Part shown: piece by piece, positions 1-49,895 of the stretch | How positions within the stretch are numbered: position 1 is the stretch's first letter | How the letters are laid out: each line of letters begins with the position of its first letter | Source of the DNA: a virus | Virus record (IMG/VR): IMGVR_UViG_3300045988_177506 | DNA length: 49,895 nucleotides | Reading direction: 5' to 3' (one strand) | The notes under the pieces: generated by a model | Database searches by the model: none | What the model saw: only the letters and a program-made list of their open reading frames with translations | What the model was told of the DNA's origin: nothing | Program-made: the position numbers and the translations under genes

Positions 1-119
1 AAGCCACACGCACCAAATTCGCTTGTAAGCATTTTTACGCGCCACATTGTGTTTATATCCGTCCCCTTAAAACGTCCATTATCAAACGCTTTTAGGGCGT
101 CTGACGGTACGGCACGGAA
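1..119. repeat. Terminal direct repeat, identical to 49777..49895; assembly overlap of a circular or terminally redundant genome
   Basis: Exact 119-bp identity between window start and end, read directly. ORF 49287..49823 (-) continues into 1..47. Confidence 0.9.
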
Positions 120-166
120 CTTGTTATACAATTCAAGATTTTTGTTGTCTGCCATTTTTTTATCCC

Positions 167-676
167 TCACACAATTGTTATTTTATAATTTGTCGAATAT
201 TCTGCCCCCGGCACTTCTTTACCAGCTTTGAATGCTTTGTTTATGGCTGCCTTAGACAGCTTACGTTCTGTCACGCTTACAAAATACTCAGGGGGTATCA
301 ATGTTTCATCCACAACGTTGCAACGCTTTGTTTGTTTGACTTTCATTTCAATGTCTTCGTCTACAAAGCCTTGATTATCGGTCGCATATAAAAGCCATTT
401 TTCCAACCCGTCAATTTGTTTTTTCAACGAAGTTTCTTTTGCTTCAATGCTTTTCCTTTTTTCCGTTGTATGGTCAAGTAGCGCCGTTAAGTTATCGACA
501 TACGCAATAACGCTTTTTATCTTTTCGTTTTTTTCTACTTGCAACGAATTAAGCCTTTCTTCCCAATTAAAAACTTCCCCAGTCTCAATGTCAATGCCAT
601 TCCCTTCAGCTTTTATTGTAGCATCCTCGTCAAGTAATCTTTCTATATCAGAATTGATTTCGTAAAGTTTTCTCAT
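167..676 (-). CDS. Siphovirus Gp157-family protein (recombination/replication-module accessory)
   Basis: N-terminus MRKLYEINSDIERLLDED and a coiled-coil body resemble the Sipho_Gp157 family. Lies immediately downstream of the Erf-like SSAP, joined by an ATGA-type overlap to the next gene. Confidence 0.6.
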   Translation of the reverse strand: MRKLYEINSDIERLLDEDATIKAEGNGIDIETGEVFNWEERLNSLQVEKNEKIKSVIAYVDNLTALLDHTTEKRKSIEAKETSLKKQIDGLEKWLLYATDNQGFVDEDIEMKVKQTKRCNVVDETLIPPEYFVSVTERKLSKAAINKAFKAGKEVPGAEYSTNYKITIV

Positions 677-996
677 ATTTCCACCTCTTCGTACAATTTC
701 ATTACACGTTCCAATTCCGCCTTTTGCTCTTCGGCTGTCTGCATATTTAAGTCGTATAAGAAATCGCGGTATTCATTTCGCGCTCGTTCAAGGATATCTT
801 CTGCCTCATCCACAACACTTGCGAGCAAAACCATTCGCTCAAAGATATTTGTACGACGATTTTTTTCATCGTCTGCTGTACTCATAAGCCGACTACACAA
901 ATTATCATTTAATTGAGCATATCCGGCAGCTACAACAGACAAATGCGCTTGTGCTTTAAGAATATTATCAATCAGTCTATCACGCATAGTTTTCAT
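673..996 (-). CDS. Hypothetical protein
   Basis: ORF in a tightly overlapping operon (4-nt overlaps on both sides). Confidence 0.6.
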   Translation of the reverse strand: MKTMRDRLIDNILKAQAHLSVVAAGYAQLNDNLCSRLMSTADDEKNRRTNIFERMVLLASVVDEAEDILERARNEYRDFLYDLNMQTAEEQKAELERVMKLYEEVEI

Positions 997-1328
997 TCAT
1001 CGTCCTCCGGTTCATAGCCGCAAACAGGGCAAAAACGCTTATAATGTTTTTCTTCGACACAATCTTCTCCATATGGTTGTAATTCAGAAAAACTTTGATA
1101 CTCAAACGCCGAACCGCATTCAGGGCATATATCGTCCTCTTCTAATTCGGCAATAAGTTTTTCTTTGTATTTTGCAATTGACTGGATAGCCCGATCCGGA
1201 TGATTACGAATTTCATGTAATATATGGTCAAGACTTAATACAACATCAACCTTATCTTGGTCGTCACAATCGCCATATGCTTCCAACATGCTACAAAAGC
1301 AAACATCTGATAAATCTCTGTCTTTCAT
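993..1328 (-). CDS. Zinc-ribbon hypothetical protein (CPECG...CPVCG)
   Basis: Two CxxC pairs; ORF directly follows the AbrB-like gene. Confidence 0.6.
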   Translation of the reverse strand: MKDRDLSDVCFCSMLEAYGDCDDQDKVDVVLSLDHILHEIRNHPDRAIQSIAKYKEKLIAELEEDDICPECGSAFEYQSFSELQPYGEDCVEEKHYKRFCPVCGYEPEDDE

Positions 1329-1331
1329 AAT

Positions 1332-1502
1332 TTACTCCAATTTCATAATCACGATTTCGCCATTTCTTTCAACCGCCGCCAAAGTGTCGTTTACTGTAAA
1401 CCCTACACTTTCTACAATTTTTTTAGGAAGTCTGACAATATAGCTTGCTGTCTTGACTTTCCCCGTATCCTTATCGACACGTATCTGTACCGTCATTTTC
1501 AT
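1332..1502 (-). CDS. AbrB/MazE/SpoVT-type swapped-hairpin DNA-binding protein (55 aa), first gene of the early operon
   Basis: Translation MKMTVQIRVDKDTGKVKTASYIVRLPKKIVESVGFTVNDTLAAVERNGEIVIMKLE. RBS AAGGAG lies 10 nt upstream. Below the 60-aa ORF-track cutoff. Sits directly downstream of the consensus promoter at 1536..1564. Confidence 0.65.
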   Translation of the reverse strand: MKMTVQIRVDKDTGKVKTASYIVRLPKKIVESVGFTVNDTLAAVERNGEIVIMKLE

Positions 1503-1535
1503 AAGTTATCACGCTCCTTGTTTGTTTATGCCCCT

Positions 1536-1564
1536 ATTATAACACCGATTTCGTACGAAGTCAA
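1536..1564 (-). promoter_or_regulatory. Sigma-70-type promoter TTGACT-17-TATAAT driving the early (-) operon
   Basis: rc reads TTGACTtcgtacgaaatcggtgtTATAAT, about 25 nt upstream of the AbrB-like RBS. Confidence 0.65.
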
Positions 1565-1577
1565 GCGTTTTCGTAAC

Positions 1578-1619
1578 ATTTTGCAAAAATTATTTTTTAT
1601 TTTGCGAAAATTATTTTTC
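1578..1619. promoter_or_regulatory. Tandem 21-bp direct repeat (ATTTTGCaAAAATTATTTTTt x2) between the divergent promoters; candidate operator or UP element
   Basis: attttgcaaaaattatttttt / attttgcgaaaattatttttc, read directly. Confidence 0.55.
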
Positions 1620-1638
1620 AAAAACCATCTTAAAACAC

Positions 1639-1667
1639 TTGACAACCTCTTTTTTATGTGTTATAAT
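1639..1667 (+). promoter_or_regulatory. Perfect sigma-70 consensus promoter TTGACA-17-TATAAT (+ strand)
   Basis: ttgacaacctcttttttatgtgttataat. No ORF downstream. Confidence 0.7.
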
Positions 1668-1674
1668 AGCCACG

Positions 1675-2525
1675 AAATGTAGGGCTTCACCTACCGCGCA
1701 ATATGTTTTGACCTAAAGTATTGCCATTTCCTAACTGCATATTTGGATGTCAAAGTTCTCGCATATGTTTCTGGGTCTCTCGAAAGAGAAAACATATCGG
1801 GGGCTTTTTCTTATACTTTGACATTAAATCGCGAAAGTTGTCCTGCGTTAAAAGGTACAACGGGTGGCTCTGAGTTCAAACACGTGAAGAGCAACTGCAA
1901 AGTGGGGTAAACGCTATGATACCACAATAATCTCGACGGCGGGCTTGGTGAACTGATTTTAGATAGGCAGTGGAGCGCAGGGCAGTTCTTGTGCGACGAT
2001 ACTGTGTGTAGCTGAAATGCTACACGTATGCGTGTTTGACAAGGGCTTGTTGGGTAGAAACTTCAACGACGGACGATGAAGACGTCTTTATTCTCTTGTG
2101 TGTACTTGTTCCTCTTTTGCAGGGATAGGTATGCACAAGAGCGTGAGTGAGTATGTTCTTAACTCTGAACGATGTACCATGTACTAATAAACTAAGTACA
2201 GAGTATATAGAGTATAAGATTACTACTAAGCATATCGGTAATATAACATGGAATACTCGTATAATTACGAATAAATAAGCAATAGAAGAAGAAATAGTTT
2301 ACATATACTAAACAAATAGAGATAGTATACAAAGAAAAATAAAAAACACGTGTCCGAGGTAACAGATGGTAAGCAATGGACACAGATAGAAGTGAAACAG
2401 TTAGTTCGCTTATTAACTCTTAAAGACAGAGCTGCTTCATATGTTTTATTCATATTTATCCTTTACAAGAGGGGTGACCCGTTCAGTTTTCGATGATTTA
2501 CTGGGCGGGTTGCTTCTTTTTTATT
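1675..2525 (+). ncRNA. Candidate large non-coding RNA (about 850 nt), running from promoter to terminator with no ORF
   Basis: No ORF of 60 aa or more in any frame across 1503..2805, apart from two low-complexity antisense ORFs. Bounded by the consensus promoter and an intrinsic terminator. Contains hairpins (e.g. catatgttt...aaacatatc, cttcaacgacggacgatgaag) and an AT-rich low-complexity segment. Confidence 0.45.
2477..2525 (+). terminator. Rho-independent terminator ending the ORF-free + strand unit
   Basis: Stem ACCCGTTCAG/CTGGGCGGGT (10 bp including two G-U pairs) followed by TGCTTCTTTTTTATT. Confidence 0.6.
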
Positions 2526-2761
2526 GGTAGAAAACCCACATATTGCGATAACAACAAATAAGCTTTCTTCCAAAGAAATGCGATCTCGCTCTTAAAAAGC
2601 TAAAAATTAGCAATAATTTCGTGAAATTTGCAAGTCCCGTAAACAATATCTATTCAGCATTGCGATATTAGTGCGAGATTTAAGCTGTGTTGCGTTTTAT
2701 CGTTTCGGTAGGGTAAATTTACGTTTGATAAACAATTCCCGTTAAAATTGAAATTTTAAGG

Positions 2762-2799
2762 CAAAAAAAGACAGCCCAACTCGTGAGAGAAGAGCTGTC
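2762..2799 (-). terminator. Rho-independent terminator at the 3' end of the late (-) operon
   Basis: rc reads GACAGCtcttctctcacgagttggGCTGTCttttttt, immediately after the stop of the 2805..3170 gene. Confidence 0.65.
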
Positions 2800-2804
2800 A
2801 AGCG

Positions 2805-3170
2805 TTAGACTATCCAAAACAGGTCGGCTTTTTCGCTACGGCAATCGAATATATCATAGAGGACACCATATTCGACCACGGTCAAATGCCCGTCCGTCCG
2901 GATAAGTATAACGTCTTCAGGGAAAAGTTTGCCCAAGTCTGCAACAGAAAGATTGGTCGCTACACGTTGCTTTAAGCCAAACACGTTGGTAAGCAAGTGA
3001 TTGTAACAACACGCCGTAAGTTCGTCACACTCAAAGAGATCGGCAATCAGTTCAAGCTTATGTTTAATAAGATTGTAGTCTAATTTAGTGGCGCGACTAA
3101 TTGCACGGCATACGCAATCGTTTTCAATATCGCCGACTGGGTTTGCGTTGTAAAAACGGTAGTCAATCAT
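2805..3170 (-). CDS. Hypothetical protein (122 aa; Cys/His-containing, possible papain-like fold)
   Basis: Internal start MIDYRF chosen to abut the upstream gene stop at 3163. Last gene before the terminator. Confidence 0.5.
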   Translation of the reverse strand: MIDYRFYNANPVGDIENDCVCRAISRATKLDYNLIKHKLELIADLFECDELTACCYNHLLTNVFGLKQRVATNLSVADLGKLFPEDVILIRTDGHLTVVEYGVLYDIFDCRSEKADLFWIV

Positions 3171-3750
3171 CGCAGCAGACAATTTCCTCGTAATAGATGG
3201 CAAGTTTCTCCCCGCCGTCCATGTCGATGTCTTTGTCTTCAAGCCATGCTTTTGCCATTTTAGCATAAAGGTCAAGGTTGCCGGCGCCAAATACTATTGA
3301 ATAATCAGTGTATTGCATAAGCACGGCAGTATAGAAGTCTTCAAAGGTGTAATCTTTGCCGAAGTCTATACCAATGTCGCGAGCCTTGCGCTCAATGCTT
3401 TCTTTGGTAAAAAGAGGTTTGTCTTGTTCGGGGACTTCATGTAACAGTTCTTTTGCCCATTCCATTAAGTCGTCGTCGGACATGTATTCGTCTTCAAAGT
3501 CGCGTTTTGACCGATAGTCACGCGGATAACCGTAATCACGTTCACGCGGTTCACGCATGTCATCATATCGCGACATGTCGGAGCGGTAATTCCGGTCACG
3601 CATTTCCGTACGAGTACGTCTGTCATGTCTGCCGTCTATTGGATAATACATTTCGCCAGGGTATGCTCTATGGTCGGACACATAGCGTCCTGTTCTGCGA
3701 GAGCGATGTCTTCTGTCACGCATGTCACACCACCTTGTCGATATTAACAA
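3163..3750 (-). CDS. Hypothetical protein with an R/D/Y-rich low-complexity N-terminal region and a globular C-terminal domain
   Basis: RDRRHRSRRTGRY...RDRNYRSDMSRYDDMREPRERDYGYPRDYRSKRDFEDEY. Confidence 0.55.
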   Translation of the reverse strand: MLISTRWCDMRDRRHRSRRTGRYVSDHRAYPGEMYYPIDGRHDRRTRTEMRDRNYRSDMSRYDDMREPRERDYGYPRDYRSKRDFEDEYMSDDDLMEWAKELLHEVPEQDKPLFTKESIERKARDIGIDFGKDYTFEDFYTAVLMQYTDYSIVFGAGNLDLYAKMAKAWLEDKDIDMDGGEKLAIYYEEIVCCDD

Positions 3751-4168
3751 CTACCGACGTATACGTTGCCCCAATGCCCGTGTTGACAAACGAGATCGCT
3801 TTTGCAAGGGTCGAAGACATTCCGAGTATGCAAGTCTTATCAACCAAAACATACTCATCAATTACCATTGTGCGAAGTTCTGTGTTCGCCGTGGAAATGG
3901 TTTCGCTCGCGATTGCACCCGTTACAGGTTGTCCGTTGACAAACATTTGAGCCGTTGCAACACCTGCCGCGGTTCCCGACACAACAAACTTTGCAGTGAT
4001 ATGATAAATACCGTCGCCGTTGAGCGTTACTGCGTCGGAAGTTGTGGAAAAGTTAGGCAAGCCGTTGCAAGTCTTTTTGCAATATCTGCGATAAACAGAC
4101 CCCAAGTCTATGGTTCCATCCGTAAGAGTGGTCTGTGTCGCATTGTTTCTTGTTCCAAGTATAAGCAT
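3725..4168 (-). CDS. BclA C-terminal domain-like / C1q-TNF-like jelly-roll protein
   Basis: GTAAGVATAQMFVNGQPVTG...ISTANTELRTMVIDEYVLVDKTCILGMSSTL resembles the exosporium BclA C-terminal domain. Confidence 0.45.
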   Translation of the reverse strand: MLILGTRNNATQTTLTDGTIDLGSVYRRYCKKTCNGLPNFSTTSDAVTLNGDGIYHITAKFVVSGTAAGVATAQMFVNGQPVTGAIASETISTANTELRTMVIDEYVLVDKTCILGMSSTLAKAISFVNTGIGATYTSVVVNIDKVV

Positions 4169-4231
4169 AATGCCTCCTATTAGGATATTTTATTATCCTC
4201 TCGTGCCGATAATTAGTCGGACTTTATAGTG

Positions 4232-4846
4232 TTAAAGAACAGAGCCGCAAGTCCCGGTAGCGCCACAAGCTGTGTAGCAGCAGTTCGGATTAGGAACTAC
4301 ATACGCCGGCTGTGCTTGCGGACGGAGAGCCGATACGAGGTAAGTGTTCTGTGCTTCTTGGCTTGCTTTCAGACGGAGCGCGTTAATTTCGTTCTGCTGA
4401 GCGGCAATCTGTGCGTTCTTGTCTTCAATGCGATTTGCAACAATTTCGTCGTGAAGTGCGCGATAGTTTGCATTCTGACTATCAATCACATCACGGAAGC
4501 CCGTGCAAAGCGACTGCTGGATAGCGTTGGTCTGCATTGCAATCGCATACTGCGTGTCTTTTATTGCGCTCTGAGTTTTGCAACAACAGTCGGCAAGTTG
4601 AGAGCCTATGCCGTTTATAGCCGAACGAGTTTCATAGCCGCCGGCGGTAATTGCACTGGTAACACCCGCAAAGCCGTTGAGCATACCGGTGTTCATAGCA
4701 TAGAAACCATCGCAAATGCCATTGTTTACATTGTCAAGTTTGCGCTCAATGCTGGCGAAGTCGCTCGTAAGAACATATCCATCCATTACGCCGCCGCCCT
4801 GGCTTCCACCGTAGCCATATCCGCCTCTGCCCCAACCAAAAATCAA
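4232..4846 (-). CDS. Gly-rich / coiled-coil / Cys-rich C-terminus hypothetical protein (non-ATG start, TTG)
   Basis: GRGGYGYGGSQGGG N-terminus and a C-terminal NCCYTACGATGTCGSVL. The in-frame upstream codons encode the hydrophobic AIILFALIFGW but are closed by a stop. Confidence 0.45.
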   Translation of the reverse strand: MIFGWGRGGYGYGGSQGGGVMDGYVLTSDFASIERKLDNVNNGICDGFYAMNTGMLNGFAGVTSAITAGGYETRSAINGIGSQLADCCCKTQSAIKDTQYAIAMQTNAIQQSLCTGFRDVIDSQNANYRALHDEIVANRIEDKNAQIAAQQNEINALRLKASQEAQNTYLVSALRPQAQPAYVVPNPNCCYTACGATGTCGSVL

Positions 4847-5271
4847 AGCAAAGAGGATAATTGCCCCAAAAATGTTATCGTAATGGCTTTTTATCCATTA
4901 CTTCTATAACTTATTGTTCGTTATAGTTCAGCATATCTTTTTAACTGTCAATAAACAGTTATCGAGGTCTCGTGGGCAGATTATATCTTTTCACTGCCTA
5001 TGCGTTGCGCCTGACTATCTTTGATAGCCTTCGGGTCGGATTAGCATTCCAGCCTTCCCGTTCAATACCTCGATTATTCGATATAGGTCACCCTATAAAG
5101 TGGCAAGCGATTTACCATCCATCTCCGTTCATAAACCCACCGTTGCAATTGTTGCCTGTGGTTACGGTAGGAACATCACCTTCGATATACATAAAAGTAT
5201 ACCTCCTTATTAAAAATTAATTTTATACAAACGTGCTACGTTAGACGTCATTCGCAACACGGTCATATACG

Positions 5272-5493
5272 CTAAAATTTAGCCCCTCGCTGGCGTAACA
5301 TATTCAGCAAGGGTTGTATGTCTACCCCGCTCTGTTTCGCGTATTGTAGCACAAAATTCTGCGGTGTCATTCCACTGCTCTTCATTTGATTAAGCATTGC
5401 CGCGTATTGTGGATTTTGCTGCGCCATTTGTTGAACACTTTGCTGGATATTTCCGCCGGAAAGGGCTTGCATAATAAACTGCATGGGATCCAT
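5272..5493 (-). CDS. Gln-rich hypothetical protein
   Basis: ORF adjacent to neighbouring genes. Confidence 0.5.
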   Translation of the reverse strand: MDPMQFIMQALSGGNIQQSVQQMAQQNPQYAAMLNQMKSSGMTPQNFVLQYAKQSGVDIQPLLNMLRQRGAKF

Positions 5494-5497
5494 ATAC

Positions 5498-5632
5498 TTA
5501 CCTCCGAGTTAATACCTTTTGGATAATAACGATGTCTGTCTTAAGTTTTTCAACAGTGCGTTCTAATTCTTTTACTCGACCCAACAAATGTTTATCCACA
5601 GTTGGTTTTTCAGGCTTGTTTTGATTGTCCAT
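5498..5632 (-). CDS. Small coiled-coil protein (44 aa)
   Basis: Start MDNQNKPEK with RBS GGAGG 5 nt upstream. The longer ORF extending to 5809 overlaps the neighbouring gene. Confidence 0.5.
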   Translation of the reverse strand: MDNQNKPEKPTVDKHLLGRVKELERTVEKLKTDIVIIQKVLTRR

Positions 5633-6044
5633 TTGTGCCTCCGTTAAGTTTCGCAATGCACTCGGCAAGGCGTTTAATGTCTGCTTTGGTTGCATACTCG
5701 GATAAATCTTCTTTGCGTACATAGTTGGGCTTTGGTTCTTCGACTTCCGCATTTGCCGTAATCTCGTCAAACTTATATCGCTTAAAAACAGGACGTCCGA
5801 GTTGGTCAAGAGATTTGATGTACATTACATTTTTGTTTGGGTCAAAAGCCAAAACTTGTCCGCCAACAGGCACGATATACGCACTAACTTCTTCTTCTGT
5901 CGCATATTGCAAAATGGTTGGTTGTAATGAATATGCTGGCTGTTGAGGTTGCTGCATGGGTGCTTGTTGCGCCGGTTGCATTCGTTGGTATTGTTGTGGT
6001 TGATAAGTCATATATGGAGCTTGACCATAATTATTGTTCCACAT
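5610..6044 (-). CDS. Q/P-rich N-terminal hypothetical protein
   Basis: ORF. N-terminal QPQQ repeats, then a globular part (VPVGGQVLAFDPNKNVMYIK). Confidence 0.55.
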   Translation of the reverse strand: MWNNNYGQAPYMTYQPQQYQRMQPAQQAPMQQPQQPAYSLQPTILQYATEEEVSAYIVPVGGQVLAFDPNKNVMYIKSLDQLGRPVFKRYKFDEITANAEVEEPKPNYVRKEDLSEYATKADIKRLAECIAKLNGGTNGQSKQA

Positions 6045-6197
6045 TGTTTTTGTCCTCCTTGTCTACTAAAATACATACACACGAGCCGTAATCGTGAATA
6101 ATGTTCTCTTTAGGGCAAATAATAAGTATCTTTGTTGCCAATTCCACCTTTATAAATTTGTCATCTGAAATTTTCATCACTGTTACTATATAACAAT

Positions 6198-6233
6198 AAA
6201 AAAAGATTGTACACCCACAAAAAGCATACAATC
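6198..6233 (-). terminator. Intrinsic terminator after the sigma-like gene
   Basis: GATTGTA...TACAATC 7-bp stem; rc is followed by a T7 run. Confidence 0.5.
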
Positions 6234-6240
6234 TCTAAAT

Positions 6241-6603
6241 TTAAGTGTTTAATTGTTCACGCATTCGTCGTTTTCGCATAGTAACGGATTTTTCGTTGAT
6301 ACATAGTTCGTCGGCAATTATGCTGTGCTTTGTCTTTTTTATAAAAAATGCGACGGCGAGTTCTTCATTTGTTTCGCTAAGTCGCAATTCATGACATCGT
6401 GTTCGTAGTTCGGTTTCGGTGCAAGTGTCTACATTAAAAGTCTTTTGTTGTTCAAGTTTTTGTTTTAGCTGTTTGTAGTGAACTTCATAGAAATCCGCAT
6501 CGCGTTTTGTATTACCTATCCACCCTACAGCGTAGTTTATAGGAATGGCGGATACTAAACTGAGTGTAAACGGTAAAATCAAGCTTATCCCAAAGAATAA
6601 CAC
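6241..6603 (-). CDS. Sigma-70 region-4-like HTH protein (RinA/ArpU-like candidate regulator), with a hydrophobic N-terminus as drawn
   Basis: ELRTRCHELRLSETNEELAVAFFIKKTKHSIIADELCINEKSVTMRKRR resembles a sigma region 4 HTH. The start codon is uncertain. Confidence 0.4.
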   Translation of the reverse strand: MLFFGISLILPFTLSLVSAIPINYAVGWIGNTKRDADFYEVHYKQLKQKLEQQKTFNVDTCTETELRTRCHELRLSETNEELAVAFFIKKTKHSIIADELCINEKSVTMRKRRMREQLNT

Positions 6604-6778
6604 AGAAGCAGTGATAACACGGCAAATCTAAGGCACAATATGGTGATACTGATGCGGGTATTGTTCTCTTATAAACCAATGGCAAAAGAAAAAGAATATC
6701 GCTTCAGCCCACTTATTGAAGATTGCCGCAGGTAGGAAAATAGCGACAACCGTAACGATTATCGCTAAAACCCAAGTC

Positions 6779-6979
6779 TTAATTATGTTCTTCTTCAACT
6801 CTGTCTACATCGGCAATCATATTGTCGATTGCATTAAGAATGGTAGCCCATTCTTTGCGAAGCGCACGCAAATCGTCACCTGTAAAGCGATTATGCCTTA
6901 TTTTGTTCAACAGTTCAGAAGCCGTCTGCATTGCGATCCCCGCGTTTTCCCCGTACAACCAAGCACCAGGTATGCCCAT
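6779..6979 (-). CDS. Hypothetical small protein
   Basis: ORF abutting 6979..7548. Confidence 0.45.
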   Translation of the reverse strand: MGIPGAWLYGENAGIAMQTASELLNKIRHNRFTGDDLRALRKEWATILNAIDNMIADVDRVEEEHN

Positions 6980-7548
6980 TATTTCTTTTCCTCCCGTCTA
7001 TAATTTAACAAGAAGTACAGTAAAACAAGAACAATGTAATAGTCAATCATAAGAATAAGCATAGTCGCAAAATTATAATTGGCTATCATAGTGTTTAAGT
7101 TTCTGACTTCTAATGTTATTGATTGAATAAGACTTGTTGTAGCAAAGCAGAATGCCGTTGCCCCAAGTTTTCCGCAAAACACAGCCGGTAGTATAATCAT
7201 CATCGACATGTTTATTGCCGTGTACTGTTTCGGAATGAAACGTTGTGCTAAGAACAACAATATAATCGCCATTGCTACAATCAATAATTCTTTCGCGTTA
7301 AGGTAAAGTTTTTTACAACAAGCACAACAATAAAAGAAATATATGAAGAACGATAAGGCGCCACTCGCGGCGTAATATGCCCATGTATGCGTGCTTATAT
7401 AGTTACCCACACGAAGTACGGCGGGTGACTGCGCTATACTCAAGAACCACGTTGTATCAATGGTTTTAGCCACATAAACAAGCAACAAAAGCGTACCACT
7501 TAGCACAACGCCCATAGTCCACAAATTGTTGAACTTTTTTACTTTCAT
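6979..7548 (-). CDS. Multi-pass membrane protein
   Basis: Several hydrophobic helices (LLLVYVAKTI, ALSFFIYFFYCCACC, IVAMAIILLFLA, MMIILPAVFCG, MLILMIDYYIVLVLLYFLL). Confidence 0.55.
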   Translation of the reverse strand: MKVKKFNNLWTMGVVLSGTLLLLVYVAKTIDTTWFLSIAQSPAVLRVGNYISTHTWAYYAASGALSFFIYFFYCCACCKKLYLNAKELLIVAMAIILLFLAQRFIPKQYTAINMSMMIILPAVFCGKLGATAFCFATTSLIQSITLEVRNLNTMIANYNFATMLILMIDYYIVLVLLYFLLNYRREEKK

Positions 7549-8096
7549 TGTTTATTGTCCTCGTCCAAAATTGCGTTTATCTTTTCAATATCGCTGTCGA
7601 CATTTTTGTTTACCTTTACCTTTTTATCCGGTTTTTCGGTTTTAGTAGTATCGTCGGGCTTAGTTGTGTCGGTTAATTCTTCAATCTTGTCCAACAATTC
7701 TTTGCCCTCGCCCTCTTCGTAAGGGTTCTCAATCTTAGTCTTAGTGAAACGTTCAAATACTGCATACAAAGATATTGCCGCCATACCCAATTTCAGCCCT
7801 GACATAAAATCGAACGGGACTTTAAGAAGCGCACAATTGTATATAGCCACGGCTACACAACCAAGAATGAACGGGATCGTAAGGATAAAACTGTTCCACA
7901 AATGGCGACGGTTATCATCGGTAATTTTGCTCGTTAATTTCTTAATTGGCATCTTAATTACTTCTGTAAGCCCAAAAATAACAACGGCAGATGCCCACCA
8001 TATCAACGTTTCACGGCTTGCATCAGAAAGTGCTGCTAAAAACTGCATAAGTATTAAACCCCCTTTAAGAATTAAGAAGTTTTTCGAGTGCGGCAA
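7545..8096 (-). CDS. Holin-like membrane protein (3 predicted TM segments plus a charged C-terminal tail)
   Basis: TM1 LIWWASAVVIFGL, TM2 FILTIPFILGCVAVAIY, TM3 LGMAAISLYAVF, then a K/D/E/T-rich tail. Confidence 0.4.
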   Translation of the reverse strand: MPHSKNFLILKGGLILMQFLAALSDASRETLIWWASAVVIFGLTEVIKMPIKKLTSKITDDNRRHLWNSFILTIPFILGCVAVAIYNCALLKVPFDFMSGLKLGMAAISLYAVFERFTKTKIENPYEEGEGKELLDKIEELTDTTKPDDTTKTEKPDKKVKVNKNVDSDIEKINAILDEDNKQ

Positions 8097-8379
8097 TGTC
8101 TGCGTCGTAGTGAAAGCTTTCCTCTACCTTCTTCGCGATTGTTGCTTGCACTTTATCTTCAAACGCTTTTTTTTCAGCCTCAGTATTGTTTTGTATCGTG
8201 ATAAGCGCCCGTGAATGGCGATCTTCCTCTGCCGATATAGAAGCATCTCTTTTTGCGTCGAACTCTGCAAATTTAGGCATAATTACATCGTTCTGCACTC
8301 TTGCTATCTGTTCCATTATTTTGCTATCACGTTCAGCCTTAAGCTTAGCAACAGTTTCTGCTATAATTTCGTCACGCAT
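8065..8379 (-). CDS. Hypothetical coiled-coil protein
   Basis: ORF. Confidence 0.45.
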   Translation of the reverse strand: MRDEIIAETVAKLKAERDSKIMEQIARVQNDVIMPKFAEFDAKRDASISAEEDRHSRALITIQNNTEAEKKAFEDKVQATIAKKVEESFHYDADIAALEKLLNS

Positions 8380-8659
8380 TGGTCGTTCCTCCAGTAAGTT
8401 CGTTGATAAGTGCTTCCGTATCGTCGCTGGTTTCTACGGGGGTAATTCCGTTGTCCGTGGTAATATCCGGGACTTCGATTTCGGTTTCTTCTACATACAG
8501 CTTTCTGTCGGAAACATATTTTTCACGGCGGTCAGCGTATTTCTGTTCAATTGCCGCGATTTCTTTGGCTTTTGCGTCGTCAATTCCACCGATGATTTTG
8601 TCAAACAGCGCAACGACTTCTTCATAGCCTTCTTTCGCTTTTTCTTGTTTTATAAACAT
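8372..8659 (-). CDS. Hypothetical acidic protein
   Basis: ORF. Confidence 0.45.
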   Translation of the reverse strand: MFIKQEKAKEGYEEVVALFDKIIGGIDDAKAKEIAAIEQKYADRREKYVSDRKLYVEETEIEVPDITTDNGITPVETSDDTEALINELTGGTTNA

Positions 8660-9378
8660 AAAAGTGTTCCTCCACTTGTTTTTGTACCTATATACTTAAT
8701 TAGGCTTTGTCCACCAAAAATAGTTCCTGCAACCGCAGCTGCCAACAAAAGAATAACCACAATTGCAACAATTATCTTAATAGCATTATTTTTTATCGAA
8801 TTGCACACATCGCCTACGATATCAATAACGCCACTCAGTAATGCACCACAAATAGTTATAGGCAACTTTATAATTTGTATAAGTATGAATATTAAGCTTG
8901 CGGGATAGAGCCAAAATTTCATTACGCTCATTGTCTTTTTCGTCGTAATTCCCGCGCACTTTAAGATATCTTTGTTGGCTTCATAGTATGCCTCGGCTTT
9001 ATCCGCCTCTTTTGCCATTTGCTCAACTTCGGCTTGCAAGCGGTTTTTTTGTTTTGCAAGCTCAGCAATTTCTCGTTCGCTCTCTTGCTTGACTTTTTGA
9101 ACTTCTTTGGCGATTTTTGCGGTTTCGGCTTCGACCCTTTTTGCCATAGCATCGTTTTTTAACTCTTCCGTCTTTTCAGAAACGAGTGTATCTACGGTGC
9201 CGTCGCGCTTTAATGCCTCTTTTGTGGATAAAAGGTCAATTGTCGCCTTAACATCATCGGTTTTTCGTGCATTTTGCTCAATTACCGCGCCCACAATATC
9301 AGGCTGTTTCGGCACAGGGACTGCATTTTTCGCCTCGGCAAGCTGTTTATCTAACTCTGCCAATTCTTTTTCGTCCAT
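8650..9378 (-). CDS. Long coiled-coil protein with a C-terminal membrane anchor (2 TM)
   Basis: Start MDEKELAELDK with RBS GGTGGTG. Has its own promoter at 9392..9420. Confidence 0.55.
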   Translation of the reverse strand: MDEKELAELDKQLAEAKNAVPVPKQPDIVGAVIEQNARKTDDVKATIDLLSTKEALKRDGTVDTLVSEKTEELKNDAMAKRVEAETAKIAKEVQKVKQESEREIAELAKQKNRLQAEVEQMAKEADKAEAYYEANKDILKCAGITTKKTMSVMKFWLYPASLIFILIQIIKLPITICGALLSGVIDIVGDVCNSIKNNAIKIIVAIVVILLLAAAVAGTIFGGQSLIKYIGTKTSGGTLLCL

Positions 9379-9391
9379 AGTTTTCACCACC

Positions 9392-9420
9392 ATTGTATAG
9401 TATTTTTTTCTTTTTGTCAA
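9392..9420 (-). promoter_or_regulatory. Sigma-70-like promoter TTGACA-17-TACAAT upstream of the membrane/lysis-region genes
   Basis: rc reads TTGACAaaaagaaaaaaatactaTACAAT, followed by an RBS and ATG. Confidence 0.55.
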
Positions 9421-10004
9421 CAGTTTTCGCAATTTTTTGCATAAAACTTATTTCCTAAGCTTGTTGCAGTTTGTTCAAACCATATTTCGTCATATATCGG
9501 TTGATTGCCGTCTTTGAACTTAAACTTTTCGTCAGCGAAATACCATACCCCAAAAATATAAGTATAAAACGCTAAAAAAGCACCAATATATTTGATTATA
9601 CGCGGTTCTACGCCTAAACAAAGTATAGAAAGTGAAGTTAAAGCCAAAACTATTAGACAGCCGTTATAGATTAAATCCTTATATGACTTGCTTTCGTACA
9701 TCCAATAGCGCGTTGCGGATGGCAAACACACAAATAATGGCATAAAAATTCCAAATATAAGGTTTTGAAAGCAATGTCCGTGTTCGTGGCAAAGCGTGTC
9801 TAACGACGGGTTAGGCGAAGTTATGAACATAGCGCCGAGTGAAACACCACCCCAATTTTTGTTGCCTGTCTCAAAATAATAGGTCAACCCAAACTTTTTA
9901 GGCTTACACCCTTTGAAAAAAAGGACAAGAGTGGCAACAAGACCTACAAGTGTCATTGGCAAGCCCCAAGTAAGAGAACCAAACCAATAAAAGAATTTTT
10001 TCAT
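9417..10004 (-). CDS. Integral membrane protein with an HEHGH (HExxH) motif; putative membrane metallopeptidase
   Basis: LDTLCHEHGHCFQNLIFGIFMPLF and at least 4 hydrophobic helices. Confidence 0.45.
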   Translation of the reverse strand: MKKFFYWFGSLTWGLPMTLVGLVATLVLFFKGCKPKKFGLTYYFETGNKNWGGVSLGAMFITSPNPSLDTLCHEHGHCFQNLIFGIFMPLFVCLPSATRYWMYESKSYKDLIYNGCLIVLALTSLSILCLGVEPRIIKYIGAFLAFYTYIFGVWYFADEKFKFKDGNQPIYDEIWFEQTATSLGNKFYAKNCENC

Positions 10005-10015
10005 AACTCACTCCT

Positions 10016-11074
10016 TTATATTTCTGTAACAGTATCTGTCCAACTCTCTGTCGCCAACGAAGTATAAGTAGACAAAGTATCGGAACTTGCACTATATAGT
10101 TTAATCCCAAAGTTACCAGTTGTAGTATCAGTTGAAACTGAAATTATCTCCCCAATAATAGAGGTCTTATCTTGACTGTATGAATATCCGTTAACCATTG
10201 TTGTCGAAGTAAAATCAGAAACCGTTAACTCCGTTGAATTACTGTTGTTTATCGTAAATTCAAACCAATAAGTTCCTCTGTCGGGTCGTGGGGTTGTATA
10301 GTACCCAGTTACATAATGTCTATATAGTCCACCACCAGAAGAAGCTGTTTTCTTTGTGTATACCCAAGCTTTTGAAGTCAACAAAACAACTGAATAAGTG
10401 GTTTTACCAGTTGTTACTTCATAGAGCCTTCCAGCTGATGTATCTTGTACCAACGGCATTATGGTCACTTGGTTAACGCCAGTAGTCGCTTTCAAAAAAG
10501 ACATTTTAGCACTTGTAATGTACGAATAATATCGAGCGGCAAGGGTTCCTTGTGTTGTGGTTTGGACGTCCCCTATGTCTATGACCGGATATATCTCATT
10601 AGTATTTACCGCCAGCGTTTTCCCGGAAGCTGAAAAAGTTAATCCTGTACTGATTGTCAATAGTCCGGTAGTTGTTGTGGCTGAACCTGCTTGTTTTATC
10701 CCAGTTACTGCCGATATAAGTGCCGTATACGCTTTACTTGTAAACGCTTTTGTTGAAAGCGTAATTGTCACCACATATATAATGTTGTTGACATTAGTAG
10801 AATATACTAATTGGGTGGGACTTAACTGTGTTAAAGTATATATACGTCCATCATATTCAAGTTTATTAAAAGGAGATACTTGCAGTTTCGCCAACTGTTC
10901 ATCGGTGATAGGTGAACTCGTAATTGTTACAATTTCACCACCGCTTCCGCCGCTCTCACTTTTCTTCGCATACGTTTCAACAATGTCGTTTCCCTCACCG
11001 TCGTACTTAGCGCAAAGGTCAAGGTCAACCACAGTAGTTTCATCTTGTCGTATTTGCGGTTTGTACTTTGCCAT
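10016..11074 (-). CDS. S/T-rich tail-associated protein (receptor-binding or fibre-like)
   Basis: T/S-rich beta-type composition, adjacent to the tail fibre gene. Confidence 0.45.
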   Translation of the reverse strand: MAKYKPQIRQDETTVVDLDLCAKYDGEGNDIVETYAKKSESGGSGGEIVTITSSPITDEQLAKLQVSPFNKLEYDGRIYTLTQLSPTQLVYSTNVNNIIYVVTITLSTKAFTSKAYTALISAVTGIKQAGSATTTTGLLTISTGLTFSASGKTLAVNTNEIYPVIDIGDVQTTTQGTLAARYYSYITSAKMSFLKATTGVNQVTIMPLVQDTSAGRLYEVTTGKTTYSVVLLTSKAWVYTKKTASSGGGLYRHYVTGYYTTPRPDRGTYWFEFTINNSNSTELTVSDFTSTTMVNGYSYSQDKTSIIGEIISVSTDTTTGNFGIKLYSASSDTLSTYTSLATESWTDTVTEI

Positions 11075-11077
11075 TTA

Positions 11078-12340
11078 TTATATCTCCTTGAAGAAAAGTC
11101 CACCGATTGCAAGGTTAGTTGTCGGAGTATTTGTTCCTGTTTTATCCCCGACTTCTATAAGTTGCGCACCAGCGGTGACAAGCCCTTTTGCGTTTACGCT
11201 AACCGCAGAATAAGTCCCCGCCGTTACACCGGAAGCGGCAAGCGTTACAGCAATTTCTTTGTTAGCAGTGCCATCAAAAGTGGTTTCCCCCGTTGCATCC
11301 CCGGTCAGGGAAATCTTGCGTGCGGTTTCTAATTGTTTCGCTTTGCCCGCAACAGTAGTACCGTTGGTAATTTTAGCGATATTGTCGGTATTGGTTTTTA
11401 CTGCGGAATATACGCCGCCTGAAGTTACCGGGTTGGTACTGTTAGCTGTTGGAACTTCATCGAACGTAAGTTTGTCTTGCTTTCCGTTCCACGTGGTTTT
11501 TTCCGTATCGGTAACCACACGATGCGTTGTATCTTGACTGGCATCTGAAAGCTTGCCACTTGTCGCTATGGTTGCAAGATCGCTGGTTTTAGTATAATTT
11601 GCTAACTTAGTATCTACTTGGTTAAGAACATTTGTTTGTAACTCGGTAAGGTCATTGTAGGTAGGGAAATTAGATAAGTCTAATTTTTGCTCACCGAGTT
11701 TTTCCCACTTGTTATCTATGTATATATATTCGATATATAGGTTTTGTTGTTCTTGCTCATTCGGGTTTTGCGTTGCCAAAACAAGATATACCGTGGTCGG
11801 AGATATGTCTGTCGTAGGAAGAGCATCTACAACTTGAATTGCGAATTTCGGGATAGCACTGATATTGTTATTGATTGTAGTTATCTTCCCGTCAATATCA
11901 GTTTTATTATAATAAGTAGTTCCCATTTCAGTCTTATTATAATAGTTGGTCAAATCATTGACAGTTTTTGTAATAAAGTCAGTAACATCCGGAATTTCCG
12001 TTTTGTCGGCTTTTAAATCCAAAGCAGTCTGCGTAGCGGTCGATATTGGTTTCTCGGCATCCGAAGTGTTTTCGACTTTACCTAAGCCAACATTCGCTTT
12101 GGTGATATTTACTTGTCCAAGTCTGTAAGCGGTTTCTGCCTCACCTTTTACGCCAGTAACAACGCCGCCGCCCGTGATTGCAGCAATATTATTGTTTAAT
12201 TCTTCAAGCGCACTTTTTACATCAGTTGCTTGGATACCTGTCGCCGCAACCTTTACAATATCTGCATCGGTTTCAGGGTGTAAAGTAAGTGCTTCGCCCG
12301 AAGCCTGTTTCTGCTGAATAACATACTTTTTAGTAGCCAT
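11078..12340 (-). CDS. Tail fibre protein
   Basis: Repeated tail-fibre motifs (TQTALDLKADKTEIP, VTDTEKTTWNGKQDK, TSDLATIATSGKLSDASQD). Confidence 0.6.
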   Translation of the reverse strand: MATKKYVIQQKQASGEALTLHPETDADIVKVAATGIQATDVKSALEELNNNIAAITGGGVVTGVKGEAETAYRLGQVNITKANVGLGKVENTSDAEKPISTATQTALDLKADKTEIPDVTDFITKTVNDLTNYYNKTEMGTTYYNKTDIDGKITTINNNISAIPKFAIQVVDALPTTDISPTTVYLVLATQNPNEQEQQNLYIEYIYIDNKWEKLGEQKLDLSNFPTYNDLTELQTNVLNQVDTKLANYTKTSDLATIATSGKLSDASQDTTHRVVTDTEKTTWNGKQDKLTFDEVPTANSTNPVTSGGVYSAVKTNTDNIAKITNGTTVAGKAKQLETARKISLTGDATGETTFDGTANKEIAVTLAASGVTAGTYSAVSVNAKGLVTAGAQLIEVGDKTGTNTPTTNLAIGGLFFKEI

Positions 12341-13014
12341 TAATTTATCTCCTTAAAAATATAATCTTTTTCGCCCCAGTCCGTAGGCGTAGTTTGTACT
12401 GTTTGTATTTTCGTATTTACTCTGTCCTCAACGTCATCTTTCGTAGCAATTTTCAACGTTTGGAATAAATAACTTTCGTCAATCGCAATTGCACCTTGAT
12501 TGTCTTCCTTTATACCTTTACCCAATTTCAGGATCGGGGCAACGTCAAGTTGTATCCCAAAGTTTTTCCCAAACATACGTTCAAAATTAAGAGTATGGTT
12601 GTCAAGCGTAACGTTTGTAATGCTCATTGTCAGCAGAGCGGACAAATTTTCTTTTTGAGCAGGGTCTATTTCAATAGGACTTGCGGGGTCTTTCGCTTCC
12701 ATAAACGAAAAAGTCTCGCTTTCCGAATTTTTGATAGTCCCGTCAGTGCGGATAAAGGAAAAACTGATATTTACGCAACGATAGCGGCTGATATTACCAC
12801 GAATAGTATAAACGTTTTTATCCATAGCAACATTGTCGATTATTTCACCAAAACCGTTGGCAATAATCATCGTGCAACCGCTGTCTTTTTCAATTTTAGG
12901 ACGGACGATTTCTATCTGTTCATACAAATCATCATATTGACGTCCCAAAACATAGTTATCAGCTTCAAGTGTATAACGGTCATAGCCCGTATCTTTTATA
13001 TATATTACAGTCAT
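12340..13014 (-). CDS. Tail/baseplate-associated hypothetical protein
   Basis: Start at the internal ATG after GGAGG. Promoter-like TTGACA-17-TAAAAT at about 13016..13049. Confidence 0.5.
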   Translation of the reverse strand: MTVIYIKDTGYDRYTLEADNYVLGRQYDDLYEQIEIVRPKIEKDSGCTMIIANGFGEIIDNVAMDKNVYTIRGNISRYRCVNISFSFIRTDGTIKNSESETFSFMEAKDPASPIEIDPAQKENLSALLTMSITNVTLDNHTLNFERMFGKNFGIQLDVAPILKLGKGIKEDNQGAIAIDESYLFQTLKIATKDDVEDRVNTKIQTVQTTPTDWGEKDYIFKEIN

Positions 13015-13033
13015 AATGACCTCCAATAGTATT

Positions 13034-13351
13034 TTAGCCTACATTTTCATCGTTGTCAAGTATTTCCGTCGAAATAATGGCAAAAAGTGACGAATTTACT
13101 ATATATTCTGGAGCAATTTTTATTTGCGGTGCTGCACCGGCGCCACAAGCCCACTCAGAATTGTTCTTTTTGTTTAGTATATACCATCCGACTTCACCCA
13201 AAAATTTGTAACGCCATTCTATCTGCATGCTTACGAACAAAACACCATCGCGGTATTCTATGTAGTCACCGTTCGGGGCTGTATATATCGGAATAGGTGA
13301 ATTGACAAAATCAAGAATGTTTAACGTGCTGTTCAGTAAATATTGTTTCAT
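13034..13351 (-). CDS. Hypothetical protein
   Basis: ORF between Tal and the downstream gene. Confidence 0.5.
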   Translation of the reverse strand: MKQYLLNSTLNILDFVNSPIPIYTAPNGDYIEYRDGVLFVSMQIEWRYKFLGEVGWYILNKKNNSEWACGAGAAPQIKIAPEYIVNSSLFAIISTEILDNDENVG

Positions 13352-16296
13352 GCGTCCACCTCACCTATACAAAAAGCAAACGCTACTCTTAAAAAATATG
13401 TAGCAGTTAACCTTAAACACGTCGCTGTTTTAGAACTATATAAAAAATCACTGGATACACCATTAACAAGTTTATTGGAACAAGAACGTGTCCACCAGTT
13501 TACTGTTATATTTTCACTATCATAAAGGATCTTGTTCCCTTCTGCCTTGAAATATTCATACGGTGTTCCCTCTACCCCGAAAGCATAATCAGTTGTGTAT
13601 CCCAATTCAGCAGCTGATAAAAGGAATAGTTTATCTTGGCTTATATGCGAGGCATTTGCTCTATCATAAAATACCTTTTCTACAAGTTTTACTTTTCCAC
13701 GCAATTCTTCAGGCAATTTTTGAAAGACGGAGGAAGACGTATCACCGTTAAGAGTTTCATGCATAGAACAGGTGTTCCATACCCCACCAGTTGGTTGAAT
13801 TGTGCTATTCATTCTATACAAGGTGGCAAGAGGCGTTTTTATAAAGAATGTTATGCCCGCTTTCTTCGTGTCGCTTATTTTATCGTGGTTGAACCCGATT
13901 ATAACAGCAGTGAGTTTTTCGCCCGTGCTTAACTCTATCTCTTTTTTGTCACCGATAGAAAACACGTTTTGTGCTTGCCCGCTGTTGGCGATGCTTTCAA
14001 TCGTTTCCCACGACATGTATTTCAATCCACGGTTGCCGCTTGTGATTTCCTGCAATTCTAACTTTTGGTGAGGATATCCGTCATATATCAAATCCGTTCC
14101 CGTAACACGCCACAAATACGGATTGCCGTCGGCATAGTTATATATACTGTCCCCAAATGAATTGCGGTCAAGCCGAACAACATCGCCGATATGAATGATT
14201 TCGCCTTCGCTCGCTTGTTTTGCAATTGTCCCATCTGTATATTTTAGCTGGTCTAAGGTGATTTCAGTAGTACAAGTACTAACGCCATTTGCATAATCTG
14301 AAAGAATAGAATTTGATAATCTATCAACAACAGACCCAATTTTGTCATAAGACACATAATGGGATGTGATAGATAAGATATATCCATTTGTAGCATTTCC
14401 ACTGGTTATAGTAACTTCGTCTATCCCACGATCGTAGTTTCTTTTCCCGTAATATTTAATCCCCACCGTTAAATTATTAAGTGATGTTCCAGTGCCTAAA
14501 GTCTTGTATATTCCTGTTTCTGGGTCAAATGAATAAAGTGACCATAAACTTTCTCCATCATCCCCATATAATGCGTTTAATTGAGCCGTAGAAAGAGACA
14601 CATTATTTTTACTTTCGGCTTGGTTATCAATATATGTCGAAGCAAAAAAAGCTTTATCTTGCAAAAGTTGATTGCCTTCAATTGTTGTTGTCCCGGTACT
14701 TCCAAAGGTCGCAATAGCGTCGTCAAAAGCAATTGTTGTTTTCGTCCCACGCAGTTTAATTTCAATGTTTAATGGAGAAACGTTTTCACAAAAGCCAGCC
14801 CAATCAGCAGGACAATTATACTTGACCTCACCCACGGTTGTACTCTCGCCCCATAACCCACAAGAATATAAAACATATTTAGTATATCCTACGGGGAGGA
14901 TTAGATTATTTACGTAGTAGAAATCATCGTCTTCTGTTATTGTATAAGCTGGTGAATTGTCGGTGTTCCCAGCAATATTTGAATAGTTAAAAGATAGTTC
15001 TACTTTTTGTGAATAATGGTTTACTATTACTTCGTTTTGGACATAGTTGTTTGTAACAGTCTCTGAAAAACTTTCTCCAATAGAAAGACGCTCAGTTGTA
15101 TATGTCGTATATAATCTGTTTACATCTGTTTTACTAAGAGCATTATGCGAAACATTAGAAGCCGTACAATACCCACGTCCTCGTGAGCATTCTACAACAA
15201 AAGAAATATAAGGTGTTTCTGTAGCATCAACTCCAGCGGGGACATTATTTATTTTGGTCAAATTGTTGTCAAATAATTTAGGAAACTTAAAAGAAAAGCT
15301 CACATATGACATTGTAACAAACATCTTTGTGCCATAATAAACATGATACAAGTAAGAACCATAGATTGTTTCGTTCTCATTTTTTGCTTCTGCGATTTTG
15401 TCATAATTGGTTATTCCTGGAAATAATGCTGTTCTATAGGTAAAAACATCTGTATCACTATATTTGTTAATATTCACTAAATTTGAATGTAGTGATACTC
15501 CTAACTGTTTATTTTTCAATAAAACATCTCTAATCGGGAATGTATTTTGATTTGTCGGCAATATTGCAATAGCCTTTTCACTTTTTGCCTTTGCTGGGCG
15601 GGCATTGAAAAAGCGTATGTTTTTAGGATAAACACCACCGCTTTCGTTAGTCTCGGAATAGTTCAACTGCGCAACGGTGCATATTTTATCTACCGTAGAA
15701 CGTAAATTGTCTGCTGCAAGATAATCGTACGGAATTATTATGCGTTGCAAATATTGCTTTACCGTCATATCCTTTATTACAGCACCCATATTAACACTGA
15801 TAGTACGACTGCACATAGCATCAACATCGGCTTGCATAACGGTGTTTGATTTATCCCACTTTAAAGTGGTTATTAAAACATAACTTAATATTTCATACAA
15901 GTTAGGTTTTATGGCGTCGTCAGCACGCAAAGAATAATCACGCCCTGCAAACTGTATTTTATCCCAGTTGCTAATATTATCTACAAGCGAAACAAAGAGT
16001 TCGCCCGAATTTTCTTCGTAATCACTGTCGCTTGTTTTGAAAACGCCTTGCAGTTTGTCGTTGTAATACGTTTTAATAGTGGTATCACTTAAATCAAAAG
16101 TACCGTCGATGACTTTATCTACAATCTCACGTTGTGTGTCATCGATTTTCATACTGCCTGTTTTCGGCACTCCGCCATAGAATATTTCTTTGGGAGCATG
16201 CGTGGATTGCGTTGTAGTTGTCTGTTCGGTCAGCCCATTATATGTATCGACGGTGTATTCTGTGCCGTCGGTTTTGCGCAATGTCGTTTTATACAT
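13348..16296 (-). CDS. Tail-associated lysin-like / baseplate Tal-type large tail protein
   Basis: 982 aa, immediately downstream of Dit; the order TMP-Dit-Tal is conserved in Gram-positive siphophages. Confidence 0.6.
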   Translation of the reverse strand: MYKTTLRKTDGTEYTVDTYNGLTEQTTTTQSTHAPKEIFYGGVPKTGSMKIDDTQREIVDKVIDGTFDLSDTTIKTYYNDKLQGVFKTSDSDYEENSGELFVSLVDNISNWDKIQFAGRDYSLRADDAIKPNLYEILSYVLITTLKWDKSNTVMQADVDAMCSRTISVNMGAVIKDMTVKQYLQRIIIPYDYLAADNLRSTVDKICTVAQLNYSETNESGGVYPKNIRFFNARPAKAKSEKAIAILPTNQNTFPIRDVLLKNKQLGVSLHSNLVNINKYSDTDVFTYRTALFPGITNYDKIAEAKNENETIYGSYLYHVYYGTKMFVTMSYVSFSFKFPKLFDNNLTKINNVPAGVDATETPYISFVVECSRGRGYCTASNVSHNALSKTDVNRLYTTYTTERLSIGESFSETVTNNYVQNEVIVNHYSQKVELSFNYSNIAGNTDNSPAYTITEDDDFYYVNNLILPVGYTKYVLYSCGLWGESTTVGEVKYNCPADWAGFCENVSPLNIEIKLRGTKTTIAFDDAIATFGSTGTTTIEGNQLLQDKAFFASTYIDNQAESKNNVSLSTAQLNALYGDDGESLWSLYSFDPETGIYKTLGTGTSLNNLTVGIKYYGKRNYDRGIDEVTITSGNATNGYILSITSHYVSYDKIGSVVDRLSNSILSDYANGVSTCTTEITLDQLKYTDGTIAKQASEGEIIHIGDVVRLDRNSFGDSIYNYADGNPYLWRVTGTDLIYDGYPHQKLELQEITSGNRGLKYMSWETIESIANSGQAQNVFSIGDKKEIELSTGEKLTAVIIGFNHDKISDTKKAGITFFIKTPLATLYRMNSTIQPTGGVWNTCSMHETLNGDTSSSVFQKLPEELRGKVKLVEKVFYDRANASHISQDKLFLLSAAELGYTTDYAFGVEGTPYEYFKAEGNKILYDSENITVNWWTRSCSNKLVNGVSSDFLYSSKTATCLRLTATYFLRVAFAFCIGEVDA

Positions 16297-17054
16297 TAGT
16301 TAGCCTCCCAGATCGGGTAGAGGGTAATATTCGCCGAAACGGTAATCAATGCGTCTTTATAGTACTTCTTAGTAGTAGCTGTTTCCGCGGTAGTAGTTGC
16401 CCAATGCGAAATGTGATATCCCACTTTGGTGTATATGTCATCTTTCAATTGTATTGAATAAAGGTAATCTTTCACTTGGATGACATCCCCCGAAGTATTT
16501 GAAGCCACCGTAATGCCAGCCTTGTTAGACTTGTTAAAAGTGCCGCCATTCGCCTTTAATGTTACGGTGTATTTTTTATCGGTCTTATCCCTATTCGTCG
16601 CCACAAGTTCAATTTTCGTGTTTAAGGTGCCAATATACGCAGTATTGAACAAATACAACGTATCAAGTGATTTAGTAGTCAATGCCATTTCTTCATCCTC
16701 TACCCATTCACATAATTCGCTGTTGTAAAATGTCACATAGCAAACACGCTCACGGCTAATAGCCATAAGTGCTTTGTAATCTGCAACATTCATATACTTA
16801 AACGAAACAGCCACGCGGTCTACAAAAGAGAATTTTGCCGTATCGATATTCGATAATGCAAAAGAAGTGCTTCGCGTTAATTCTGCGCCCCACGTCGGCT
16901 CACTCCACCCGATATTGCCTTCACGTGCTACGCGAGTAAATGGATAACGATAATAGCCAGCACCAGTTATAAATAAAGTGCCAGCCCCATAAGTCTTTCC
17001 GTTTTCGGTGCGTGAAGTGTCAATTTTATTGTTTCTATCGACGAATAATTCCAT
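16296..17054 (-). CDS. Distal tail protein (Dit)
   Basis: About 250 aa, immediately after TMP. Confidence 0.55.
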   Translation of the reverse strand: MELFVDRNNKIDTSRTENGKTYGAGTLFITGAGYYRYPFTRVAREGNIGWSEPTWGAELTRSTSFALSNIDTAKFSFVDRVAVSFKYMNVADYKALMAISRERVCYVTFYNSELCEWVEDEEMALTTKSLDTLYLFNTAYIGTLNTKIELVATNRDKTDKKYTVTLKANGGTFNKSNKAGITVASNTSGDVIQVKDYLYSIQLKDDIYTKVGYHISHWATTTAETATTKKYYKDALITVSANITLYPIWEAN

Positions 17055-17057
17055 AGT

Positions 17058-18815
17058 TTATCTCCAACCTAATTGCGGGTTAGTACGACGTACGCCCTCA
17101 CGGAAGCCTTCGCTTTCTACGACTGCTCTGCCAACATCGTTTGCGTTAAGTGTAAGTTTTGCCTTATCCAACTCACCACGTGCAGCACCGTAACGGACAA
17201 GTGCATTGTACATTGCCTCTGTGAACTGTTCAATGTTGGTAACACCAGTACCGCTTTTGCCACGGGCGACAACTTCTGCACCGCTTTCACCTGCAACTGC
17301 GTACATTGTGCCTGCGCTTTCAAGAATACCGCCGTTTGCGTATGCGGTCGAACCACGCGCCCCTCCACCATTTATTCCGCCTTTATTAGCCGACGATATT
17401 GAATTGTTGATAGTCCCAAAAATGCCCGCAAGCACACCAGCTATACCAATGCCATATGCCACAGCCCCTTTTAAGCCAGCTTTAGCACCAGCAACTGCGA
17501 CACCCACACCAACTAATACAGCAATTATGCCTTGCAATACTTTTACAATAGTTGGCGCTTCGCTTTTGATTAAAACAATAGTACCGGCAATTGCAGCGAC
17601 TATGGCAGACCCCCATAGAACGATTGTCCCAATATTTGCTTTCAATACTGTTCCCAAAGCCTTGAATTTTTCTATTAAAGGTTTTAAGTCTACGGTTTTA
17701 ATGGTCGCACTTAATTTTGCAAAAGACAATGCCATATCTAAGCCTTTAATAAGAAGAAATGCATCTACAAAGGTTTTTATTGTTGCAATTGTCTTGAAAA
17801 TATCAGTGTTCAAATCATCGAACGTCTTACCTTGACTTTCCGCAAATTCCGACAACCCCTCTTTTGTCATTTCAACGGTCTTCAGATATTTGGAAGCGTC
17901 AAAATCGAACGGGGAAGAGGTTTTATTCCCAAGCGTAGTAAACTTATCAAAAGATAGCAACACGCCTTGTGCCTCCGAGGCTGTTTTTGCATAATCTTTC
18001 ATTGCTTCCGTGTTTACAAGCGTTACCTCTTTCGCCCCGCGCAATTTAGCTATAATAATAGCAAAACTATTTGCGAAATCTACAATCTTATAAGCAAGTT
18101 TGGTTAACAGCGGTTCCAACAGCATGAGCGGTTGGTATAAAGCTACCGATAATGATGCCTTTAGTAAATCTGCGTTTTTTGCCAAGTTCGACATAGACTG
18201 GTTGAATGCTTCGCTTTGCTTTGCAATTTCAGCGAAACCTTCTTTCAACCCAGATGTCATTGTGCGAATAAGTGTTGAAGCAATATTATAAGTTATAATA
18301 CGTTTTATGTTCTTAAAAAAGCCAACATACTTATCTAAACGTTTTTGCAGTTCGTCATACAAACTGATTGAATTTTTTAAGTTGTTTTGCTCTTTTTCTT
18401 GATTTTTTATAAAATCAGTTTGCGATTTTTGTTGTTGCGGATCGGAGATAGGAACACCTTGCCCTTTCCCCGCAACTTGTACGCTTTCCTGCCGTATTTG
18501 CGAAGTGCTTTTTTTCGCTAAGTTTGTTGCATTCTTAAAGCTTGTGGACTTAAGAATTGACGCCATAGCTTGCAAGCCCACTTCTGCCTTTTTAATTTCT
18601 TTTACGAACGGCTTAATAGCCTCAGTCATTGCCATAAATTTAGTCGTAAATAACTGTGTATCAAAGCCTTGAACCTTAGCCGTGCCTTGTAGTGCATTAC
18701 GTAAGCGCTTTAATGCTGACGTAAACGCCTTTATTTTTTGGTCGGCGGAACCGCCCTCAGTTGTGTCTTGCACGCCATATTCAAGTATAAGTTTGTCAAT
18801 GGTTTGTCCCGCCAT
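17058..18815 (-). CDS. Tape measure protein
   Basis: 585 aa with a coiled-coil N-terminal part and Gly/Ala-rich hydrophobic stretches (AGAKAGLKGAVAYGIGIAGVLAGIFG). Preceded by the G/GT chaperone pair. Confidence 0.75.
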   Translation of the reverse strand: MAGQTIDKLILEYGVQDTTEGGSADQKIKAFTSALKRLRNALQGTAKVQGFDTQLFTTKFMAMTEAIKPFVKEIKKAEVGLQAMASILKSTSFKNATNLAKKSTSQIRQESVQVAGKGQGVPISDPQQQKSQTDFIKNQEKEQNNLKNSISLYDELQKRLDKYVGFFKNIKRIITYNIASTLIRTMTSGLKEGFAEIAKQSEAFNQSMSNLAKNADLLKASLSVALYQPLMLLEPLLTKLAYKIVDFANSFAIIIAKLRGAKEVTLVNTEAMKDYAKTASEAQGVLLSFDKFTTLGNKTSSPFDFDASKYLKTVEMTKEGLSEFAESQGKTFDDLNTDIFKTIATIKTFVDAFLLIKGLDMALSFAKLSATIKTVDLKPLIEKFKALGTVLKANIGTIVLWGSAIVAAIAGTIVLIKSEAPTIVKVLQGIIAVLVGVGVAVAGAKAGLKGAVAYGIGIAGVLAGIFGTINNSISSANKGGINGGGARGSTAYANGGILESAGTMYAVAGESGAEVVARGKSGTGVTNIEQFTEAMYNALVRYGAARGELDKAKLTLNANDVGRAVVESEGFREGVRRTNPQLGWR

Positions 18816-18820
18816 AATTG

Positions 18821-19503
18821 TTATCGCTCCTTATGTTTTGACAAAATCTGTCTGTATCTTTCAAAAACACGACGTCCTAATTCTTCTTTGCTTAAATTCT
18901 CTTCCTCGAAAGTCGGCATAGGAGGATATTCGGGCGGTTTCTTATCGCTGAATGATATTGCACTAACAATAGCCATCCTAAAATAATTGCCTTGCAACCA
19001 AATATCCTGTATAGCCGTCTGCCGTTTCCTTTTGTAAACGCGAAAGTAAAACTGCAATGATTTAGGGTCAAGTTCCCAAAACTTATCTTCGGGGAAGTCT
19101 ATAAGCAAAGCGTAAAACAAGAATTCTTCACGCAACCACTCTTCGATTGTCGCATACTCGGACAGTCGTTTGCCGTGGTTGATATTCTGTTCGGCGTCGT
19201 CAAGACCAAGATTTACGCTTTCTTGGTCGTTTGGTTGAAAAAACTTCCTTTTGCAAACATTTCGATAATGGGCGACAGATCTTCAAGCGTGCCGCCGTTG
19301 TCAAAATGTGCCTCCAATTCGTCTGCCGCTTTTTCGGGAGTAGTACCCATAATGTAAGCGGCGAGGTAAGGAAGTATTTCGTAAGGCTGGTCTTCAAACT
19401 GTTCGAGCATTTTCGGGGTCATCCCAAGTCTGCCGAGTTCGCGCATAGCCTTAAATCCAATGTTTTTAGTGCAATATTCTTTTCCGTTGATAGTTACTGT
19501 CAT
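18821..19503 (-). CDS. Tail assembly chaperone -1 frameshift fusion product (gpGT-like)
   Basis: The -1 frame past the TTTTTTC slip site stays open (QPNDQESVNLGLDDAEQNINHGKRLSEYATIEEW...) into ORF 18821..19135. Confidence 0.6.
19213..19503 (-). CDS. Tail assembly chaperone (gpG-like)
   Basis: 96 aa, immediately upstream of TMP. Ends at a slippery site. Confidence 0.65.
   Translation of the reverse strand: MTVTINGKEYCTKNIGFKAMRELGRLGMTPKMLEQFEDQPYEILPYLAAYIMGTTPEKAADELEAHFDNGGTLEDLSPIIEMFAKGSFFNQTTKKA
19237..19243 (-). other. Programmed -1 ribosomal frameshift slippery heptamer T_TTT_TTC
   Basis: rc of gaaaaaa; G-frame codons are agt ttt ttc. The -1 frame joins the downstream ORF. Confidence 0.6.
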
Positions 19504-19525
19504 ATTTTTCTCCTCTTAATGTTTG

Positions 19526-20053
19526 TTAATCCGTAATACGTTTTTTAGTGGTTCCCATATCGAGTTTGCCTGCCGTAGGTTCACTTTCAGGTGCAACGTA
19601 CAAGTCAAAATCAATACCCGAATTTGCTTCGGTGGACGGTAAGCCACGTTCAAGCGGTCTTCCACGGAAGAACAACGCATTATCAAAAGTCGGGGTAGTG
19701 CTACTGGGGTCTTTGACGGCAATAACAAACCACATCGCTTTTGTCGTGGAATTTTTATATGTTGCGACAGCAGTATCCCAAGCCGTGATTATCTCTTTGC
19801 CGTATCTTGCGCCAAAAGATATGTTATCAGGCATTTCACGAAGCAACGTAACTTTTGCCGTGTAAACAGTTTCATCAAACGAGGTCGCGTCAGCAGTACT
19901 CGGCGCAATGTTGAAGTCAGGCGTAGAGTACAAACCAGGCAGAGCTGTGAATGTAGTGGACGTAGTGACATCATCAATGGTGTTGGTGGTTACCGTGGTT
20001 AAAGCCGCATAGCCTACATACAGCCCTATGGAAGTAAGAGGTACATTAGCCAT
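19526..20053 (-). CDS. Major tail protein
   Basis: 175 aa, T/S-rich, between the tail completion proteins and the chaperones. Confidence 0.6.
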   Translation of the reverse strand: MANVPLTSIGLYVGYAALTTVTTNTIDDVTTSTTFTALPGLYSTPDFNIAPSTADATSFDETVYTAKVTLLREMPDNISFGARYGKEIITAWDTAVATYKNSTTKAMWFVIAVKDPSSTTPTFDNALFFRGRPLERGLPSTEANSGIDFDLYVAPESEPTAGKLDMGTTKKRITD

Positions 20054-20084
20054 AATATTTTTCTCCTATAAAAAATTTGTGTCA

Positions 20085-20522
20085 TTATGCCGACACATAA
20101 GGCAGTTTCAATTCTACATTGTATCGCAACGCGACAGTGTATGATTTTGAGCCGTCAAAAAATGTGTACGGCGTTGTCCTCATTACTTTTCGCATCGACA
20201 CAACTTTATCCGAATTTTTTTTGTAGTTGGTTAAAAAGTCTTCACAACAGTCTGCAATGACCATTGTATTCTTTATAGCCGTGTTTTCGCTTGTCTTTGC
20301 CCCGTAAAGAGTAATTTGCAAATCAATAGATGTGCTAACAACATCATTGTAATCCTCTAAATTATCGTTGTCGCCCAATATTTGCACTACATAGTAAGAC
20401 TTCGTTTCTGGAATTACACCATGCTGAAAAGCATAGTAGCCTTTCGGTTTTTCTGTAAGTCTTGGCGTAGCAATAAATTGTGCGTCGATATATTTAATTA
20501 AATCGTCAATGAAATCTGTCAT
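20085..20522 (-). CDS. Tail terminator / tail completion protein
   Basis: Position in the conserved head-tail joining cluster. Confidence 0.45.
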   Translation of the reverse strand: MTDFIDDLIKYIDAQFIATPRLTEKPKGYYAFQHGVIPETKSYYVVQILGDNDNLEDYNDVVSTSIDLQITLYGAKTSENTAIKNTMVIADCCEDFLTNYKKNSDKVVSMRKVMRTTPYTFFDGSKSYTVALRYNVELKLPYVSA

Positions 20523-21025
20523 TATTCACCTCTATTAAGGTCAATTACAAGCTGCTCTTTTATATACTCTTTTATGTTTTCTCCGGCATGATACATAGGC
20601 GCTTTTGCAGCATAACCTTGAAAAAATCTGTATAGTGGTTTTGTGCCTTTGTCTAACCGCAAAATCCAACCACGCTTTCCGCTTTTTGTGGTAATTTTTT
20701 TGTTAGACGGATAATGGTACATCCACGCACCTGTCAGAGGAACTCCTTTTTTCGGTAACTCCCCAGGATACGTTCCTTTGCCCTTTTCGCCAATACCAAA
20801 CTCCATATACGCGACATGTGGCTTTTCACTTATGTCTTGTGCAATGATTTGGACATTCTTTGTGGTTTGTTTTGTATAGACTGAAGCACTACCTTGCCAT
20901 TGTTCCAAGACAAGCTGTTTGCCTTCTTCCGCAATATTATCCAGCATAGCGCGTTTAGTATCTTTTGGATTAGCGTTATTAACTTTTGTTAAAAACCTAT
21001 CAAGGTCGTTATGCACCCAACGCAT
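20522..21025 (-). CDS. HK97 gp10-like head-tail joining protein
   Basis: Size and position; typical phage neck protein. Confidence 0.45.
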   Translation of the reverse strand: MRWVHNDLDRFLTKVNNANPKDTKRAMLDNIAEEGKQLVLEQWQGSASVYTKQTTKNVQIIAQDISEKPHVAYMEFGIGEKGKGTYPGELPKKGVPLTGAWMYHYPSNKKITTKSGKRGWILRLDKGTKPLYRFFQGYAAKAPMYHAGENIKEYIKEQLVIDLNRGE

Positions 21026-21371
21026 AGATGGAAGCCGTCCTTTTGAGAATAAGTCTAATGCGGAAATTGCCGTTATCTACAAAGTCAACACTGTAGTTCG
21101 CGTTCTGCCCGTAGTATTCTTCTTCATCGCTTGGTTTCGCACCGTTAATATAGAAAAGGTCACCTTCGGAAAACACGCCCGCCCACTTAGCGTAAGGTTG
21201 TGCAACACATGATGCGTAGCGTTCAGTATATTCACCGACTTCCGCAGTATTCCAGTCACCAGAACGGTCTACAACGGTAAAATATCCAAGCCTTGTCGTA
21301 ATTTCAACAGGCTCAGAATAAGCATCGTTATCTATCCGTTTGCAATACCATATTTTTTCGCCTATTCTCAT
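21009..21371 (-). CDS. Head closure / head-tail adaptor protein
   Basis: Position in the neck gene cluster. Confidence 0.4.
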   Translation of the reverse strand: MRIGEKIWYCKRIDNDAYSEPVEITTRLGYFTVVDRSGDWNTAEVGEYTERYASCVAQPYAKWAGVFSEGDLFYINGAKPSDEEEYYGQNANYSVDFVDNGNFRIRLILKRTASIYALGA

Positions 21372-21715
21372 TTCGGCACCGCTCCTCGTGGCATAAGCAT
21401 ATCGATTAGACCGTTATCAATGCCACTGCTTGAAAACTCAAACGAAAGATTGTTTTCGCTGTATCTTTTTACGCCTCTCGGTACACCTGCACGGTCGCAA
21501 ATGTCTGCCATACGTGCGGACAACCAATGTAAAACAATAAAATCGTATATAAGTTCGTCGGGTGTCGGACGATTGATATCGCACGGGTATTTTATGAGCA
21601 AATAATCGCCTAATGCAATGTTGAATACTTCATCGGCTTGTGTTTCGCTTAGTCCGTATTGTTTTGCTGTTTGACACTTTATTTGCTGTACTTGTGCTTG
21701 TTCTTTGCTTGTCAT
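21368..21715 (-). CDS. Head-tail connector (gp6-like) protein
   Basis: Position directly after the capsid module. Confidence 0.45.
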   Translation of the reverse strand: MTSKEQAQVQQIKCQTAKQYGLSETQADEVFNIALGDYLLIKYPCDINRPTPDELIYDFIVLHWLSARMADICDRAGVPRGVKRYSENNLSFEFSSSGIDNGLIDMLMPRGAVPK

Positions 21716-21914
21716 TATGTTCGTCCTCCAACCCTAAAAAAGGAAAGGACTTTTGGCTTTCATCTACGCTTTCAATATCAATGTACGGGCGAAAAACGTT
21801 CAGTTCTTCTTCGTTAACACACATTTCTATTCTCTGCCGTGGCTTAAAATACATACCTCGTATTATAAGCGTGCATTTTGCATATCCTTTTAAGTCAAAA
21901 GTCCTTGTAATCAT
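21630..21914 (-). CDS. Hypothetical small protein (start uncertain; overlaps the next gene by 86 nt)
   Basis: Fills the 200-nt gap after the major capsid gene. Confidence 0.3.
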   Translation of the reverse strand: MITRTFDLKGYAKCTLIIRGMYFKPRQRIEMCVNEEELNVFRPYIDIESVDESQKSFPFLGLEDEHNDKQRTSTSTANKVSNSKTIRTKRNTSR

Positions 21915-22922
21915 TTACGCGTTTACCTTGCAGATATAGATCTGCTTTACGTCATGCGGTACGGGAAGTCCCAAGCCGCTTGCTTTGGTGAATATGCCGA
22001 CAGGATCGCCGGAAGCTACATACTGATAAATCGAAACATAGCCCTGCGAATACTGCGCAAGTCCAGCATCTTCTTCGGGCGTGGAAGTCATAAAGGTCTT
22101 ACCAACTTCGCCGCGAGTAGCAAGGAAACAAATTGCATCTTCGCTGAAGAAATTCTTTTCAGTGGTTTCTTTTGCTCCGATTTTGTAAGTGCCGTCATAT
22201 ACAACGAATTCGATGCCGAAATAGTTCTGGATATAACTCTTTGCAAAATCTTCGGTCACATAAACGCCCTGATTGGAAGCGATGGAACCAAGCTTGGTAT
22301 TGTTAAGAATATAGCCCATAACTTTGCTGGTGCAAATAGCGCGGACAATTCTGCCCTTGCCTGCCTGTTTAATCTTTGCGAGATCGCCGAGAATATCATG
22401 GCTTGCAGTAGCCCAATCCTTAACTACGATATGGTTCTCTTCGGGGAGATGATAATCGATAGTAAGGTTGAGGTTGTTTTCCTTTACGGTAACCTGTCCG
22501 CTGGAAAGCAGTTCGCACGCCATAACCTCGAAACGAGTAAGCACACGAGAAATCAGGTTTGCCGCGTCGTTGTATACGGCTTCGATAATCGCACGCTCTT
22601 CTTTCGACATGCCCATATCGCGGATTTTCTTGCGCAGAGCTTCACCCTGGTCAAGTTTTTCCTTGACAAGCAGCATCTCGAAGTTGATTTCCTTGAAATC
22701 GGGTCTGTCGCCAATTTTAGCTTCAGTATCCAAAGCATGGACAAGTGCCATTACCGGTACATCAGCGCCCTTTACGAAGTCTGCAATTGCAAGCTTCATA
22801 TTTTCCGTTTTGAACATCGGGAACAGTTTAAGTCCCAAGAATTCTTTGGTAGCACGGAGATAATCAAAATCTTCGCTTATTTCTACCCAAGTTTTGCCGT
22901 TAAGCATTCCTACGTAATCCAT
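21915..22922 (-). CDS. Major capsid protein (lambda gpE-like family)
   Basis: 335 aa, positioned after the scaffold and decoration-like genes in the lambda-like order Nu3-D-E. Confidence 0.65.
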   Translation of the reverse strand: MDYVGMLNGKTWVEISEDFDYLRATKEFLGLKLFPMFKTENMKLAIADFVKGADVPVMALVHALDTEAKIGDRPDFKEINFEMLLVKEKLDQGEALRKKIRDMGMSKEERAIIEAVYNDAANLISRVLTRFEVMACELLSSGQVTVKENNLNLTIDYHLPEENHIVVKDWATASHDILGDLAKIKQAGKGRIVRAICTSKVMGYILNNTKLGSIASNQGVYVTEDFAKSYIQNYFGIEFVVYDGTYKIGAKETTEKNFFSEDAICFLATRGEVGKTFMTSTPEEDAGLAQYSQGYVSIYQYVASGDPVGIFTKASGLGLPVPHDVKQIYICKVNA

Positions 22923-22934
22923 AGTTCACCTCCA

Positions 22935-23510
22935 TTAAGCCAAAGCCGTAACGGTTACAGAAGCCAAACCGCTCGACTTGTGGTTGATATTGTCGCCTAC
23001 TGCCTGCACATAGTAAGTGCCGGTTGCCGTTGCAGTGTAAGTGACTGCAGTCTGTTCGACAAGGACTTTCTTATCTTTGTCATATACTCTGTAGCCAACA
23101 GCATCGGTAACTGCCGCCCAAGCAACAGCCGCTTTGGTTGCCGAAGGAGCGGGGGTGGTAAGTGCGGGAAGTCCGCCATCGCCGAATGCAGGACGAGTGG
23201 TCGTACCCTCTGTAATGGGGAACAGTCCGGTCTTAGCAAAATTGTTAACCTGTGCAGAAGCAGTAGAGGGCAATTTCGCATCGATGTAATATCCGCCTAC
23301 CATAAGCGAACCTTGTTTTGCACCGTCGGTAATATCGACATCTTTGAAAAGCAGTCCATAATAAGGCGTGGTGAAAATCGTTCCAGCCTTAACAATGGTT
23401 CTGCCATCTTCTACGACGTGAGTTGCCGAAGTCGGTACGGTAATGGTTTTTGTAACAAGACCCACTTCACTACCAAGGAAGTTCGGTCTCTCTCTGTACA
23501 CTTTTTCCAT
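22935..23510 (-). CDS. Head decoration-like protein with a C-terminal Ig/FN3-like domain
   Basis: Lies between the scaffold and the major capsid protein. The C-terminal AVTDAVGYRVY...YYVQAVGDN is FN3-like. Confidence 0.45.
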   Translation of the reverse strand: MEKVYRERPNFLGSEVGLVTKTITVPTSATHVVEDGRTIVKAGTIFTTPYYGLLFKDVDITDGAKQGSLMVGGYYIDAKLPSTASAQVNNFAKTGLFPITEGTTTRPAFGDGGLPALTTPAPSATKAAVAWAAVTDAVGYRVYDKDKKVLVEQTAVTYTATATGTYYVQAVGDNINHKSSGLASVTVTALA

Positions 23511-23541
23511 AGTTGTACTCTCCTATTAAAATTTTTTTGAT

Positions 23542-24126
23542 TTAGAGTTCGACTATATCCGAGTTATCATTTTTCGCCTTTTTGGCTTGGAAGCGCTTGA
23601 AATCGCTCTCGGTGGCAGTCGTGCCTGCTCCCATTCTTTTGGATTGTTCAGCTTGTTTTATGCCGTTTGCCTTAAAAGACTTCTCTTGTTCCAAAAGCCG
23701 CGCTTTTATGATTTCGGCAAATGGCTTAATAAGCTCAATCGGGCAATTGGCGTTAAGCAAAACATCGCTTTCTTCGTTAGTGAAACCGTTCGCAAGACTT
23801 TCGTTTTTCGCTTTATAACGCGCTATCTCCTTGTCGGCAGCTTCCTTGCCTGCTTTAAGCGTTTCAAATTCAGCTTTTAAGCGTTCGATTTCCGGCAATT
23901 CTTCCATTGCTTTTTTCTTGCTCTCAGCCTCTTTGCGCTTATATTCGGCATTTTCGCTGTTGGTCTTGGAGATCGCATTTTTAAGTCTTTCGTTCTCCGC
24001 TTTCATCTGTGCAATCACTTCTGCATAGTTGTCGTTGGGTTGGGCTGCATTACCATATGCCCCCGTTCCCGTAACAGCCGTGGTTGCGGTCATTTCTGTG
24101 TTTTCCATAACACCCTCCTTGTGCAT
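23542..24126 (-). CDS. Scaffolding protein
   Basis: Coiled-coil, K/E-rich, between the portal and capsid genes. Confidence 0.6.
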   Translation of the reverse strand: MHKEGVMENTEMTATTAVTGTGAYGNAAQPNDNYAEVIAQMKAENERLKNAISKTNSENAEYKRKEAESKKKAMEELPEIERLKAEFETLKAGKEAADKEIARYKAKNESLANGFTNEESDVLLNANCPIELIKPFAEIIKARLLEQEKSFKANGIKQAEQSKRMGAGTTATESDFKRFQAKKAKNDNSDIVEL

Positions 24127-24180
24127 TTTTCCGACTTCCTTGTCGTTTGCGATTTTCGACTTCCCTGTCGTATTTTATAA

Positions 24181-25785
24181 TCACTCTTGCGAGATAATTA
24201 CGCCGTCAGCATCAGCGGTTGTCGTTTCAACCACGTTCTCTTTCGCTTTGATTTCTTCGTCCTTTCTATCCCAGTCATCGGCGACTGTATCAATATCGTT
24301 AAATAACTGTGCCGCTTTGAGAATATGTTTTTTAGGCATATTTGAGTTGTACAGTTCGCGTATGCTTTGTGCCTTTACAAGCAGATTATCATTCTTGTTA
24401 ATATTGTACTTGATATCAATTTGGCTCGCATACAATTCATTAACGGGACAGCTTGGCACGGTACGGCATATCATAAGCATCTTTTTCAAGATTGTATAAT
24501 CGCCGCGCAAAAGCGTTCTTATGTCATTGTTAATAAGCGTGTAGGCATTCTCCCAGCCCCCGCCTAAACGACGTGCATCGCCGGTATCCCCGCCGCTCGT
24601 TACTTGTCCGCTTGCAAGAGGTACCCCAGCGATATCGTACATTTTGCTGATACGCTGTTCGTAATATTGGTCAAGCCCGTCAAACGGAATTTCTACTTTA
24701 AGAGTAGTTAAGTCCGGCTGTGCCGATACCCCACCTTGTGCGGCAGGTAATATAATGGCGCCCGCAGCTATCATATCACGGATTTCGTCGGCTTTCAATT
24801 CTACACCCTTAAAAACAAAAATGACATTGGAATTTTGAACAACCATATCCGCAATGTTTGAAAGCAACATGTTGACAAGGTTAAACAAAGACCTATTAAG
24901 CTCAACCATTCCTATGCGCGATGAATTTATAGAATGTTCTGTAATCGGCAAATAATGTAACGTCTTATCCGGCAAATCAAGCTTGTGGACGTCTTCAATA
25001 TTCCGATAATTATTGTCACTTCCGCATTCAAAGTAAGCGTATTGAGTTTCAATCGATATGAGTTTCTTTATATCGACACTATCCGTTCCAACGTCTTGGT
25101 CAATTACCGACACACTGAACAGCGGCTCTTTCTTTTTGCCACTTGAATAAACAACAAAATTATCAACCGGCGACAAAACTTCGTATTCAAAGGGGGCTTC
25201 TGTTTCTATATTATACCCATCTTCGACCCCGGCGTATCTTAATAAAGGTTGCCCGTCAATCCCTACGTTTTTAGTTGGGAGAATTATGTCCGTGCGAGGA
25301 GCAACATAATCGACACCAATGCCAGTCGCGTATATCCATTCTTTCAAATCCTTGTCTTTCGAGAAAAAGTCAACATCCGTGAAGTATCTGCCAAGATAGG
25401 TCAAATCATCACTTTTGACGTCGCTTTTATGCGTATACTCACGAGTATCTCCAGTTAAAAAACCGACCTTGAATTGCACTTGTCTGAACGCGTGATTTTC
25501 AGTTATTTTATTGTTATTATATTCGTCCTTGTTATAAGGGCGCGTCTTGGTGTCAATATCTTGGTCACCTTTCATATAATCCCAAAAATACTGTATTTTT
25601 TTTGCGTTGTCGGAGTGCGTAGCAAAAATACGACCCATATATTTTTTAAGTATATCCAAGCCGTAACCGCTTTCAGGCGCGAAGTCGCTCGCCTCATACG
25701 GTATTTCTATCCGTTTTATTCCCTTGTATGACATTTTCGGTATATCCACGGTAAAATCTCCTTTTTCACCTATATAAAACCACAA
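24181..25785 (-). CDS. Portal protein (SPP1 gp6-like)
   Basis: 534 aa directly downstream of the large terminase. Confidence 0.75.
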   Translation of the reverse strand: MWFYIGEKGDFTVDIPKMSYKGIKRIEIPYEASDFAPESGYGLDILKKYMGRIFATHSDNAKKIQYFWDYMKGDQDIDTKTRPYNKDEYNNNKITENHAFRQVQFKVGFLTGDTREYTHKSDVKSDDLTYLGRYFTDVDFFSKDKDLKEWIYATGIGVDYVAPRTDIILPTKNVGIDGQPLLRYAGVEDGYNIETEAPFEYEVLSPVDNFVVYSSGKKKEPLFSVSVIDQDVGTDSVDIKKLISIETQYAYFECGSDNNYRNIEDVHKLDLPDKTLHYLPITEHSINSSRIGMVELNRSLFNLVNMLLSNIADMVVQNSNVIFVFKGVELKADEIRDMIAAGAIILPAAQGGVSAQPDLTTLKVEIPFDGLDQYYEQRISKMYDIAGVPLASGQVTSGGDTGDARRLGGGWENAYTLINNDIRTLLRGDYTILKKMLMICRTVPSCPVNELYASQIDIKYNINKNDNLLVKAQSIRELYNSNMPKKHILKAAQLFNDIDTVADDWDRKDEEIKAKENVVETTTADADGVIISQE

Positions 25786-25811
25786 AAAATCTGTTTTGTC
25801 AAGTGTTTTCG

Positions 25812-27698
25812 TTAAATTCTTATAATTTTTACCTTTTTACTGTCATTTTTTTGCCCGACAAAATGTTTAATGTACATACATTCTTCGTCAATGCTATCGT
25901 CGTATTCGAGTTTTTGAGTGTAATCATACGATGTTAAGTATGTCATAAACTTACCCATTGCGCTTGACTGAGCAAACATTCCAAAACATGGGTAGACCAT
26001 TACACGCTTAAAATAAGCCTCGTTTGCATATACAATCTCTTTCATTTTATCTTCTTTATTTTGCGTTGTATAAAACTCTTCTATTTCGCAAAAATCTGCG
26101 CCGGCTTTTGCCAATTTCGCTCTAAGCAAATTCCCCAATGATGTATCCGTATTATTTTCAACGGCAAGCCTGACAATGTGATGGTCAAGAACCTTTCTTA
26201 CTATCTTGTCGTAAACGTCTTGCATTATAGTCAGTTCAAATATACAATCCACTAAATAGTGCTTCTCGATAACAACGCCATACTCATTCTCTTCTTTCCT
26301 TACTCTGTGGATCCCCAACGTTACGTAGTTTTTACCGCTTCTTGCCGGGTCAAGGCACGCCAATGAATATCCGGACAGCCCTGCCGGTAATTCTGAATAT
26401 GTTTGCAGTTTATCGTAAGCCAACGGTGTTGTATCAGGATTTTGCGGGTTTTGTTGATACATTGCCTCAAACGTCTTATCATTGATAGCCCGCTTAGCCT
26501 CAAAGTGTTGAAGAGAAAATCTCAACGGGAAAGTTGACCTGTAGCTATCCATATCAATTGCCGGAACCTTTATAAACACGCAATCGCCTTTTTCGTTTTT
26601 ATAGGCGTACTTGAATATGTTCGTCCTAATAATCGTCCCACCACTATAATGCCGTATAAGCGTTGAAACAATGTCGTTAATATTATAAGCGGTGCCGCCA
26701 ACAACAATATAGAAATCATTTTCGTCATAATTACGGGTAGACCACTGGTTCCAATACATTTCAATATCAAACTGGTGTTGCTTAAGGTTAAGCATGTCTT
26801 TTGACCTGCAAATATCATCCAAAAACAGATACCTTGCTCTCACGCCATCGACAGGAGTATCTTTCGACACCACCCTGACATTCACAGGCTTATTACTATC
26901 CGTTAACGTAATATAGCCTTCCTTGTTCCGGCAAACAGAGAACATATCCATCGGATTTGCCCCGTCCTCAAAGTATTTAGCGTATAACGGGAACACTTTC
27001 CCAAAAAACGGTTTTTGCATGACGTCAACTATTGTTTTCGTGTTGTTGGTCACCAAAGACGGGTTTCCGACTACCTTTAAGACATCGTTGTTCGGGTCTA
27101 TTCCCAAAACCCACGCTATCGCCAATGCATCGCTTATAGATTTTCCGTAACCAACCGGGTATTGTTTACTAATAAAACGCACATTCTTTTTTATGACCAT
27201 CTGCGTAAAGTAGTAAGCAAACGGGCTTGTCACGCCTGTGTACTTATTGTCGTTGTATGGGTCAATAGTATTGGCAAACACCTTTCGCGTTTCCGGAAGA
27301 TCCCTTTCCCACAACAAACAGAATGTTTCTAAGTTTCTGAACGCCACTAAGTATTCCAACTCTTCATACACGTTTATGTATTCCGAAATGTACCCTTTCA
27401 GTTGTTCCTTTTCCTCGTCATCAACTCTTCTAAGCGCAGTGGTAAGCGATTTTATTTTGTCCTTGCATATCTTGAAATCATACCGCATTATCTGCCCAAT
27501 AAGCTTTACAATTTCCTCTTCCATCCCGTTAGGCGCAAAATATTCGTGTATCTGCTTTTTGAACAATCCGGCTCTCATCCCCAACAAATCCAACACCGTC
27601 GCGTCGTCATTGTAGCATTTCTGTATAAGCCGAACCTTGTCCAGCAAATCCCCGCTGCGCTCTATCGCCTCTTCATAGCTTTTCCCTTTCATCCTCAC
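25812..27698 (-). CDS. Terminase large subunit
   Basis: 628 aa with Walker A YPVGYGKS near the N-terminus; followed by the portal gene. Confidence 0.8.
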   Translation of the reverse strand: MRMKGKSYEEAIERSGDLLDKVRLIQKCYNDDATVLDLLGMRAGLFKKQIHEYFAPNGMEEEIVKLIGQIMRYDFKICKDKIKSLTTALRRVDDEEKEQLKGYISEYINVYEELEYLVAFRNLETFCLLWERDLPETRKVFANTIDPYNDNKYTGVTSPFAYYFTQMVIKKNVRFISKQYPVGYGKSISDALAIAWVLGIDPNNDVLKVVGNPSLVTNNTKTIVDVMQKPFFGKVFPLYAKYFEDGANPMDMFSVCRNKEGYITLTDSNKPVNVRVVSKDTPVDGVRARYLFLDDICRSKDMLNLKQHQFDIEMYWNQWSTRNYDENDFYIVVGGTAYNINDIVSTLIRHYSGGTIIRTNIFKYAYKNEKGDCVFIKVPAIDMDSYRSTFPLRFSLQHFEAKRAINDKTFEAMYQQNPQNPDTTPLAYDKLQTYSELPAGLSGYSLACLDPARSGKNYVTLGIHRVRKEENEYGVVIEKHYLVDCIFELTIMQDVYDKIVRKVLDHHIVRLAVENNTDTSLGNLLRAKLAKAGADFCEIEEFYTTQNKEDKMKEIVYANEAYFKRVMVYPCFGMFAQSSAMGKFMTYLTSYDYTQKLEYDDSIDEECMYIKHFVGQKNDSKKVKIIRI

Positions 27699-27849
27699 TC
27701 TCCGTCTTTATCCTATACTTTCTACGCAATAACGGCACCGAAAACTCTATAAGCTTTACCACCGGCACCCCCTTTATCGCTTTTATCCTATTCAATTCCC
27801 GCCACGTTTCTTCATTAACCGGGATCGCCTTCATTTTTTTCTTTTCCAT
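27673..27849 (-). CDS. Small RHH-like DNA-binding protein (58 aa) in the small-terminase position
   Basis: MEKKKMKAIPVNEETWRELNRIKAIKGVPVVKLIEFSV.... RBS AGGAGAG. Overlaps the TerL start by 26 nt. Confidence 0.5.
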   Translation of the reverse strand: MEKKKMKAIPVNEETWRELNRIKAIKGVPVVKLIEFSVPLLRRKYRIKTESEDEREKL

Positions 27850-27874
27850 ATCTCTCTCCTCTTTGCTTTTTTAT

Positions 27875-27903
27875 ATTATACTATAACTTTTTACTTTTGT
27901 CAA
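27875..27903 (-). promoter_or_regulatory. Perfect sigma-70 consensus promoter TTGACA-17-TATAAT driving the packaging/morphogenesis operon
   Basis: rc reads TTGACAaaagtaaaaagttatagTATAAT, about 25 nt before the RBS of the RHH-like ORF. Confidence 0.7.
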
Positions 27904-27912
27904 GTGTTAATA

Positions 27913-27944
27913 AGAGAAAAAACCCCGTACGGTTAAGCACGGGG
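27913..27944 (-). terminator. Intrinsic terminator (- strand) immediately upstream of the late promoter
   Basis: rc reads CCCCGTgcttaaccgtACGGGGttttttctc. Confidence 0.6.
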
Positions 27945-28037
27945 AAAACGAAGAAATCTGCACTTTTCCCTTTTCGCCCCCAAGATTTACCCTGAGGGCG
28001 CGGTGAGGGGGAAAATATGCAAAGGGAATTAACCCTA
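27913..28037 (-). ncRNA. Candidate small RNA (about 120 nt) from the consensus promoter at 28045..28073 to the terminator at 27913..27944
   Basis: Perfect promoter and terminator about 125 nt apart. No ATG and no ORF with an RBS. Internal hairpins (CCCUCAGGG, CCCCC...GGGGG). Confidence 0.45.
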
Positions 28038-28044
28038 CACCACT

Positions 28045-28073
28045 ATTATACAAGCTCTTTCCGCTTTTGTCAA
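28045..28073 (-). promoter_or_regulatory. Perfect sigma-70 consensus promoter TTGACA-17-TATAAT (- strand) inside the large intergenic region
   Basis: rc reads TTGACAaaagcggaaagagcttgTATAAT. Confidence 0.65.
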
Positions 28074-28149
28074 CTATTTTTGCAACATTTATTACACCAA
28101 TTTTTGCGATACACCCTCCACAACATTACCAAAATCACATCCTACAAAT

Positions 28150-29180
28150 ATCACTTTTGTCCATATTTTTAAGCCCCAATGTTCGTTTTGTCCATCACCG
28201 CAAATGCCAATATTTGGGAATTTAAACCCCCGCCACGCCACTTTTTATTTCTCTCTATTGCTTTTTCACTACCCATCTCCTATTCCTGTAGCTCTATCTC
28301 CAGATTACTAATCCCATAGCTTATCATATCCCTCTTGCTATTCATAACTACAGCACAGTCCCTCTTATTAACTCTCAAGACTTCTACTATCTACCCAATC
28401 CCCCATCCCCCCTTTCCCTTTGTTTTGTATTGCCTATTTATCTTGCTATTATTGCTTATTTCTTGTGCTATTTGGTATATCCCCAGCTATAGTACTATAA
28501 TATTTCTCTTGGCTTAGTGTAATTATTTTTTTTGTGTATATTCTTGGGAGTATACTATGAGAATTTTTTTGTGTATTTTTTGAGAGAGTAATAGCATAGT
28601 ACCCAAAAATGCAAAAAATAGGGGCGGGCGGGCATAAAAAACGCACCCACAACCACAGCCACGAACAGCAGTGCCCAAATAACGCCGAAAAATAGCCCTA
28701 ATTTCAGCGTAATATCTTTGGTAGGGTAAATTCACATTTGAAATATTAAAACGAAATACGGGGCAAATTTAAGCGTTTTAAGGGCATACGGGGAAAGGCA
28801 GACAACGGAGCGGGCGGCAAAACGTATTGCATAATATATATTATATATCATTACACGCACGAATAAATAATAATTACGCTTGTATAAATAACAAGACGAT
28901 TTACGACCAAATTGAACACGCGCATATATCTATATTTACACGCTATTATTATATCATTACAAGCGTATAAGAAATCTTTACGCCAATATTTGAGAAATTA
29001 ACCGCGGGGGGGGGTATTTCATAAGCTTGCCAAGATTTACAGGCGTATAGCTTTATAATCTACCGCAAACAATACGCACACGACGGAGCGGGCAACTTTT
29101 ACAAATGCCAATATTTGAGAAAATGCCAATATTTGGGAAACATACACCGCCGGCAAAATGTTCGTTTTGTCCATCTTTTT
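28150..29180. repeat. Iteron-like repeat cluster: GCCAATATTTG(G/A)GAA x4 (28205, 28982, 29105, 29124) and (G/C)TTTTGTCCAT x3 (28153, 28187, 29165); candidate origin or packaging region
   Basis: Repeats read directly. The last two GCCAATATTTG copies are tandem (atgccaatatttgagaaaatgccaatatttgggaaa). Confidence 0.5.
28260..28420. other. Strongly CT-rich (+ strand) low-complexity tract
   Basis: ctcccatctcctattcctgtagctctatctcc...caatcccccatcccccctttcccttt. Confidence 0.5.
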
Positions 29181-29343
29181 AGATATCAATTTTATCTATA
29201 TTTTTATCGATAAATCCATATCAATAAGAACAACCAATATATGCAAGACGCACAGAAAAAGCACGCGGAACTATGCAGGGCGCACAGCGGAAAACCAAAA
29301 AACAAAAAATCGTAAAAAATCTTAAAAAATCATACAAAAACGC

Positions 29344-29372
29344 TTGACAAGCGGGGGAAGGTGTGATATAAT
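29344..29372 (+). promoter_or_regulatory. Perfect sigma-70 consensus promoter TTGACA-17-TATAAT for the + strand cassette
   Basis: ttgacaagcgggggaaggtgtgatataat. The 5' leader carries a hairpin AGCTTG...CAAGCT. Confidence 0.7.
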
Positions 29373-29439
29373 GAAGGTGAGCTTGAAAGGAAACGCGAGG
29401 CGCGGCAAGCTTAAAAACAAAAAAACGGAGAAAACAAAA

Positions 29440-30084
29440 ATGAAAAAATTAAACGAAATCAGAGAAGAAAGACAGGCGAACGCGGCAAGGGTCGCAGAGC
29501 TTAACGAAAAAATTGACAGAGCAGTGAACAGCTGGCGGACGAAGGAGCCGTTTCCGGAAGACTTCGCGGCGTTGGGCGCCGAACTCGCGACGGCAAAGAA
29601 AATCGGGGCGATTTTGAAAAACAATTATAACAACCGACTCGCGGCGGAGGTGCTGCCGGCGTTGGTGGAAATCCTGAAAAAATACAACGGCAAGAAGTAC
29701 GGCGAAAAGACGAAGGAAAAGATGGGCGAAGAGTTCAAAGCGATGACGGGTTGCGGCATTTGGTTAGAGCGTTATGTGTTCTCGCAAAAAAGCAATCACG
29801 CCCATATATACGAGATGCGCGACGGATACAGACACGGCGAAGAAATCGAGTTTTTCACAAATTCAAATAACATCATCAGCGAAGACAACGTTATACAGGC
29901 GCAACCGGCGGAAGCTTTCAGACTTTACGACTTCGGCGAATATATCGAAACACCGGCGGAAAGGGTCGCACAGCTTGCGGAAAAGAAAAAAGAGCTTGAC
30001 GAGATGCGGGCGGCGTTCAATAAAGCGGTAGACGCTTACAACGCTTTGACCGTCAACGGCATTGACCACGAAAAAAGAGCATAA
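29440..30084 (+). CDS. Hypothetical protein (first gene of the GC-rich + cassette)
   Basis: Start MKKLNEIREE with GGAG 9 nt upstream. GC content is visibly higher than in the surrounding genome. Confidence 0.6.
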   Translation: MKKLNEIREERQANAARVAELNEKIDRAVNSWRTKEPFPEDFAALGAELATAKKIGAILKNNYNNRLAAEVLPALVEILKKYNGKKYGEKTKEKMGEEFKAMTGCGIWLERYVFSQKSNHAHIYEMRDGYRHGEEIEFFTNSNNIISEDNVIQAQPAEAFRLYDFGEYIETPAERVAQLAEKKKELDEMRAAFNKAVDAYNALTVNGIDHEKRA

Positions 30085-30098
30085 AGGAGGGCAAAACA

Positions 30099-30836
30099 AT
30101 GAAATTTTACAAAACTTCTAACGGGCTGGAACTTCTGACAGACTGGGCGGGCGATTGCCACGACTGCAAAACGTACAACAAGAACCAACAGAGAGCAAGA
30201 GAGGCGGCGGGGAAGCTTTTACATTCCGGCAATTTGATTTTTGAACACGGAAACACCCCGCGCAATTCTTCCGAATTTGTGGCGAATATGCCTTACACCT
30301 CGGCAAGCGACTTTGCGGCGTTGTGGGCGACTTGTGCATATTGTGCCTATCAGATTAAAAACAGACAAACGAAGCTTTATTTGGTGGGTATTGCGTTAAC
30401 CGATGCCCAGGCGGTCAGCGTGTGGAGAGATTGCGAAAGCAATTATATTTTTGAAATTGTCGGCGAAGAACCGAAGGCGCAGCCGATTATATTAAACACA
30501 GATAGCGACATCGCAAGCGTGGCGGTTGACTGCGGAAACGGCAATATTATTACTTACGAAAAAGCAAACGGAGCGGACGGGGACACCAGCGTTATAATTT
30601 TCGCAAGCTACGACGCATATATTAAATATTGCGCACGTCGAAATATTGACACTTTGCACGACGTGAAAAACATTGCAACGGCGAGATTTAACGGGGCGAA
30701 TATATGCCAATCTGATTGCGCCGGGCTGCACGGTGAAAAAGAGATCCCGGACGCCGAAAAGGTTTACACGCTTTCGGGCAGATTTGCTATAAAAGCTAAA
30801 GATGATGCCGTATATTTTGTAAAAATTGAGGAGTAA
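30099..30836 (+). CDS. Hypothetical Cys-containing protein (second gene of the + cassette)
   Basis: RBS AAGGAGG. ORF. Confidence 0.6.
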   Translation: MKFYKTSNGLELLTDWAGDCHDCKTYNKNQQRAREAAGKLLHSGNLIFEHGNTPRNSSEFVANMPYTSASDFAALWATCAYCAYQIKNRQTKLYLVGIALTDAQAVSVWRDCESNYIFEIVGEEPKAQPIILNTDSDIASVAVDCGNGNIITYEKANGADGDTSVIIFASYDAYIKYCARRNIDTLHDVKNIATARFNGANICQSDCAGLHGEKEIPDAEKVYTLSGRFAIKAKDDAVYFVKIEE

Positions 30837-30839
30837 AAA

Positions 30840-31883
30840 ATGGTTGAAAACGTTTACAACGGCGAAGACATAGCCGAATTTTTAACCGGCTGCGGGTGCG
30901 GGTGCGAGTTTCGCGCTCGTACCTTTTCGCCCTCTTCGGTTGTGTATTTCTTTGATTTAATAAACCCAATGACCACGGCGGCAAAAATGCGGGCGGCGGT
31001 TCGGGCGGTCGCCTTAACAATTCACAAAACGGCGATTTTAACAGATGGCGGGAAGTATAACTTTGCCATCGCGATCCCACGCGAAAACCGAAGCTTCCCC
31101 ACCTTTTACGACGTAGCAAACACCGGGCAGACATCCCCAAAAGATGGAGATATAACCTTCGGGATAAAAGAGGACGGGGAAAGGCTTACGGCAAACATCA
31201 ACAGCCTTCCGCACCTGCTTATCAGCGGAGCGAGCGGCAGCGGCAAAAGCGTTTTTATGCATTCGGTCATTGCGTCGCTTTCGTGTTTCTCTGCCCCTTA
31301 TAAATGCGATTTTGTGATGATTGACATGAAAGGCACGGAGCTGACACCCTGGCACAATTCCCGCCGGCTTATTCGTCCAGTGATAACGAACGCACGCGAG
31401 GCAGTCCAAGCCCTTGGCGACGTCGAAGCAACAATGAACAATCGATATAAAAAGCTCATAGCCCGCGGAAAAATTGACAACTCGGCGGGCGATTTCCCCC
31501 GGCTGGTGGTTTTCGTCGACGAACTGGCAGATCTCATGCTTTACAAGAAAAAGGAAGCAACAAGGTTTTTAACCAGCATAGCACAAAAAGGCAGGGCGGC
31601 GGGGGTTCATTTGATACTCGCAACGCAGCGCCCCTCGGTGGATGTTGTAACGGGACTAATTAAAGCGAACATTCCGGCGCGCGCAGTTTTCTCCACTACT
31701 TCCGCAATCGATAGCATGGTAATGCTCGGACACAAAGGAGCGGAACAGCTCAAAGGCAAGGGCGATAGCCTGGTGAAACTCCCCAACGGTACCGAATACC
31801 ACGTACAGGCACCAAATTTTACGGCGCAAATGATATACAACGTCACCCACCCGCGCCGAACACTCCCGGACATTTTCAACTAA
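30840..31883 (+). CDS. FtsK/SpoIIIE-family P-loop DNA translocase-like ATPase
   Basis: Walker A GASGSGKS, Walker B VVFVDELADL, and LATQRPSVDVVTGLIKANIPARAVFS, a motif typical of FtsK/SpoIIIE/TraB-type motors. Confidence 0.7.
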   Translation: MVENVYNGEDIAEFLTGCGCGCEFRARTFSPSSVVYFFDLINPMTTAAKMRAAVRAVALTIHKTAILTDGGKYNFAIAIPRENRSFPTFYDVANTGQTSPKDGDITFGIKEDGERLTANINSLPHLLISGASGSGKSVFMHSVIASLSCFSAPYKCDFVMIDMKGTELTPWHNSRRLIRPVITNAREAVQALGDVEATMNNRYKKLIARGKIDNSAGDFPRLVVFVDELADLMLYKKKEATRFLTSIAQKGRAAGVHLILATQRPSVDVVTGLIKANIPARAVFSTTSAIDSMVMLGHKGAEQLKGKGDSLVKLPNGTEYHVQAPNFTAQMIYNVTHPRRTLPDIFN

Positions 31884-31893
31884 TACACATACC

Positions 31894-31936
31894 AAAAAAA
31901 GGCGGTTTCGAAATTGCGTGCCGTCTTTTCTTTTAT
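31894..31936. terminator. Bidirectional terminator-like hairpin between the convergent + cassette and the end of the - early operon
   Basis: A7 - GGCGGTTTCGAAATTGCGTGCCGTC - TTTTCTTTTAT. Confidence 0.45.
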
Positions 31937-32077
31937 GGTGCTGTTTTAACGCTGTTTTTGTGGGCTAATTTCGCCGTGCTACTCGTCGCCGTGTAAATTC
32001 TTGTTTTAATGCTTTCGTACAGCACAGGGCAAATTTAAACCATTTTTCGCGGTCGGGTTTTGGCGGGCTATTTTCGT

Positions 32078-32269
32078 TTAATCCCTCTGTTGGCGCCTTT
32101 TCTTCTCGTAAGTTTTAGCAATATCTCGGAAATCTTCGCGAGTTGCGTGTATTTCCACGGTATAAAAACAAGTCTGACACCGTGGGCAAAAGTGTTTGCG
32201 CCCTACTTTATTAACCGTGTTGCGGCTTTCTATAACGTGGCTTTCGGAACCACATAACGGGCATATCAT
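32078..32269 (-). CDS. Zinc-ribbon protein (CPLCG...CPRCQ)
   Basis: Four-Cys zinc-ribbon layout. Last gene of the - strand block. Confidence 0.5.
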   Translation of the reverse strand: MICPLCGSESHVIESRNTVNKVGRKHFCPRCQTCFYTVEIHATREDFRDIAKTYEKKRRQQRD

Positions 32270-32433
32270 TTGTGCGTCTCCTTCTTGTTGTCAAGTTTAA
32301 TGTCGATACGGATTAACGGTTTCACTTGGTCAATCCTATACACGAGAATATTGTCACGTGCAATTTTTTTGGTAAAGCCGGACGATACCGCTTCGATGGC
32401 TTGCATTAACCATTTTTCGTCAAAGTTAGTCAT
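32266..32433 (-). CDS. Small hypothetical protein (55 aa, MTNFDEKWLMQAIEAV...)
   Basis: ATGA overlap with the downstream gene; fills the gap. Below the ORF-track cutoff. Confidence 0.45.
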   Translation of the reverse strand: MTNFDEKWLMQAIEAVSSGFTKKIARDNILVYRIDQVKPLIRIDIKLDNKKETHK

Positions 32434-32695
32434 TTAGTTTTATCTCCTCGGCGCAATACTCTACGCCTAAAAAATCAAGTTGCGCGATCCGGCGGTCATA
32501 CAGCCATTTTATAGCTTGTTGGCGCCCGTATTCCGTAAATGGGAAATAACAAGTTTCGCCGCAACAAAAAGCACGCAAAAAATGCGGCTCGTTGATTGAG
32601 TATACTTCAATGGCGAAGTTGTAAGATATATCGCCGTACCGATGATATGGTTTCAAGTCCGATAACGGCGGAATGTTAATCGATTTTATTTTCAT
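32426..32695 (-). CDS. Hypothetical protein
   Basis: ORF. Confidence 0.45.
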   Translation of the reverse strand: MKIKSINIPPLSDLKPYHRYGDISYNFAIEVYSINEPHFLRAFCCGETCYFPFTEYGRQQAIKWLYDRRIAQLDFLGVEYCAEEIKLND

Positions 32696-32909
32696 TTATT
32701 TTCAGTCCTTGTTGGTCAAGTATAACACAATCACCCACTGTTGGCAAATAGTCCAATTCGTAAGCCCATAGTTCTTCTTGCGTAAGTTGGCGGTCGTAAA
32801 TTAGTATGTCGTAATATTTGCCAGTTGGGTCATCTAAACGCAAGATAAACCCATTGGGTTGGCATCCTATCGAACAACCACGCAAACGCATACCGTAAAA
32901 ATATTTCAT
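32676..32909 (-). CDS. Hypothetical protein
   Basis: ORF. Confidence 0.45.
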   Translation of the reverse strand: MKYFYGMRLRGCSIGCQPNGFILRLDDPTGKYYDILIYDRQLTQEELWAYELDYLPTVGDCVILDQQGLKINENKID

Positions 32910-33021
32910 GTTGTCTCCTTTTTTCTCCCATAGCAGAGGGCGGTCTGCCTAATTTACGGAGAAATAAATGCAGTCTTTAGAACAGATCTATATGCAATCA
33001 CGCCGCCCCGTGTTTACATCG

Positions 33022-33204
33022 TTATTGAGTTAAAGCTTCACGTAAACGTTTCAGCTCGGCTGCCGTCGCCTTTAAGCGGCTATATTGTCTATGCCCCTCA
33101 TAACACGTGTTGCTGCTTATTGACTTAAAACAGCACATAGTCAACCGATAATTACATTCAATGCAATTCCTGAAACAATATTTTTTTCTGCTTGGTTTAT
33201 CCAT
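33022..33204 (-). CDS. Small Cys-rich protein
   Basis: ORF with CxxC pairs. Confidence 0.4.
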   Translation of the reverse strand: MDKPSRKKYCFRNCIECNYRLTMCCFKSISSNTCYEGHRQYSRLKATAAELKRLREALTQ

Positions 33205-33412
33205 TTAGTTTTTTCCTGTCGTTGCCGCGTTGTTTTTTTACATATTCAACGCCATTTATTGTTATTTCATCAGGTAATGTGCAAATCGTAAACTTGGGTA
33301 TTATACAATCATTAACCCACTTGTCTTCATAAAAACAACTTGAGCCAACACAATCGCCGTTGCTATCCGCATATGAACAAGGAAGCCCTATTTTTTTGCA
33401 AATATAATTCAT
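33197..33412 (-). CDS. Small Cys-rich protein
   Basis: ORF. Confidence 0.4.
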   Translation of the reverse strand: MNYICKKIGLPCSYADSNGDCVGSSCFYEDKWVNDCIIPKFTICTLPDEITINGVEYVKKQRGNDRKKLNG

Positions 33413-33415
33413 AAA

Positions 33416-33670
33416 TTACTCTCTCCACCAATCGTATATTTCGACAAAAGCCTGTTGGTTTTCATCATAGCCTACAACAATTTCACCGCTATATTTTGTC
33501 AAAACCATAAGCTCCTCAATTTTTTGTATGTCGGCATAAAAGGCACAGCCTTCCGCCGTTTCGTTTACGGAATATTTCAAACCACTGTCACAAAGATAGT
33601 TTATGATTGTCTGCCGCGCTTGAGAAGGCTTTGCGCCATTATATTGGGAGGAATTCACTCTAAAAAGCAT
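33416..33670 (-). CDS. Hypothetical protein
   Basis: ORF. Confidence 0.45.
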   Translation of the reverse strand: MLFRVNSSQYNGAKPSQARQTIINYLCDSGLKYSVNETAEGCAFYADIQKIEELMVLTKYSGEIVVGYDENQQAFVEIYDWWRE

Positions 33671-33673
33671 TTA

Positions 33674-34174
33674 TTAGTACCCTTTTAGCTGTTCGGCGAC
33701 TGTCATAAGTAAAGTTTTTTTTGAGAGAGTATCCGTATCGTCGTAGTATGCAAACGCACTTTCAATCTTCATAGCAAAATCTTTGACCGCGTTCTTTTGC
33801 ACCGTTTTTACAAAATCACAAATCGCCCCTGCTTCTTTTTCAAGTTTTAACTCGGCTATCTTTGTTTCTAATTCTACCCCCTTTTTATGCCACGCCTTGC
33901 GTTCTTCGGCAAAAGCATCCGTGTTTGCGGTTTGTTTATATCGGAAGCCTGCGTCGTAATAGGCTTCGGCTTCTCCCCTGACGAAACGCATATGTTCGGG
34001 ATTTGCGCACTCTTCTTGTGTCATTTCAAAACAGTGTTGGCATATGACCTTTTGCAATTCGTTTATTTGTTGTTCTCTGTCCATTATATCACTCCTATTG
34101 TTGTCAAATGTATTATTACACATGTCGCAGTCAGCAACAAGCAAATCACAGTCAATGACAATGTTTTTTTCCAC
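33674..34174 (-). CDS. Hypothetical protein (Cys cluster at the N-terminus)
   Basis: ORF. Confidence 0.5.
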   Translation of the reverse strand: MEKNIVIDCDLLVADCDMCNNTFDNNRSDIMDREQQINELQKVICQHCFEMTQEECANPEHMRFVRGEAEAYYDAGFRYKQTANTDAFAEERKAWHKKGVELETKIAELKLEKEAGAICDFVKTVQKNAVKDFAMKIESAFAYYDDTDTLSKKTLLMTVAEQLKGY

Positions 34175-34249
34175 GTTTTCATTCTTTTCGCTTATTTTCC
34201 TTTTCTATGTCAACCTTGATTATTACTTTTTTGTTCTTTTTCGGCTTTA

Positions 34250-34684
34250 TCACCACTTATATGGGCAACCGTTTTCATTACGTGCTTCCACCCCGCACGT
34301 TACCGCCATATCATATGTTGGGCAAGATTTATAATCGCACTTGTCGCAATCGCAACAATGAAACGCAATCATATCTTCAACTTGCTTTTCTAAATCACGC
34401 ACGTCGTAATACGATAAAGCTTTAGTGCTTGCACATTTACTAACAACCTTTATTGTATTTACCTCTAACGTGCCTTTTATTTTTCGTTTGTAGGCAGCAC
34501 CAAACCTATCGCATACGGAATTATTAAAAGCCCTTAAATGTTCTTCAGCGTGTTCTAACTCGTCTTTTTCAAATTCTGTTAAAGCGTTGTTGCCCTTAAA
34601 TTCGGATATAAGCTCGGTCAAAATCAATAAAATAATATGCCGGTCACGCTCGTCTTTGTTGAAATACTCTTTCATCGTTTCCAC
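34250..34684 (-). CDS. Hypothetical Cys-rich protein (CCDCDKCDYKSCP)
   Basis: ORF. Confidence 0.5.
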   Translation of the reverse strand: METMKEYFNKDERDRHIILLILTELISEFKGNNALTEFEKDELEHAEEHLRAFNNSVCDRFGAAYKRKIKGTLEVNTIKVVSKCASTKALSYYDVRDLEKQVEDMIAFHCCDCDKCDYKSCPTYDMAVTCGVEARNENGCPYKW

Positions 34685-35055
34685 TCCTGCGTTATGCGGT
34701 CAATAAGTCCGCCGGGCATACAAACATGCTTAACAAATGTTTTGCTATCCGAAACCCATTTGCCATTTTCAAACCATTTAACATCGGCTTCATATTTAAT
34801 TAAAGCATCTTTTATTTTTGACGCAAAATCATTGATAGCCCCATTGCGCAAATGAATGTTTTCCCATACAAGCTCACGAATAAACTGCAATGTTTCATCT
34901 ACAACAGCGGTATTTTTTCCCGTTCGGATCTCGTCCAAAGCTTGAACAGTATCGTAGAATTTTTTCATATCACTCATCTTTGTCCGTCTCCTCTTCGTCT
35001 TCATCTTTATCTTCATCTTCGTCTTCGTCAAGCCAGCCAAGCGCATAAAACGCAC
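34672..35055 (-). CDS. Hypothetical protein
   Basis: ORF. Confidence 0.5.
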   Translation of the reverse strand: MRFMRLAGLTKTKMKIKMKTKRRRTKMSDMKKFYDTVQALDEIRTGKNTAVVDETLQFIRELVWENIHLRNGAINDFASKIKDALIKYEADVKWFENGKWVSDSKTFVKHVCMPGGLIDRITQEWKR

Positions 35056-35066
35056 GCATTTCTTCG

Positions 35067-35399
35067 TCAGTCAGACAACACATTTTCGTCACCCTCCACA
35101 ATCTTGTCAATAGTTCCGTCGATAATTGCCTTTACAATATGGTCGCCCAAAAGATACGGGAAATCTATCGTTGTCCCCTCAGCCGTTACAGTTGAATACT
35201 GGGCAAACGTCTCTTTCCAATATTTGGTCAAGCGTTCTTTAACCGCTTTTATCGTCGCCTGTTCAATGTTTTTCTTGCACTCATTAACGGCAATCGCAAC
35301 TTCAATCGCAGTCTTGCCCCTTTCTGTCAATGTAGCATAACCCTCATTTGCTAAATCACGCAACACTTTTGCTTCTTCAATGTTCATAATATCCTTCAT
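35067..35399 (-). CDS. Hypothetical protein
   Basis: ORF with a consensus promoter at 35440..35468. Confidence 0.5.
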   Translation of the reverse strand: MKDIMNIEEAKVLRDLANEGYATLTERGKTAIEVAIAVNECKKNIEQATIKAVKERLTKYWKETFAQYSTVTAEGTTIDFPYLLGDHIVKAIIDGTIDKIVEGDENVLSD

Positions 35400-35439
35400 T
35401 TTTTTTATTTCTCCTTGCCTTTCGGCTCTTTATGCTCTT

Positions 35440-35468
35440 ATTATAACACCATATTTGGCGGTTGTCAA
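35440..35468 (-). promoter_or_regulatory. Perfect sigma-70 consensus promoter TTGACA-17-TATAAT
   Basis: rc reads TTGACAaccgccaaatatggtgtTATAAT, followed by AAGGAG and ATG. Confidence 0.65.
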
Positions 35469-35503
35469 GCATTTTTTAATAATTTATAGAAAAATATTGA
35501 AAA

Positions 35504-36199
35504 TTATAAATCAAATATCGAACCTTGACTTTTCACGTCGTTAAGCCATTTTTTGCCTTTTTCAAATATATGCTTATCTTTCTCGCAAGTTATAAAATGT
35601 CGATTGCTCTTTGCACAAGCAATGGCAAGAGAAAAGCTTCCCCCAAACGGATCCAAAATTACATCACCCTCTTTCGTGTAAAAATTCAATAGTTTATACC
35701 ACAACTGCGTTGGCTTTTGCGTTGGATGAAAACGTAAATCGGGGTGTTTTTTGTCTTCTTGTAGCATCCCGTTATACATATAGTTAAAAACACGAGCAAC
35801 ACCTTGGCTACACCAAGCAAGTTCACAATCGGCGAAATCATTTCTGTCGCGTTTATGCGGCAAACGCTTATCCCACACAATCCAACTTTTAGTTGGGGGC
35901 AAAATGTCCGTGTAATAATTCCCGCCAAATATAATTTGGTTTGTCGAAGTGCTAAATATCAAATCGAAATATTCATTGGTGAGACGGTCACTGTCCCAAT
36001 CTGCTACACCGACATAATCACGTTTCGCTGCTTTGGCATTTGATTTTTCAGGTTTATGTAAAGTAAATGTCATTTTACCGATGTCCAATCCATACGGGGG
36101 ATCTGTAATACACCAATCGGCTTTTATGCCCGTTTTTTGCATTTCAAGTAGCAACTCTTTGTAATCACAATTATATGCTTTATCAATTTCAATCTCCAT
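35504..36199 (-). CDS. DNA methyltransferase, beta-class N6-adenine/N4-cytosine (DPPY)
   Basis: Motif IV TDPPYG, then motif I DPFGGSFSLAIA C-terminal to it (beta-class order). Confidence 0.75.
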   Translation of the reverse strand: MEIEIDKAYNCDYKELLLEMQKTGIKADWCITDPPYGLDIGKMTFTLHKPEKSNAKAAKRDYVGVADWDSDRLTNEYFDLIFSTSTNQIIFGGNYYTDILPPTKSWIVWDKRLPHKRDRNDFADCELAWCSQGVARVFNYMYNGMLQEDKKHPDLRFHPTQKPTQLWYKLLNFYTKEGDVILDPFGGSFSLAIACAKSNRHFITCEKDKHIFEKGKKWLNDVKSQGSIFDL

Positions 36200-36554
36200 T
36201 CACCACCTCAATTGAATTATCTTCTTCCTCATGACAAACGTCCCAAAAGGCTTGTGTAATGCGCTGATATTCTGCAGCATAATCAAGCAACAGCTCCCAG
36301 TTTTCTTTAACAAACTGCGCTGTAATATATCGGCTTAATTCAGGGCGCCTTGACGAATAATAAGTTAATATTTTGTCCACCTCAGCCCCACCGTTTTTCC
36401 CAAAACAAGCATAGTCTATTTTGGAACACAAATCGTTCCCTTTGTCCAAAAGCTCAATGGCGCCTTCTTTTTCTTCCAAAAAACTTAATAAATCACTCTT
36501 CATTTTAATCTCCTTTTTTTGCTTTTTTAGTCCCCATAGGCAGCCCAACAACAC
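36189..36554 (-). CDS. Hypothetical protein
   Basis: ORF. Confidence 0.5.
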   Translation of the reverse strand: MLLGCLWGLKKQKKEIKMKSDLLSFLEEKEGAIELLDKGNDLCSKIDYACFGKNGGAEVDKILTYYSSRRPELSRYITAQFVKENWELLLDYAAEYQRITQAFWDVCHEEEDNSIEVVNGD

Positions 36555-37206
36555 TTGCTATTCTATCCAAGCGTTTTTGTATTGAATTGTCGTCAAGCTT
36601 ATTATGGTTAATTATAGTTATGTTATCAGGGTTCTTAATCAAATTATGCCCCGCCCCCTTCGTTTGCAATCTGTTAATTACCGCTTTAGTATCGGACAGT
36701 CCACTTTCACTCGCAACAAAACCGCCCCCGATAAAACTGCTTTCAATAGACTTAAAAACCGTATCATATTTACTATCGGTTAGAAATTCAGCATAAGTAT
36801 CTTCATCTATTTCGAGAAACGCGCATAACAACTGTTTGTTGGCGTTGAAAATTACGTATAGATTGATTTGGAACATCAATTCTTCAAACCAATAATTCCC
36901 CTCTAAATATTTTTCCGGGGACAATTCTCGTGCTTCAGCAGGGGTCATCATAAGAGTATGTCGCAAGTAGCTGTCTAAACGATAATAAACCTGTTGCGGT
37001 GTTAGCGTGGGCATTATTTCATTCTTACGTACTCTCTTTTTAGTTTTCTTTTCGTTACCCAGCTCATCCATACTAACGGAATAAATATCATCATCGGCTA
37101 AACGGCTAAAAACCGTCTTATCTAAAAAAGACAATGCCGCTTGCATCCGTTGTTGATAATTATGCGGCTCTAACGTTTCTGCGTTTACTGTTTTTTTCGT
37201 TGCCAT
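36505..37206 (-). CDS. Hypothetical protein
   Basis: ORF. Confidence 0.5.
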   Translation of the reverse strand: MATKKTVNAETLEPHNYQQRMQAALSFLDKTVFSRLADDDIYSVSMDELGNEKKTKKRVRKNEIMPTLTPQQVYYRLDSYLRHTLMMTPAEARELSPEKYLEGNYWFEELMFQINLYVIFNANKQLLCAFLEIDEDTYAEFLTDSKYDTVFKSIESSFIGGGFVASESGLSDTKAVINRLQTKGAGHNLIKNPDNITIINHNKLDDNSIQKRLDRIASVVGLPMGTKKAKKGD

Positions 37207-37207
37207 T

Positions 37208-37372
37208 TTAATCTCCTTTTTTCTTTCTAACTCTATCGCATATCCCCTTACACTCTTTATAGGGACAAGTCAAACATTTATGCACGTTCATCTTGTCGGG
37301 GATCCACTCAAATTCTTCCGCTTTTGTCTCTGTAGTTATTGGTCGCGTGTTATAACGTTGATGTCTTGCCAT
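37208..37372 (-). CDS. Small Cys-rich protein (54 aa)
   Basis: MARHQRYNTRP...CLTCPYKECKGICD with RBS GAGGTGA. Below the ORF-track cutoff. Confidence 0.4.
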   Translation of the reverse strand: MARHQRYNTRPITTETKAEEFEWIPDKMNVHKCLTCPYKECKGICDRVRKKKGD

Positions 37373-37788
37373 AAATCACCTCTTGGTCTATCCATATAAT
37401 AATCCATTTCGCAGTCATAATAGACATTAAACATTTTATCTATTGTATATCCAATGTTTTTTGCTTGTTCTTCTGTGCATTTTGGGTCTTGTAAAAGCGC
37501 GCGGAACTGCACTAAAACCGCTAATTGTCCCATGCTGTCACAATATTGCTTAAAAAATCGTTTAGTATATCCGTCGGTTTTGTCGGCTGGGTTAAAACAT
37601 GTGACGTCTATTTCAAGTCCGCAGATAGTTTTGTTTATCCATTTTAATAAAGCAGTATATCTTTTTGCACGTAATACTAAATCTGCTTTAGCTTTGCGCC
37701 ATTCTGCCTTAAACATCTCTGAATTTAGCGTTTCAAATTCGCGTGTTAAATTTTGTGTTATGTTATTCATATTAGAAAATATCATCAA
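37336..37788 (-). CDS. Hypothetical protein
   Basis: ORF. Confidence 0.5.
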   Translation of the reverse strand: MMIFSNMNNITQNLTREFETLNSEMFKAEWRKAKADLVLRAKRYTALLKWINKTICGLEIDVTCFNPADKTDGYTKRFFKQYCDSMGQLAVLVQFRALLQDPKCTEEQAKNIGYTIDKMFNVYYDCEMDYYMDRPRGDLWQDINVITRDQ

Positions 37789-38788
37789 TTATAGCCGCTT
37801 CTTCGGCAATCTCTTCAAGTGTTTTATTTTTAGGATAAGCAACAAATTGGTCTTCACGCGTCTCCTCGCTTTTGTTCCGACGCTGTTCAAAAAACGTGTT
37901 GGATAAGGTGTTGAATTTCATACCAATGATACCGTTCCGTCGCCCTTTTGTTTTTAAGATCTCAATGCAAGCATTGCACTCGTCGGGGTTGTATCCATTT
38001 AATTCTATGACGTTCCGTAACGCTTTATATTCTTTTGTGTTAGGGTTTATCGTATCCATACGGATAATAGATAATATGTTTTTTGCGATATTTGTCAACG
38101 TACTTGTTCCTTTACAATCGAATATTTCCGGGCGACAAATGTTCCGTTCCGTCTTTTTTATATGCGACACTATTACAATATGCACTTTTCTGCTGATTGC
38201 AAATTGTCTTAAAGCAATGCATATATCTTTTAGGGCTTCATTCTCATTAAAATAATTGCCGCCTTCAAGATTGAACATATCAACATTATCCAATAAGAAA
38301 AACCGACAGTTTGCCTCTTTATAGGCGGCTTCTAACGCCCCCAGCAAGGCATTTTTGTCCGCTTCGATATTGTTGTTATAAATAAATAGGTGGTCACCAA
38401 AAAACTCTGTCGCTTTTATATATGCTTCGTGCTTTATTACAAAATCGCCAGCATTCGTTTTTTTGTTGTTAAGCATATATGGCATATAATCATAATTATT
38501 TTTGTCGTTCCCTAAATATTGTCTGTATAAACGGTCGCGCGCTTCGGCACCACCATCCTCGCCGGCGAAAAGGAACGTATTGTATCCTTGAGAAACCGCA
38601 TCGATTATCATCGAAGAAGAAAAACATGTTTTACCGCTATTCGTCGGGGCTATTAACAATGTAATCCGATCCAACTGCAACCCATTAAGGCAATAATTAA
38701 GCTCATTATACCGAAGAATTATTCTGTCGTTTACCGTATTGCTTTCCGGCACCACATTTACGTTATAGTATTTTGCCTTATCTGTCAT
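37772..38788 (-). CDS. DnaB-C-terminal/RecA-like P-loop ATPase (replicative helicase-like, AAA_25-type)
   Basis: Walker A LLIAPTNSGKT and Walker B-like FFLLDNVD; RecA-fold layout. Confidence 0.55.
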   Translation of the reverse strand: MTDKAKYYNVNVVPESNTVNDRIILRYNELNYCLNGLQLDRITLLIAPTNSGKTCFSSSMIIDAVSQGYNTFLFAGEDGGAEARDRLYRQYLGNDKNNYDYMPYMLNNKKTNAGDFVIKHEAYIKATEFFGDHLFIYNNNIEADKNALLGALEAAYKEANCRFFLLDNVDMFNLEGGNYFNENEALKDICIALRQFAISRKVHIVIVSHIKKTERNICRPEIFDCKGTSTLTNIAKNILSIIRMDTINPNTKEYKALRNVIELNGYNPDECNACIEILKTKGRRNGIIGMKFNTLSNTFFEQRRNKSEETREDQFVAYPKNKTLEEIAEEAAIIDDIF

Positions 38789-38794
38789 TGTTGG

Positions 38795-39169
38795 TTATAC
38801 CTTGTCATTAAAATAAACATGAATTTCGTTGTCGTTAATAATCTCTGCTCGATAGCGCCCTTTGCCAGGCAAATCATTCACCCCACAATATCTTAAAAAT
38901 GACGATAGCACAACAAGATTATGGTTACAACCATTAGTAGTCACAACTTTTACTGCCCCTATCTGTTCGGTTGAAGGAATTATAACAAGCTCGTTTTTCT
39001 CCAAATCATATCCTAAACACGCCCAAGTTGCAAATGGCACCTTTTTGCGAATAGCAGTGGGAATATATGCGGCACAACTCTCGCCATAATATTGTATTGA
39101 CACATATTTACGCCAACCCGAACTTCTGTTTGTTTGCGGACAAAAATCTTTTTCCGTACTCCATTTCAT
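38795..39169 (-). CDS. Hypothetical protein
   Basis: ORF. Confidence 0.5.
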   Translation of the reverse strand: MKWSTEKDFCPQTNRSSGWRKYVSIQYYGESCAAYIPTAIRKKVPFATWACLGYDLEKNELVIIPSTEQIGAVKVVTTNGCNHNLVVLSSFLRYCGVNDLPGKGRYRAEIINDNEIHVYFNDKV

Positions 39170-39184
39170 ATATCTTTCTCCTTT

Positions 39185-39556
39185 TTATCTGTCTTCAAAT
39201 TCCGCATTCAAAAATGTCGCGAAATGCGGTATAAATTGTTGTTCTGTTTCGTGTTCTTCCCAATACTGCTTGCGAATAAGCACACGCCGGTATATCTCAC
39301 GGCTAACCGCTTTTACTTCTTCGTCATTAAGATTACGAATTTTCCGCATATACATTTTCTTCGCGTTTTGCTTTGCAACCTTACGCGGATATGTTTGCCA
39401 CAGTTTTTCAAAGCAAGCTCCAGCGCATTCGGCATAATTCGGGGCTTTTTTGCCTTTTACAACGGTTTTAAGATATTCGACGATTTCTTTTTCCTTTGTT
39501 TGCTTCCGTGTAAATTTGAGTGAATTTAGCCACTCTAAAACGGTTTGCCTGTCCAT
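39185..39556 (-). CDS. Hypothetical basic protein (possible replication organiser/loader-like)
   Basis: ORF adjacent to the helicase-like gene; K/R-rich. Confidence 0.4.
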   Translation of the reverse strand: MDRQTVLEWLNSLKFTRKQTKEKEIVEYLKTVVKGKKAPNYAECAGACFEKLWQTYPRKVAKQNAKKMYMRKIRNLNDEEVKAVSREIYRRVLIRKQYWEEHETEQQFIPHFATFLNAEFEDR

Positions 39557-40023
39557 ATGTCATACTCCCAAATCTGCAATTCGGGTCGTCCGTCCAACTC
39601 AAAAAAATACTTCCATATGTTTAGGACTTTATCCCAGTCCCCGTGGGCAAGTCCACAACCATATTTCGCCGGAATTCCTACTTGTATGCGATAGCCTGTC
39701 TTTTTCCACAACTTCCAGGCATAATCACGGACTTGATAAGCGCAAGCACACAACGCTTCATATTGCGTTTCTTGATTATACTGGGAAAAACAATTTGCGA
39801 TAATCGGCGTGTCTTCGTCGATAAAAGAAAAAACCACCTTGCCCAACAGTTCTTTTTTATTGCGGTAAGTAGCACAGCCGTTTACATAATCGTCTTCGGC
39901 TTTCGGATATTTTCCAGCAATTTGTTTTGCAAGACCACCGCCCATAACACCATATTCATTAACTTGATGACAAATTATGTGGCAATCGCTTTTTAACAAA
40001 TCTCCCTCATGGAAAGTTATCAT
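39535..40023 (-). CDS. Macro domain protein (ADP-ribose binding/hydrolase-like)
   Basis: N-terminal ITFHEGDLLKSDCHIICHQVNEYGVMGGGLAKQIAGKYP matches the macro-domain pattern (D-x-hhhh-N-x-x-N-x-G-x-GGGhA). Confidence 0.6.
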   Translation of the reverse strand: MITFHEGDLLKSDCHIICHQVNEYGVMGGGLAKQIAGKYPKAEDDYVNGCATYRNKKELLGKVVFSFIDEDTPIIANCFSQYNQETQYEALCACAYQVRDYAWKLWKKTGYRIQVGIPAKYGCGLAHGDWDKVLNIWKYFFELDGRPELQIWEYDIWTGKPF

Positions 40024-40277
40024 TTTTTCTTACCTCGCTTTCCTTTGTGCTTATCACACAAACATTGTTTCACGACTTGTTTTTGAGTTATTCGAGCGGG
40101 GATCGGATGCCCACACTCTACGCATTCAATAAAGCATATTGTTGACAATCCATCATCTGTAATTCTTGTCGCAGATATGTTTTTTGCAATCTCTCTATCT
40201 ACGTATGTAAATACACAACCGCACTTTCTGCAATAATATTGATGTCGTTCAAGTTTTCCTCGTTTTATTATCTCCAT
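40020..40277 (-). CDS. Zinc-finger protein (CRKCG...CVECG)
   Basis: ORF with two CxxC pairs. Confidence 0.5.
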   Translation of the reverse strand: MEIIKRGKLERHQYYCRKCGCVFTYVDREIAKNISATRITDDGLSTICFIECVECGHPIPARITQKQVVKQCLCDKHKGKRGKKK

Positions 40278-40281
40278 AGTT

Positions 40282-40449
40282 TTACTTCTCCAAAAACTTT
40301 GGGGGCATTGAGCCTGCTCGATAAATCACAACTTTGATTTTGAGATTGTGTTCGTCGATAAACATTTCAAGGTCATCAACATCAACACTTCCGTCTTCTA
40401 CTAACAAGATTTTATATTCTTGCTTTTTTGCTTGTTTCTGCTTTTTCAT
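40282..40449 (-). CDS. Small hypothetical protein (55 aa)
   Basis: ATGA overlap with the upstream gene; fills the gap. Below the ORF-track cutoff. Confidence 0.4.
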   Translation of the reverse strand: MKKQKQAKKQEYKILLVEDGSVDVDDLEMFIDEHNLKIKVVIYRAGSMPPKFLEK

Positions 40450-40802
40450 TTTTTATACTCCTCATTTTTCCCGCGGATAAAATCTGTCTGTTCTTCCACA
40501 ATCTCGTTCGCAAATTCATTTATAAACTTTACTTCCCCAAACCCGCCAAACGCGTCGGGGACAGATATTTTGTTAACGAAAACACGTTCCACCCCCGTCT
40601 TTTTATCGAGGCTTTTTTGAGTTTCTGCCCTCAAGCGTTTGTTCCCGATATGTGACCTCAAAAAGCGAACGGCGTCTTTGTTCTCTTTTGGGGTTTTGCA
40701 GTTAATCATTATTGTGTAATTCCCGCGATTTCTTTTATACGGATGGGTCGCGGTTAAATTCCAAATCAATTCTTGTCCTGGATAATCAATTATCATTTTC
40801 AT
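40446..40802 (-). CDS. Hypothetical protein
   Basis: ORF. Confidence 0.5.
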   Translation of the reverse strand: MKMIIDYPGQELIWNLTATHPYKRNRGNYTIMINCKTPKENKDAVRFLRSHIGNKRLRAETQKSLDKKTGVERVFVNKISVPDAFGGFGEVKFINEFANEIVEEQTDFIRGKNEEYKK

Positions 40803-40808
40803 ACTCCT

Positions 40809-41072
40809 TTAATCTTCTTCGTATTCTTCCCACAATGTAATTCCTCTTTCACGACAAATCTCCTCAAGCATATCACTTTTTCTCGACAACCACCTTTCAT
40901 ATTTTTCTCTTTCGAGTATGTCTGCAATATCATAACCGCGCTCATACATTTCTTCGGCTTGACTGCCCAGCGTATTAAACATCGCATCATAATATTCCTC
41001 TTTGAGTTGTTCGTCGGTTAAGGTATCTGTCCACTTCTTTAGTTTTGCAAATTCTCTCTTATTCATCTCCAA
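40809..41072 (-). CDS. Hypothetical protein
   Basis: ORF. Confidence 0.5.
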   Translation of the reverse strand: MEMNKREFAKLKKWTDTLTDEQLKEEYYDAMFNTLGSQAEEMYERGYDIADILEREKYERWLSRKSDMLEEICRERGITLWEEYEED

Positions 41073-41108
41073 CTTCCTCTTGAAAACTTAGTCATTTCTC
41101 ATACTCCT

Positions 41109-41324
41109 TTAATATTCTTCGTATGCGGAATTAAAACTTTCGGTTGAAAAATCGCTTTCGGTGCTTTGCTCGTACAAATCAATCTTATACTGACTATATA
41201 GTTTTTCAACCGCTTCGCGCAAAGTTAAATTGTTTTTCTTTGCATAACTTTTTACTTTCTTACTATCCTTTTCGCTTAGGTAACAAGTATAAGTTACCGT
41301 TGCTTCAACTTCGACTATAATCAT
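41109..41324 (-). CDS. Hypothetical protein
   Basis: ORF. Confidence 0.45.
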   Translation of the reverse strand: MIIVEVEATVTYTCYLSEKDSKKVKSYAKKNNLTLREAVEKLYSQYKIDLYEQSTESDFSTESFNSAYEEY

Positions 41325-41337
41325 TTTTCGTACTCCT

Positions 41338-41874
41338 TTAATAGTCCGTCAATAATAATTTGTCAATATCGCTAACTTCCACAAATTCTATAAGTCCCCA
41401 CGCGGGCGAATTTGTCTTAATGGCGTACTTTTTCAAATGTTCCGCAAACGCTTTGACGGCGTTTTCCTTTTCGATTTCAAGCACATTTTTCATATTGCTT
41501 GCAAAGCGTTCGTTCACGGCTTTTAAGCGTTTATTTTCGGCTCTAATTTGGTCATAAGCTTTGCAAAACGCCACTCTGTTATCCACACGTTTCAACGCCT
41601 CGTTTTCTTTTTGTAATCGTTCGACTTCAAACTGTGCCGAACAGCATGCCATTTGCATGATAAGCAACTCATTCTCGCGTTCTTTTCTTTCCTCGTTGTT
41701 CGCTTTAATTTCTTCTTCACGTTCTTCGGGCGAAAGAATTACTGCATATTTGGGGACTTTTCGATAGCCTGCTTCGAAGAGGGCTTTCGCAGTCTTTTCC
41801 GAACCGTTTTTGTCACGCCTGCCGTGAATAAATGTTGCCATTTCTTCTATCTGCTGTTCTTTGTCCATAATCAT
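41338..41874 (-). CDS. Coiled-coil hypothetical protein
   Basis: ORF. Confidence 0.5.
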   Translation of the reverse strand: MIMDKEQQIEEMATFIHGRRDKNGSEKTAKALFEAGYRKVPKYAVILSPEEREEEIKANNEERKERENELLIMQMACCSAQFEVERLQKENEALKRVDNRVAFCKAYDQIRAENKRLKAVNERFASNMKNVLEIEKENAVKAFAEHLKKYAIKTNSPAWGLIEFVEVSDIDKLLLTDY

Positions 41875-42419
41875 ATCTCCTCAACATACATCCATATATA
41901 TTCTTTTGTGTATGTCTGCCGCCCTTTTAGGCAAGCGACAATATTTGACACTGGAATACACATCCGCTTTGCCGCTTCGCTAATGCTTTCAAAAGTCGCA
42001 ACTTCCTGACCGTTAAATCTATTAAACATTTTCACTTTTCGTTTGCGGCGGTTGTTTGCTTTTTCGTATTGTGTCATGGCTTTTATTACTTTGCTTGCGT
42101 GTTCTACGTTTTCAAGGGGCGTACACCATTCAAGATTTTCAACTAAATTATTATGCGTGTCCCCATCTATATGATTTATATAAGGCTTGTTTTGGGGGTT
42201 TGGGATAAAGGCTTCTGCCACCAATCTATGAATGTATTTTCTCTTGCGTTTATTTCCGTTGTATAAGTCTACATACAAATATCCTTTCCCTGAATAATTT
42301 GAGGTCGGTTTTTTGCTGTATTGAGTTTGTTTGTTGTACACTTCGCCGTTATTTCCGATAAGGTAATTACTAAACTCGTTTATAGTTTTATATGCTATCA
42401 TTTTACACCTCTTCAACAA
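41871..42419 (-). CDS. HNH homing endonuclease
   Basis: INHIDGDTHNNLVENLEWCTPLEN HNH motif, plus a C-terminal IENR/NUMOD-like region. Confidence 0.75.
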   Translation of the reverse strand: MLKRCKMIAYKTINEFSNYLIGNNGEVYNKQTQYSKKPTSNYSGKGYLYVDLYNGNKRKRKYIHRLVAEAFIPNPQNKPYINHIDGDTHNNLVENLEWCTPLENVEHASKVIKAMTQYEKANNRRKRKVKMFNRFNGQEVATFESISEAAKRMCIPVSNIVACLKGRQTYTKEYIWMYVEEI

Positions 42420-42975
42420 ACATATACGACTGCGGGGGACGGGTTAAAGGTTTACACATAACACCGCAACAACTATCCCAATCACCGAGAAAAAGACAAT
42501 CTCTACAATGTATTTCGCTTGCATAATCGCATTTTCGTCCAAATTCGCTCAACTCTTTCGGTTTGTCGTAAATCTTTAAGTCGGAGATGTGCCAGCCGTA
42601 AATATTATTTTTATCTGACCTGCTCCCCACATAGTCTTGAAATTCTTTGAACGATAACGCTGTTTTTTGTAAAACGGTCGGTAAAATATCCGTCATATAA
42701 TTTTCGGGGTTGCCGTTTGTATTGAAAAGCACTTCTACCTTATCGCAGATAAACTCGCCGATAACGTGTTGTTGCGCATATACGATTTCACCTACACTAT
42801 TTTGATAAGCCCCCTCATAATCGCTCAACATCCACTTGTTTTTCGTTTTCGTGCAATAAATATAAGCCTTAAACGGTACTTCTTTCGGCGCGGACTTGCG
42901 CACAAGCATTTTACATTGCCCGTTTGTGATTTTCCCGCACAAATATGGTGAAACAGATGTCATTATGCTTTTCAT
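42403..42975 (-). CDS. ASCH/PUA-like domain protein with a Cys-rich C-terminus
   Basis: N-terminal SPYLCGKITNGQCKMLVRKS...KAYIYCTK resembles the ASCH fold signature. Assignment is weak. Confidence 0.35.
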   Translation of the reverse strand: MKSIMTSVSPYLCGKITNGQCKMLVRKSAPKEVPFKAYIYCTKTKNKWMLSDYEGAYQNSVGEIVYAQQHVIGEFICDKVEVLFNTNGNPENYMTDILPTVLQKTALSFKEFQDYVGSRSDKNNIYGWHISDLKIYDKPKELSEFGRKCDYASEIHCRDCLFLGDWDSCCGVMCKPLTRPPQSYMFVEEV

Positions 42976-43217
42976 TCTTTCACCTCTCTATCCCCAAACA
43001 CGACATACCCGTCTTTCTGCCCGAAGTTTGTTATATAAGTAATGTAATACAATTTCTTCGATATTTTTTCGTCTACGATTGGGCTGTCAATACAAGTGTA
43101 TTTTACCACATCACCAACTCGGAAATCGCGGTCATTTAATCGTATCTCGAAAGGTTTATCCCCGTGAAGTTTTGCATTCGCATATTCTGCTTTAATTTTA
43201 AGATAGTGCAGTTTCAT
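42972..43217 (-). CDS. DUF3850-like (ASCH superfamily) protein
   Basis: MKLHYLKIKAEYANAKLHGDKPFEIRLNDRDFRVGDVV matches the DUF3850 signature (H-x-L-K-I-x-P-x-Y-F...K-x-F-E-I-R-x-N-D-R-x-F-x-V-G-D). Confidence 0.55.
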   Translation of the reverse strand: MKLHYLKIKAEYANAKLHGDKPFEIRLNDRDFRVGDVVKYTCIDSPIVDEKISKKLYYITYITNFGQKDGYVVFGDREVKE

Positions 43218-43369
43218 TCTTCCACCTCACTTTTAAGCCAACGAAGCCACGCCTTATAACATAGTCCGTCACACTTCCTAAGAGTCCAATTTGCGCAATC
43301 CACCAAATTGGACAACCAACCCGTAAAATCTTCTATACCCATATCCTTTATCTTTTCAAAATTTGTCAT
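43214..43369 (-). CDS. Small hypothetical protein (51 aa, MTNFEKIKDMGIEDF...)
   Basis: ATGA overlaps at both ends. Below the ORF-track cutoff. Confidence 0.4.
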   Translation of the reverse strand: MTNFEKIKDMGIEDFTGWLSNLVDCANWTLRKCDGLCYKAWLRWLKSEVEE

Positions 43370-43689
43370 TCTTCCACTCCTAACTCCAAGATTTCGTTTA
43401 TCTTTTTTGCCTGCTCATAAGTAATGGACTTTTTTGCCATTAGTTTATGAAAAACTCGTATAGCAAAACACTGAGTTTTATACTCCCAAATCTTAGTGGC
43501 GGTTGCCTCTTCAAGCCTACGAATATTATAAACATGAGCAAAATTGAACCCATTTGTGTATTGAGTGTTGTTGACTACAACTCGTCCTTTCGGGGTAATT
43601 CTTTGTACAACCTCTAAGGACTTGCCCTCATTACTGCAAACAAACACCCTGCTCCCCTCTTTTAATTCTTTAAGCCAACTGTTGTTCAT
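43366..43689 (-). CDS. Hypothetical protein
   Basis: ORF. Confidence 0.5.
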   Translation of the reverse strand: MNNSWLKELKEGSRVFVCSNEGKSLEVVQRITPKGRVVVNNTQYTNGFNFAHVYNIRRLEEATATKIWEYKTQCFAIRVFHKLMAKKSITYEQAKKINEILELGVEE

Positions 43690-43880
43690 TCTTCCACCAC
43701 CTGCTTACGATAAAGTTTTTTTAAGTTTTCTATTACTCGTTCTTTAATCATTATGTATTCTTGGTCGGTACAAGTCATTTCTACAAATTCCGCGCAAGTT
43801 TCACACTCAATCTGTTTTTTATGAAAAAGTTTACTGACTTCTTCCGCAGTCATTTTATCAAGTTCTTCTTTCGTTATCAT
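43686..43880 (-). CDS. Hypothetical protein
   Basis: ORF. Confidence 0.45.
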   Translation of the reverse strand: MITKEELDKMTAEEVSKLFHKKQIECETCAEFVEMTCTDQEYIMIKERVIENLKKLYRKQVVEE

Positions 43881-43892
43881 TTTTCATACTCC

Positions 43893-44306
43893 TTATGCAA
43901 CGTCCACGGTCGGCAAAGGCACATACCACTTAATTTCCCAGCGGTACGGGTCTGTCGAAGTGTTCTCGGTTTGCTCAATCACGTAACAAACATTGTTTGC
44001 AATGCTGAAATAGTGCATTTGGTACGAGTTGGCACCCGTTTTTATCAAAATCCCGATTTCTTGCTGTCCTTGATAATCGTTTGAATAGGTTGTTTGCACC
44101 GAAAAATAGCCCTCTACCGAATATAAAACCTTGTCCGAATACAGATTGACGAAAATCATCTTTCGGTAAACGTCAAAGTTATTTGCCTGCTTTTGGATAT
44201 TATCCCGAACTGTCTTTGCTTTGCTACAACTCTCGGTCGCACAAGCGGACAACCCTAACAGCATTACACACATAATACATAAAATTATTGCTTTGAATTT
44301 TTTCAT
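43893..44306 (-). CDS. Lipoprotein (signal peptide plus lipobox LSAC)
   Basis: MKKFKAIILCIMCVMLLGLSACATE. Confidence 0.6.
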   Translation of the reverse strand: MKKFKAIILCIMCVMLLGLSACATESCSKAKTVRDNIQKQANNFDVYRKMIFVNLYSDKVLYSVEGYFSVQTTYSNDYQGQQEIGILIKTGANSYQMHYFSIANNVCYVIEQTENTSTDPYRWEIKWYVPLPTVDVA

Positions 44307-44887
44307 TCTACATCTCCTCTTGCAGGTATCACAACCTGCCAATTGTTTGTTTCGCCACATTTTGCCTTGATAATGAACGGTGATAGTTTATCCCCGAATT
44401 TCACTTCCGCATATTTGTTTGTTTTTTGTGCCGCTTTCAACGCTTTTATAAGCAAAGCGGGCTGAACGTAGATAGTGTATGTGTCGTTTTTATTGGCGTT
44501 TTCGATTACCTTTTCAATATTTACAAATTTGTCCTTTGGCTGAGTGAAACAATATCTCAACTTCCTGTATTCGACAGGCACTTCAACATATGTATCGCCG
44601 TTTATGACTTCCACGATAATATCCTGCGGACGACCTTTGCTCGGCTTAACCGTAATCGGCTTTATAAAGCACTCGAATTCTTCGTCTGTCGGGTTTAAGT
44701 TCGGGACGGTGACTTTTGCCGCCGAATATTCGTCGCACGAATACGCTGTTATTTCGTCCTTTTTTACCACGAGTTTTATGTAAGACAGCTCAGGATGATA
44801 CATATCGTTACTCAAACTGTTCTTAACTCCGTCTATAAGCGTTGCGAACGCCGTGTCTGCAATTACTACTCTTTTCATTTTAATCAC
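44303..44887 (-). CDS. Hypothetical protein
   Basis: ORF. Confidence 0.5.
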   Translation of the reverse strand: MIKMKRVVIADTAFATLIDGVKNSLSNDMYHPELSYIKLVVKKDEITAYSCDEYSAAKVTVPNLNPTDEEFECFIKPITVKPSKGRPQDIIVEVINGDTYVEVPVEYRKLRYCFTQPKDKFVNIEKVIENANKNDTYTIYVQPALLIKALKAAQKTNKYAEVKFGDKLSPFIIKAKCGETNNWQVVIPARGDVE

Positions 44888-44932
44888 CTCAATATTTAAT
44901 AAAATCTTTGCCGTAAAGGCGGTTTAACGTGT

Positions 44933-45691
44933 CTAATAATCGAACAATGAAATTTGCCCTTTTACACCGTTTAGCCAATTTGTGCCTGCAACATATTCAG
45001 CATGGTCAAGTTCAAATCCAATATAATCGCGTTTTAGGCGATAGGCGGCAACCGCCGTCGAGCAACTCCCCGCGAACGGGTCAAGTATCAAATCGCCTTC
45101 TTTGGTGTGTTGATTGATAATTTGCGACAAAAGATTTGTCGGTTTTTGGTTTTGGTGTATTTGTTGTTTTCCCCCCACTCTTGGGAAGTGCCATATATCC
45201 GCCAACCGCGGCATATTAGGTTGAAACGGGGCGCGCCCTTTATTTGCATAAATGATAAACTCATAACGCTTGCCATATTGTGCATCCAAATCGCCCGCGG
45301 TGTGATTTCCTTTATCCCATACGATAAGATTTTTTACCGTGAAAAATTTGTCTACCTCGGACTTAAAAAAATCCACCTTATCCGAGCCACAAAACATATA
45401 AAGCGGCGTATTGTCTTTCATTACGTCATACAATAGCGGCATAATGTCGATTATGAGTTGCGGGTTGTCGTCGTTTTGTATAGCCTTGCAAAACTTATGA
45501 GATTTGTCTTTCCTATATGAGGTTCTATAATTGATAAGATAAGGCGGGTCAGTGATTACACAATCAACGAAAACTTCACTTCGTATCATATTACGAATAC
45601 CGTCAAGACAATCCATGTTGTAGATATGATTTCTTTCTATCTTCAATCCCTGCAATTCCCTCAAATCTTCTTTGGTTCGCTTTTCTGACAT
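44933..45691 (-). CDS. DNA methyltransferase, beta-class N6A/N4C (DPPY)
   Basis: VITDPPYLINY (motif IV), then LDPFAGSCSTAVAA (motif I). Confidence 0.75.
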   Translation of the reverse strand: MSEKRTKEDLRELQGLKIERNHIYNMDCLDGIRNMIRSEVFVDCVITDPPYLINYRTSYRKDKSHKFCKAIQNDDNPQLIIDIMPLLYDVMKDNTPLYMFCGSDKVDFFKSEVDKFFTVKNLIVWDKGNHTAGDLDAQYGKRYEFIIYANKGRAPFQPNMPRLADIWHFPRVGGKQQIHQNQKPTNLLSQIINQHTKEGDLILDPFAGSCSTAVAAYRLKRDYIGFELDHAEYVAGTNWLNGVKGQISLFDY

Positions 45692-45882
45692 CCTCTCATT
45701 GCCTCCCACACAGCCTCTTCGTCCGAGCAAATCACAAACACGTCACCGTCCTTTTGCTGATATTTTTGATAATACCAACGCTTGACAAACCGCATATCCG
45801 CTATTGCTCGAACAGACAAAACCGTTCTCACTTTATCACCGTTTTTTACAACGACCTTGTATATGTATCGCTTACTCATCAA
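45661..45882 (-). CDS. Hypothetical small protein
   Basis: ORF. Confidence 0.4.
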   Translation of the reverse strand: MMSKRYIYKVVVKNGDKVRTVLSVRAIADMRFVKRWYYQKYQQKDGDVFVICSDEEAVWEAMRGCQKSEPKKI

Positions 45883-46912
45883 TCTTTCCCGTAACTTTCT
45901 TGAATACTGCTTCGTCGTATTCAGGTAACGATTGCAAATATTCTTTCATTTCTTTCGGCATAAACGACCATGCGACTTCGTTCGGCACTCGTACTATTGC
46001 GGGGATATTCGTTTCATACCATTCAAGGTCACCTTTTAACTCTTCGGCATTATTAAATTTCGGATACCAATTGAACGAAAATATTTTGCGCAAAACCGCT
46101 TCATGCCTTGCCATTGTTGTTCTTTTATTAAACAATTTAAGCCTTGCGCCCTCTTGATTTTGACAAAAAATGCACCGGGAAACGGCTTTGCATTTTGTTA
46201 CGCCAAAACTGCAATTCACACCGTTGCTGTAACTCACGCCGTTGCTCTCATTCACACCGCTGCTCTTATTCACGCCGTTGCTACCACGCACGCCGTTGCT
46301 CCGATTTACACCGCTGCTGACATGCACACCGTTGCTACCATTCACACCGTTGCTCTTATTCACACCGTTGCTACCATTCACACCGTTGCTGTAACTCACG
46401 CCGTCGCTCCAATTCACGCCGTCGCTCTCATCCACGCCAAAACTGCAATTCACACCGCTGCTGACATTCACACCGTTGCTACCATTCACACCGTTGCTGT
46501 AACTCACGCCGTTGCTCTCATTCACACCGCTGCTTTGTAAATCTTCTTGAATAAGACGGATAAATTCGTCAAAAGTATACGTTTTAATAATTTTCAAAGT
46601 TTTTGCTACGCTTTTCTTTCCGTCAGAACTATCAAGGCACGCGTCATACGCTTCCACTTTCGCAAAATTATTCCACTGTACACTTTCGTAAAAGTTAAAG
46701 CAATCTTGTGGCTTTTTAGAAAAATGCAACCCCCAACAACATTCAGCAATATTTCCGTCAACAGTGTGTATTGTGTCCAATACATTGCCTGTTTCATCGG
46801 CATAGCAATAATCACCATGCTTTGTTCCCCACTTGGGTGCAAATGCCTTATATCCGACCGCAAGCACAGGCTTGTTTTCAATGTCTTTTTCGGTTAATCT
46901 GTATGTCTTCAT
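45872..46912 (-). CDS. Hexapeptide tandem-repeat protein (about 19 copies of S-[NSD]-G-V-x-x) with globular N- and C-terminal domains
   Basis: SSGVNESNGVSYSNGVNGSNGVNVSSGVNCSFGV..., encoded by 18-bp DNA tandem repeats. Start taken at MKTYRL. Confidence 0.6.
   Translation of the reverse strand: MKTYRLTEKDIENKPVLAVGYKAFAPKWGTKHGDYCYADETGNVLDTIHTVDGNIAECCWGLHFSKKPQDCFNFYESVQWNNFAKVEAYDACLDSSDGKKSVAKTLKIIKTYTFDEFIRLIQEDLQSSGVNESNGVSYSNGVNGSNGVNVSSGVNCSFGVDESDGVNWSDGVSYSNGVNGSNGVNKSNGVNGSNGVHVSSGVNRSNGVRGSNGVNKSSGVNESNGVSYSNGVNCSFGVTKCKAVSRCIFCQNQEGARLKLFNKRTTMARHEAVLRKIFSFNWYPKFNNAEELKGDLEWYETNIPAIVRVPNEVAWSFMPKEMKEYLQSLPEYDEAVFKKVTGKIDE
46196..46540. repeat. 18-bp tandem repeat array (about 19 units, consensus cacRccgYtgctNNNNtt) with a higher-order duplication
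   Basis: Read directly. The segment gttgctgtaactcacgccgttgctctcattcacaccgctgct occurs twice. Confidence 0.8.
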
Positions 46913-46916
46913 TTTT

Positions 46917-47471
46917 TTACTCCTTATCCTCAGGGGCTTCGTTGCCCCAGCAGTCCCAGCCTTCTGCATATTGCCGTGCAAACAGTTCTATCCGTGAAAA
47001 ATCACCGCAAAATTCTATTATTTTATCTCGCACAATGTCTGGCTTTTTGCTGTGTTCCTCACGTACGCTTTCGATAATTTGAGAGACTTTGTTTGATACT
47101 TTTGGGGGCTTCCCTTTAACGCCTATTAAACAAACCTCTGCATTAGACTTGGTGTACCACCCTACCCCAAAGAAGTTTGAGCCATTTTTGTTTTTCTTTA
47201 TCCATGTGAACCCTACTGTTTTATATTCAAAACCCCATGCTTTTATCGTATTCAACGCTTCTTGCATTTTGGGGAATGTTGCCCACATAAATAATATCGA
47301 ATTTGGTTTAGCCAATTGTCCTATCGGCAAAGCTTCAATATCCTCTTGTTTCATCGTAGAATAGTGACTGTTCGCTGTGGCTTGGATATTTCCCATGTTG
47401 CGGTATGCCCACGGGGGATCTGCATAGATAATGTCATACTTTTTGTCTGTGTTAAAAATGTCTACTTTCAT
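46917..47471 (-). CDS. MT-A70-family N6-adenine DNA methyltransferase (DPPW)
   Basis: IIYADPPWAY motif. Confidence 0.7.
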   Translation of the reverse strand: MKVDIFNTDKKYDIIYADPPWAYRNMGNIQATANSHYSTMKQEDIEALPIGQLAKPNSILFMWATFPKMQEALNTIKAWGFEYKTVGFTWIKKNKNGSNFFGVGWYTKSNAEVCLIGVKGKPPKVSNKVSQIIESVREEHSKKPDIVRDKIIEFCGDFSRIELFARQYAEGWDCWGNEAPEDKE

Positions 47472-47494
47472 ATTTATTTCTCCTTACATTATGC

Positions 47495-47523
47495 ATTATA
47501 TCATATTATCAAAACGTTGTCAA
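47495..47523 (-). promoter_or_regulatory. Perfect sigma-70 consensus promoter TTGACA-17-TATAAT upstream of the MT-A70 gene
   Basis: rc reads TTGACAacgttttgataatatgaTATAAT, followed by AAGGAG and ATG. Confidence 0.65.
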
Positions 47524-47540
47524 GTAAATTTAATGACATT

Positions 47541-47750
47541 TTAGATTTTTATTTGATATTTTGCAAAAGTAACAGCATCGCCATAACGGTTTTTAGTAGT
47601 AACGTTCTCATTTTCAATGATATACCCGTCCTTCCTAAGCAAATAAATATACGCCGACAAACGAGTACAGCCGTATTCCTTAATTGCTTCCCAACTTGTA
47701 ATACTTCCAAAATCTTGTAAGTGTTTAAGAATTCTCTCTTTCTGTGTCAT
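47541..47750 (-). CDS. Winged-helix DNA-binding protein
   Basis: MTQKERILKHLQDFGSITSWEAIKEYGCTRLSAYIYLLRKDGYII shows an HTH/winged-helix pattern. Confidence 0.5.
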   Translation of the reverse strand: MTQKERILKHLQDFGSITSWEAIKEYGCTRLSAYIYLLRKDGYIIENENVTTKNRYGDAVTFAKYQIKI

Positions 47751-48321
47751 TGTTGTTTTCTCCTAAAAACTCTGAAAACCGTTCATAGGCTTTCTGCTTA
47801 TTTTTGTTTTCTTTGCCTTTTATTTGGTAGGATAACGACTTGTCGAACCACGCCTTAATTTGTTTACGCGCATCTTCATATCCCTGTTTTTTGCCATCAT
47901 AATATCCTCGTGCAGGCTTGTTTTCACTAATGCCTGTTTTTTCACCATCCTGCCCGCCGGTCGTGCGGTTATATGGGGAAAACCCATATTCTTTATGATA
48001 TAGTGACAAAATATTTCGTTCCAACGTATCTAAATTTTCTCTACTACATTCTTTGTACCCCAACTTCCACCCGAAAGGGAATTTATTCTTATCGTAAAGC
48101 TTATGTTTTTTAAGAGACAAAGCGATGTGGTCATATTCTTGCAAATGTTGAACACAACGGTCGAGCATTTTTACGCTCTGCCCAACATAACAAAACTTGA
48201 ACCCGTTTTCATCTATTCGATAGAACACATAAATTCCTGGTGTGTTAGGCAACCCCGGACAAACTTTTAATATCTCTTCCTTGTATCTTGCCTTTATAGC
48301 CATTATTTGCTTATAATTCAT
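47725..48321 (-). CDS. GIY-YIG endonuclease
   Basis: PGIYVFYRIDENGFKFCYVGQS (GIY...YVG motif). Confidence 0.7.
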   Translation of the reverse strand: MNYKQIMAIKARYKEEILKVCPGLPNTPGIYVFYRIDENGFKFCYVGQSVKMLDRCVQHLQEYDHIALSLKKHKLYDKNKFPFGWKLGYKECSRENLDTLERNILSLYHKEYGFSPYNRTTGGQDGEKTGISENKPARGYYDGKKQGYEDARKQIKAWFDKSLSYQIKGKENKNKQKAYERFSEFLGENNNDTERENS

Positions 48322-48330
48322 AGTTTCTCC

Positions 48331-48390
48331 TAAAAAGATAGGCTATGCAGAACTAAAAATCACGCACAGCCTTGTTGTCTTTTTTGTTTA
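48331..48390. terminator. Terminator-like hairpin between the SSB and GIY-YIG genes
   Basis: AGGCTATG...CACAGCCT stem flanked by A5 and T8 runs. Confidence 0.35.
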
Positions 48391-48394
48391 ATGT

Positions 48395-48805
48395 TTAGAA
48401 CGGGAAATCGTCTTCCGTTACCGTCTTCTTTTCATCCACTGTTACTTTCGCCGTTGTTCTTTTCGTAGCCCCGCCGTCTTCGTTATAACGGTCAAGCAAC
48501 TCGAACTCATACACTTCATAGTTGTAAAATGTCGAATTATTGTTAGCAAACTTTACCGTATGTTTTCCTTTTGTGACATGTATTCTATCGCAATCTTTAA
48601 GACCTAATGCTATTAACTTTTCATAGCGTTCGCCATTAAATAAAAGCTTACCGTGCCAATCCCTAACGAACTTGTCACCACGACGGCTTGAAGATGACGC
48701 ATTAACAACAGCTATCTTGCTCCCGTTTACAATTTTTTCCTGCACCACACTATCCGTATCCTTCACGTTCCATACCGTGAAATTTCCATCAAACCAAAGT
48801 GCCAT
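48395..48805 (-). CDS. ssb: Single-stranded DNA-binding protein (OB fold with an acidic DDFPF tail)
   Basis: C-terminal EDDFPF tail (cf. the canonical DDDIPF of SSB). Sits in the recombination module. Confidence 0.7.
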   Translation of the reverse strand: MALWFDGNFTVWNVKDTDSVVQEKIVNGSKIAVVNASSSSRRGDKFVRDWHGKLLFNGERYEKLIALGLKDCDRIHVTKGKHTVKFANNNSTFYNYEVYEFELLDRYNEDGGATKRTTAKVTVDEKKTVTEDDFPF

Positions 48806-49283
48806 TTTGTTTTTTGCCTCCTACTTTAGCAATTTTTTTATTGTATATATCGGTAATAACCGTTAATACCTTTGTATTCCGAACCAATTGATAATATATT
48901 TTAGTTCCGTCTTTACGCACAAAACTTAAAATATCCACGCCTTCTGATACAGGCATACGTGTATCAAATTCCACTAATTCTTTAACTGTAAATTCAAAAG
49001 CTTTCAAATCTTTCCCTTGTATGTATTTGATTGCAAACTTGCTCACAGTCGCGTTTTCGGGCATTTTGCGCTTTTCAACAATAAAATCAGTTCGATTATG
49101 TTCCATAAGAAAGTTAAGTTTCTCGTTCATTTTTTCGGTTTCAATAACACGTTTTCGCAAAACCACAATCTCAGCTGCCATGTTCGCGTGATATTCATTA
49201 TATGCTTTTTCTAAACGAACAAGCTTTAAGCCAGTATCGCCCAGAATTGCCACTAATTCATTATATGTTAACTTCTTCCCCAT
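48789..49283 (-). CDS. Hypothetical protein
   Basis: ORF between the SSAP and SSB genes. Confidence 0.55.
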   Translation of the reverse strand: MGKKLTYNELVAILGDTGLKLVRLEKAYNEYHANMAAEIVVLRKRVIETEKMNEKLNFLMEHNRTDFIVEKRKMPENATVSKFAIKYIQGKDLKAFEFTVKELVEFDTRMPVSEGVDILSFVRKDGTKIYYQLVRNTKVLTVITDIYNKKIAKVGGKKQNGTLV

Positions 49284-49286
49284 TTT

Positions 49287-49823
49287 TTAAGCCTCCCAAT
49301 TTTTCAAACGTTCAAGATACTTGTCAAACTGACATTTAGGAGCCTTATCCAAATCAATGCAGTCGCATTCTACCGCAATGGCTTTCAATTCAGCATTGGT
49401 TATCCCTGTTTGTTTTTGGATAGCAAGGATCTGCTTTCTGCGAATGTCTTTCAAAGACGGTGCAGGGGCAGGTTCAGCTTTTTCGGCAGTTGTATACTTT
49501 GTTTTATCGTTTTCCCAATAAACATCCGCGCCAATACCCAAATATTTGCACGCATTTCCTAACGCATCGGTTATCGCCATTTTATACGCCTCGTCGCTCG
49601 CATTGAACGTCTTCTTGCTAACGACATAACTGACCATTCTATTCCCGCCAACACCTGTAATCGGCTTACCCCATTCGTCCCCAAATTTTACATACAAATC
49701 AATTTCGGCAAAAGCAAGACGTTCTCCGGTGCTAACTTCTTCTGTCCACAATCTTTTGATTTCATAGTACCACCCAAAGCCACACGCACCAAATTCGCTT
49801 GTAAGCATTTTTACGCGCCACAT
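49287..49823 (-). CDS. Erf-family single-strand annealing protein
   Basis: ITDALGNACKYLGIGADVY matches the Erf motif (cf. P22 Erf SYARKYCLNGLFGIDD). Upstream of Gp157; the gene start lies in the terminal overlap. Confidence 0.55.
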   Translation of the reverse strand: MWRVKMLTSEFGACGFGWYYEIKRLWTEEVSTGERLAFAEIDLYVKFGDEWGKPITGVGGNRMVSYVVSKKTFNASDEAYKMAITDALGNACKYLGIGADVYWENDKTKYTTAEKAEPAPAPSLKDIRRKQILAIQKQTGITNAELKAIAVECDCIDLDKAPKCQFDKYLERLKNWEA

Positions 49824-49895
49824 TGTGTTTATATCCGTCCCCTTAAAACGTCCATTATCAAACGCTTTTAGGGCGTCTGACGGTACGGCACGGAA
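49777..49895. repeat. Second copy of the 119-bp terminal overlap
   Basis: Identical to 1..119. Confidence 0.9.

Follow-up and report, generated by a model that had tools for sequence, protein, structure and literature searches.

A/T tracts between divergent promoters, an AbrB-fold first early gene and a putative structured noncoding RNA in an uncultured phage, at the position of CI/Cro in temperate relatives

Two divergent consensus promoters, separated by a short stretch with tandem repeats and flanked by a gene for a small AbrB-like protein, raise the question of whether the locus is a switch, in which the protein would act on the repeats as operators. This was the proposal of a first-pass annotation of the window, i.e., the whole 49,895-nt stretch of viral DNA analysed here (IMG/VR record IMGVR_UViG_3300045988_177506). 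Given the first 119 nt of the window are identical to the last 119 nt, the assembly closes into a circle, and the window spans a complete phage genome of ~49.8 kb. Nearly every gene lies on the - strand, with transcription running almost wholly leftward, and the divergent promoter pair sits where the late operon ends and the early operon begins. The phage lineage is uncultured and is represented by >170 contigs in public metagenome assemblies, mostly from the human gut. Searching GenBank phages (50,697 phage records) by blastn, in near and distant modes, yielded zero matches. A sister phage species was identified, whose late module is close (87-95% nt identity) and whose adjacent early genes are 58-65% identical. 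As for the host, the sole genome match of a Gp157 relative is a fecal Eubacteriales MAG, and the nearest cultured match of the portal, 27% identical, is Clostridium phage Maintenon.

Both promoters are present where the first-pass annotation had placed them. The early-operon promoter, P(-), occupies positions 1564-1536 on the - strand (TTGACT-17-TATAAT, matching 11/12 consensus positions, with TG; predicted start at ~1529), and the noncoding-unit promoter, P(+), occupies 1639-1667 on the + strand (TTGACA-17-TATAAT, 12/12, with TG; predicted start at ~1672-1675). The claimed 74 bp between the -35 boxes was likewise recovered (1565-1638). Perfect 12/12 matches occur six times in the genome against ~0.006 expected, according to our own estimate of about 1e5 positions x 4^-12, such that the promoter matches are far beyond chance. 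The sister species keeps both promoters, with hexamers and 17-nt spacing intact and diverged spacer sequences. The P(-) hexamers are invariant in 12 strains, and P(-) of the sister species reads TTGACA-17-TATAAT with another spacer. Judged by sequence, both promoters are genuine and of the host primary-sigma (sigma-70/sigma-A) type with an extended -10. The distance between them is 74 bp here and 63 bp in the sister species. Assuming an RNA polymerase footprint of -55 to +20, with start sites ~145 bp apart, we estimate no steric competition between P(-) and P(+). The promoters are thus spaced widely enough to fire independently, and the geometry does not imply an either/or switch.

The rightward arm had been claimed to make RNA rather than protein, and this is what the sequence predicts. 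No credible ORF is found in 1668-2804, and in 25/25 related contigs, which were fetched through the 56-aa proteins of the two species (see below) and the sister Gp157, the gene callers predicted nothing in the equivalent stretch. From P(+), we infer a noncoding unit of ~850 nt, composed of an RNA core, an AT-rich tail and a terminator. The core spans ~505 nt (1674-2178, + strand) and is predicted to contain a 5' hairpin (1679-1694), a second hairpin (1698-1724), a terminator-like hairpin with a U-run (1754-1805) inside helix 1746-1753/1818-1825, a multi-branch domain whose closing long-range helix is 1874-1885/2030-2040, and a hairpin of 26 bp (2088-2146). Coding potential is unlikely for the core, which holds short ORFs only and differs between species by 1-nt indels, hence any reading frame spanning them would be broken.

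The fold z-score of the core is -5.7 on the + strand versus -1.8 on the - strand. Its nucleotide identity to the sister species is 91.7%, in comparison with 58-65% for the adjacent early genes, yet part of this conservation could reflect recent common descent, given the late module is shared at 87-95%. In an alignment of two to three lineages (i.e., the two species and one recombinant lineage, L127), RNAalifold yielded 145 pairs, with 99.9% of cells paired, versus 33-51% when the partners were slid. With the RNA confined to the two species and L127, the majority of pairs never vary, which leaves ~5 pairs to carry the covariation, among them the compensatory pairs 38/54, 215/372 and 216/371, and pair 347/356, which runs GU/GC/AU. 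Variable columns amount to 22/290 among paired and 58/236 among unpaired positions, a 3-fold depletion in paired columns (p=8e-8). These values support 1674-2178 as a conserved folded noncoding RNA whose base pairing appears to be under selection.

Searches for relatives of this RNA returned nothing beyond the lineage. With Rfam 15 at gathering thresholds, the whole window gave zero matches, including to GOLLD, ROOL, 6S, RNase P and group I/II introns, and the best E-value over 1500-2900, 0.15, belonged to a microRNA hairpin model. Exact matches to 18-19-mers of the core, sought in viral, genome and metagenome collections, came only from the same species or arose by chance. Neither nhmmer nor a covariance model of the central domain found anything in ~100 fetched loci or in the remainder of the window. 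When the neighbouring 111-aa, 132-aa and DUF7841 proteins were used as handles, the matches were to the same IMG/VR contig only, and no comparable gap was seen among 80 inspected loci with relatives of the 204-aa protein.

Downstream of the core, the A-rich tail (2179-2466, + strand; 71% AT) is hypervariable and not alignable between lineages. It measures 293, 218 and 189 nt in three lineages, with only ATACTAAACAAA common to all, and includes the 200-bp segment that ranks second in AT content genome-wide. An iteron-like WATACTA motif considered in the tail has no enrichment across the window. The unit closes with an intrinsic terminator (2467-2526, + strand), a 21-bp stem with G-U pairs followed by a U-run (-28.9 kcal/mol, z=-6.6). 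In the sister species, the same place is occupied by a terminator that differs in sequence (-27 kcal/mol). The terminator at 2467-2526 would halt transcription before the convergent late genes, whose own intrinsic terminator (2763-2799, - strand; hairpin 2770-2799, U-run 2763-2769; -17.9 kcal/mol, z=-4.2) directly follows the stop codon of the last late gene (2805-2807).

On the opposite arm, P(-) heads the early operon, as previously claimed, and would start it with an AbrB/MazE-fold protein as first product. The gene (1332-1502, - strand; RBS AAGGAG at 1514-1519, - strand) encodes 56 residues, not the 55 first reported. Its assignment as AbrB-like holds: residues 18-54 match Pfam PF04014 (MazE_antitoxin, SpoVT/AbrB domain) with E=1.5e-7 and 31.7 bits against a cutoff of 24.7. 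The AlphaFold (AF2) monomer model (pLDDT 86) presents a beta-beta-alpha-beta-beta arrangement, with strands 3-9, 16-23, 41-46 and 49-54 and helix 27-33; dimer swapping is invisible in a monomer. The best Foldseek matches in the PDB are C56/pSSVi, MazE, C68/pSSVx, AbrB-N and SpoVT, with probabilities of 0.8-0.99 and weak E-values of 0.02-1, and identity to these solved members is 11-27% over the alignments. Among 5.8 billion proteins, the 56-aa protein falls into only two clusters, namely this species and its sister (50% identity), and it co-occurs exclusively with the RNA. MazE-type antitoxins bind their toxin via a C-terminal tail. Here the protein ends two residues past the domain match, and no toxin gene lies next to it, the downstream genes encoding a zinc-ribbon-like 111-aa protein, a 107-aa protein and Gp157.

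In six temperate relative lineages, a CI-like HTH gene stands at the same position opposite a Cro-like HTH gene, with an integrase beyond the CI-like gene on contigs reaching that far. Hence, the region is a switch locus by position, and the AbrB-like gene is in the Cro position. The absence of a CI-like repressor and an integrase, asserted by the first-pass annotation, was borne out: neither has a Pfam match among the 48 window proteins scanned, and the integrase, CI and Cro of the relatives have no tblastn match in the gap or elsewhere in the genome. Synteny thus shows the RNA/AbrB-like module in place of the CI/Cro (and integrase) module of the temperate relatives, which it appears to replace. 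A CI/Cro switch proper is not what is found, in that there is no repressor on the opposite arm, no integrase and no conserved operators overlapping the core promoters.

What the RNA would do can be approached through the lactococcal phages. The ori/PE1-T of Ceduovirus is noncoding, lies between the late and early clusters, is driven by an early promoter lacking RBS and ORF, and is conserved at >90% within type; in phage c2, both the sequence and the structure of the PE1-T transcript matter (PMC7150918). The unit described here likewise lies between late and early clusters, with a strong early promoter, no RBS or ORF and >90% conservation, and few stretches of the genome are as AT-rich as its tail. 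The reading we favour, tentatively and with the balance still somewhat against it, is that the RNA is a cis-acting origin transcript: the P(+) transcript would prime or activate replication within the AT-rich tail, comparable to PE1-T of phage c2. Of the early proteins scanned, a helicase was recognised but neither an initiator nor a primase. The temperate relatives carry an SSB and an HTH_36 protein, the latter of which we take to be of replication-organiser type. Against the origin reading, a second ORF-poor region with iteron-like repeats (27.85-29.34 kb) could be the origin instead, the phage has no similarity to GenBank phages, those of c2 type included, and the tail has no enriched repeated motif.

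The RNA could instead act in trans, as an abundant, first-made ornate phage RNA that binds or sequesters a host factor, for host take-over or anti-defence, much as has been proposed for other large RNAs associated with phages, with the AbrB/MazE-like protein as a possible antitoxin mimic. Its 505-nt multi-branched core under selection and its very strong immediate-early promoter would suit such a role, other large structured RNAs (GOLLD, ROOL) are phage-associated (PMC12286853), and an antitoxin-mimic role has been proposed for AbrB-like proteins of archaeal viruses (PMC11065993). We nonetheless find this reading rather doubtful, given the RNA matches no known family, no partner protein or target is identifiable, and the 56-aa protein has neither a C-terminal toxin-binding tail nor an adjacent toxin gene. 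An origin transcript remains our preferred reading of the RNA.

The question of the operators turns on the 74-bp stretch between the promoters. The two tandem 21-bp repeats reported in the first-pass annotation are real: Tandem Repeats Finder gives a 21-nt period at 1578-1618, with 2.0 copies, 95% matches and consensus ATTTTGCAAAAATTATTTTTT, corresponding to repeats at 1578-1598 and 1599-1619. A third related site, ATTTTTCAAAAAC, follows at 1613-1625, and ATTTT-N3-AAAA units start at 1578, 1599 and 1613. When the relatives were checked for the repeats, the outcome went against the annotation: the sister species has no 21-nt repeat, carrying instead a tandem of the 13-nt TTTTTCAAAAAT with other spacing, and no spot in the region varies more among strains than the core of repeat 2.

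The repeat unit also occurs beyond this locus, as T-tract/A-tract units upstream of other consensus promoters. Among ten consensus promoters (seven in this genome and three in the sister phage, of which about seven are independent, given three of the ten form orthologous pairs), A-tracts are present at -39..-43 in nine, at -50..-54 in nine and at -63..-66 in eight. These positions (about -41, -52 and -65) are also occupied upstream of non-divergent consensus promoters, hence the repeats correspond to the usual upstream A/T-tract (UP-like) architecture. Such UP elements and phased upstream A-tracts reportedly belong to strong sigma-A/sigma-70 promoters (Estrem 1998; Helmann 1995; both among the references of PMC2613000). 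In both species, an ATTTT-N3-AAAA unit is centred near -55 of each divergent promoter, despite the 74 versus 63 bp between them. The palindrome-like form of the units follows from promoters that face apart, since the A-tracts of one are the T-tracts of the other. Most likely, then, the A/T tracts, including the 21-bp repeats, strengthen the promoters as UP-like or curved-DNA elements, and a single 74-bp stretch would serve both divergent promoters as shared elements.

We consider it quite unlikely that an AbrB-like repressor uses the two 21-bp repeats as operators to toggle between the early operon and the RNA arm. Several observations do suit such a switch: the 56-aa protein has a DNA-binding fold according to Pfam and AF2/Foldseek, its gene is first in the early operon, in the Cro-like position of the temperate relatives, and it is found exclusively together with the RNA. 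The three ATTTT-N3-AAAA units also cluster here (5/14 genome matches), and strains vary mainly their central N3 and keep the arms, as expected of a palindromic site. Yet the 21-nt repeat is missing in the sister species, like A/T tracts precede all other consensus promoters, non-divergent ones included, the repeats all lie between the -35 boxes without overlapping any -35 or -10 hexamer, and the promoter distance allows independent firing. The palindrome TTCGTACGAA in the P(-) spacer (1550-1559), the sole palindrome within a spacer, was also considered as an operator and rejected, as the sister species does not keep it and TTCGTA shows no enrichment; TTTTGCRA was rejected as well, being also upstream of promoters 28073 and 47523 and fitting the general A-tract pattern, and so was the conserved leader GGCATAAACAAA, of which there are no other copies. 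The 21-bp repeats thus do not look like a dedicated operator, and this part of the proposed repressor/operator switch is not supported, in contrast to the divergent promoters, the AbrB-fold first gene and the position at a switch locus, which stand.

AbrB-type proteins bind AT-rich DNA with loose specificity, and therefore the same tracts could also be operators. Binding of the 56-aa protein to the inter-promoter A/T tracts may occur; it is compatible with the sequence, in which nothing requires it. It is quite conceivable, if slightly short of an even bet, that the protein damps these very strong early promoters later in infection, possibly coating the A/T tracts while down-regulating them.

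The A/T palindromes might alternatively be sites for a host global regulator such as CodY, which would couple early transcription to host nutrition. The CodY consensus is AATTTTCWGAAAATT, and site B (1598-1612) fits it at 12/15 positions. However, this is the single match with <=3 mismatches in the region, and the genome-wide count of 6 is below the chance expectation of 7.8. With matches at chance level, the CodY box was dropped as very improbable. Scarcely credible at all is that the gap is the decaying remnant of a lost lysogeny module with P(+) a leftover without function: relatives hold an integrase and CI at this spot and the tail is hypervariable, but the tblastn result above rules it out, the RNA core exceeds the adjacent early genes in conservation and has compensatory pair changes, and promoter and terminator are both kept in two species.

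Taken as a whole, the account given here, with UP-like A/T tracts, an RNA/AbrB-like module replacing CI/Cro and an RNA tentatively read as an origin transcript, seems somewhat more probable than not. The promoter region has textbook strong-promoter architecture and is mainly a clean example of it. The main interest lies in a large, conserved, folded RNA of no known family where relatives keep lysogeny genes. Should it prove to be an origin transcript, phage origins that depend on RNA would no longer be limited to dairy lactococcal phages, and this one would use a much more elaborate RNA; a role in trans would add to the large phage RNAs a new one whose promoter, terminator and partner gene are defined. 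We hold it as a speculative, somewhat unlikely idea that a new class of large structured phage RNAs has its first member here, be it an RNA-primed origin with an unusually elaborate RNA or a regulator/decoy setting the infection programme, and that this RNA has moved, together with a lineage-specific AbrB-fold protein, into the genomic place and regulatory role of the CI/Cro-integrase proteins.

In comparison with known systems, the locus shares with lambda-type CI/Cro switches its genomic position, back-to-back promoters and a small DNA-binding protein as first early gene. Here, however, RNA takes the place of a repressor and integrase on the opposite arm, the protein is of AbrB rather than HTH fold, there are no operators over the core promoters, and the promoters do not overlap sterically by the estimated footprints. 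The protein itself resembles AbrB/MazE/SpoVT and the C56 (pSSVi) and C68 (pSSVx) proteins of virus-plasmid hybrids in its Pfam domain, its size of 56 aa and its predicted b-b-a-b-b fold, and differs in its 11-27% identity and in having no toxin partner and no C-terminal extension. GOLLD and ROOL sit near tRNA genes, whereas the present RNA lies at an early-promoter hub, is confined to two phage species and matches no Rfam model. Like them, it is large (>500 nt), highly structured and phage-borne (PMC12286853). With the Ceduovirus (c2) ori/PE1-T, the unit shares its noncoding nature, the late/early boundary, a host-type early promoter without RBS or ORF and >90% conservation (PMC7150918). In c2, early and late blocks diverge from the ori, whereas here the RNA unit runs towards the late operon and away from the early one; the RNA is also larger, with its 505-nt multi-branch core, and has no sequence similarity to c2, and its origin role is putative. 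As in promoters with UP elements or phased A-tracts, the tracts at about -41, -52 and -65 accompany consensus hexamers and an extended -10, in 8-9/10 promoters. What sets this locus apart from them is that one 74-bp tract, in a putative UP role, would serve two divergent promoters, giving rise to the palindrome-like units and the apparent 21-nt repeat.

The unit read rightward from P(+), the promoter at 1639-1667, is, judging from its sequence and predicted fold, a conserved and previously unclassified structured RNA gene, and this RNA unit, rather than the control region between the divergent promoters, is the part worth following up. As the first-pass annotation had proposed, this arm is free of ORFs: no credible ORF was found in 1668-2804, and gene callers left the equivalent stretch empty in 25 of 25 related contigs, fetched via the two 56-aa first-gene proteins and the sister species' Gp157 (a later early gene product). 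Twelve strain-level relatives, retrieved through the AbrB-like protein, a scan for Gp157 and scans with DNA patterns, are 95.1-100% identical across the gap. The sister species was reached via its Gp157 homologue (64% identity) and presents the layout of the window: the late genes, then a gap of 1.25 kb free of ORFs, then a first gene of 56 aa and, after it, homologues of the early genes that come next; its first-gene protein is 50% identical to the AbrB-like protein of the window. A third lineage, L127, is recombinant.

When 1674-2525 is folded and compared with shuffles, the + strand is far more stable than these (z=-5.7), which does not hold for the - strand (z=-1.8). The core, 1674-2178, presents 91.7% identity between the two species, while identity elsewhere is 58-65% for the AbrB-like gene, gene 2, gene 3 and Gp157, 63% for the control region and 72% for the last late gene. 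The core contains only short ORFs, and reading frames spanning the single-nucleotide indels between the species would break. In the RNAalifold consensus of 145 pairs, 99.9% of cells pair, a share that drops to 33-51% once the partners are slid. Pairs 38/54 (AU to GC), 215/372 (UA/AU/CG) and 216/371 (GC/AU) show compensatory double changes, the last two of them within a long-range helix of 1874-1885 with 2030-2040, and pair 347/356 presents a GC/GU/AU series. Across the 19 distinct sequences, variation is seen in 22 of the 290 paired columns and in 58 of the 236 unpaired ones (Fisher p=8e-8). No Rfam family matches the RNA, and no homologue outside these phages was found in sequence collections, GenBank phages or the fetched loci.

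The core has a sharp end at 2178; the A-rich tail that follows (71-74% AT) cannot be aligned between lineages and measures 293, 218 and 189 nt in the three; ATACTAAACAAA (2305-2316) is the sole sequence island common to all three tails. In strain L011, a 30-nt tandem duplication is present at the start of the tail, at the position of window ~2168. The unit is closed in both species by a long-stem terminator of differing sequence (-28.9 and -27 kcal/mol). Within the unit, the terminator-like hairpin at 1754-1812, with its U-run, might give rise to a shorter transcript of about 135 nt; alternatively, as helix 1746-1753/1818-1825 encloses it, it may be just one element of the fold.

Both divergent promoters are present where they had been annotated: P(+) (1639-1667, +) is TTGACA-17-TATAAT, matching at 12/12 positions, and P(-) (1564-1536, -), which heads the early operon, is TTGACT-17-TATAAT, at 11/12, each with TG. 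Besides P(-), the window has six perfect 12/12 TTGACA-17-TATAAT sites (1639+, 27903-, 28073-, 29344+, 35468- and 47523-), where about 0.006 are expected by chance (our estimate, ~1e5 positions x 4^-12). Given that the sister species keeps the hexamers and the 17-nt spacing of both divergent promoters while their spacers are almost wholly different, both are read as functional, and this conservation marks them as real promoters. Transcription of the phage seems to depend wholly on very strong promoters of host type. In the sister species, a promoter-like TTGACT-17-TATACT (TG) at L099:4107-4135 (+), ~95 nt past the RNA terminator, faces back toward the RNA 3' end and could be the source of an antisense transcript; no counterpart was found in the window at 10/12 or better.

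The 74 bp separating the -35 hexamers do hold a 21-nt tandem repeat (1578-1618), which the first-pass annotation took for operators of the AbrB-like protein in a switch. This repeat is not kept: in its place, the sister species carries the 13-nt tandem TTTTTCAAAAAT/ATTTTTCAAAAAC, an arrangement also found in window-species strain L008, and no spot of the control region varies more among strains than the core of repeat 2 (1604-1607; GCG, GCGG, TCT, TCA, GCT). What persists is three ATTTT-N3-AAAA units (1578, 1599 and 1613), which account for five of the motif's 14 genome-wide matches. Similar A/T tracts lie upstream of all other consensus promoters. Considering seven window and three sister-species promoters, runs of at least 3 A occur at -39..-43 in 9/10, at -50..-54 in 9/10 and at -63..-66 in 8/10. 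We take these positions to be the phased upstream A-tract or UP-element layout, which reportedly marks strong sigma-A promoters (Helmann 1995; Estrem 1998); phased upstream A-tracts accompany each of the six perfect promoters. One unit is centred near -55 of each divergent promoter in both species, despite inter-promoter distances of 74 vs 63 bp, so the tracts track the promoters and not each other. With the promoters diverging, each A-tract of one promoter counts as a T-tract for its partner, which accounts for the palindromic appearance and for the period of roughly two helical turns (21 nt). The repeats overlap no core promoter hexamer. From its sequence, the control region is best described as ordinary strong-promoter architecture, and the 21-nt repeats not as a dedicated operator. 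The switch reading is partly supported: the divergent promoters, the AbrB-fold first gene and the position at the switch locus of temperate relatives agree with it, and the repeats do not look like its operator. As for other candidates, the sister species does not keep the palindrome seen in the P(-) spacer, and a resemblance to the CodY box is no better than chance.

The first early gene (1332-1502, -) is of AbrB/MazE type, as annotated: its 56-aa product is above the Pfam threshold for the SpoVT/AbrB (MazE_antitoxin) domain, and its AlphaFold model (pLDDT 86) has beta-beta-alpha-beta-beta order, with C56/pSSVi, MazE, C68/pSSVx, AbrB-N and SpoVT as best PDB matches. AbrB proteins favour AT-rich DNA, and this one may bind the inter-promoter A/T tracts, although the sequence does not require it. 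Its position and predicted fold make it the leading candidate for shutting these very strong promoters off later. Upon entry, both promoters would be fired by the host RNA polymerase, aided by the shared A/T tracts; P(-) would drive the early operon, AbrB-fold protein first, and P(+) would produce the RNA, whose long-stem terminator would shield the convergent late genes from antisense transcription.

All other Gp157 relatives examined (45-56% identity, six lineages) are temperate in type. At the same position, these lineages have an opposite-strand CI-like HTH gene and, as first early gene, a Cro-like HTH one, with an integrase beyond the CI-like gene on contigs reaching that far (L104-L106 and L110; probably L114, with a cut 374-aa gene). 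The annotated lack of a CI-like repressor and an integrase was upheld: neither domain was found among 48 window proteins scanned, and tblastn of the relatives' integrase, CI and Cro across the whole window gave no match. By synteny and this absence, the lysogeny module is replaced in the two sister species by the structured RNA and the AbrB-fold gene, which occupy its slot.

The first 119 nt of the window recur identically at its end (1-119 and 49777-49895), which shows it to be a circularly assembled complete phage genome of ~49.8 kb. Nearly all genes are on the - strand, and an SPP1-type portal, a large terminase, a DnaB-like helicase, several DNA methylases and a Gp157/Gam-like protein are encoded. 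No close relative was found among GenBank phages searched with the window; the nearest cultured portal is that of Clostridium phage Maintenon (27% identical), and a Gp157 relative has its sole genomic match in a fecal Eubacteriales MAG. Public metagenome assemblies, mostly from the human gut, contain the phage repeatedly, with 94 contigs carrying the first early (AbrB-like) protein. The only sizeable + strand gene block (29344-31883) has its own consensus promoter and three genes, the last encoding an FtsK/SpoIIIE-family ATPase (E=1.4e-35). A 77-aa protein (32676-32909, -) has a DarA_C (defence against restriction) domain (E=1.1e-11) and possibly an anti-restriction role.

A second ORF-poor stretch, 27850-29340, lies between the perfect promoters 27903(-), 28073(-) and 29344(+), directly upstream of the terminase genes. 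It carries the iteron-like repeats GCCAATATTTGRGAA (28206, 28982, 29107, 29125) and TGTTCGTTTTGTCCAT (28180, 29159, with a variant at 28155) and is a candidate for a pac site or an origin. The 22-nt element GGTAGGGTAAATTYACRTTTGA occurs once in each large noncoding region, at 2707-2728 and 28720-28741; the former copy lies within 2679-2804, ~80% conserved with the sister species.

As to the role of the RNA, our best guess, a tentative one, is a cis-acting origin transcript. In lactococcal Ceduovirus, the early promoter PE1 drives transcription of a noncoding region that separates the early from the late cluster; the product, PE1-T, is needed for replication, its structure matters, and within a type the conservation of these origins is >90% (PMC7150918). 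The AT-rich tail, which includes the genome's second most AT-rich 200-bp window, and the lack of a recognised initiator or primase among the early proteins scanned are consistent with an origin transcript; the iteron-like repeats of the ORF-poor region at 27.85-29.34 kb count against it. The main rival, somewhat less probable, is a trans-acting ornate RNA, in which case the RNA would be comparable in kind to GOLLD and ROOL.

Follow-up and report, generated by a model that had tools for sequence, protein, structure and literature searches.

Among the RNAs of bacteria and phages, large ones with complex folds are uncommon, and their study has time and again led to surprising biochemistry. RNA-only cages and dimers were recently demonstrated for GOLLD, ROOL and OLE, the cage of GOLLD being a 14-mer, and the functions of these RNAs are still unknown. 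The pRNA of phi29, a phage of Firmicutes, is an ORF-free structured RNA whose early promoter is strong and constitutive. The CI RNA of P4 and the c4 RNA of P1 are phage non-coding RNAs (ncRNAs) encoded in the regulatory or immunity region, where they substitute for a protein repressor. ROOL, a multi-junction RNA of ~580 nt, occurs in phages and prophages whose bacterial hosts live in the gut and rumen; its expression is high, and it has no known partner protein or function (PMC5737381, PMC12286853). Large catalogues of candidate phage RNA structures also exist (PMC10690425).

Here we describe an apparently new large structured ncRNA, judged against Rfam and by sequence searches, that has a narrow distribution in two sister phage species. 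Its gene lies near one end of the window (the whole 49,895-nt stretch of viral DNA that was analysed). We would place the RNA among the large structured phage ncRNAs, as a new class of narrow distribution.

The RNA resembles GOLLD in two respects. It is encoded by a large ORF-free phage RNA gene, many GOLLD RNAs being longer than 800 nt, and it has one conserved and one poorly conserved half (PMC12286853). The conserved half is the 3' one in GOLLD (PMC12286853), whereas in this RNA it is the 5' one, which is 92-94% identical between species compared with ~55% for the tail. GOLLD and ROOL are encoded in phages or prophages, as is this RNA, and often near tRNA genes, whereas ARAGORN found no tRNA or tmRNA gene in the whole 49.9-kb genome. 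The 5' domain, at ~480 nt, is similar in size to ROOL. However, ROOL occurs in three phyla and has few invariant nucleotides, whereas the RNA described here is nearly invariant and came to light in only two phage species. There is also a likeness to the lncRNAs of phage K, which are abundant phage-encoded long non-coding transcripts of unknown role (PMC9241854). Those lncRNAs were defined by RNA-seq and have no reported conserved structure, whereas the unit described here is defined by conservation and covariation. The phi29 pRNA, at 120-174 nt, goes with a phi29-type packaging ATPase; the present unit is five times longer, and its phage has a classical large terminase. The P4 CI and P1 c4 RNAs, both below 100 nt, work through complementarity to phage transcripts. 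Here a BLAST comparison of the unit with the rest of the phage genome gave no significant match, only chance-level ones, and as far as the sequence shows, the RNA is not an antisense immunity RNA of the P4 CI, P1 c4 or lambda OOP type.

Genomic setting

The two ends of the window overlap by ~119 bp, as seen in an alignment to a 50,005-bp relative, and the window is thus a complete, circularly permuted phage genome of ~49.8 kb. It contains genes typical of tailed phages (terminase, tape-measure protein and Gp157). The large terminase, of 628 aa, is of the classical kind and only ~21% identical to the terminases of Clostridia phages, which leaves a Firmicutes host putative. Contigs identical or near-identical to the window come from human-gut metagenomes, and the phage lineage is present in many human-gut metagenome assemblies; ERZ28572386, ERR13898783 and SRR17382073 are among the samples in which the phage occurs. 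No close prophage relative was found by large terminase in the GTDB species-representative genomes, and GenBank phage records, GTDB genomes and the terminase comparison gave no cultured relative or host.

Nearly all genes of the window are on the - strand. The early operon starts at ~1500 and runs leftward across the window ends. Its products are an AbrB-like protein, a zinc-ribbon protein, a Sipho_Gp157-like protein, an exonuclease-like protein, several DNA methyltransferases, an HNH endonuclease and a DnaB-like helicase. The late operon extends from the terminase gene at ~27.9 kb to 2805. The early operon, which is divergent from the ncRNA unit, and the late operon, which is convergent with it, are separated here by a gap of ~1.3 kb, the largest non-coding gap of the genome. 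Searches with Pfam, PHROGs and PADLOC revealed no gene in the genome for a possible partner protein (reverse transcriptase, RNA ligase, Cas- or TnpB-like protein, or integrase). The features of the region are collected in Table 1.

Table 1. The ncRNA unit and its flanking features, in window coordinates
Feature	Position	Strand	Remarks
56-aa protein of the AbrB/MazE/SpoVT fold, encoded first in the divergent early operon	1332..1502	-	Pfam PF04014 recorded for the identical protein P0001
Divergent early promoter TTGACT-17-TGnTATAAT, drives the AbrB-like gene and early operon	1536..1564	-	11/12 match
Three operator-like palindromes between the two -35 boxes	1579..1624	.	Read from sequence; direct repeat D5
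ncRNA promoter, sigma-70/SigA-type consensus	1639..1667	+	12/12 match
Conserved structured 5' domain, ~480 nt	1673..2155	+	Identity, compensatory changes, fold energy
AT-rich, A-rich tail or linker	2156..2466	+	Sequence and length vary between species
Intrinsic terminator of the ncRNA unit	2467..2525	+	21-bp stem 2467-2520, 12-nt loop, U-run
Spacer between convergent terminators	2526..2761	.	9.3% divergence, window vs L001; third codon positions 9.7%
Intrinsic terminator of the late operon	2762..2804	-	Stem 2799-2770, U7 2769-2763, dG -17.9 kcal/mol, z -4.4

The original prediction placed the unit between two - strand operons and held that it was not an operon leader, and the wider genome bears this out. 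Downstream of the unit there is only the 236-nt spacer and then the convergent - strand terminator of the late operon, so the unit is not a leader. We likewise rejected a terminated leader of the lambda pR'-6S-tR' type, because there are no genes on the same strand downstream: the spacer is followed by the 3' end of the convergent operon.

Promoter, terminator and limits of the unit

The unit was predicted to start from an exact TTGACA-17-TATAAT promoter, and this promoter scores 12 out of 12 and has an extended -10 motif besides. The -35 hexamer (TTGACA, 1639-1644) and the -10 hexamer (TATAAT, 1662-1667) are separated by a 17-nt spacer, with TG at -15/-14, and transcription is expected to start at ~1673-1675. 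TTGACA-N17-TATAAT with at most one mismatch occurs at 11 sites in the window compared with 0.66 expected from shuffles, so the phage promoters look real rather than chance matches. The genome has six perfect sites, the ncRNA promoter among them, and the phage evidently relies on host-type consensus promoters. The sister species keeps the -35, TG and -10 elements of the ncRNA promoter, and the promoter spacer and the remaining DNA between the two promoters have diverged.

At the other end of the unit, the prediction of a strong terminator with a U-run was right, and the 10-bp stem given for it at 2477..2525 was too short: the stem has 21 pairs and spans 2467-2520. Its folding energy is -28.9 kcal/mol (z -6.6). 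The promoter and terminator scan missed this terminator, whose loop is 12 nt. An equivalent hairpin (-27 kcal/mol) with UUCUUUU behind it is present in the sister species, and between relatives the stem has undergone compensatory changes at 2477/2510 (A-U to C-G), 2478/2509 (C-G to U-A) and 2487/2500 (U-A to G-C). Within the species, divergence rises from below 2% to 9.3% directly behind the U-run. In the spacer that follows, ~21% of the alignment columns vary among 11 relatives. Because it evolves at the neutral rate, the spacer marks the 3' limit of the constrained unit.

The ~850 nt downstream of the promoter had been described as lacking a credible ORF, and this holds on closer analysis: no + strand ORF of at least 10 aa with a Shine-Dalgarno-like motif is present in 1640-2560, and no long ORF opens if TGA, TAG or TAA is reassigned. 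Nor does a conserved protein-coding ORF emerge in relatives, and the gap is free of gene calls in ~20 related contigs.

Relatives and constraint

Related phage loci, ~100 in number, were found through the two neighbouring proteins. The same-species contigs that were fetched are 93.5-100% identical to the window over 1500-2810. The sister species was located through a 64%-identical Gp157 homologue (68 indexed blocks), and its layout is a late operon end, a gene-free gap of ~1.24 kb, a 56-aa gene and then the early operon. In more distant relatives located through the neighbouring 125-aa late protein (L002, L014, L016 and L019), the gap is absent.

Two comparisons suggest that the unit is constrained. 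Within the species (window compared with L001), the 5' domain differs at 3.9% of positions, the tail at 1.3% and the terminator at 1.7%, and the neutral references differ at 9.7% (third codon positions) and 9.3% (inter-terminator spacer). Between species, 1673-2155 is 92% identical, or 94% if one hairpin loop is left out, and the corresponding figures for third positions of flanking genes are 34-44% in the early operon and 53% in the adjoining late gene. The island that is conserved between species extends from the -10 box through the last hairpin of the 5' domain. Judged from these comparisons, the transcript region is under purifying selection. In these mosaic phages, where third-position identity between species is 89% in one late gene, part of the between-species conservation could reflect recent exchange rather than selection.

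The tail evolves differently. Compared with the sister species it is ~55% identical, with 78 gapped positions, and in one relative (L009) it contains a 30-nt tandem duplication. Its GC content is ~0.30 over 2200-2400, and its purine content is 60% in the window and 51% in the sister species. Its fold is not significant (z -1.7). Within the window's species, by contrast, the tail differs at 1.3% of positions compared with ~9.5% at neutral sites. The interior of the unit had been described as having hairpins and an AT-rich low-complexity core at 2160..2400. The AT-richness stands; the AT-rich stretch is not a core, being the least conserved part between species.

Fold and covariation of the 5' domain

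RNAalifold, applied to 17 sequences, gives a multi-branched 5' domain that is closed by long-range helices and has several multi-stem junctions. The predicted elements are, from the 5' end, a 5'-terminal hairpin (1679-1694), a second hairpin (1698-1724), a long-range helix (1727-1735/2049-2058), a composite hairpin (1746-1825) with a GNRA loop at 1782-1785, two further long-range helices (1867-1870/2043-2046 and 1874-1885/2030-2040), hairpins at 1975-1994, 2006-2025 and 2061-2081, and a 31-bp hairpin (2082-2152). The tetraloop at 1782-1785 changes from GAAA to GCAA and thus stays within the GNRA family. The folding energy of the whole unit is -243.7 kcal/mol (z -5.4) on the + strand and -183.4 kcal/mol (z -2.1) on the - strand. 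For the 5' domain the values are -153.7 kcal/mol, with a modest z of -2.8, and -107.9 kcal/mol (z -1.1).

Conserved secondary structure and covariation among homologues, which the original prediction proposed to look for, are both present. In window coordinates there are 159 predicted pairs, and across 21 sequences 99.9% of the cells are paired. Twenty-six of the 159 pairs vary: 8 show compensatory double changes, 15 show single changes compatible with wobble pairing, and 3 are broken, each of them in only one or two sequences. In the 5' domain, double changes occur at 1703/1719 (A-U/G-C), 1879/2036 (A-U/U-A/C-G), 1880/2035 (A-U/G-C), 1978/1991 (C-G/U-A) and 2011/2020 (G-C/G-U/A-U). In helix 1874-1885/2030-2040, whose two sides are 150 nt apart, one pair appears as A-U, U-A and C-G. 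When pairing partners were slid by 1-3 columns, 0-1 compensatory pairs were obtained compared with 4 in the 5' domain, and a control with shuffled partners was also well below the observed value. Many of the G-U pairs would be A-C mismatches on the - strand; the covariation and the G-U pairs fit only the + strand.

Two properties of the data set bound how much can be read from these changes. Most helices remain predictions because they are invariant across the sequences, and the two species available yield no more than 8 covarying pairs. In addition, L135 and L035 have the sister-type version of hairpin 1698-1724 on a window-type background. Because sister-type states recur in this way, there are fewer independent events than the number of sequences suggests, and several of the sister-type changes may come from a single event or from recombination.

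Searches for known families and homologues

Rfam gave no match at gathering thresholds over the whole window, and at E<=10 the region 1400-3000 had only chance-level matches of the miRNA-hairpin type. A family resemblance to GOLLD or ROOL, which the original prediction had raised, was not borne out by the Rfam check on the named families. GOLLD, ROOL, OLE, HEARO, raiA, group I and group II introns, RNase P, 6S and tmRNA were all rejected for want of an Rfam match, and ARAGORN found no tmRNA. A blastn search with 'distant' settings against 50,697 GenBank phage records had no match. An exact 20-mer from an invariant stretch was found in a single IMG/VR contig, from the window's own species. In JGI and ENA metagenomes it was found in two same-species contigs, with two further chance matches inside an unrelated protein-coding gene, and in the GTDB species-representative genomes it was not found. 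Two models were used on the ~100 loci, an nhmmer profile built from the 5' domain and a covariance model (R1) for the inner 180 nt, and they recovered only the window itself.

Discussion

The original prediction of a large structured ncRNA is sustained by several lines of evidence: the unit has its own promoter and terminator, no ORF, signs of selection, and covariation, and the conserved part is the 5' ~480 nt. We are fairly confident that this is a real structured ncRNA gene. A stand-alone large ncRNA gene in a tailed phage of the human gut is also the likely explanation of the locus as a whole.

Other explanations have been considered. The RNA could regulate the phage's own early and late transcription and replace a lysogeny or immunity module, in the manner of P4 CI or P1 c4. 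The position of the gene invites this idea. Temperate relatives (L028-L031) keep an integrase and a CI-like HTH_3 repressor in this slot, oriented like the ncRNA; Pfam and PHROGs searches found neither an integrase nor a repressor gene in the present genome; and the ncRNA and early promoters are arranged back to back, with operator-like palindromes between them. However, the known immunity RNAs are small (<100 nt) and act by base-pairing, the best match of the unit toward - strand mRNAs is 13/13 nt with E ~0.8, and antisense action does not require a near-fully conserved domain of ~480 nt. We regard this explanation as unlikely. Even less probable is a replication origin that is activated or primed by transcription, of the ColE1 RNA II or T4/T7 type, in which a structured pre-primer RNA would give rise to an R-loop in an AT-rich DNA-unwinding element. 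The strong promoter followed ~500 nt later by an AT-rich stretch would suit an origin, as would the G-rich and A-rich + strand over 1800-2400, the location in the largest non-coding gap of the genome, and the fact that the AT-rich part keeps its base composition and not its sequence between species. Yet the purine richness of the tail is not conserved, and the strong terminator, which a primer would not need, has been kept by compensatory changes. In ColE1-type priming the promoter of an antisense RNA lies on the opposite strand within the 5' ~110 nt, and no promoter-like site as required for such control is present on the - strand in 1675-1800. The repeat listing contains no iterons or tandem repeats, and hence no ToxI-like array of tandem repeats either. 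A fork primed here would presumably also run head-on against almost every gene. The RNA is probably not a ColE1-like primer.

A third view is that the transcript itself is functionless, that strong convergent transcription and back-to-back terminators shield the early region of a circular or concatemeric template against read-through out of the late operon, and that the conserved island reflects recent recombination between the two species. The unit does sit precisely where the late operon ends and the early operon starts, with terminators face to face, and in these mosaic phages identity varies from module to module. But an insulator has no need of 480 nt that hardly vary, the -10 box and the last hairpin delimit the island, and the substitutions preserve structure, including that of a helix whose strands are 150 nt apart. 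Constraint is also seen within the species (3.9% compared with 9.5%). An insulator of this kind is thus very unlikely. Finally, the unit might hide one or more small proteins. Three ORFs exist, at 1743-1910 (+ strand, TTG start, 55 aa), 2350-2496 (+ strand, GTG start, 48 aa) and 2453-2265 (- strand, 62 aa); in the last, an AGGA motif precedes the ATG by 5 nt, and over 1775-1910 a frame of ~45 codons is open in both species. None of the + strand ORFs has a ribosome-binding site, however. The longest of them, at 1743-1910, differs in the sister species by a 1-nt indel and by its start, and its changes fall evenly on the three codon positions, with no excess at third positions. The - strand ORF has no promoter, is frameshifted in L005, has no counterpart in the sister species, and has changed mostly at second codon positions. 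Hidden coding would also leave the covarying pairs unexplained, and we consider it highly improbable.

If the locus is a stand-alone ncRNA gene, as we favour, host RNA polymerase would start at ~1673-1675 and stop at ~2520-2525, yielding a primary transcript of ~850 nt (~775 nt in the sister species). The first ~480 nt would fold into a multi-branched domain organized by the long-range helices 1727-1735/2049-2058 and 1867-1885/2030-2046 and carrying peripheral hairpins, and an AT-rich, poorly conserved tail of ~300 nt would join this domain to the terminator. Two hairpins, one located 5 nt from the 5' end and the other belonging to the terminator, could protect the RNA from exonucleases. Given these end hairpins and what is known of RNA decay in Firmicutes, we expect the RNA to be stable.

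Nearly every nucleotide of the 5' domain is conserved, including those predicted to be unpaired. This near-invariance suggests a compact tertiary fold, a slowly evolving partner, or both. For the same reason, we tentatively suggest that the RNA acts in trans, at an early stage of infection, as a folded molecule that binds, sequesters or scaffolds a conserved macromolecule of the host or phage, rather than by base-pairing with phage mRNAs. It is more doubtful whether the RNA is the founding member of a new class of 'ornate' phage RNAs that does its work without a dedicated protein and, as RNA alone, takes the place of a lysogeny or immunity module. Such an RNA might assemble into a particle by itself, as GOLLD and ROOL do, might be a ribozyme, or might mimic a host macromolecule. 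The unit should be easy to study, as it is single copy and has a textbook promoter and terminator, and the bounded domain of ~480 nt is of a size that fits structure probing and cryo-EM. Its slot, back to back with an early promoter, could reveal the role of such RNAs in infection.

The arrangement of the two promoters suggests how synthesis of the RNA might be controlled. The extended -10 element GTGTTATAATAG is identical in the early and ncRNA promoters (inverted repeat I5). A regulator of both promoters could bind to the palindromes between them, TTTTGCAAAA (1579-1588), TTTTGCGAAAA (1600-1610) and TTTTTCAAAAA (1614-1624); the sister species is without one of the copies. The AbrB-like protein, encoded in a Cro-like position, is a candidate regulator of this switch region and may bind the palindromes. 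Because the promoter is of the host type and lies beside a divergent early promoter, palindromes and an adjacent AbrB-like gene, we postulate that the RNA would be made immediately on infection and then regulated by the AbrB-like protein. The sister species has a counterpart of this protein that is also 56 aa, in the same place, and 50% identical in amino-acid sequence, and the AbrB-like protein of the window recurs with an identical sequence in 187 blocks of the assembly index.

Features of the ncRNA unit and its flanks

The 5' domain of the ncRNA unit contains a hairpin that is followed directly by a short motif (see table) and is surrounded, in the predicted fold, by an outer helix (1746-1753/1818-1825). 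As modeled, the hairpin and UUUUUCUU together resemble an internal intrinsic terminator or attenuator, located approximately 140 nt from the start. Because the hairpin is terminator-like, an additional short RNA is possible, and the unit might give rise to this species of ~140 nt as well.

The AT-rich tail of the ncRNA (2156-2466) has both the lowest within-species divergence in the unit (1.3%, versus ~9.5% at neutral sites) and the lowest identity between species (~55%). This contrast could reflect a species-specific partner, or it could reflect replacement of the tail by recombination. In one relative (L009), the beginning of the tail, at the position of window ~2167, holds a tandem duplication of 30 nt (AACGATGTATCATGTACTAATAAACTAAGT), and length changes are evidently tolerated there.

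The palindromes located between the ncRNA promoter and the early promoter resemble operators to which a regulator would bind as a dimer. This regulator is perhaps the AbrB-like protein encoded next to them, the product of the first gene of the early operon. The sister species, a related phage with an equivalent ncRNA unit, is missing one of the three copies. In more distant relatives that are temperate (L028-L031; Gp157, an early-operon protein, is 54% identical), the slot of the ncRNA unit holds, in matching orientation, genes for an integrase and for a CI-like HTH repressor.

Features in the phage genome (window coordinates)
Feature	Position	Strand	Remarks
Three AT-rich palindromes, TTTTGCAAAA, TTTTGCGAAAA, TTTTTCAAAAA	1579-1624		Between ncRNA and early promoters
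20-bp hairpin, then directly UUUUUCUU	1754-1814	+	Within 5' domain
Second stand-alone unit	28073-27913	-	Promoter and terminator; no credible ORF
Perfect promoter of second unit, TTGACA-17-TATAAT	28073-28045	-
Terminator of second unit	27944-27923	-	8-bp, GC-rich, with U-run
Another perfect promoter, immediately downstream of second unit	27903-27875	-	Drives 58-aa gene and terminase operon
1.27-kb stretch	28074-29343		Tiny ORFs only
Three-gene cassette	29344-31883	+	Sole + strand gene cassette in genome
Anti-restriction repertoire	32676-32909, 35504-36199, 44933-45730, 46917-47471		Marked

A second stand-alone unit

The second unit has ~125 nt downstream of its promoter that lack a credible ORF, and the 58-aa gene behind the next promoter has a good ribosome-binding site. 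The unit could be a small RNA, or it could be a terminated leader of the late genes, similar to the lambda 6S RNA. The 1.27-kb stretch beside it is bordered by outward-facing perfect promoters, at 28073 (-) and 29344 (+), and may house a cos or pac site, an origin, or more non-coding features.

Other features of the genome

The product of the third gene of the + strand cassette is an FtsK/SpoIIIE/HerA-like ATPase, and two defence-system models, SspH and mad8, match it as well. Carried by the phage, the cassette may function as a module for defence or exclusion. The anti-restriction set consists of a DarA_C-like protein, two N6/N4 DNA methylases, and an MT-A70 methyltransferase.

Compared to a relative that is 96% identical, the window has a hot spot of divergence at 4251-4500 (43 differences in 250 nt). 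The hot spot falls within a late gene of 204 aa, with many of the differences at codon positions 1 and 2. It may determine host range or receptor binding and be subject to diversifying selection. Lastly, the two ends of the window (approximately 1-119 and 49777-49895) align to one and the same ~119-bp segment of a related contig. Since both ends match this segment, the assembly is, by this alignment, a complete genome that is circular or terminally redundant.

Follow-up and report, generated by a model that had tools for sequence, protein, structure and literature searches.

What is made from a stretch of about 120 nucleotides that lies between a perfect promoter and a strong terminator, immediately ahead of the promoter of the packaging genes of a gut phage? 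It could be a gene for a small RNA, a leader of the late genes or a small open reading frame, and its position raises the question of whether packaging is under its control. An earlier note, made from the letters of this DNA, had proposed a discrete small RNA that could insulate or regulate the packaging operon. Phage regulatory RNAs are well studied in phages of E. coli, for example, lambda 6S, PreS, StxS and P22 sar, while in Firmicutes phages of the gut they are, to our knowledge, almost unknown. On the basis of the comparisons described here, the unit appears to be a conserved, previously uncatalogued small-RNA transcription unit and can be considered a well-supported candidate gene. Control of the packaging operon by the RNA is not supported.

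The phage and the boundaries of the unit

The window, that is, the whole stretch of 49,895 nucleotides that was analysed, holds the genome of a phage from human gut metagenomes (about 50 kb), in complete or nearly complete form. ENA contig OPCN01000272 and IMG/VR UViG_3300045988_172603 represent this phage as well. Its DNA has no match among GenBank phages or plasmids, a search for tRNA and tmRNA genes found none, and there is no integrase among the proteins scanned. The large terminase is about 21% identical to Clostridium phage terminases, and a relative with 55% identity sits in an Acutalibacteraceae genome bin. A host belonging to the Clostridia is therefore likely for this uncultured siphovirus of the human gut.

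Homologues of the large terminase form a cluster at 99% identity that includes the window (lineage A) and a cluster at 75% (lineage B), followed by a gap down to 57% or less. The comparisons below concern 6 contigs of lineage A and 18 of lineage B, which were fetched and have enough upstream DNA. Many of the terminase homologues (P0020-P0022, P0037, P0045, P0054 and others) carry intein and LAGLIDADG insertions and measure 750-1030 aa, as against 626 aa where these are absent.

Packaging and structural genes occupy the - strand from 27849 down, a perfect promoter at 29344 opens an FtsK-like operon on the + strand, and replication and methylase genes are found on the - strand beyond 33.6 kb. 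A 1.5-kb spacer (27850..29343), devoid of conserved open reading frames and with iteron-like repeats, has the RNA unit at one edge. Promoter P2, next to the unit, precedes a gene of 58 aa, the large terminase and an SPP1-type portal, all in the same operon on the - strand. In every relative that was looked up, an orthologue of the 58-aa gene (56-69 aa) lies ahead of the large terminase. The elements of the locus are as follows:

28073..28045, - strand: promoter P1, of the small RNA; TTGACA (28073..28068), 17-nt spacer, TATAAT (28050..28045); 12 of 12 positions match
28041..27917, - strand: predicted small RNA of about 120-125 nt; predicted 5' end 28041..28038, 3' end in the U-run 27922..27917
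27944..27917, - strand: intrinsic terminator; CCCCGTGC-TTAACC-GTACGGGG (27944..27923), then TTTTTT (27922..27917)
27903..27875, - strand: promoter P2, of the packaging/late operon; TTGACA-17-TATAAT, 12 of 12 positions match; abuts the RNA unit and lies outside the RNA
27849..27673, - strand: first gene of the operon, 58 aa, assigned to no family; the large terminase (ATG 27692) begins within its end
27692..25812, - strand: large terminase, with an RNase H-like nuclease domain

The perfect - strand promoter that had been claimed for 28045..28073 is indeed there, with all twelve positions matching. Exact copies of TTGACA-N17-TATAAT number 6 in the window, where 0.04 would be expected, and 100 shuffled sequences never reached 6; therefore, perfect promoters seem to be a design feature of this genome and not a product of chance. 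The ends of the RNA are predictions, the start being placed by its distance to the -10 hexamer and the end by the terminator. The terminator has a stem of 8 pairs (6 of them G-C) and a loop of 6 nt, with an energy of -14.0 kcal/mol, and is located about 95 nt past promoter P1. The earlier description of it as a strong intrinsic terminator on the - strand holds, as it is the best terminator-like site in the scanned regions (the whole window minus 20001..25999). Its end had been put at 27913, which wrongly took in CTCT, and the distance from the T-run to the -35 hexamer of promoter P2 is 13 nt in the window, instead of the 10 bp given before; in the two lineages it is 13 nt and 8 nt.

No ATG occurs on the - strand within the RNA stretch. 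The only - strand open reading frame over the RNA (27907..28053, TTG start, 48 aa) begins inside the promoter, in agreement with the earlier statement that the stretch holds neither an ATG nor a reading frame with a ribosome-binding site. Peptides encoded by TTG-started frames of 11 or 12 codons on the RNA strand were considered and rejected: the frames differ with respect to the conserved block (see below) in the two lineages.

Conservation, fold and distribution of the RNA

The arrangement is the same in 24/24 contigs: perfect promoter P1, an RNA of 115-125 nt, a hairpin with a U-run, perfect promoter P2, the small gene and the terminase. Both hexamers of promoter P1 are perfect in every variant, promoter P2 is kept in both lineages, and throughout the two lineages a non-coding stretch of between 50 and 300 nt is bounded by its own promoter and its own intrinsic terminator. 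Each lineage contributes four distinct RNA variants. In lineage B the terminator reads CUGUCC-GAAC-GGGCGG followed by U7; it stands at the same place and shares no sequence with the lineage A terminator. Apparently, the terminator sequence is replaced between the lineages and its predicted function kept.

The block CCCTT(T/G)GCATATTTTCCC(C/T)CT (28026..28006; as RNA, CCCUUKGCAUAUUUUCCCYCU) is identical at 19 of 21 positions between the lineages, and its surroundings (376 nt) are about 64% identical. The mean unpaired probability of the block is 0.33-0.71, depending on the variant, and half of it is paired in the predicted fold. Its reverse complement, GAGGGGGAAAAUAUGCAA, resembles a Shine-Dalgarno sequence followed by a spacer and AUG; with up to 3 mismatches, it has no other copy in the window.

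Folding of the RNA stretch, as proposed in the earlier note, gives a minimum free energy of -50.8 kcal/mol (z = -4.3), and none of 200 shuffled sequences folded equally well. RNAalifold, applied separately to the four variants of lineage A and the four of lineage B, predicts one topology for both, in which the 5' strands occupy identical positions. The consensus architecture consists of a 5' hairpin P1, a long-range helix P3a/P3b, a C-rich internal loop, an apical hairpin P2 and the terminator, in which the following elements are distinguished:

28023..28036, - strand: hairpin P1 at the 5' end, AGGG-UUAAUU-CCCU, in both lineage consensus folds
28006..28026, - strand: conserved pyrimidine-rich block CCCTTTGCATATTTTCCCCCT; 5' strands of P3a and P3b and start of the C-rich internal loop
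27975..28000, - strand: apical hairpin P2, a 10-bp G+C-rich stem with the loop GUAAAU; -17.1 kcal/mol, z = -4.7
27958..27970, - strand: 3' strands of P3b and P3a (GGGAAAA GUGCAG), pairing with the conserved block

Differences between the lineages tend to leave this fold in place. Hairpin P1 becomes GGGUG-AAA-CACCC in lineage B, with three G-C pairs invariant. In hairpin P2, two pairs have changed on both sides (A-U to G-C and G-U to U-G), three have changed on one side and none is broken. The P3a pair U20-A82 of lineage A (U-G in one variant) is G-C in lineage B. Overall, three of the 21 homologous pairs compared between the lineages have changed on both sides and four on one side. Within lineage A, the variable helix positions (3/3) are A/G changes opposite U. 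The exceptions are a C.A in P3a of the L207 type, a C.A in hairpin P1 of L081 and a terminal U.U of P3a in three A variants. These counts of pairs are based on a correspondence defined by hand instead of a joint covariance model of both lineages, since MAFFT misaligns the 3' halves. As there are only two independent lineages, the covariation amounts to only three events; it is modest and statistically weak, yet consistent and independent of the alignment program.

The earlier note had also linked the unit to a second site through a shared motif. The 11-mer concerned, CCAAGATTTAC, is found at 27980..27990 and at 29030..29040 (not at 29027..29037). One near-identical variant reads GTAAAACTTGG at this site, the sequence of lineage B is different there, and the 9-mers shared genome-wide with the hairpin that holds the 11-mer number about 9 against an estimated 7 or so expected. 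The repeat is therefore most likely due to chance.

Outside the two lineages the RNA is absent from the relatives examined. Those with a terminase at most 57% identical keep a P2-like promoter and the small gene, with a DnaG-zinc-ribbon gene upstream and no RNA. When the conserved 5' half of the RNA was used as an nhmmer query on related and chance-matched loci totalling about 1.8 Mb, nothing outside lineages A and B was returned, except for weak matches to loci that had been fetched via an exact 16-mer scan. Two pattern scans of IMG/VR for the conserved block found the phage's own contig and chance matches in coding DNA only, and a protein-anchored scan of JGI metagenomes yielded two near-identical contigs only. 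The whole window has no match in Rfam 15 at gathering thresholds. With permissive filters, the best match in 27600..29500 is anti-hemB, with 22.9 bits against a threshold of 49.5 (E = 0.015), and it is driven by the terminator.

Because it is absent from the relatives at 57% or less, the unit can be regarded as an accessory cassette that belongs to one clade and brings its own promoter and terminator. In this respect, it is reminiscent of the morons of Hendrix and colleagues, which are reportedly extra transcription units with their own promoter and terminator, situated between conserved genes. The unit likewise extends from promoter to terminator between two conserved modules; lineages A and B possess it, and the more distant relatives lack it at the same site. 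Classical morons are protein-coding and were defined in temperate phages, whereas the cassette described here encodes an RNA, in a phage with no integrase in the proteins scanned. The unit is compact (a 230-bp fragment), has clear boundaries and recurs in dozens of human-gut assemblies.

Coding capacity was also considered on the opposite strand. Open reading frames of 45-51 aa start at the block on the + strand in most variants of both lineages, and in L001 the frame reads to 97 aa. Their products differ by many residues even within a lineage, vary in length and have GRAVY values of -0.27 to 0.5, so they are not hydrophobic. Products of lineages A and B agree only where the hexamers on the other strand force the residues (YT from TATAAT, CQ from TTGACA). 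Neither strand, as judged from these comparisons, encodes a conserved peptide; therefore, the constraint seems to act on the nucleotide sequence, most simply on an RNA. The notion of a discrete small-RNA unit, and not a leader or a reading frame, is thereby supported, with promoter, fold and terminator kept in 24 contigs and no conserved peptide on either strand.

Proposed action of the RNA and alternative explanations

The anatomy of the unit, its conservation, the shared fold and the absence of coding are matters of observation. The unit is likely to be a discrete gene for a small RNA. The explanation that we prefer is that of a self-contained accessory sRNA gene, the product of which acts in trans via the conserved block. 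We infer its expression, its action in trans and the pairing, and give this full explanation a nearly even chance. Taken by itself, the proposition that the RNA works by base-pairing through the block is tentative, with the chances leaning somewhat against it.

The proposed course of events is as follows. RNA polymerase of the host, with its primary sigma factor, would initiate at the perfect promoter P1, transcribe about 120 nt and be released at the strong intrinsic terminator. The product would consist of the 5' hairpin, a long hairpin (P3 and P2) with the C-rich internal loop, and the terminator hairpin. Its functional surface would be the pyrimidine-rich block together with the adjoining C-rich loop. 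Acting in trans, the RNA would most likely pair with purine-rich regions around Shine-Dalgarno sequences and start codons. The targets would be mRNAs that are not recognisable in the window, probably mRNAs of the host, as for the C-rich sRNAs of Firmicutes. Should the anti-RBS block indeed be directed at host mRNAs, this group of phages would offer a case of host takeover at the level of RNA.

The base-pairing sRNAs of the RsaE/RoxS type in Firmicutes carry a C/U-rich stretch that is complementary to Shine-Dalgarno regions (PMC6158497). The RNA described here resembles them in being short, in having its own promoter and terminator, and in the C/U-rich stretch in or beside loops, a likeness of motif only. 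It differs from them in that there is no sequence or Rfam match and no statistically supported target, and in that the motif is partly buried in a helix.

Targets were sought in three ways within the phage, namely by a duplex scan, by energies at translation starts and by alignment with a pairing score, and none of these gave a site that beats shuffled controls. In the genome-wide duplex scan, the best non-self duplex has an energy of -29 kcal/mol, and shuffled seeds give values from -25.7 to -34.7. Among translation-start regions, the leader of the gene that follows the portal (23542..24126) comes first in both lineages. It was rejected as a target, as shuffled blocks match or beat it in 58-90% of trials; its conservation is uninformative, since this stretch is more than 90% identical between the lineages anyway, for unrelated reasons. 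The RNA thus has a conserved seed (19/21), and no complementary site better than chance is found within the phage.

The suggestion that the unit insulates or regulates the packaging operon has to be divided. As a side effect of termination, all transcription arriving from upstream would be halted 13 nt before promoter P2, and it is plausible that the terminator shields the packaging promoter in this way. Regulation of the operon by the RNA finds no support. Relatives that lack the RNA keep the layout of promoter, small gene and terminase, and pairing of the RNA with the leaders of the 58-aa gene and the terminase is unremarkable, no better than with shuffled controls. A further RNA for comparison is the pRNA of phi29, the functional core of which is about 120 nt. 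Both are phage RNAs of this size, transcribed from a strong promoter and encoded beside packaging functions. In contrast to phi29, there is no match to pRNA in Rfam, and the phage possesses a large terminase of the classical kind, whose nuclease domain is RNase H-like, as well as an SPP1-type portal. We know of no system with a large terminase and SPP1-type portal that uses an RNA.

The RNA might act in trans by binding a protein instead of an mRNA, for example by keeping a defence or RNA-binding protein of the host occupied as a decoy or sponge. This is unlikely, and so is the associated idea that the two hairpins and the conserved block together form a recognition surface. In favour of protein binding, the loop motif of hairpin P2, G(G/A)UAAA(A/U), is kept while the stem has changed, and no mRNA target was found within the phage. 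Furthermore, the pattern AGGGTWAATY occurs twice in the RNA, in hairpin P1 and in the loop of hairpin P2, with two other copies in non-coding regions. However, a candidate partner protein is lacking, the test of this pattern was post hoc, and hairpin P1 of lineage B (GGGUGAAACACCC) fits it only loosely. The present data do not separate protein binding from base-pairing.

According to another explanation, the unit is a leader that acts in cis. Late genes of lambdoid phages have no promoter of their own after tR' and depend on Q. By analogy, promoter P1 would be the regulated late promoter, the terminator would be bypassed through a phage factor or the RNA itself, and the short RNA would be a by-product. 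The factor could be Q-like or N-like, or the RNA could resemble the put elements of HK022, which act in cis to suppress a terminator, or the EAR element of Bacillus. We consider this improbable as well. The position does recall PR'-tR', with a constitutive-looking promoter and a short terminated transcript followed by late genes (PMC7547250; bioRxiv 10.1101/2024.10.31.621285). The block at +15 to +35 contains hexamers resembling a -10 element (CATATT, TATTTT), at which a sigma-bound polymerase could conceivably pause. In lineage A, two alternative partners are available to the sequence GGGAAAA, the 5' UUUUCCC and a second UUUUCCC overlapping the terminator stem, as in an attenuator.

Several features speak against the cis-acting leader. 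A perfect promoter P2 lies between the terminator and the operon in both lineages, and distant relatives use P2 alone. The alternative pairing of GGGAAAA with UUUUCCC is absent in lineage B. An attenuator or riboswitch was rejected on the same ground: only lineage A shows a potential pairing in competition with the terminator stem, and lineage B has nothing equivalent. A Pfam scan of 55 proteins reveals no Q-type antiterminator, sigma factor or late-activator family. Moreover, there is no strong terminator in the operon upstream of about 6800 in the scanned parts, those outside 20001..25999, and processive antitermination would therefore have no obvious obstacle to overcome.

The comparison with lambda 6S and StxS is instructive on this point. 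The lambda 6S RNA is about 194 nt long and is present in the lysogenic as well as the lytic state (bioRxiv 10.1101/2024.10.31.621285), while StxS, from Shiga-toxin phages, illustrates that such an RNA can turn into a trans-acting regulator (PMC7547250). As for lambda 6S (PR'-tR') and StxS, there is a consensus promoter, a short transcript and a strong terminator, directly upstream of late genes. Unlike in those cases, a perfect promoter follows the terminator, relatives manage without the RNA, and no Q family is detected. With a Gram-positive host and no similarity of sequence, the likeness is one of position only. In short, a short terminated transcript is found as in a lambda-type late unit, while promoter-free read-through into the late genes and a gene of the Q family are not. 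Similarly, the hairpins are located right after a strong promoter and right before a terminator, as in put and EAR. Here, in contrast, conservation of the terminator as a functional element is strong, a promoter comes after it, and the scanned parts downstream yielded no strong terminators that would have to be suppressed.

A third explanation is at the level of DNA. The act of transcription would be what matters, the promoter and terminator would serve as an insulating pair, and the RNA would be a by-product; together with the divergent promoter at 29344 on the + strand, negative supercoiling might be fed into an origin of replication or a packaging site. Both parts of this reading are rather improbable. 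They agree with a spacer (27850..29343) that lacks a conserved reading frame, has iteron-like repeats at both ends, holds a highly conserved block of 55 nt and is flanked on both sides by divergent perfect promoters. The terminator also abuts promoter P2 in both lineages, at 13 nt and 8 nt. A by-product, however, would not be expected to keep a 19/21 block, a common fold and compensated pairs amid a drift to about 64% identity.

It is quite improbable that a cis antitermination element, either put-like or working with an unrecognised phage factor, turns the polymerases from P1 into terminator-resistant ones. If it were true, the packaging/late operon would have two inputs, a plain one from P2 and a switchable, processive one from P1, and a lambda-style late switch would exist in a phage of Clostridia, made up of unrelated parts. 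Finally, it is scarcely credible that the conserved block is the ribosome-binding site and ATG of a small + strand protein (28017..28172, 51 aa), possibly an RNA-controlled type I toxin: GAGGGGGAAAATATG on the + strand does read as a textbook Shine-Dalgarno sequence, spacer and start, but the antisense frame is unconserved beyond the positions fixed by the promoter, variable in length and not hydrophobic, and the closest + strand promoter-like site upstream of 28017 is at 26454, inside the terminase gene, so that a type I toxin-antitoxin pair was rejected.

Other features of the non-coding regions

The spacer and a second non-coding region contain several further elements. Just upstream of promoter P1, both lineages have a purine-rich, C-poor tract of 300-450 nt (28240..28560 on the - strand of the window; 3180..3620 in L081). 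Gene callers place reading frames of 147-162 aa in it in lineage B, and no reading frame is conserved in lineage A. A related A/G-rich tract is found in the second non-coding region (2183..2316, + strand), with 65% identity over 119 nt (E = 4.6e-5). The purine-rich tract may belong to an origin or give rise to a long non-coding RNA.

Further into the spacer, a block of 55 nt (28727..28781) is 89% identical between the lineages, in surroundings that are otherwise 60-65% identical. It contains the inverted repeat TTAAAACG-20 nt-CGTTTTAA. The segment 28707..28741, which overlaps its low end, has a partial copy of 81% identity at 2692..2728. The 55-nt block is a candidate for an origin, a pac site or a nick site. 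The pattern AGGGTWAATY is located at 2710, 27984, 28027 and 28723, that is, four occurrences against 0.71 expected, for a pattern chosen post hoc; all four belong to the two non-coding regions and two of them to the small RNA.

Iteron-like repeats of lineage A (28147..28220 and 28977..29175) include four copies of CAAATGCCAATATTTGRGAA and three of AATGTTCGTTTTGTCCATC. Those of lineage B (L081, 2437..2538) are different, with units of the TCGATAT type, a period of 14 nt and 7.5 copies. The difference points to a DNA-binding protein specific to the lineage, which would be an initiator or a repressor.

The break points differ among independent assemblies of this phage of about 50 kb. OPCN01000272 stops within the spacer, some 1613 nt upstream of the terminase gene, the end of contig L205 corresponds to window position 29311, and several lineage B contigs start in the spacer. 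This fits a circularly permuted or circular genome, or breaks at repeats.

A second small RNA may be encoded at 1639..1850 on the + strand. A perfect promoter (1639..1667, + strand) opens a non-coding region of about 1.1 kb (1640..2800) with no reading frame above 55 aa. The first 160 nt or so after this promoter form hairpins and end in CGGGGGCTTTTTC near 1800 (fold z = -2.6). Relatives with a terminase of about 56% identity (L082, 1974..2350; L083, 968..1700) have a consensus promoter and a structured leader of 100-200 nt before replication genes, and it may be common in this group of phages for a strong promoter to be followed by a structured leader.

Follow-up and report, generated by a model that had tools for sequence, protein, structure and literature searches.

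Replication origins and packaging signals have almost never been mapped in uncultured gut phages. Among described systems, R-loop or RNA-primed origins include ColE1 RNA II and mitochondrial CSB II. The plasmid centromeres R1 parC and pBtoxis tubC consist of tandem iterons immediately upstream of the par operon promoter. In phage DNA, cos nicking sites often have twofold-symmetric arms. The origins of phage SPP1 combine direct repeats with an AT-rich unwinding element, and its pac site overlaps gene 1 (PMC6316719). In Ceduovirus, the origin occupies intergenic DNA free of ORFs where the early and late modules diverge, with two flanking promoters; the c2-type origin is the non-coding stretch between promoters PE1 and PE2 (PMC7150918). 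Origin types of Ceduovirus differ in sequence between groups, and each supports plasmid replication (PMC7150918).

We analyzed a window of 49,895 nucleotides, the complete genome (assembled circular, ~49.8 kb) of an uncultured gut phage. Positions 27850-29440 are non-coding, with 16-32 stops per frame in all six frames. TAA, TAG, and TGA are mixed in every frame, so no ORF would be rescued by recoding, and this explanation was excluded. At ~1.5 kb, the gap is the longest in the genome, as the initial annotation had claimed for this ORF-free stretch. Its description of the flanking genes was also confirmed: TerL and portal lie on the minus strand, and a plus-strand cassette encoding 214-aa, 245-aa, and FtsK-like proteins ends in an FtsK/SpoIIIE ATPase (Pfam 1.4e-35). 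The genome holds no comparable non-coding repeat cluster elsewhere, only a two-copy 21-bp repeat at 1578-1618. The gap is a real, conserved, multipartite non-coding control region.

The late operon opens with a 58-aa ORF (27673-27849, minus strand) that overlaps the TerL start, and every relative has a homologue of 56-69 aa ahead of TerL. This protein has no Pfam or PDB match, so we only infer, by eye, that it is ribbon-helix-helix (RHH)-like. The conserved 214-aa protein, with homologues on about 70 contigs, was modeled confidently (pLDDT 90.5); it matched only uncharacterised viral proteins and has no known fold relative in the PDB. Searches of the genome returned no TerS homologue or TerS-sized gene, no integrase, and no ParA, ParM, or TubZ homologue, the only ATPase in place of these being the FtsK/SpoIIIE-type protein. 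No prophage copies were present in 185,579 representative genomes. The phage has no DNA similarity to cultured phages or plasmids, and its TerL is only ~22% identical to the closest cultured TerL.

The order of elements in the gap is kept in seven full-length relatives from two clades (plus partial contigs). Between clades, most of the sequence is only 12-45% alignable, and close relatives differ by indels of 20-130 nt. In clades 1 and 2 the gap adjoins the RHH-TerL genes; in relatives at 50-57% TerL identity, 2-4 genes separate the two. Genes for a replisome organizer (PHROG 1e-22 to 1e-34) and a primase zinc-ribbon protein lie on the TerL side of the gap in these distant relatives, and in L242, L244, and L248 an initiator-type gene lies beside the equivalent gap. 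L242 and L244 also contain classic iterons (GGTTTACG, four copies) beside an AT-rich stretch. In both genomes, palindromic boxes (TGTCAAG-N8-CTTGACA) surround a core of ~600 bp in a 1 + 2 pattern resembling that of box A (below), with one more at the TerL-operon promoter. The FtsK-like gene is missing from the relatives at 50-57%, which still keep the long gap.

Perfect consensus promoters are rare in this genome (6 found against 0.05 expected), and three of the six flank the core divergently. P2 (27875-27903) and P1 (28045-28073), both on the minus strand and both TTGACA-17-TATAAT (12/12), form a leftward tandem in which P2 follows immediately past the terminator of a predicted small RNA. P1 precedes this RNA and P2 the RHH-TerL-portal operon. 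On the plus strand, P(+) (29344-29372) has TTGACA-17-TATAAT with a TG extension (extended -10) and precedes the 214-aa/245-aa/FtsK-like cassette. All three promoters occur in both clades, and the P1-P(+) interval of ~1.27 kb is free of consensus promoters. Upstream of P(+), two direct copies of TATGCA.G.CGCACAG (29240-29255 and 29272-29287, plus strand) look like operators. The clade-2 copies read TGTACAAACTGCACA and TGTGCAGAATGTACA, and between-clade identity of segment 29240-29287 is 59%.

Part of the gap appears to be an independent small RNA gene, predicted from its own promoter, conserved structure, and intrinsic terminator. The previously undescribed structured RNA of ~125 nt (27915-28038, minus strand) would extend from ~7 nt past the P1 -10 element to the terminator U-tract. 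The terminator hairpin (27923-27944, minus strand) has 8 bp (6 G-C), a 6-nt loop, and a following U6, and was seen within the folded structure of the RNA. Minimum free energy was -50.8 kcal/mol (z = -4.75), a value reached by none of 200 shuffles. The RNA is 96-98% identical within clade 1, and clade-2 versions adopt the same fold layout (z = -3.1 and -3.5). In a covariance-model alignment with L241, 96% of cells were paired versus 36-61% in slid controls, and 5 pairs had changed on both sides, as counted on a model-fitted alignment of two clades only. The covariance search recovered one clade-2 sequence, weakly (L241, 18 bits, E 0.08). The P1 transcript is devoid of AUG and SD sequences and stops at the terminator. 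Rfam gave no match in the window (best sub-threshold hit 22.9 bits vs a threshold of 49.5). The window contains no tRNAs, and in relatives tRNAs were the sole Rfam matches. An RNAduplex scan for targets of the small RNA was uninformative, producing unrealistic long-loop duplexes.

Box A (ATGCCAATATTTGRGAA) occurs at 28204, 28980 (1 mismatch), 29105, and 29123 and is absent elsewhere in the genome; 0.05 copies would be expected by chance. The four copies noted initially, two of them in tandem (29105/29123), were thereby borne out, and a second repeat, TTTTGTCCAT, was likewise found three times as claimed (28155, 28186, and 29165). Box B (AATGTTCGTTTTGTCCATC) is an exact 19-mer with copies at 28178 and 29157. 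On the plus strand, the left cluster (28146-28220) consists of B' (28146-28171), B (28178-28196), and A (28204-28220). It is followed by a solitary box A (28980-28996) and by the right cluster (29105-29206), which consists of A (29105-29121), A (29123-29139), B (29157-29175), and B' (29181-29206). The core is therefore bracketed by B', B, A on the left and by A, then A-A, B, B' on the right, a mirrored order in which every box keeps direct orientation. Box A is partly palindromic and arranged 1 + 1 + 2. With four copies each of box A and box B/B', found in this region only, both repeats qualify as iterons (at least three direct repeats in non-coding DNA).

Boxes A and B are conserved within clade 1, where the left cluster is 98% identical, and replaced in concert in clade 2. 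There, exactly two copies of a variant box occupy the two positions of box B; at the left cluster this box, TGTCGTTTTCCTATTAT, stands alone. The B copies are spaced 979 bp apart, and the clade-2 pairs 941 and 815 bp. Box C (CGGAGCGG; 28806-28813, plus strand, with a second copy at 29084-29091) is found at equivalent positions in both clades. Scans of IMG/VR with 15-mers of boxes A and B gave only single chance matches unrelated to the window. CGTTTT was rejected as a shared core motif, being only ~3-fold enriched, with some copies in ribosome-binding-site contexts. One lead to a box-A-binding protein, and only a lead, is a 63-aa NrdR-type zinc-ribbon protein (32078-32269, minus strand; Pfam PF22811, 32 bits vs a cutoff of 27.2). 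The domain was recorded for the equivalent gene in clade-1 genomes L250, L251, L252, and L254, alongside box A; clade 2 has neither the domain in its equivalents of this gene nor box A.

The core includes a G-poor, C/T-rich tract (28230-28470, plus strand) holding CTCTTATTAAC (28362-28372), which is conserved in both clades. Positions 28260-28420 had been described as pyrimidine-only, which is incorrect: the segment is 72% pyrimidine (A 22%, C 37%, G 5.6%, T 35%), and its G content is the lowest in the genome. Its composition resembles the antisense of neighbouring minus-strand genes. The genome's only canonical G-quadruplex (G4) motif, GGGAAAGGGGGGATGGGGGATTGGG (28394-28418, minus strand), lies here on what would be the non-template strand for leftward transcription and is kept in 6 of 7 full-length relatives, including both clade-2 genomes. 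At the region centre (28525-28632, plus strand), TTTTTTGTGTA appears twice, followed by TAATAGC and then AAAAATAGGGGCGGGCGGGC. Both clades keep an AAATAGGGG(N)GGG motif, with close variants in L242, L243, and L248 (50-57% TerL). A family-wide motif, AAAATAGGGG, was considered as a phage-specific promoter and discarded, as it was not enriched elsewhere in the genome.

The segment most conserved between clades (83% identity) is an island at 28720-28785 with the form TTAAAACG-N20-CGTTTTAA. Its 8-bp arms (28745-28752 and 28773-28780), separated by a 20-nt spacer, are invariant in all relatives examined, and a related island occurs in L260, an unrelated 3-kb metagenome contig. Next to it is an AT-rich hypervariable repeat segment (28829-28975; 75-82% A+T), which is 66% identical within clade 1 and carries a 57-bp duplication in relatives. 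It is not the AT extreme of the genome, with four or five other places as AT-rich or more. The segment includes an inverted repeat previously given as 9 bp; it is present and measures 10 bp (28875-28884/28958-28967), but is expected by chance (an estimated ~1 per 1.5 kb). The same applies to motif CCAAGATTTAC, reported to occur twice. This 11-mer pair is real, but it also appears at 19206 and is at chance level, given our own estimate of ~300 repeated 11-mer pairs per 50 kb.

A G9 run lies between boxes at 29006-29014, outside any promoter or ORF, 3 nt from its earlier placement (29003-29011). The suggestion that it is phase-variable was unsupported: the run is strain-specific and absent from all relatives, which read GGGAGG, GGGGG, GGGCG, or AAGCG there. 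Further right, at 29183-29226, is the remnant of a palindromic TATCGATA array with a 14-bp period, comprising one perfect copy (29205-29212) and degenerate copies. Perfect copies number one here, one each in L250, L252, and L253, three in L254, four in an IMG/VR relative, six in L241, and none in L251. Several elements were absent from the initial annotation: two more perfect promoters, the terminator, the small RNA gene, the hairpin island, and the TATCGATA array.

We tentatively propose that this region combines an origin of replication with a control hub, following the transcribed, between-promoters type found in lactococcal c2 phages. The initial annotation had offered an origin, a pac site, or a partition site. 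Of these, packaging was weakened and partition disfavoured, while the origin was best supported, if only indirectly, by the conserved architecture, the boxes bracketing a core between divergent promoters, and the initiation genes and iterons of distant relatives. Further points in its favor are that the boxes are non-random and confined to the region, that box B changed in concert between clades, the structured RNA, the strand of the G4 motif, and a skew flip. Purine/pyrimidine skew inverts at 28500-28600 with the polarity expected for an origin; strand asymmetry in the core is similar to that in the coding DNA nearby and could equally reflect transcription. Cumulative GC skew, a check suggested initially, simply tracks gene orientation and was therefore uninformative about the origin. 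Counting against an origin, the box clusters are ~950 bp apart, far wider than in known iteron origins. No replication initiator was detectable, the organizer and primase-like genes of the relatives have no homologue in the genome, and the region contains no DnaA boxes. The genes adjoining a DnaB-like helicase (36.5-38.8 kb) gave no family matches, which leaves that locus as another possible place for the origin.

If the core is the lytic replication origin, it may double as a nucleoprotein assembly site. Phage DNA-binding proteins would bind the boxes and bridge both ends of the core, with the 58-aa RHH-like protein and the 63-aa zinc-ribbon protein as candidates. Divergent transcription from the strong flanking promoters would drive negative supercoiling into the core, which would make it easier for the AT-rich segment to open and for the G4 and the hairpin to extrude. 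The P1 transcript, made between tandem promoters, could act as in lactococcal c2-type origins. A bolder version, which we consider improbable, gives the small RNA a direct part in DNA metabolism and makes the core a new, family-wide type of supercoiling-activated origin. In one form, the RNA could prime or activate replication without a recognisable initiator, like the origin RNAs of c2 or ColE1. In the other, it could serve a terminase without TerS as its RNA cofactor, by analogy with the role of phi29 pRNA.

The alternative that survives best, though we regard it as somewhat unlikely, is a purely transcriptional switch. The boxes would then be operators for phage regulators that loop the left cluster to the right one and so co-ordinate the small RNA with the three promoters, while the DNA in between would serve as a spacer without any part in replication initiation or packaging. 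With three perfect promoters, some form of repression or timing is needed, operator-like repeats do precede P(+), and only in clade 1 are the NrdR-type protein and box A found together. A regulatory role would also suit the partly palindromic box A in its 1 + 1 + 2 arrangement and the 1 + 2 palindromic boxes of distant relatives, with their copy at the TerL-operon promoter. However, the boxes lie 130-270 bp off the promoters, not over them, and have no copies elsewhere in the genome, not even at the other three perfect promoters. Moreover, the G4 motif, the AAATAGGGG motif, and the island persist in lineages at only 50-75% TerL identity, which would not be expected of a spacer, and more than 1 kb of spacer would be costly in a tightly packed phage genome.

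Nearly as probable, though again somewhat unlikely, is a role in packaging recognition, with the region acting as a cos site, a pac site, or the boundaries of a terminal repeat. Such a region would have the boxes bind the small RHH protein as the DNA-recognition partner of TerL, with the island or the B pair marking cleavage. Its position directly upstream of the RHH-TerL operon in a genome devoid of a TerS-sized gene fits this model, as does the island, whose between-clade conservation is combined with twofold-symmetric arms and a variable G/C-containing centre. A terminal repeat could run between the two B boxes, which are 0.8-1 kb apart, and TerL weakly matches the T7-type nuclease domain PF22530 (E 4e-4, below cutoff), a type linked to exact terminal repeats. 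Against this, known pac and cos sites span at most 300 bp. Packaging was weakened because the gap is parted from the RHH-TerL genes in relatives at 50-57%, and because contig ends are scattered. The region contains six or more contig ends, located at 3-4 different repeat or low-complexity elements. They lie in the TATCGATA array (three assemblies), the (TA)n-rich segment, and a C-run, and two independent contigs break within 28829-28975. Most contigs pass through the region unbroken, and at least nine of them span the island. The ends fit assembly breaks better than one fixed terminus; they were rejected as evidence of physical termini, since they occur in differing places at tandem, low-complexity, or C-run elements.

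We consider it quite improbable that one or two long non-coding RNAs are transcribed outward from the centre of the core, to work perhaps as sponges for proteins or as leaders. Of these, the leftward one would be rich in purines and poor in C, the rightward one rich in A. Each half is purine-loaded like an outward sense strand, as are the flanking genes, and the family-wide AAAATAGGGG could be a start site. However, this motif has no enrichment elsewhere in the genome, and the centre has no conserved sigma-70-like promoter, only candidates matching 9-10 of 12 positions that are unconserved even within clade 1. Indels of 20-130 nt between close relatives and the lack of any Rfam match also argue against long RNAs.

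Decay of organizer and primase-like genes, which relatives carry at this place, is very improbable as the source of the core and would leave its repeats to chance. The composition of the core is like that of flanking coding DNA, and relatives do have genes between the gap and RHH-TerL. Even so, tblastn with the proteins of relatives found nothing in the region, the boxes are far above chance, and the ORF-free architecture, islands, and concerted box changes were kept in two clades. The least probable explanation is a plasmid-type partition site, with the TATCGATA array as a centromere bound by a product of the plus-strand operon and moved by the FtsK-like ATPase: the position of tandem palindromic iterons immediately upstream of an operon promoter (with six perfect copies in L241) and the lack of integrase and prophage copies are suggestive, but we disfavoured it because the array is decayed and variable (down to one perfect copy here and in L253, absent in L251) and no ParA, ParM, or TubZ homologue was found in the genome, and the FtsK-like gene is missing from relatives at 50-57% that keep the long gap.

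Whatever its function, the region provides a conserved, testable architecture of boxes, island, G4 motif, and promoters for a genus represented in dozens of human-gut assemblies. It is also a recurrent assembly breakpoint, which matters for judging genome completeness.

Comparison with the known systems places the candidate origin relative to each. The TATCGATA array resembles R1 parC and pBtoxis tubC in its 14-bp period and its place directly upstream of an operon promoter, but it is variable, decayed here, and absent in L251, and it has no partition NTPase of a known type. In its sequence features, the core resembles R-loop origins: a non-template G4 motif is followed, in the leftward direction, by a purine-rich stretch, with strong promoters nearby. 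Unlike in those origins, no promoter was identified reading through the G4 motif, and downstream G content (32-37%) is below that of typical R-loop elongation zones. SPP1 pac (pacL-pacC-pacR) and lambda cos (cosQ-cosN-cosB) similarly lie just upstream of the terminase operon, overlapping its promoter region, and have repeated boxes, putatively protein-binding here, around a central element. Those sites, however, are ~200-300 bp long and overlap or abut terS, whereas here the elements are spread over 1.3 kb, TerS has no homologue, and adjacency to TerL is lost in distant relatives.

Phage origins offer further parallels. Like SPP1 oriL/oriR (gp38) and lambda ori (O protein), the region has direct-repeat clusters beside an AT-rich segment, and in relatives at 50-57% iterons and a gene with a replisome-organizer N-domain adjoin the equivalent gap. 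In contrast to SPP1 and lambda, whose origins sit inside the initiator gene, the phage analyzed here has no detectable organizer gene. Its repeat clusters are ~950 bp apart, where theirs are adjacent, and its AT-rich segment is not the extreme of the genome. The c2-type origins of Ceduovirus differ in having no sequence similarity to the region and in a second promoter that drives early genes, whereas P2 drives the terminase/structural operon. The P1-P2 stretch is here ~170 bp and ends in a strong terminator, and the repeat-rich core lies upstream of P1 rather than between the promoters. The overall plan is nonetheless shared: an ORF-free region between divergent modules, two promoters in the same direction (PE1/PE2 there, P1/P2 here), and a first transcript with no ribosome-binding site. 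In both groups the sequence is conserved within a lineage and unrelated between lineages, with function kept in Ceduovirus and the replication role a candidate one here. If the core is an origin, the c2 design of a transcribed origin between promoters would extend to an unrelated group without a recognisable initiator.

Bases 1-119 of the window were identical to bases 49777-49895, and this exact 119-bp terminal overlap identifies it as a complete, circularly assembled phage genome of ~49,776 bp. Nearly all of its genes are encoded by the minus strand, among them those for the structural proteins, which include an SPP1-type portal (24181-25785) and the large terminase, TerL (25812-27698). The early/replication genes encode a DnaB-like helicase, an exonuclease, Gam, two methyltransferases, and an HNH endonuclease, among others. 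Among the window's genes, none was found for an integrase or a partition NTPase, and none was recognisable as a replication initiator. The opposing plus-strand cassette (29440-31883) ends, as the initial annotation had proposed, with an FtsK/SpoIIIE ATPase (Pfam, 1.4e-35). The best cultured-phage match to TerL was only ~22% identical, and no prophage copies were found in 185,579 representative genomes searched; one relative has human gut metagenome as its recorded source.

TerL is preceded by a 58-aa ORF (27673-27849, minus strand) that is ribbon-helix-helix (RHH)-like in appearance and shares 26 nt with the TerL start. No gene of TerS size was found with TerL in the window, only this small RHH-like ORF, which is conserved (56-69 aa). 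Distant relatives instead encode a 215-aa primase-zinc-ribbon-like protein just upstream of the small ORF/TerL position. Many TerL homologues of the family are swollen to 750-1030 aa by inteins (Intein_splicing and LAGLIDADG Pfam matches; P0020-P0022, P0037, P0054, and others; L244 5278-8367); the window's TerL has none. Elsewhere, a tandem array of 17.8 copies of an 18-nt unit (46214-46534) lies within a minus-strand ORF (45872-46981) that matches collagen-like tail-fibre PHROGs and sits in the early region, away from the tail genes.

Between the TerL operon and the cassette, every frame of 27850-29440 contained 16-32 stops of all three kinds. This gap is therefore non-coding under any simple recoding, and it is the longest of the genome, as first described. 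The four-copy repeat reported there also held: box A, ATGCCAATATTTGRGAA, occurs at 28204, 28980, 29105, and 29123 and nowhere else in the genome (0.05 copies expected). A second reported repeat is likewise real and significant, its box B, the 19-mer AATGTTCGTTTTGTCCATC, being present without mismatch at 28178 and 29157. The 26-mer B' (28146 and 29181) is related to it. The left cluster reads B', B, A and the right A, A, B, B', a mirrored order in which all boxes are nonetheless direct, so neither cluster is a simple duplication of the other. Other features fared less well. The tract described as pyrimidine-only is 72% pyrimidine; its G content (5.6%) is the genome minimum, yet it resembles the antisense of adjacent genes. 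The G9 run exists (29006-29014) but is confined to this strain and absent from relatives. Both reported copies of CCAAGATTTAC are present, but a third lies at 19206 and the frequency is that of chance. The inverted repeat, of 10 bp, is also expected by chance.

Homologues of TerL and of the cassette's 214-aa protein yielded 7 versions of the gap that are complete, together with some partial contigs. Clade 1 comprised the window, an IMG/VR/ENA contig of 50,005 bp, L250, L252, and L254; clade 2 comprised L241 and L253, with TerL ~75% identical. Although alignment between clades was mostly poor (12-45% identity per segment), the order of elements was identical in 7 of 7. P2, a terminator, a predicted small RNA, and P1 are followed by the left boxes, a G-poor tract with CTCTTATTAAC and a C-run (the sole G4 motif of the genome, on the minus strand), TTTTTTGTGTA, and AAATAGGGG(N)GGG. 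Then come a conserved island (28720-28785) bearing the inverted repeat TTAAAACG-N20-CGTTTTAA, box C, a variable AT-rich segment, box C again, the right boxes, a TATCGATA array, operator-like repeats, and P(+). The island's arms are invariant, and its between-clade identity (83%) was the highest of all segments. Clade 2 lacks box A and has a variant B box, TGTCGTTTTCCTATTAT, in exactly two copies positioned as in clade 1 (941 and 815 bp apart, vs 979 bp for box B in the window). Perfect TATCGATA copies number 0 to 6 across relatives, with 1 in the window. An island homologue (TAAAACG.AATAC....CAAATTTGAGCGTTTTA) and a second partial copy were also seen in an unrelated 3-kb metagenome contig (L260, 230-330), where a C10 run and small ORFs resembling those of phages lie alongside; the element thus reaches beyond this phage genus.

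The tetranucleotide CTAG is absent from the whole window (91 ± 9 expected from dinucleotide-preserving shuffles), and GATC is scarce (36 copies). CTAG is likewise absent from 8.6 kb of L253. L241 has 28 in 17.9 kb, 22 of them within its gap as a repeated ACTAGA motif, where L253 and L255 show CAAGA or CATAGA. The pattern suggests avoidance of restriction sites, one lineage having retained a repeat that contains CTAG.

The genome contains exactly 6 perfect TTGACA-N17-TATAAT promoters (0.05 expected), 3 of which flank the gap. On the minus strand, P2 (27903 to 27875) precedes the 58-aa ORF and P1 lies at 28073 to 28045; P(+) (29344-29372, plus strand) has a TG extension. The others lie at 1639-1667(+), adjoined by a 21-bp tandem repeat (1578-1618), 35440-35468(-), and 47495-47523(-). 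All transcription units of the phage seem to be driven by consensus host-type promoters. In L251 (~460-490, equivalent to P(+)), a G8 run in place of the window's G5 lengthens the spacer to 19 nt from 17, possibly making this promoter slippage-tunable. In most relatives (29376-29440 compared with L241, L250, and L252-L255), an additional gene, encoding 65-73 aa, intervenes between P(+) and the gene for the 214-aa protein; it is missing from the window and from the contig of IMG/VR. The product of the second cassette gene also differs in size (245, 242, 118, 116, or 45 aa), and the gene is sometimes absent.

About 125 nt past P1 lies a strong intrinsic terminator (27944 to 27923, minus strand, then U6). 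The intervening segment folds at -50.8 kcal/mol (z = -4.75; 0 of 200 shuffles as good), contains no AUG or SD sequence, and shows the highest conservation of any part of the gap within clade 1 (96-98% identity). Its layout, a 5' hairpin, a long-range helix around a second hairpin, and the terminator last, is the same in clade 2, where the length differs by 13 nt (z = -3.1 and -3.5). A covariance model built from clade 1 gave a weak match to the copy in L241 (18 bits, E 0.08) and did not recover that of L253 at E ≤ 1. Pairing reached 96% of cells in the L241 model alignment, compared with 36-61% for the slid controls; 5 pairs had changed on both sides. As the alignment was fitted to the model and covers two clades only, this covariation lends support without being conclusive. 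The segment matched no Rfam family. The data directly support a small structured RNA with a terminator, three consensus promoters, and a conserved non-coding control region whose non-random, lineage-specific boxes surround a core without consensus promoters. The gap is real and contains more than first described.

Among the origin, pac, and partition functions suggested initially, we tentatively favour an origin, with the core as a site of replication initiation and nucleoprotein assembly. The box architecture argues for this, as does the core's position between strong promoters, which by firing divergently on both sides would under-wind it. Skew also flips at 28500-28600 with origin polarity. 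Finally, replication-initiation genes and iterons accompany the equivalent gap in relatives with 50-57% identical TerL. There (L242, L244/245, L248), a 1.2-1.9-kb gap likewise separates a leftward operon from a divergent cassette, where the 214-aa protein has homologues, as does the N-domain of the 245-aa protein. The leftward operon begins with two replication genes, for a replisome-organizer N-domain (PHROG, 1e-22 to 1e-34) and a primase zinc-ribbon protein, followed by the small RHH-like ORF and TerL. These gaps contain four textbook iterons, GGTTTACG, beside an AT-rich stretch, palindromic TGTCAAG-N8-CTTGACA boxes (1 + 2) around a ~600-bp core, and variants of AAATAGGGG. Genes for tRNAs (Trp, Cys, Gln) occupy the corresponding intergenic zone in distant relatives, encoded by the same strand as TerL (L243 7004-7645; L248 4383-4457); the window has none. 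Several observations count against an origin: no initiator was detectable in the window phage, the gap has no DnaA boxes, its AT-rich segment is not extreme genome-wide, global GC skew tracks gene orientation, and core composition could equally reflect transcription.

A purely regulatory looping region is plausible, though on balance improbable. A lead is a 63-aa NrdR-type protein consisting of a zinc ribbon only (32078-32269, minus strand; PF22811, 32 bits, above cutoff), which also weakly matches Lar and Ogr/Delta late-activator zinc fingers. The protein is found in clade 1, where box A also occurs, and not in clade 2. However, conserved islands and more than 1 kb of retained DNA suggest more than a spacer. 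That the gap is a packaging site we consider unlikely: it adjoins a TerS-less terminase and its invariant island is symmetric, but distant relatives have the gap detached from TerL, and assembly ends within it fall at differing repeats (the TATCGATA array in three assemblies, a (TA)-rich segment in two, the C-run in one). Long non-coding RNAs or decayed genes in the core, or a partition centromere, are less likely.

The favoured origin reading also has a precedent. Experimentally proven c2-type origins are ORF-free, lie between divergent modules, have two flanking promoters, and are lineage-specific in sequence (PMC7150918). The gap resembles them in being ORF-free, promoter-flanked, between divergent modules, and variable between lineages. 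Intergenic regions of phages that combine origin and control functions are a known kind; what is new here, for a genus of uncultured gut phages, is the conserved architecture together with the predicted small RNA.
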